Assembly (NCBI GenBank): GCA_964504055.1
Contig: CAZDCU010000010.1
Location: forward strand, 28,059 to 40,567
Direction: 5' to 3'
Length of the DNA stretch: 12,509 bases
Origin: an uncultured Methanomassiliicoccales archaeon
GTDB lineage: Archaea > Thermoplasmatota > Thermoplasmata > Methanomassiliicoccales > Methanomethylophilaceae
This document shows positions 1 to 12,509 of this stretch, piece by piece. Every line of letters begins with the position of its first letter. The first letter of the stretch is position 1. A program made the position numbers and the translations under genes. A model generated the notes under the pieces. That model was not told the origin of the DNA. It did no database searches and saw only the letters and a list, made by a program, of their open reading frames with translations.

Positions 1-1719
1 ATCTTCGTAATTACTTCCCGATTTCGCTGTCATCTTTATGCTGTACGTTCCGACATCGACGGGGGCATCATCCGTATAGTCCGAGCCGTTTTCGGAATAA
101 CTGATTGTAACCGACTTATTGATTGTTTCATACACACTGTCCTTTGAAAGAATGACAGATGATACAGGATGTTCGTTTCCGTCGTATGTTATTTCTCCGG
201 AGGGGCTTACATCGAAAGCACCGTCATCGCAGTTACTGAGTTTTATCATACTGACAGTATACATGAAACCTGTCAACACGGGATTTTCGATACTTGAATC
301 GGTAACCGTTACCTTCAGGTAATAATTTCCTGCGTGTGTCGGTTCTTCAGAACTGTATTCGCCTGTTTCGGCATTGGAATATGTGACAGCGTACTCTCCT
401 TCATATTCGGTGCGTTTGCCGTCGTCAAATACCACTCTCAATACATCGGATATTTTTTCTCCGTATGTTACGCAATGGCCGTTGGCAATATTCAGGCGGA
501 TTTTACTTTTTGCAATGGACCAGGTAATTTCTTTCGCACCCTTGGTACCGTCGGACCAGATGTAACCGTCTTTCAGGGTTGCGGTTGCAGTGTAATCGTC
601 TGCATCTGTGGCTGTATTTCCTGTGAGTGTGTATCCTTCGCCTTCTTCGACACCTGTCTGCTCGGAACAGTTGTATTTGAGTCCTGTTTTTGCAACAGGT
701 ATATCGACTCCCCATACTGCGTAGAGCGTAGTGTCCTCAGTTATCGATATGTCGAATGTTTTGATGATTTCGCCGTCGGCTGTAAGCGACCATCCCATGA
801 ATTTTGCGCCGTCAACAGTAAATCCGCAGTCGGGAAGAGTGTATTTGTCCATGACGGTGACGTCACTCATTGTGCCTTCGGCATTTTCATTATTTTTATC
901 GAAGGATACTTTGAAACAGGCGGCAGCCAATCCATCGACTGTTGTGATGGTTTTTCCGTTGTTTGCGAGGTATACAATCGAGTTAACGTCGGAGGATGCG
1001 ATGTAGCTTGAATTTTCAACAAATACAATCACACTGCTGTCTGTGAGATTGCTTTTGTCAATAACATTGTTGTTATTGATGATCAGATAATCTGTGTCGG
1101 TGTTCTTGATTATCGTGTACTTGGTGTTGTCATTATTGATAATATTGTAATTGACGTTGTTGCTGTCATAAGTAATCGTGTTGTTGACGGTGTTGATGTC
1201 GTTGATAATCGTATAATTGATGTTGACTGTATCTTTGATTATCTTGTTATCGTCATTATTGACGTTGATAATCAGGTTGTCTTTGTTATTGATAGTCAGA
1301 TTGGTGTAATTATCATTGATAATCTGTTTGATACTGTCAACCTCATCGTTATCCAATGCGGCGGCAGATGTATCATTAGACATCAGAAGAACGGCTGCTT
1401 CTTTGATTGTAATGTAAACAACCTTGTAACCGATATTCCATGTGATTTCTTTTGATTCCGTGGTGTTATCGGACCAAACATAACCTTCACTGAGGGTAAG
1501 TGTCGCTTTGTATGTTCCCGCATTTGCGGCAGTGTTGCCTGTTATTGTGTATCCCGTACCTTCCGGAACACCTGTTTTTACGGTTCCGTCGTAGACGAGA
1601 CCGGATACGGCCGCCGGTATCTCGACCGTATTATCTTCTGCGGATGAATTATCCGCACCAATTGCTGCAAATGCAGTCACTGCCAATGCCGTCACGATAA
1701 ATGCAACCATCAGCTTCAT
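1..1719 (-). CDS. Secreted adhesin-like cell-surface protein, N-terminal 573 aa; the C-terminus runs off the window start
   Basis: The gene is missing from the supplied track because it has no stop codon inside the window. I checked every minus-strand codon by hand: the frame is open from ATG 1719-1717 to position 1, with an in-frame TAA just upstream at 1743-1741. The N-terminus MKLMVAFIVTALAVTAFAAIGA looks like a signal peptide. It is followed by repeated modules of the form ..YDG/YN....G.EG.GYT.TGNTA....Y.AT.TL..GY.WSD....KEITW.I, an Asn/Ile-rich tract, an Flg_new-like module, and C-terminal ITYDGNEHP...VGTYSIKMTAKSGSNY modules (MBG/YDG-type Ig-like repeats). Confidence 0.8.
   Translation of the reverse strand, partial: MKLMVAFIVTALAVTAFAAIGADNSSAEDNTVEIPAAVSGLVYDGTVKTGVPEGTGYTITGNTAANAGTYKATLTLSEGYVWSDNTTESKEITWNIGYKVVYITIKEAAVLLMSNDTSAAALDNDEVDSIKQIINDNYTNLTINNKDNLIINVNNDDNKIIKDTVNINYTIINDINTVNNTITYDSNNVNYNIINNDNTKYTIIKNTDTDYLIINNNNVIDKSNLTDSSVIVFVENSSYIASSDVNSIVYLANNGKTITTVDGLAAACFKVSFDKNNENAEGTMSDVTVMDKYTLPDCGFTVDGAKFMGWSLTADGEIIKTFDISITEDTTLYAVWGVDIPVAKTGLKYNCSEQTGVEEGEGYTLTGNTATDADDYTATATLKDGYIWSDGTKGAKEITWSIAKSKIRLNIANGHCVTYGEKISDVLRVVFDDGKRTEYEGEYAVTYSNAETGEYSSEEPTHAGNYYLKVTVTDSSIENPVLTGFMYTVSMIKLSNCDDGAFDVSPSGEITYDGNEHPVSSVILSKDSVYETINKSVTISYSENGSDYTDDAPVDVGTYSIKMTAKSGSNYED
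514..699 (-). repeat. Internal domain repeat, copy B (62 aa: PVAKTGLKYNCSEQTGVEEGEGYTLTGNTATDADDYTATATLKDGYIWSDGTKGAKEITWSI)
   Basis: Hand alignment to copy A (1432-1617) gives 36 of 62 identical residues. The similarity is also visible at the nucleotide level, e.g. ggaccagatgtaacc versus ggaccaaacataacc. Confidence 0.75.
709..912 (-). other. Listeria-Bacteroides repeat (Flg_new / InlB B-repeat)-like module within the adhesin
   Basis: The encoded segment is KVSFDKNNENAEGTMSDVTVMDKYTLPDCGFTVDGAKFMGWSLTADGEIIKTFDISITEDTTLYAVWG. It matches the family hallmark from memory: F-D-.N......lP....GY.F.GW.......yd....i..d.tLYA.W. Confidence 0.6.
1048..1326 (-). repeat. Degenerate ~30-33 nt tandem repeat encoding an Asn/Ile/Asp/Thr-rich tract with 10-11 residue periodicity
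   Basis: The encoded tract is QIINDNYTNLT INNKDNL IINVNNDDNK IIKDTVNINYT IINDINTVNNT ITYDSNNVNYN IINNDNTKYT IIKNTDTDYL IINNNNVIDKSN. On the + strand this reads as recurring gat/att/gtt codon runs (..attattgat.., ..gttgataat..). Confidence 0.8.
1432..1617 (-). repeat. Internal domain repeat, copy A (62 aa: PAAVSGLVYDGTVKTGVPEGTGYTITGNTAANAGTYKATLTLSEGYVWSDNTTESKEITWNI)
   Basis: This is the paralogous module of copy B at 514-699, with about 58 percent identity by hand count. Confidence 0.75.
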
Positions 1720-1908
1720 TCCGTGTTCTGTTTTCAAGTCTTATCCCTCATGTCGGTAAATTCACTGCTGACTATACCGTCTGTATGTAGAGTGAAACTA
1801 TCCTTTGTATTTATGCTGTACCGAATCTGCAGCCAGACATACCGTGCGTCAAAAAAGTGCCTGTTCGGCAACTAATTAAAATACTTTGAAACTGTTCTCG
1901 GAATCACT

Positions 1909-1956
1909 ACAAGAGACGGTCCCCTTGCACCGGATGAAAATCCAACCGTCTCTTGT
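1909..1956 (-). terminator. Stem-loop 3' of the CAT-family gene: perfect 11-bp inverted repeat with a 26-nt loop
   Basis: acaagagacgg (1909-1919) is the exact reverse complement of ccgtctcttgt (1946-1956). The loop contains a nested ggat-gaaa-atcc mini-hairpin. The structure begins 19 nt after the stop at 1976-1978. On the minus strand, a further gcc-gaaca-ggc hairpin followed by a T6 run (1856-1851) lies downstream. Confidence 0.4.
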
Positions 1957-1975
1957 TACCTGTTATCCACTGTTT

Positions 1976-2641
1976 TCAGACGATATATTTCTCCGGATCT
2001 GAGAGACGTTTCTGAATTTCCGTTATCAGATCGGAGATCAAACGGCCGTCTATGAAGGAATGATCTGCGGCAATATCCATACTCATCAGATATTTTCCGT
2101 CGGTTTCGGTGAATTTTCCCCACATTATGCGCGGAATACTCATTCCTTCCCTGTCGCCTATCGGCAGAGGCTGTCTTACGGATGTGAAATCAATCCACGG
2201 AACACACGAAAAGTAGATTTCATCCACTCTTCTGTCATCCCATCCGTCTTTTGAATCTCCTTTTTTGGCGGCTTCGATCGTTTCCGCCGCAGATTTATAG
2301 AATTCACCGTAATCGAATGACATCCTGTGTTTGCAGTTTCTGTACATTCCGTCGCCCGTAGTTACGGTGTATCCCGGATCCACTTTGTCAAAACAGACAA
2401 TTTCTCCGTTCAGTATTCTGTATCTCATTTCTTCGATACTGTTTACCGCAGCGGAAACCGCATAGAGTGTGTTGATGAAGAACGATGTACCTGTGGCTTT
2501 ACTGTACCTTACCGTTTCCGTGACATCCATACGTACTGTGAACGATATGCCTGAATCGGCGCATTTCGAGAAAAGTCCGTACATATGTTTTCTTTTCAGA
2601 CCTTCTTCGCCGATTACACGGAAGGTATTGATCTCATCCAT
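1976..2641 (-). CDS. Chloramphenicol acetyltransferase (type A CAT, PF00302-like) family acyltransferase, 221 aa
   Basis: By-eye alignment to classical CAT shows KRKHMYGLFSK (cf. HRKEHFEAFQS), IYFSCVPWIDFTS (cf. FFVSANPWVSFTS) and PRIMWGKFTETDGKYLMSMDIAADHSFIDG (cf. [30 protein letters not shown]). The track start at 2857 is rejected because that extension overlaps the divergent gene. ATG 2641 (MDEINTF..) gives a typical CAT length. A TATA-like ATTATAT, read on the minus strand at 2671-2665, is centred about 27 nt upstream of it, which fits a leaderless mRNA. ATG 2656 or 2716 remain possible starts. Confidence 0.8.
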   Translation of the reverse strand: MDEINTFRVIGEEGLKRKHMYGLFSKCADSGISFTVRMDVTETVRYSKATGTSFFINTLYAVSAAVNSIEEMRYRILNGEIVCFDKVDPGYTVTTGDGMYRNCKHRMSFDYGEFYKSAAETIEAAKKGDSKDGWDDRRVDEIYFSCVPWIDFTSVRQPLPIGDREGMSIPRIMWGKFTETDGKYLMSMDIAADHSFIDGRLISDLITEIQKRLSDPEKYIV

Positions 2642-2664
2642 GATGTCCCGTATCATGAGATTGC

Positions 2665-2671
2665 GATATAA
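2665..2671 (-). promoter_or_regulatory. TATA-box candidate for the CAT-family gene
   Basis: The + strand reads gatataa, which is ttatatc on the minus strand. It lies about 27 nt upstream of ATG 2641 in a 100-nt divergent intergenic region. Confidence 0.35.
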
Positions 2672-2756
2672 TCCGTTGTATGTTCCATACAAAATTTCTA
2701 TACGGGTTGTTTTCATAATATCCGCCGTAATGAAAGACGGAAGCTTCTTTGACAGG

Positions 2757-4013
2757 ATGGTCGAATACAACGACGTATCTGCAACATCCGGCAGATGTAT
2801 CATCTGCAAAGGAGCACGTGCGCTCTGCGGAAAGGACAGATGTCCTCTCATGATCAAGTTCTACTCTCAGAGTAAATCAATGAGAGTTATGGATGCAACC
2901 GATATCGAAGGAAGTTCTCCTCCCGCGGTGTTTGTGGGAAGATACGGTTATCCGAAGGTAGATATCGGACCGTTAATACCTCCGGAGTTCGGAGACACAT
3001 CCGTAATGGACAAACCGGAGATGTGGAAAGGTAAATCTATCGATGAAATCACGGATTTCAGATTCAGATTAATCAGAGGCAAATACCGTATCGATGCGAC
3101 GGATTTCCGCAACGGAGGAAGAATCGTAGATCAGATTCAGGAAATCGCCCTGACTGAGAAACCTGTCGATATGGAAGCGAGATTCTCTTCCAAACCTAAA
3201 GGACGTGTTATTCTCGATGACGAAATACAGCCTTTCGGTCCGTCTGCGAGAATAGAGTACATGAAATCGGGTTCCGGAAGGATGCACAGGTATCTCGAAC
3301 GCAGTTTTTACGATACCGACATGAAAGCTGCGGATGCGGTGGTAAACGCATACAGAAACGGCACTCTGATTTCCGAAATACAGAAAGCATTCTCCGTAGG
3401 AACCATGGGTATCGATAAGAACAGACGTTTCGTTCCCACGAGATGGAGTATCACCGCAGTCGACGATATCATAGGAAAAGATCTTCTGAAGACAACGAAA
3501 TACAATCCGACGATAGACGATTTCAGAGTTTACGAGTTACACGCATTGGACAACAGATGGTGTATTCTTCTCCTTCCGTGTACGTGGAGATTCGAGTTGA
3601 TTGAAGCGTGGTATCCGAACACAACCTGGAACCCTTCGGGAAGACAGATTGAGATGATATCCGATCACGAATTCTTCGAAGGAAGATCGGAATACGCACA
3701 CATCGGCGGATGTTATTATGCGTCGAGGATGGCAATCAACGAACTCCTCACCAAAGAAAGAAAAACAGCGGGAGCGGTAATATTCAGGGAAGCGCATCCC
3801 GGTTATGTGATGCCCGTAGGTGTATGGAATGTGAGGGAAAGAGTCAGAGAATCTCTTACCACGAAACCTTTCAGTTTCGATACACTTGAGGGTGCACTGA
3901 GGCATATCGATAACGTGATGGACATCCCGAGAAAAGTATGGTTACATCACTCGGAAATACTGAAAGACTTCATGATTCAGAGGAGGATTGACGATTATGT
4001 CAACGCTGAATGA
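2757..4013 (+). CDS. nreA: NreA-family (DUF650/DUF651) archaeal DNA repair protein, 418 aa
   Basis: There is an N-terminal Cys cluster CIICKGARALCGKDRCP (2796-2846). Conserved-looking blocks include YGYPKV, FVPTRWSITAVDD and GGCYYASR. The length is typical for Nre proteins. The C-terminus QRRIDDYV fits a PIP-box pattern Q..I..Y. I chose the start at ATG 2757 (MVEYNDV..). ATG 2730 is possible. The track start at 2469 overlaps the divergent CAT gene and is rejected. Confidence 0.7.
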   Translation: MVEYNDVSATSGRCIICKGARALCGKDRCPLMIKFYSQSKSMRVMDATDIEGSSPPAVFVGRYGYPKVDIGPLIPPEFGDTSVMDKPEMWKGKSIDEITDFRFRLIRGKYRIDATDFRNGGRIVDQIQEIALTEKPVDMEARFSSKPKGRVILDDEIQPFGPSARIEYMKSGSGRMHRYLERSFYDTDMKAADAVVNAYRNGTLISEIQKAFSVGTMGIDKNRRFVPTRWSITAVDDIIGKDLLKTTKYNPTIDDFRVYELHALDNRWCILLLPCTWRFELIEAWYPNTTWNPSGRQIEMISDHEFFEGRSEYAHIGGCYYASRMAINELLTKERKTAGAVIFREAHPGYVMPVGVWNVRERVRESLTTKPFSFDTLEGALRHIDNVMDIPRKVWLHHSEILKDFMIQRRIDDYVNAE

Positions 4014-4779
4014 TTTCTTCGGACCGCAGAATTGGGAAGGATCATACGAAATAATTCAGTGTAAACGTGCATTGTCTCCTTCCGGCCTTCCGGACATGGA
4101 TTATTCGCTGAATCCCTACGGAGGATGTTCCCACGGCTGTGTTTACTGTTACGCGCCGGAAGTAACGCATTCCGATTGGAGCACGTGGCGTATTGTAAAA
4201 GTAAAATCCAACATTGCATCGAGACTTTCCAACGAACTGAAGTACGTGAAAGGAACAATCGGTATCGGTACGGTAACGGATCCGTATCAGTATGCCGAAT
4301 CAAGATTCGAGCTTACGAAACAGTGTCTTCAGAGGATTATCGGTACCGGATGCAGGATTCATATGCATACGAAATCCGATCTGATTTTACGTGATATCGA
4401 TCTTTTAACTCAGCTTGAGGGATTGGTTGCCGTTACAATTACGGGAATTGACGAACGTTACAGTAAAATCACCGAACCCGGCGCCCCCTTACCTTCGGTG
4501 CGTTTGGATACACTGAAAAAATTAACCGATGCAGGTTTGGATACGTATGCGTTAATCGGACCTGTTTTATCCCATCTCGAAGGAAAAGAGAAGGAATTTG
4601 CAGACGCAGTCGCCGATACAGGCGTAAAAAAAGCATACATCGACCGTCTGAACGGAAGGCCGTTGCTTAACGAAAGACTTTCCAGAATGAACATTTCCGG
4701 CGGTTCGATGCAGTCGATTATGAAGATCAAAGATCAACTTACGTCCAGAGGTGTGACCGTAAGGGACGTTTTCGGATGA
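3997..4779 (+). CDS. Radical SAM protein, SplB/COG1533 (DNA repair photolyase-like) type, 260 aa
   Basis: The CxxxCxxC motif GCSHGCVYCYAPE lies at 4126-4149 within NPYGGCSHGCVYCYA, the COG1533-type context. AGGAGG at 3981-3986 sits 10 nt upstream of ATG 3997. The track start at 3988 is a TTG and is less likely. The gene overlaps the nreA 3' end by 17 nt. Confidence 0.85.
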   Translation: MSTLNDFFGPQNWEGSYEIIQCKRALSPSGLPDMDYSLNPYGGCSHGCVYCYAPEVTHSDWSTWRIVKVKSNIASRLSNELKYVKGTIGIGTVTDPYQYAESRFELTKQCLQRIIGTGCRIHMHTKSDLILRDIDLLTQLEGLVAVTITGIDERYSKITEPGAPLPSVRLDTLKKLTDAGLDTYALIGPVLSHLEGKEKEFADAVADTGVKKAYIDRLNGRPLLNERLSRMNISGGSMQSIMKIKDQLTSRGVTVRDVFG

Positions 4780-4785
4780 TTTTTT
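4780..4785 (+). terminator. Oligo-T (T6) tract immediately after the radical SAM stop codon
   Basis: The sequence is tga-tttttt-cattc. Archaeal transcription termination commonly uses oligo-T tracts. Confidence 0.4.
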
Positions 4786-4877
4786 CATTCAGCCAGCATC
4801 GCTTTGTGATAGAAATATAGGTGAGACCTAAATCCGGATGCGTTTCGGTCGTATTTTTGATACCGAATTCACGTAAG

Positions 4878-4885
4878 TTTATATA
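4878..4885 (+). promoter_or_regulatory. TATA box (tttatata) of the thermosome gene
   Basis: It lies about 45 nt upstream of ATG 4928. GGAG at 4915-4918 provides an SD-like element in the predicted short leader. Confidence 0.55.
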
Positions 4886-4927
4886 GAAGAACAAAATTAC
4901 TACTGACCATAATAGGAGATACATATT

Positions 4928-6577
4928 ATGTATAGTTCCGGTAACAGCAATCAGCCGATCATCGTGCTCAAAGAGGGTACGGAGAGAAGCAAAGACAAAG
5001 AAGCACAATTCAACAACATCGCCGCAGCGAAAGCAGTGGCAGATTCCGTCAGGTCAACACTCGGACCGAAAGGAATGGATAAGATGTTGGTCGACTCCAT
5101 CGGTGATGTCACAGTCACAAACGACGGTGTCACAATTCTCAAAGAAATCGATGTTCAGCACCCCGCAGCCAAGATGGTTGTCGAAGTCGCAAAGACACAG
5201 GACACAGAGTGCGGAGACGGTACGACAACAGCTGTCGTCCTTGCAGGAGAACTCCTCAAGCAGTCCGAGTCGCTCATCGATTCGAACATCCACCCCACAG
5301 TCATCACCAACGGTTTCAAACTCGCAGCTGAGAAGGCAGTCGAAGTCCTCAACGACATCGCAGTTCCCTCCAACGACGACAAACTCCTGAAGAAGGTTGC
5401 AGAGACCGCAATGACCGGTAAATCCGTCGGCGGAGAGGGAGAGCACCTCGCAGACCTCATCGTTCAGGCAGCAAGGGATGTTCAGGAAGGAAACATTGTC
5501 GACACAACCAACATCAAGATTGAGAAGAAAGCGGGAGGAGTCATCAACGACACCTACCTCGTAAAAGGTCTCGTTATCGACAAGCAGAGGGTCCACCCCC
5601 GTATGCCTAAGGTCGTCAAGAACGCAAAGATCGCTCTCTTCACAACAGCTCTTGAGAACAAGAAGCCCGAAGTATCCGCAGAGATCAGCATCTCCGATCC
5701 GCTTTCGATGCAGTCATTCCTCAACGAGGAAGACTCCACACTCAAAGCAATCGTCGACAAGATTGTTTCGACAGGTGCAAATGTCGTCTTCTGCCAGAAA
5801 GGTGTCGACGACCTCGTACAGCACTACCTCGCAAAAGCAGGTGTTCTCTGCTTCAGGAGGCTCAAGGAATCCGATATCATCGCCATTTCCAAAGCAACAG
5901 GCGGTTCCCTCGTAGGAGAGCCCATGGAAATCCAGGCAAAAGATCTCGGTACAGCTGAGGAAGTTGCAGAGAAAGAAGTCGGACTCGAGTCCATGTGCTT
6001 CATCACCGGCTGCAAGAACCCCAAGGCAGTGTCCATCGTCATCCGCGGAGGAACAGAGCATGTTCTCGCAGAAGTCGAGAGGGCAATGGTCGACGCTATC
6101 CGTGTCGTCGGTGTCGCAATCGAGGACGGAAAAGTCGTTGCCGGTGCAGGTGCACCTGAGATTGAAACAGAACTCAGGCTTGCAGAGTACGCTTCATCCG
6201 TCGGAGGAAGAGAGCAGCTCGCAATCGAGGCATTCTCCAAGGCTCTGGAAATCATTCCCTGGACCATCGCGGAGAACGCAGGTATCGATTCGATCGATGC
6301 AATCATCAAACTCAAGACAGCACACGACAAGAAAAAGAAGAACGGAGCATACTTCGGTCTCGACCTCGATACAGGCGAGGCAGTCAACATGCTCGACCGC
6401 TGTGTCGTAGAGCCTCTCAGAGTAAAGGTGCAGGCAATCAACTCCGCTGCTGAAGTAGCGAACATGATCCTCAGGATCGACGATGTCATTGCATCCCGCA
6501 GGGCTCCCCCGATGAACCCCATGGCAGACCCCTCAATGGGCGGTCCCGGCATGAGCGGTGTCGGCGGAATGATGTAA
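4928..6577 (+). CDS. ths: Thermosome subunit (group II chaperonin, Cpn60/TCP-1 family), 549 aa
   Basis: Hallmark motifs are present: [51 protein letters not shown] and a C-terminal GGMM tail. Confidence 0.97.
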
Positions 6578-6591
6578 ACACACTTTCAACT

Positions 6592-6630
6592 CGGGGGACG
6601 GAAACGTCCCCCGCAACCCCACCCTTTTCT
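6592..6630 (+). terminator. Hairpin with a perfect 9-bp GC-rich stem and GAAA loop, followed by a pyrimidine/T tract, 3' of the thermosome gene
   Basis: cgggggacg (6592-6600), gaaa, cgtcccccg (6605-6613), then caaccccacccttttct. Confidence 0.6.
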
Positions 6631-6648
6631 CAGATTTACGGTGTCCCG

Positions 6649-7212
6649 ATGAATGTTTATGATTTTGACGGAACACTCTACGACGGCGACAGTACCATCG
6701 ATTTCTACAGATTCTGTCTTGCGCACAGGAAAAGAATTCTGAGACATTTTCCCATTCAGGCGAAAGGATGGATCGGATTTCATATCGGTCTTTACGACCA
6801 TACCCGCATGAAAGCCCATTATTACAGGTTCATGAAGGATGTCGACGCAGAAGCCATGGCGGAAGCGTTCTGGGACGAAAATATCCACAGAATAGCCGAT
6901 TGGTACCACGGTAAACATGAGGATACAGATGTAGTAATTTCAGCATCCCCTGAATTTTTAATCAGAGCCGCATGCCGCCGTTTGGCTATCGAGAATGTTA
7001 TTGCATCGCCCGTAGACGCGAAAACAGGTAAACCCACGGGTTTAAACTGCCGTGATGAAGAAAAGGTAAGGAGGTTCCGCGAGATATTCGCGGATGCCTC
7101 CATAGATGAGTTTTACTCCGATTCCGATGCAGACCTTCCTCTTGCGAGACTTTCCAAGAAAGCGTTCAAAGTCAGCGGTTCGGAGATTACGGAATGGGTC
7201 GTCGAACGGTAA
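6649..7212 (+). CDS. HAD-superfamily hydrolase, subfamily IB-like (phosphatase), 187 aa
   Basis: Motif I is VYDFDGTLYDGDS (DxDGT). Motif II is VVISASPEF. Motif IV is FYSDSDADLPLA. Confidence 0.8.
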   Translation: MNVYDFDGTLYDGDSTIDFYRFCLAHRKRILRHFPIQAKGWIGFHIGLYDHTRMKAHYYRFMKDVDAEAMAEAFWDENIHRIADWYHGKHEDTDVVISASPEFLIRAACRRLAIENVIASPVDAKTGKPTGLNCRDEEKVRRFREIFADASIDEFYSDSDADLPLARLSKKAFKVSGSEITEWVVER

Positions 7213-8205
7213 TCAGACTCTTATTCTGAGTTTATGGTCACCGGGTCTGACTTCGATGCATCCGGGGAATTTCAGAGTCTCTCCGTCGACCATCATGTGT
7301 TCGACTTCGTCGCTTTTGACGGTCAGTTCTTTCAGTGTGAAATAATCCACATTTTTCTGTGTCATCACTTTGTTCTGTGACAATGCGATGAGATTCAGAA
7401 GGTATCTGAATTTGGATCTTTTGTTGACGATGAGTACGGAAAGATCGTTCGCCTCGATCTTTGCATCGGGACACACGGAGAATCCGCCCCCCATGTACTC
7501 CACATTCTGAATGGAGAACAGGATGCTTTCGACATCTCTTGTTTCACCGTTCATTGTGACGGTGTATTTTCTTTCTTTGCATCTTCTGAGAGCTTTGAGA
7601 GCGATTCTGCGGTAATCTTTCGATTTCGCAATTCTTACAAATGAAAGCTCACCGTTGAGGACACTGCGTATAGCGGATGCCAAAAGCGTTCTTGTAACGT
7701 CGAGATAACGTCTGACGATTGCAGCAGTGGTATTGTCGCTGATGCTGCTTGCAAGTTTCTGAACGTATTCGTCTGCAACCATGTTGATATCGACGGATGT
7801 ACCGAACGAAATCATCTGAATGAAGACCATGTCGTTTGCCATCCAATACGGAATCATGCGGTCCGTACCGTTGATGAATGCGTTGACAATTTCTTCGTCG
7901 GTGTATTTGAAAACACCTGCGGATCTTGCCGTATCGTTACCGGATCCGAACGGAAGAAGAACATACGTAAGGTCCATGCCGTATGTTGCCGAGATAACCT
8001 CGTGGATTGTACCGTCGCCGCCGGCGATACCGATAACGTCTCCGTCTTTGGCGACGAGACGTGCCATCGCGTCTCCTCTCATTTCGAAGGTTGTCTCATA
8101 GTATTCGTATTCTATTCCCTTCTCTTCCATGAGGGTGCGGACATGTTTCATTCTGTCCCAATTCATTCCCCCTCCGCCGATCGGATTATAAATGATTTTA
8201 ATCAA
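7213..8205 (-). CDS. Diacylglycerol kinase catalytic domain family lipid kinase (YegS/BmrU/LCB5-like), 330 aa
   Basis: The N-terminus is KIIYNPIGGGG. Other motifs are GIAGGDGTIHEV, LLPFGSGNDTARS and a C-terminal MVDGE. The start is TTG (8205-8203), supported by the conserved N-terminal motif directly after it and a GGGGAT SD-like element a few nt upstream. A TATATAT element at about 8245-8251 lies roughly 43 nt upstream. Confidence 0.8.
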   Translation of the reverse strand: MIKIIYNPIGGGGMNWDRMKHVRTLMEEKGIEYEYYETTFEMRGDAMARLVAKDGDVIGIAGGDGTIHEVISATYGMDLTYVLLPFGSGNDTARSAGVFKYTDEEIVNAFINGTDRMIPYWMANDMVFIQMISFGTSVDINMVADEYVQKLASSISDNTTAAIVRRYLDVTRTLLASAIRSVLNGELSFVRIAKSKDYRRIALKALRRCKERKYTVTMNGETRDVESILFSIQNVEYMGGGFSVCPDAKIEANDLSVLIVNKRSKFRYLLNLIALSQNKVMTQKNVDYFTLKELTVKSDEVEHMMVDGETLKFPGCIEVRPGDHKLRIRV

Positions 8206-8384
8206 GGCCCATCCCCTTTCTGGAAGGTATATCCTCTATCCTTATATATCGATTTGTAGACCCAGGTACGAAATACTGTACTGTATTGGACTTTTCCATA
8301 GGTTTTTCTACGAATTCCGACAAAATAACAACATATAATTAGTTAAGTTGTCACCGATATTTTTCAATCTGTTCAATGACCAAG

Positions 8385-8392
8385 TTATAAAT
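8385..8392 (+). promoter_or_regulatory. TATA-box candidate (ttataaat) for the recombinase operon
   Basis: It is centred about 31 nt upstream of ATG 8420. It lies downstream of the track's TTG start at 8348, which argues against that start. Confidence 0.4.
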
Positions 8393-8419
8393 ATCGCATC
8401 ATTCGATATACTCTTCGGG

Positions 8420-9211
8420 ATGGATGCACGCAGTGTACGTGTTGCGCTCTACGCAAGGGTATCGACAGAGGAACAGGCAGTGGAAGGTTTCTCTTTGGAC
8501 GCACAGATGAAGCGTCTGAGGAAATACTGTAATTCCCAGGGCTGGACCGTTGCCGACGAATACCGTGAGGAAGGGCACTCCGGACGCGATGTGAAACGTC
8601 CTGAATATACGCGTATGATGGAAGAGAGCGACAAGTGGGATGTCGTTCTTGTTCTCAAGATGGACAGGATCCACCGTAACAGCGAGAACTTCACCAGAAT
8701 GATGAAGGATCTCAACGCTTCCGGCAAGGGATTCTGCTCTGTCATGGAACAATTCGACACGAACAATGCCATGGGCAGGTTCGTGATGGACCTCATACAG
8801 CGTATCGCACAACTTGAATCCGAACAAATAGGCGAGAGGGTGAAGTTAGGGATGGAACAGAAAGCGAGGACAAAGGGCGGTCTGCTCGGTTTCGGGCAGC
8901 CATACGGATATGACTACAGAGGAGGCACACTCCTTGTGAACGACGACGAAGTTTTCGTTGTCAGAGCCATATACAAACTCTACAACAAAGGAATCGCAAT
9001 GGACAAGATTGCGAGTTCGCTCAACGATGCGGATATTCCCGCCAAGAAAGGCGGCAGATGGAACAAGCAGAGTATTGCAAAGATTCTGCACAATCCGCTG
9101 TATGTCGGGTACACTAAATGGGGAGAAATCGTCAGAGAAGGGGAACACCCCGCAATCATCGATATGGACGATTACGTCTCAATCAACGGTCCCGTCAAGG
9201 TCAACACATGA
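8420..9211 (+). CDS. Serine recombinase, copy 1 (resolvase catalytic domain plus recombinase domain), 263 aa
   Basis: The nucleophile motif is VALYARVSTEEQ. The catalytic-domain DR..R motif is LVLKMDRIHRN. The E-helix is RIAQLESEQIGERVKLGMEQKA. The recombinase-domain block (PF07508-like) is YGYDY...AIYKLY..G.....IA..LN...IP...GG.W....I..IL.NP.Y.G. The start is at ATG 8420 (MDARSVRV..). Confidence 0.9.
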   Translation: MDARSVRVALYARVSTEEQAVEGFSLDAQMKRLRKYCNSQGWTVADEYREEGHSGRDVKRPEYTRMMEESDKWDVVLVLKMDRIHRNSENFTRMMKDLNASGKGFCSVMEQFDTNNAMGRFVMDLIQRIAQLESEQIGERVKLGMEQKARTKGGLLGFGQPYGYDYRGGTLLVNDDEVFVVRAIYKLYNKGIAMDKIASSLNDADIPAKKGGRWNKQSIAKILHNPLYVGYTKWGEIVREGEHPAIIDMDDYVSINGPVKVNT

Positions 9212-10065
9212 GCGAAAGGACCCGTGCAGCAGTATACGCACGTGTTTCGACGGATGAACAGGCTACGTTAGGTTACTCCTTGGATGCCCAATTGGAAATG
9301 TTAAGGGACTTCTGCGAAGTCTTCGACATGGAAATTGCGGGAGAATACATCGACGACGGTTATTCGGGAACGAATACCAGGAGACCTGCGTACCGTAAAA
9401 TGTTCTCTTCCGAAGAACGCACGAAATGGGATGCGCTTGTCGTAATCAAAATGGACAGGATTCACCGTAACAGCAAGAATTTCATGCTGATGATTGAAGA
9501 CCTGTCCAAACACAATCAGTCGTTTTTCTCCACTACGGAGAGAATCGACACGACAACCGCATTCGGAAGATTCGCAATGGATGTCATTCAGCGTATCGCT
9601 CAGCTCGAATCCGAACAGATCGGTGAAAGAACGAAATTCGGCATGGAGCAGAAAGCCGATCAATGCGACGGAATAATGGGGTTCCAGCCTCCGTTCGGAT
9701 ACGATGTTGCCGAAGGAAAACTGATTCCGAATGAGAACGAACAGAATGTTGTAAAATCAATCTTTGAGATGTATCTCTCGGGAATGACTCTCGACGACAT
9801 TGCCTGTAAACTGAATTCTTCGTTCATCCGTACCAAAAAAGGCAATCAGTGGAACAAATTCAACATCCGTAACATTCTCCACAACCCTGTGTATGCAGGA
9901 TTCATGCGCTGGGAAGATCATCTGATAGAACATGACGCACCGTGCCCGGTTACTGCCGAAGAATTCAATCAGGTGCAGCGGATGATGTCTGCAAAAACAA
10001 GAAGCTCTAAGAAAAAAGAACCTTTCATGCTCCAATGCCGTGACAGCTGCATTTCCGTATCCTGA
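9208..10065 (+). CDS. Serine recombinase, copy 2 (paralogue of copy 1), 285 aa
   Basis: Matching motifs are AAVYARVSTDEQ, VVIKMDRIHRN, RIAQLESEQIGERTKFGMEQKA, FGYDV and ILHNPVYAGFMRW. ATG 9208 overlaps the copy 1 stop codon (9209-9211) as ATGA. The track start at 9118 is an out-of-context extension inside copy 1. Confidence 0.9.
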   Translation: MSERTRAAVYARVSTDEQATLGYSLDAQLEMLRDFCEVFDMEIAGEYIDDGYSGTNTRRPAYRKMFSSEERTKWDALVVIKMDRIHRNSKNFMLMIEDLSKHNQSFFSTTERIDTTTAFGRFAMDVIQRIAQLESEQIGERTKFGMEQKADQCDGIMGFQPPFGYDVAEGKLIPNENEQNVVKSIFEMYLSGMTLDDIACKLNSSFIRTKKGNQWNKFNIRNILHNPVYAGFMRWEDHLIEHDAPCPVTAEEFNQVQRMMSAKTRSSKKKEPFMLQCRDSCISVS

Positions 10066-10101
10066 CGATAATATTTTTAAAAGGTTGCAGATACGGATTA
10101 T

Positions 10102-10212
10102 ATGTCCGATAAGAAGAGGAAGGAGCTCACGGTGAAAATTATCGCCGTAGCTATCGTAGTTATTTTCCTTGGAACCGCTCTCGTTGCAGGCGTAAGTGTC
10201 TTCATCAAATGA
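10102..10212 (+). CDS. Hypothetical 36-aa single-pass membrane peptide (MSDKKRKELTVKIIAVAIVVIFLGTALVAGVSVFIK)
   Basis: It has a Lys/Arg-rich N-terminus followed by a hydrophobic stretch of about 22 residues. A TATA-like tttttaaaa (10074-10082) is centred about 24 nt upstream of the ATG, which fits a leaderless mRNA. There is no homology evidence, and the ORF is too short for the track. Confidence 0.3.
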   Translation: MSDKKRKELTVKIIAVAIVVIFLGTALVAGVSVFIK

Positions 10213-10382
10213 GTTGCGGAAACCGATTTCCGAACAGTCTGCGGAGTTGCATTCCGCCGGCGTTTCGGATGTCGGTATTCTGATAAAAGTAAAGCTGTGA
10301 GCTTAACTGCCGTTATTAATATTATTGGATAATTTCCAATTCGGATTATCCTTTTTATGATAAAAATCAATGTAGCCAGAGG

Positions 10383-10400
10383 ACAGTTTTACTGTTTTTT
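10383..10400 (+). terminator. Small hairpin plus T5 run (acagt-ttt-actgt-ttttt)
   Basis: It has a 5-bp stem, a 3-nt loop and an oligo-T tract. It lies between the recombinase/small-ORF unit and nrdJ. Confidence 0.3.
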
Positions 10401-10475
10401 AACGAAAAATCAGTTAAGAAATCCAACCATGAAGGCGTTAAATATGTCGAGAACTTACCCAGGGACGGTGCGCTC

Positions 10476-12509
10476 ATGGACATAAAAGAATGGCTCGGTG
10501 AAGACAACACTCTCGGTATTGACATTTGGCAGAAGAAATACTGTTACGAGGGTGAGTCGTTCGATCACTGGCTTGACCGTATATCGGTAGGCGATGAGGA
10601 ACTGAAACAGCTAATCATCGACAAGAAATTCCTTTTCGGCGGAAGGATTCTCGCAAACAGAGGCCTTCACAAGACCGGACTGAAAATAACACTGTCCAAC
10701 TGTTATGTCGTAGCGCCTCCCGAAGATTCGATCGAATCGATCTTCGAGACTGCCGGTAAACTCGCAAGAACGTTCAGTTACGGCGGAGGAGTCGGTATCG
10801 ATATTTCGAAACTCGCACCCAGGGGAGCTAAAATCAACAACACCGCATCGGAAACTTCCGGGGCGGTATCGTTTACAGACCTTTTCTCTATGGTAACCGG
10901 TCTCATCGGTCAGCACGGAAGGAGAGGCGCACTTATGCTTACGATTTCATGCGACCACCCCGATCTTGAGGAGTTTATGTCCGTAAAGACGGATTTGAAC
11001 AGAGTCACCAAAGCAAACATGTCCATCCGTGTGTCGGATAAGTTCATGGAATCGGTCAGGGACAAGAAGAAGTACATTCAGATATTCGAGCGCCCCGAAA
11101 CCAACGATATCACAAGGAAAGAACTCGATTCGCACGAGTTCTTCAAGAAATTATGTTACAATAACTGGGATTACGGAGAACCCGGATGTCTCTTCTGGGA
11201 CAGAATCGAGACATGGAACCTTCTTTCCGAGTTCCCCGATTACCACTACGCAGGAACCAACCCCTGTGCCGAAGAACCTCTTCCCGCAGGAGGCAGCTGT
11301 CTTCTCGGAAGCATAAACTTATCCAATTTCGTGGACGAAGACGGCTACTTCGACGAAGAAGAATTCAGAAGATGTGTCGGAATCTGCGTAAGAGCACTCA
11401 ACGGCGTATTGGATGAGGGACTTCCCTTACACCCGCTCCCCGAACAGAGAGAATCGGTCCGTGACTGGAGACAGATCGGTCTCGGAATTATGGGTCTCGC
11501 AGATATGCTGATTAAAATGGAGCTTACCTACGGAAGCAAAGAAGCCATGGACTTCTGCGACAGACTCGGAGGAATCATGGCCGATGAAGCAATGAAAGCA
11601 TCAGCACTCCTCGCAAAGGAGAACGGCGCATTCCCCAAGTGCAACATCGATTACATCCTGGCTTCGCCGTATTTCATTCACAATGCTTCGGAAGAGACCA
11701 AAGAACTCGTTAAGAAATACGGTCTGAGGAACTCACAGTTGCTTACGATTGCACCTACGGGTACGCTTTCCACAATGCTCGGAATCTCCGGAGGTATCGA
11801 GCCTATTTTTGCCAATTATTACACAAGAAGGACAACATCCCTCTCGGATCATGATGAATATTACAAGGTGTACACACCTGTTGTCAAGGCGTACATGGAT
11901 AAACACGGCGTAACAGACGACCGTGATCTTCCCGGATTCTTCGTCACTGCGCAGAATCTGAATTATAAGCAGAGGCTTAACCTGCAGGGAACATGGCAGA
12001 TGCACATCGATGCTTCCATCAGTTCAACCGTGAACCTTCCGATGGAATTCCCCGAGGAAGATGTTTACGATCTCTACATGTACGCATGGCAGATCGGCTG
12101 TAAGGGTGTAACCGTCTTCAGGGACGGATGCAAACGTCTGGGAATCCTTACAACAAAAGAGGAAAAGAAGGAAGAACCTCAGCCTAAGAAGAAGGAAAAG
12201 AGGGGATTCGTCGAGAATGTTGAAGACGATGTCGTCGGAAAGAAGAGAAAACTCGTCACCGGCTGCGGAAGTCTTCACTGTACCGCATTCTTCGACCCTT
12301 CGGACGGTCAGCTGCTTGAAGTGTACCTTAACAAAGGATCCACCGGCGGATGTAACAACTTCATGATCGGTCTTTCGAGGATGATTTCACTCGCAACAAG
12401 AAGCGGATGTGAGATCAGTGCGATTGTCGATCAGCTCAAGAGCTGCGGTTCGTGTCCGTCGTTCGTTGTACGTACACACACTCAGCACGATACCAGCAAA
12501 GGTACCTGC
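10476..12509 (+). CDS. nrdJ: Class II adenosylcobalamin-dependent ribonucleotide reductase, N-terminal 678 aa; continues past the window end
   Basis: Hand translation gives MDIKEWLGEDNTLGIDIWQKKY.., LSNCYV, SYGGGVGIDIS, GTNPCAEEPLPAGGSCLLGSINL, IGLGIMGLAD, TIAPTGTLS and VSSTVNLP. These are followed by a Lys/Glu-rich linker and a TSCPD-like Cys-rich domain (VTGCGSLH..GGCNNF..LKSCGSCPS). The frame is open to position 12509. GGTG lies 5 nt upstream of the ATG, and ttaaatat (10438-10445) is a TATA candidate. Confidence 0.93.
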   Translation, partial: MDIKEWLGEDNTLGIDIWQKKYCYEGESFDHWLDRISVGDEELKQLIIDKKFLFGGRILANRGLHKTGLKITLSNCYVVAPPEDSIESIFETAGKLARTFSYGGGVGIDISKLAPRGAKINNTASETSGAVSFTDLFSMVTGLIGQHGRRGALMLTISCDHPDLEEFMSVKTDLNRVTKANMSIRVSDKFMESVRDKKKYIQIFERPETNDITRKELDSHEFFKKLCYNNWDYGEPGCLFWDRIETWNLLSEFPDYHYAGTNPCAEEPLPAGGSCLLGSINLSNFVDEDGYFDEEEFRRCVGICVRALNGVLDEGLPLHPLPEQRESVRDWRQIGLGIMGLADMLIKMELTYGSKEAMDFCDRLGGIMADEAMKASALLAKENGAFPKCNIDYILASPYFIHNASEETKELVKKYGLRNSQLLTIAPTGTLSTMLGISGGIEPIFANYYTRRTTSLSDHDEYYKVYTPVVKAYMDKHGVTDDRDLPGFFVTAQNLNYKQRLNLQGTWQMHIDASISSTVNLPMEFPEEDVYDLYMYAWQIGCKGVTVFRDGCKRLGILTTKEEKKEEPQPKKKEKRGFVENVEDDVVGKKRKLVTGCGSLHCTAFFDPSDGQLLEVYLNKGSTGGCNNFMIGLSRMISLATRSGCEISAIVDQLKSCGSCPSFVVRTHTQHDTSKGTC

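Follow-up and report, generated by a model that had tools for sequence, protein, structure and literature searches.

The window analysed here, 12,509 nucleotides of chromosomal DNA from an uncultured Methanomassiliicoccales archaeon, carries a tandem pair of paralogous serine recombinase genes, A and B, which comparative sequence evidence shows to be an ancient unit that is passed on vertically, is co-transcribed and in most cases is translationally coupled. It is very probable that they are a host-owned, conserved pair whose products act together. More tentatively, we read them as jointly forming a single site-specific recombinase that is host-owned ('domesticated') and has two subunits, with a role in resolution as the favoured function, which taken by itself is possible rather than probable. 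A gene for a large secreted surface protein lies at the start of the window (1-1722, minus strand). The pair itself is laid out as follows.

8420-9211, plus strand: gene A, a serine recombinase of 263 aa made up of a catalytic domain, a long E-helix and a recombinase domain.
9208-9211, plus strand: ATGA stop/start overlap of the two genes, with the ATG of B at 9208-9210 and the TGA of A at 9209-9211.
9208-10065, plus strand: gene B, a paralogous serine recombinase of 285 aa with the two domains of A and a short basic C-terminal tail.

The 4-nt overlap, which an earlier note on this DNA had described, was confirmed by reading the sequence, and the start assigned to A (ATG at 8420) matches both its homologues and the 263-aa gene call on identical contigs. 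A Pfam search identified the Resolvase domain (PF00239; E = 3.5e-36 for A and 7.2e-34 for B), starting at residues 7-8, and the Recombinase domain (PF07508; E = 1.3e-16 and 1e-19, respectively) in both proteins, with no further domain above the cut-off. BLASTP aligned A and B with 122 identical residues out of 249 (49%, E = 2e-91). Of the 152 residues aligned within the catalytic domain, 85 are the same in A and B, close to the roughly 80 of 150 that the earlier note had counted by hand, and the near-identical nucleotide stretches it had pointed out are real, appearing as direct repeats at 72% (8621-8712/9412-9503) and 75% identity (8754-8865/9545-9656). Its view that neither copy is decayed was likewise borne out. 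The YARVST and MDRIHRN motifs are found in both proteins, and the equivalents of gamma-delta resolvase Y6, R8, S10, D67, R68 and R71 are kept in 61 of 61 archaeal family members. A and B also have the E-helix QRIAQLESEQIGER in common, which is identical in 43 of these 61 sequences. Gene B is marked by a clade-specific two-residue insertion and a MASKxR-type tail, and distinct orthologue sets were recovered for the two genes.

We then compared the proteins with known serine recombinases. The AlphaFold model of A (pLDDT 88.6) stops after the recombinase domain, and its top Foldseek matches were the N-terminal halves only of the Bxb1, SPbeta, PhiC31 and TP901-1 integrases. Together with the Listeria innocua prophage integrase, these phage-type large serine integrases share the arrangement of catalytic domain, E-helix and recombinase domain with A and B (Foldseek E = 1e-14 to 1e-10). 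Structural alignment with PDB 4KIS matched the recombinase domain over 119 columns at 2.6 Å, and TP901-1 was the best sequence match. The solved integrase chains measure 486-596 aa, however, and A and B (263 and 285 aa) are about half that size. A zinc-ribbon domain was found neither by Pfam in A or B nor in the AlphaFold model of A, and because the chains stop after the recombinase domain, the machinery for att-site discrimination and directionality is absent from both proteins. Database searches returned approximately 3,000 clusters at 90% identity for each of A and B. Where archaeal and bacterial relatives were recovered in one search, the archaeal ones were 240-290 aa long and the bacterial ones 460-700 aa. 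The small serine recombinases, by contrast, have about 180-200 aa and a C-terminal HTH_7; A and B are longer, give no Pfam match to HTH_7 and have PF07508 as their C-terminal domain instead. The MerR-like HTH that precedes the catalytic domain in IS607-family TnpA is also absent from A and B, which score 46 and 38 bits against a cut-off of 110 for that model. Judged from their sequences, A and B are serine recombinases that have kept their catalytic residues and stem from the large-serine-recombinase lineage, with the zinc-ribbon/coiled-coil module lost or never present.

The non-coding DNA upstream of A offers a candidate site of action.

8363-8384, plus strand: conserved block TTCAATCTGTTCAATGACCAAG, a candidate operator or recombinase-binding site directly upstream of an A/T-rich box.
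8385-8393, plus strand: A/T-rich, TATA-like box TTATAAATA of the A-B operon, conserved with L089.
Locus L030: candidate site ACCGTCAGACAAAGGTCAGACAAT.

Most relatives carry a phased GTCWGAC-N4-GTCWGAC repeat immediately before the promoter of A. All 12 occurrences of this pattern in 1.12 Mb (allowing at most one mismatch) sit 33-254 nt upstream of a recombinase gene. The strongest copy is fixed at -80 to -100 from the Tyr codon, and the arrays consist of 2-4 units with a period of 11 bp. These repeats are absent or diverged in the clade of the window and in the L010, L012, L015 and L023 loci. The block at 8363-8384 occupies the same position and is identical, except at three N positions, in L089, an 86%-identical relative whose nearby intergenic DNA has diverged. 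It occurs once in the window against 0.01 times expected by chance, and each related locus has its pattern a single time, invariably upstream of A; an exact-pattern scan of the metagenome contigs for the block of the window's clade yielded only the promoter copies in L177 and L178 and unrelated chance matches. The block is therefore best described as a candidate clade-specific counterpart of the GTCWGAC-N4-GTCWGAC repeats, to which A or B may bind. In most loci, equivalent A/T-rich boxes precede the conserved GGGATGGATG start region by approximately 25-30 nt, and by analogy to archaeal promoter architecture the box at 8385-8393 is a putative promoter element. A position-weight-matrix scan of the 10 kb to either side of the pair gave no other strong site; the exceptions were additional clusters in L013 and L038, located 130-165 bp upstream, and one in L015, about 440 nt past B. 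Because the repeats are direct, phased at 11 bp and fixed relative to the TATA-like box, they resemble an operator more than they do a crossover site.

This operator-like appearance would suit a global or local DNA invertase that serves phase variation by inverting one or more distant segments flanked by oppositely oriented copies of its site, such as the promoters of surface-protein or glycan genes, with the upstream repeats being autoregulatory only; with no partner site within 10 kb, its targets could lie elsewhere. The hosts are often associated with the gut or rumen and encode large secreted surface proteins, such as the one at 1-1722. A and B also resemble the Bacteroides master invertase Mpi, a chromosomal serine recombinase that likewise serves its host, although their NCBIfam scores of 25 and 22 bits are far under the cut-off of 272. 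We nevertheless consider inversion unlikely. Inverted copies of any motif were not seen in the loci examined, conservation of the family is just as strong in Thermoplasmatota from sediment and peat, where it also resides within core-gene contexts, and known invertases are single small HTH-domain recombinases and not pairs; Mpi, too, is a single small recombinase.

Next, we examined how consistently the two genes occur together. B follows A in tandem at every Methanomassiliicoccales locus recovered, a range that spans both the Methanomethylophilaceae and the Methanomassiliicoccaceae, and the related loci compared gave no sign of presence/absence polymorphism of the pair. In the tree, A and B are each monophyletic, with subclades that mirror each other in their internal branching, and the A-A and B-B identities correlate (r = 0.68). 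The stop codon of A lies at most 48 nt before the conserved Tyr codon of B in 15 of 18 related loci, so that in these the starts can only overlap or abut. With a dN/dS of 0.07 for A, measured against L089, and a dN of 0.17 for B, both genes are, on these estimates, under strong purifying selection. The earlier note had held that its idea would fail if the pair were a recent strain-specific duplication with one copy decaying; the separate clades, the steady within-genome A-B identity (46-52% across the 18 genomes compared) and the low dN/dS rule this out. Its proposal of a heteromeric recombinase is supported as far as the conservation of the pair goes, whereas the heteromer as such is something we infer from sequence.

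Alternatively, A and B could work separately and be partly redundant, sharing no more than a transcript, with each forming homodimers or homotetramers at a site of its own. Single-copy homologues do exist in other Thermoplasmatota, which makes a homomeric form viable, and the promoter of one sister, single-copy clade carries a perfectly symmetric 26-bp dyad (12-2-12). Such independence is improbable, however, as both copies have been kept without exception, in fixed order and often with a start/stop overlap, from before the two families diverged, and as the E-helix interface is identical in A and B. In addition, the single copies of other lineages also precede a second protein with a recombinase domain, including HNH-plus-recombinase-domain partners in sister lineages, suggesting that a two-component arrangement is the rule.

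We further asked whether the pair belongs to the chromosome or to a mobile element. Upstream of A, the window encodes a thermosome subunit, Nre, a HAD hydrolase and a DAG-kinase-like protein, a context that is archaeal and chromosomal. Two features follow B.

10102-10212, plus strand: 36-aa single-pass membrane ORF, 36 nt past B and gene-called on identical contigs.
From 10476, downstream of B: class II ribonucleotide reductase gene (nrdJ).

In a genome scan, Nre, radical SAM and thermosome genes were found upstream of the pair in 11 of 16 pair-bearing loci, and the same genes precede it in the metagenome contigs L089 and L092. The single-copy relatives in other Thermoplasmatota likewise reside among core genes (S8e, SRP19, proteasome alpha, FttA, RFC large subunit, Tyw1 and NOG1). 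The 36-aa ORF has no Pfam match; small lysine-rich transmembrane ORFs also follow B in L089, L009, L012, L013 and L030, and it may belong to the A-B operon. No tRNA was found in the A/B context and no convincing repeats flank the pair. A 20-nt inverted repeat (8401-8420/10718-10737) was rejected as an element end and is probably due to chance, since one arm lies inside the nrdJ coding sequence and the other is not conserved in L089. Searches of IMG/VR, INPHARED and PLSDB returned only distant bacterial integrases (at most approximately 42% identity, and about 40% for the phage and plasmid records) with the exception of one IMG/VR match; this 57% 'viral' match (L094), the only one in IMG/VR above 45%, proved to be a misfiled chromosomal fragment with the same Pro_dh synteny. 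A reading as a defence system was dropped in view of the absence of a PADLOC match. Together, the housekeeping neighbours, the absence of a tRNA and of flanking repeats, and the remoteness of viral and plasmid relatives rule out a prophage, plasmid or other integrated element, the conventional explanation that the earlier note had allowed for. Gene order across the loci places the pair in core-genome synteny, and, unlike the large serine integrases, A and B are not found at the edge of a mobile element or in a phage context. Since it is inherited together in the same neighbourhood across the Methanomassiliicoccales, the pair looks host-owned rather than like a mobile-element integrase.

The closest known two-gene arrangement is CcrA/CcrB of staphylococcal SCCmec, to which the earlier note had likened the pair. 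As in A and B, these are adjacent, co-oriented paralogues of the large-serine-recombinase lineage, both of which are thought to be needed, and CcrB, CcrA and CcrC were the best NCBIfam matches of A and B. The analogy holds for the two adjacent paralogues and goes no further: A and B score 152 and 146 bits with the CcrB model (cut-off 900) and 104 and 119 bits with the CcrA model (cut-off 700), and only the N-terminal 240 or so residues of the Ccr models (442-558 residues) align with them. Compared to Ccr, A and B are half the size, lack the zinc-ribbon/coiled-coil module, are archaeal and vertically inherited, and show no SCC-like element boundaries or repeats. A CcrAB-like integration module, remnant or active, that moves cassettes beside itself could draw on Ccr and the XisF excisionases being the closest named families, and on the variable gene content both between thermosome and A (0.2 to approximately 4 kb) and downstream of B, where L092 has defence-like genes. 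We regard it as quite improbable. The pair keeps its position and orientation across two families while diverging in step with the host, and the module by which integrases discriminate att sites is the one that is missing; the results on flanking repeats, tRNA and the virus and plasmid collections speak against it as well. Given the absence of a tRNA, of flanking repeats and of presence/absence polymorphism of the pair, the small excisable or integrating element envisaged in the earlier note was not upheld.

Lastly, DNA-binding regulators that act at GTCWGAC-type operators without recombination would suit a motif located beside a TATA-like box, yet this is very improbable, as the nucleophilic Ser and the catalytic Arg and Asp residues persist in all 61 sequences at about 50% overall identity, which is hard to account for without catalysis.

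In the preferred reading, a host-owned recombinase of two subunits, A and B would join through their identical E-helices into mixed dimers and further into an A2B2 synaptic tetramer, with each subunit recognizing a different half-site via its diverged recombinase domain. Binding of A and B to the phased repeats at their own promoter would provide autoregulation, and we favour a model in which this promoter-proximal site doubles as the recombination site. Our favoured guess for the function is a res/dif-like resolution system that would convert chromosome multimers to monomers. The proposal draws on analogy to the resolvases of plasmids and transposons, which act at a site beside their own gene. 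Resolvase/res systems resolve directly repeated copies and regulate themselves, and in those of Tn3, gamma-delta, Sin, beta recombinase and ParA of RK2 the repeated sites overlap the recombinase's own promoter, as proposed here for A and B. These resolvases, however, are single small recombinases with a C-terminal helix-turn-helix and belong to plasmids or transposons, whereas A and B would be two subunits, have recombinase-type DNA-binding domains and are chromosomal.

The Xer/dif systems (XerC/XerD, XerS-difSL and archaeal XerA) provide a functional parallel in that they are host-encoded and vertically inherited, XerC/XerD being a heteromer of paralogues. The XerS site immediately adjoins the XerS gene. 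Xer proteins are, however, tyrosine recombinases and unrelated to A and B in fold and chemistry. Using Thermoplasma XerA (from PDB alignments) as the query, we found no XerA-like gene in the archaeal pair loci, read to 10 kb on either side; the only three matches among the loci were all bacterial or viral. XerA is present in other Thermoplasmata, and in a database search the best 120 matches were all Thermoplasmatales-like. GC and AT skew over 8 kb on either side of the locus revealed no consistent switch suggestive of a replication terminus. In its most specific form, which we hold to be unlikely, the two-subunit reading would have an A2B2 heterotetramer resolving chromosome multimers at a res-like, operon-adjacent site, which would make it the first serine-recombinase system with a housekeeping role on a cellular chromosome. 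Directionality would then come from a resolvase-style site architecture in place of an FtsK-type motor, the module would act alongside XerA or take its place in Methanomassiliicoccales and related Thermoplasmatota, and the HNH-plus-recombinase-domain partners of the sister lineages would be alternative second subunits. No serine-family chromosome dimer resolvase is known, and archaea are not known to have FtsK.

Among the site-specific recombinases of archaea, nearly all that have been studied functionally are of the tyrosine type. A 2021 review of the archaeal tyrosine recombinases states that archaeal serine recombinases, seen in transposons, 'were never fully investigated', and our searches of a library of PMC and bioRxiv papers found no published description of the A/B pair. 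The hosts of the pair include human-gut and rumen species. The locus described here defines a large family of half-size, large-serine-type recombinases that belong to the core genome of a whole methanogen order, always as a two-gene unit. Should A and B indeed assemble into a heteromer, nature would have provided a minimal serine recombinase for asymmetric sites that operates without a zinc-ribbon/coiled-coil module, with a bearing on directionality control and on tools for genome engineering. A role in chromosome maintenance, if true, would inform how archaea without FtsK favour resolution.

The two overlapping short serine recombinase genes of the window, A and B, lie as follows.

Positions 8420-9211, forward strand: gene A, 263 aa
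Positions 9208-10065, forward strand: gene B, 285 aa

Read directly from the sequence, bases 9208-9211 are ATGA, so that the start of B overlaps the stop of A. Both proteins carry Resolvase (PF00239) and Recombinase (PF07508) as their only Pfam domains and are 49% identical over 249 residues, with 85 of 152 residues identical in the catalytic domain, and the nearly identical nucleotide stretches quoted in the earlier note fall within two direct repeats of 72-75% identity. Its observation of a coupled paralogue pair was confirmed in every detail. In a database search, both proteins had their closest named relatives among Methanomethylophilaceae, Methanomassiliicoccales MAGs and Ca. Methanarcanum, and the source of the window is a Methanomethylophilaceae-type archaeon. 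Positioned 36 nt past B, a 36-aa ORF (10102-10212, forward strand) encodes a lysine-rich single-pass membrane protein with no Pfam match; small ORFs like it also follow B in five related loci (L089, L009, L012, L013 and L030), and it may be a third operon gene. At the left end, positions 1-1722 (reverse strand) encode a large secreted protein of >574 aa that runs off the window, with signal peptide MKLMVAFIVTALAVTAFAAIGA and no Pfam family, which is probably surface or adhesin-like.

In the AlphaFold model of A (mean pLDDT 88.6, 79-sequence alignment), the catalytic domain is followed by a long E-helix (117-151) and then by a compact recombinase domain, with which the chain terminates. The model's best structural matches were the Bxb1, SPbeta, PhiC31 and TP901-1 integrases and a Listeria integrase recombinase domain; those integrase chains are 486-596 residues long, and the model covers their N-terminal half alone. 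TP901-1 was also the top PDB sequence match, and the best NCBIfam models (CcrB, CcrA, CcrC and XisF) scored far under cut-off, with only their first ~240 positions aligned. In the genome scan, archaeal relatives measured 240-290 aa versus 460-700 aa for bacterial ones. Since model, structural matches, sequence searches and archaeal lengths agree, A and B are large-serine-type recombinases without the zinc-ribbon/coiled-coil module, which in integrases serves att-site recognition and direction control. All catalytic residues are kept in 61/61 archaeal members, and the E-helix motif QRIAQLESEQIGER, common to A and B, is identical in 43 of the 61.

Each paralogue has a separate orthologue set (3,198 clusters for A and 3,044 for B, E ≤ 1e-5), and an A-type gene is directly followed by a B-type gene in every Methanomassiliicoccales-attributable locus on one-genome-per-species contigs, and likewise in metagenome contigs. 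In a neighbour-joining tree all first genes form one clade and all second genes another, and both clades contain matching subclades for Methanomassiliicoccaceae and Methanomethylophilaceae. Over the 18 genomes compared, A-A identity correlates with B-B identity (r = 0.68) and A-B identity within one genome stays at a steady 46-52%; the duplication therefore predates the family split, and gene conversion has not taken place. The pair is ancient and vertically inherited. The finding is real and of greater interest than a duplication confined to one strain. The distance from the A stop to the codon for a conserved Tyr of B is ≤48 nt in 15/18 loci, which means that the starts as a rule overlap or abut. 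Measured against L089, an 86%-identical relative, A has a dN/dS of 0.07 and the thermosome gene one of 0.05; B (dN 0.17, dS saturated) evolves about twice as fast as A and is intact. Locus L012 (10788-11984) holds a third, decayed N-terminal recombinase fragment between A and B, with YIRTPP in place of the nucleophile motif, fused in frame to B as a 398-aa ORF; the 393-aa database protein P0228 may be a similar case.

Upstream of the pair, the order Nre, radical SAM, thermosome, a variable 0.2-4 kb and then A-B recurs in 11/16 pair-bearing loci of the genome scan, in both families, and the Nre/radical SAM/thermosome synteny extends to the metagenome contigs L089 and L092. Recurrent downstream anchors in Methanomethylophilaceae are a 113-aa gene and a trypsin-like protease, and single-copy relatives in other Thermoplasmatota lie among core genes (S8e, SRP19, proteasome alpha, TrkA, FttA, RFC large subunit, Tyw1 and NOG1). 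Given this conserved core synteny, no tRNA gene found in the window, no convincing flanking repeats at the pair and no close virus or plasmid relatives, we rejected a prophage, plasmid or integrated element, and the small element envisaged in the earlier note gains no support. Phage and plasmid records reached ~40% identity at most, to Bacillota integrases; PADLOC gave no match; and IMG/VR yielded a single match above 45% identity, L094 (IMGVR_UViG_3300031999_005602), a piece of chromosome of 4.9 kb that is filed there as viral. L094 carries the A-B pair followed by proline dehydrogenase (Pro_dh); because this is the chromosomal synteny of the Methanomassiliicoccaceae loci L023, L026, L029 and L039, the entry is probably misclassified. 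L014 (QMLL01000068.1), labelled Deltaproteobacteria, carries a 61%-identical member of the archaeal family beside a TrkA gene, as in Thermoplasmatota, and was probably binned in error. The pair and the first part of nrdJ, the downstream class II ribonucleotide reductase gene, are enclosed by an inverted repeat of 20 nt (85% complementary, 8401-8420/10718-10737); this repeat is probably due to chance, since one of its arms falls within conserved coding sequence and L089 does not keep the other.

In most pair loci, two to four units of a 7-bp palindrome, GTCWGAC, are arrayed at an 11-bp period upstream of A, immediately 5' of an A/T-rich TATA-like box. With ≤1 mismatch allowed, the 1.12 Mb of DNA examined contains the two-unit pattern 12 times, against fewer than one occurrence expected by chance on a rough estimate that ignores composition. 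All 12 occurrences lie 33-254 nt 5' of a gene from this recombinase family, two loci from outside the pair-bearing group among them. A weight-matrix scan placed the strongest copy consistently between -80 and -100 relative to the Tyr codon. L015 is without the usual upstream site and has a two-unit site of this type ~440 nt downstream of B (5794-5817, minus strand). Instead of GTCWGAC, a sister single-copy clade has a perfect dyad, GTGGCTAACGGA-CT-ACCGTTAGCCAC, downstream of the TATA-like box and ahead of the start codon.

L032, ~4615-4640: 26-bp dyad
L028 and L033, equivalent positions: 26-bp dyad

In size (26 bp) and symmetry this dyad matches a classical dimer site for serine recombinases; L028 carries AG at its centre, which is CT in reverse complement. 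A further clade shows a conserved motif of its own. GTCWGAC is absent from the window's own clade, where a block in the same position (8363-8384), present once in the window and once in each related locus, is conserved in L089 too, in a spacer that has otherwise diverged. From their specificity and position, these elements are candidate self-binding sites. The sequence GGGATGGATG, which surrounds the start codon of A at window 8417-8426 and stands at the corresponding place in most Thermoplasmatota loci, is conserved across orders at the nucleotide level, although the encoded N-terminus is not; its location ~25-30 nt past the A/T-rich box suggests a leaderless transcript or start-site element.

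The comparisons show a pair that is conserved, coupled, intact and not mobile. The heteromer proposed in the earlier note gains strong comparative support, and we infer that A and B would act together as one enzyme, because both copies are always retained in a fixed order, the interface helix is the same in both and the DNA-binding domains have diverged, and a single recombinase elsewhere also precedes a second recombinase-domain protein. In L016, L018 and L022 this second protein is another serine recombinase, of divergent sequence; in four loci of other archaea it joins a zinc-finger nuclease domain, HNH or HNH-like, to a Recombinase (PF07508) domain, an architecture of which we know of no description.

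L020, 11443-12231, reverse strand: HNH/HNH-like plus Recombinase
L062, 5489-6100: HNH/HNH-like plus Recombinase
L035, 4553-5236: HNH/HNH-like plus Recombinase
L036, 10829-11557: HNH/HNH-like plus Recombinase

As for function, we tentatively favour res/dif-like resolution of chromosome multimers as a possible role, because the phased candidate sites lie at the operon promoter, as in resolution systems, and because the difSL site directly adjoins the XerS gene. The Tn3/gamma-delta res, Sin, beta and ParA systems share this layout, with phased, promoter-overlapping binding sites preceding the recombinase operon. At the loci analysed, skew gave no sign of a replication terminus, and no crossover site was found. 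The rivals to this role are an invertase with a distant target, integration of adjacent cassettes, A and B as independent homomers and, finally, A and B as pure regulators. The sole likeness to CcrAB is the presence of two adjacent paralogues, and on defining features A and B belong neither to the Ccr family nor to the canonical large serine recombinases, the small resolvases or IS607. No published description of the pair was found in a search of the PMC and bioRxiv literature, and a review of archaeal recombinases states that archaeal serine recombinases have never been fully investigated. We class A-B as a core-genome, probably two-subunit, zinc-ribbon-less serine recombinase.
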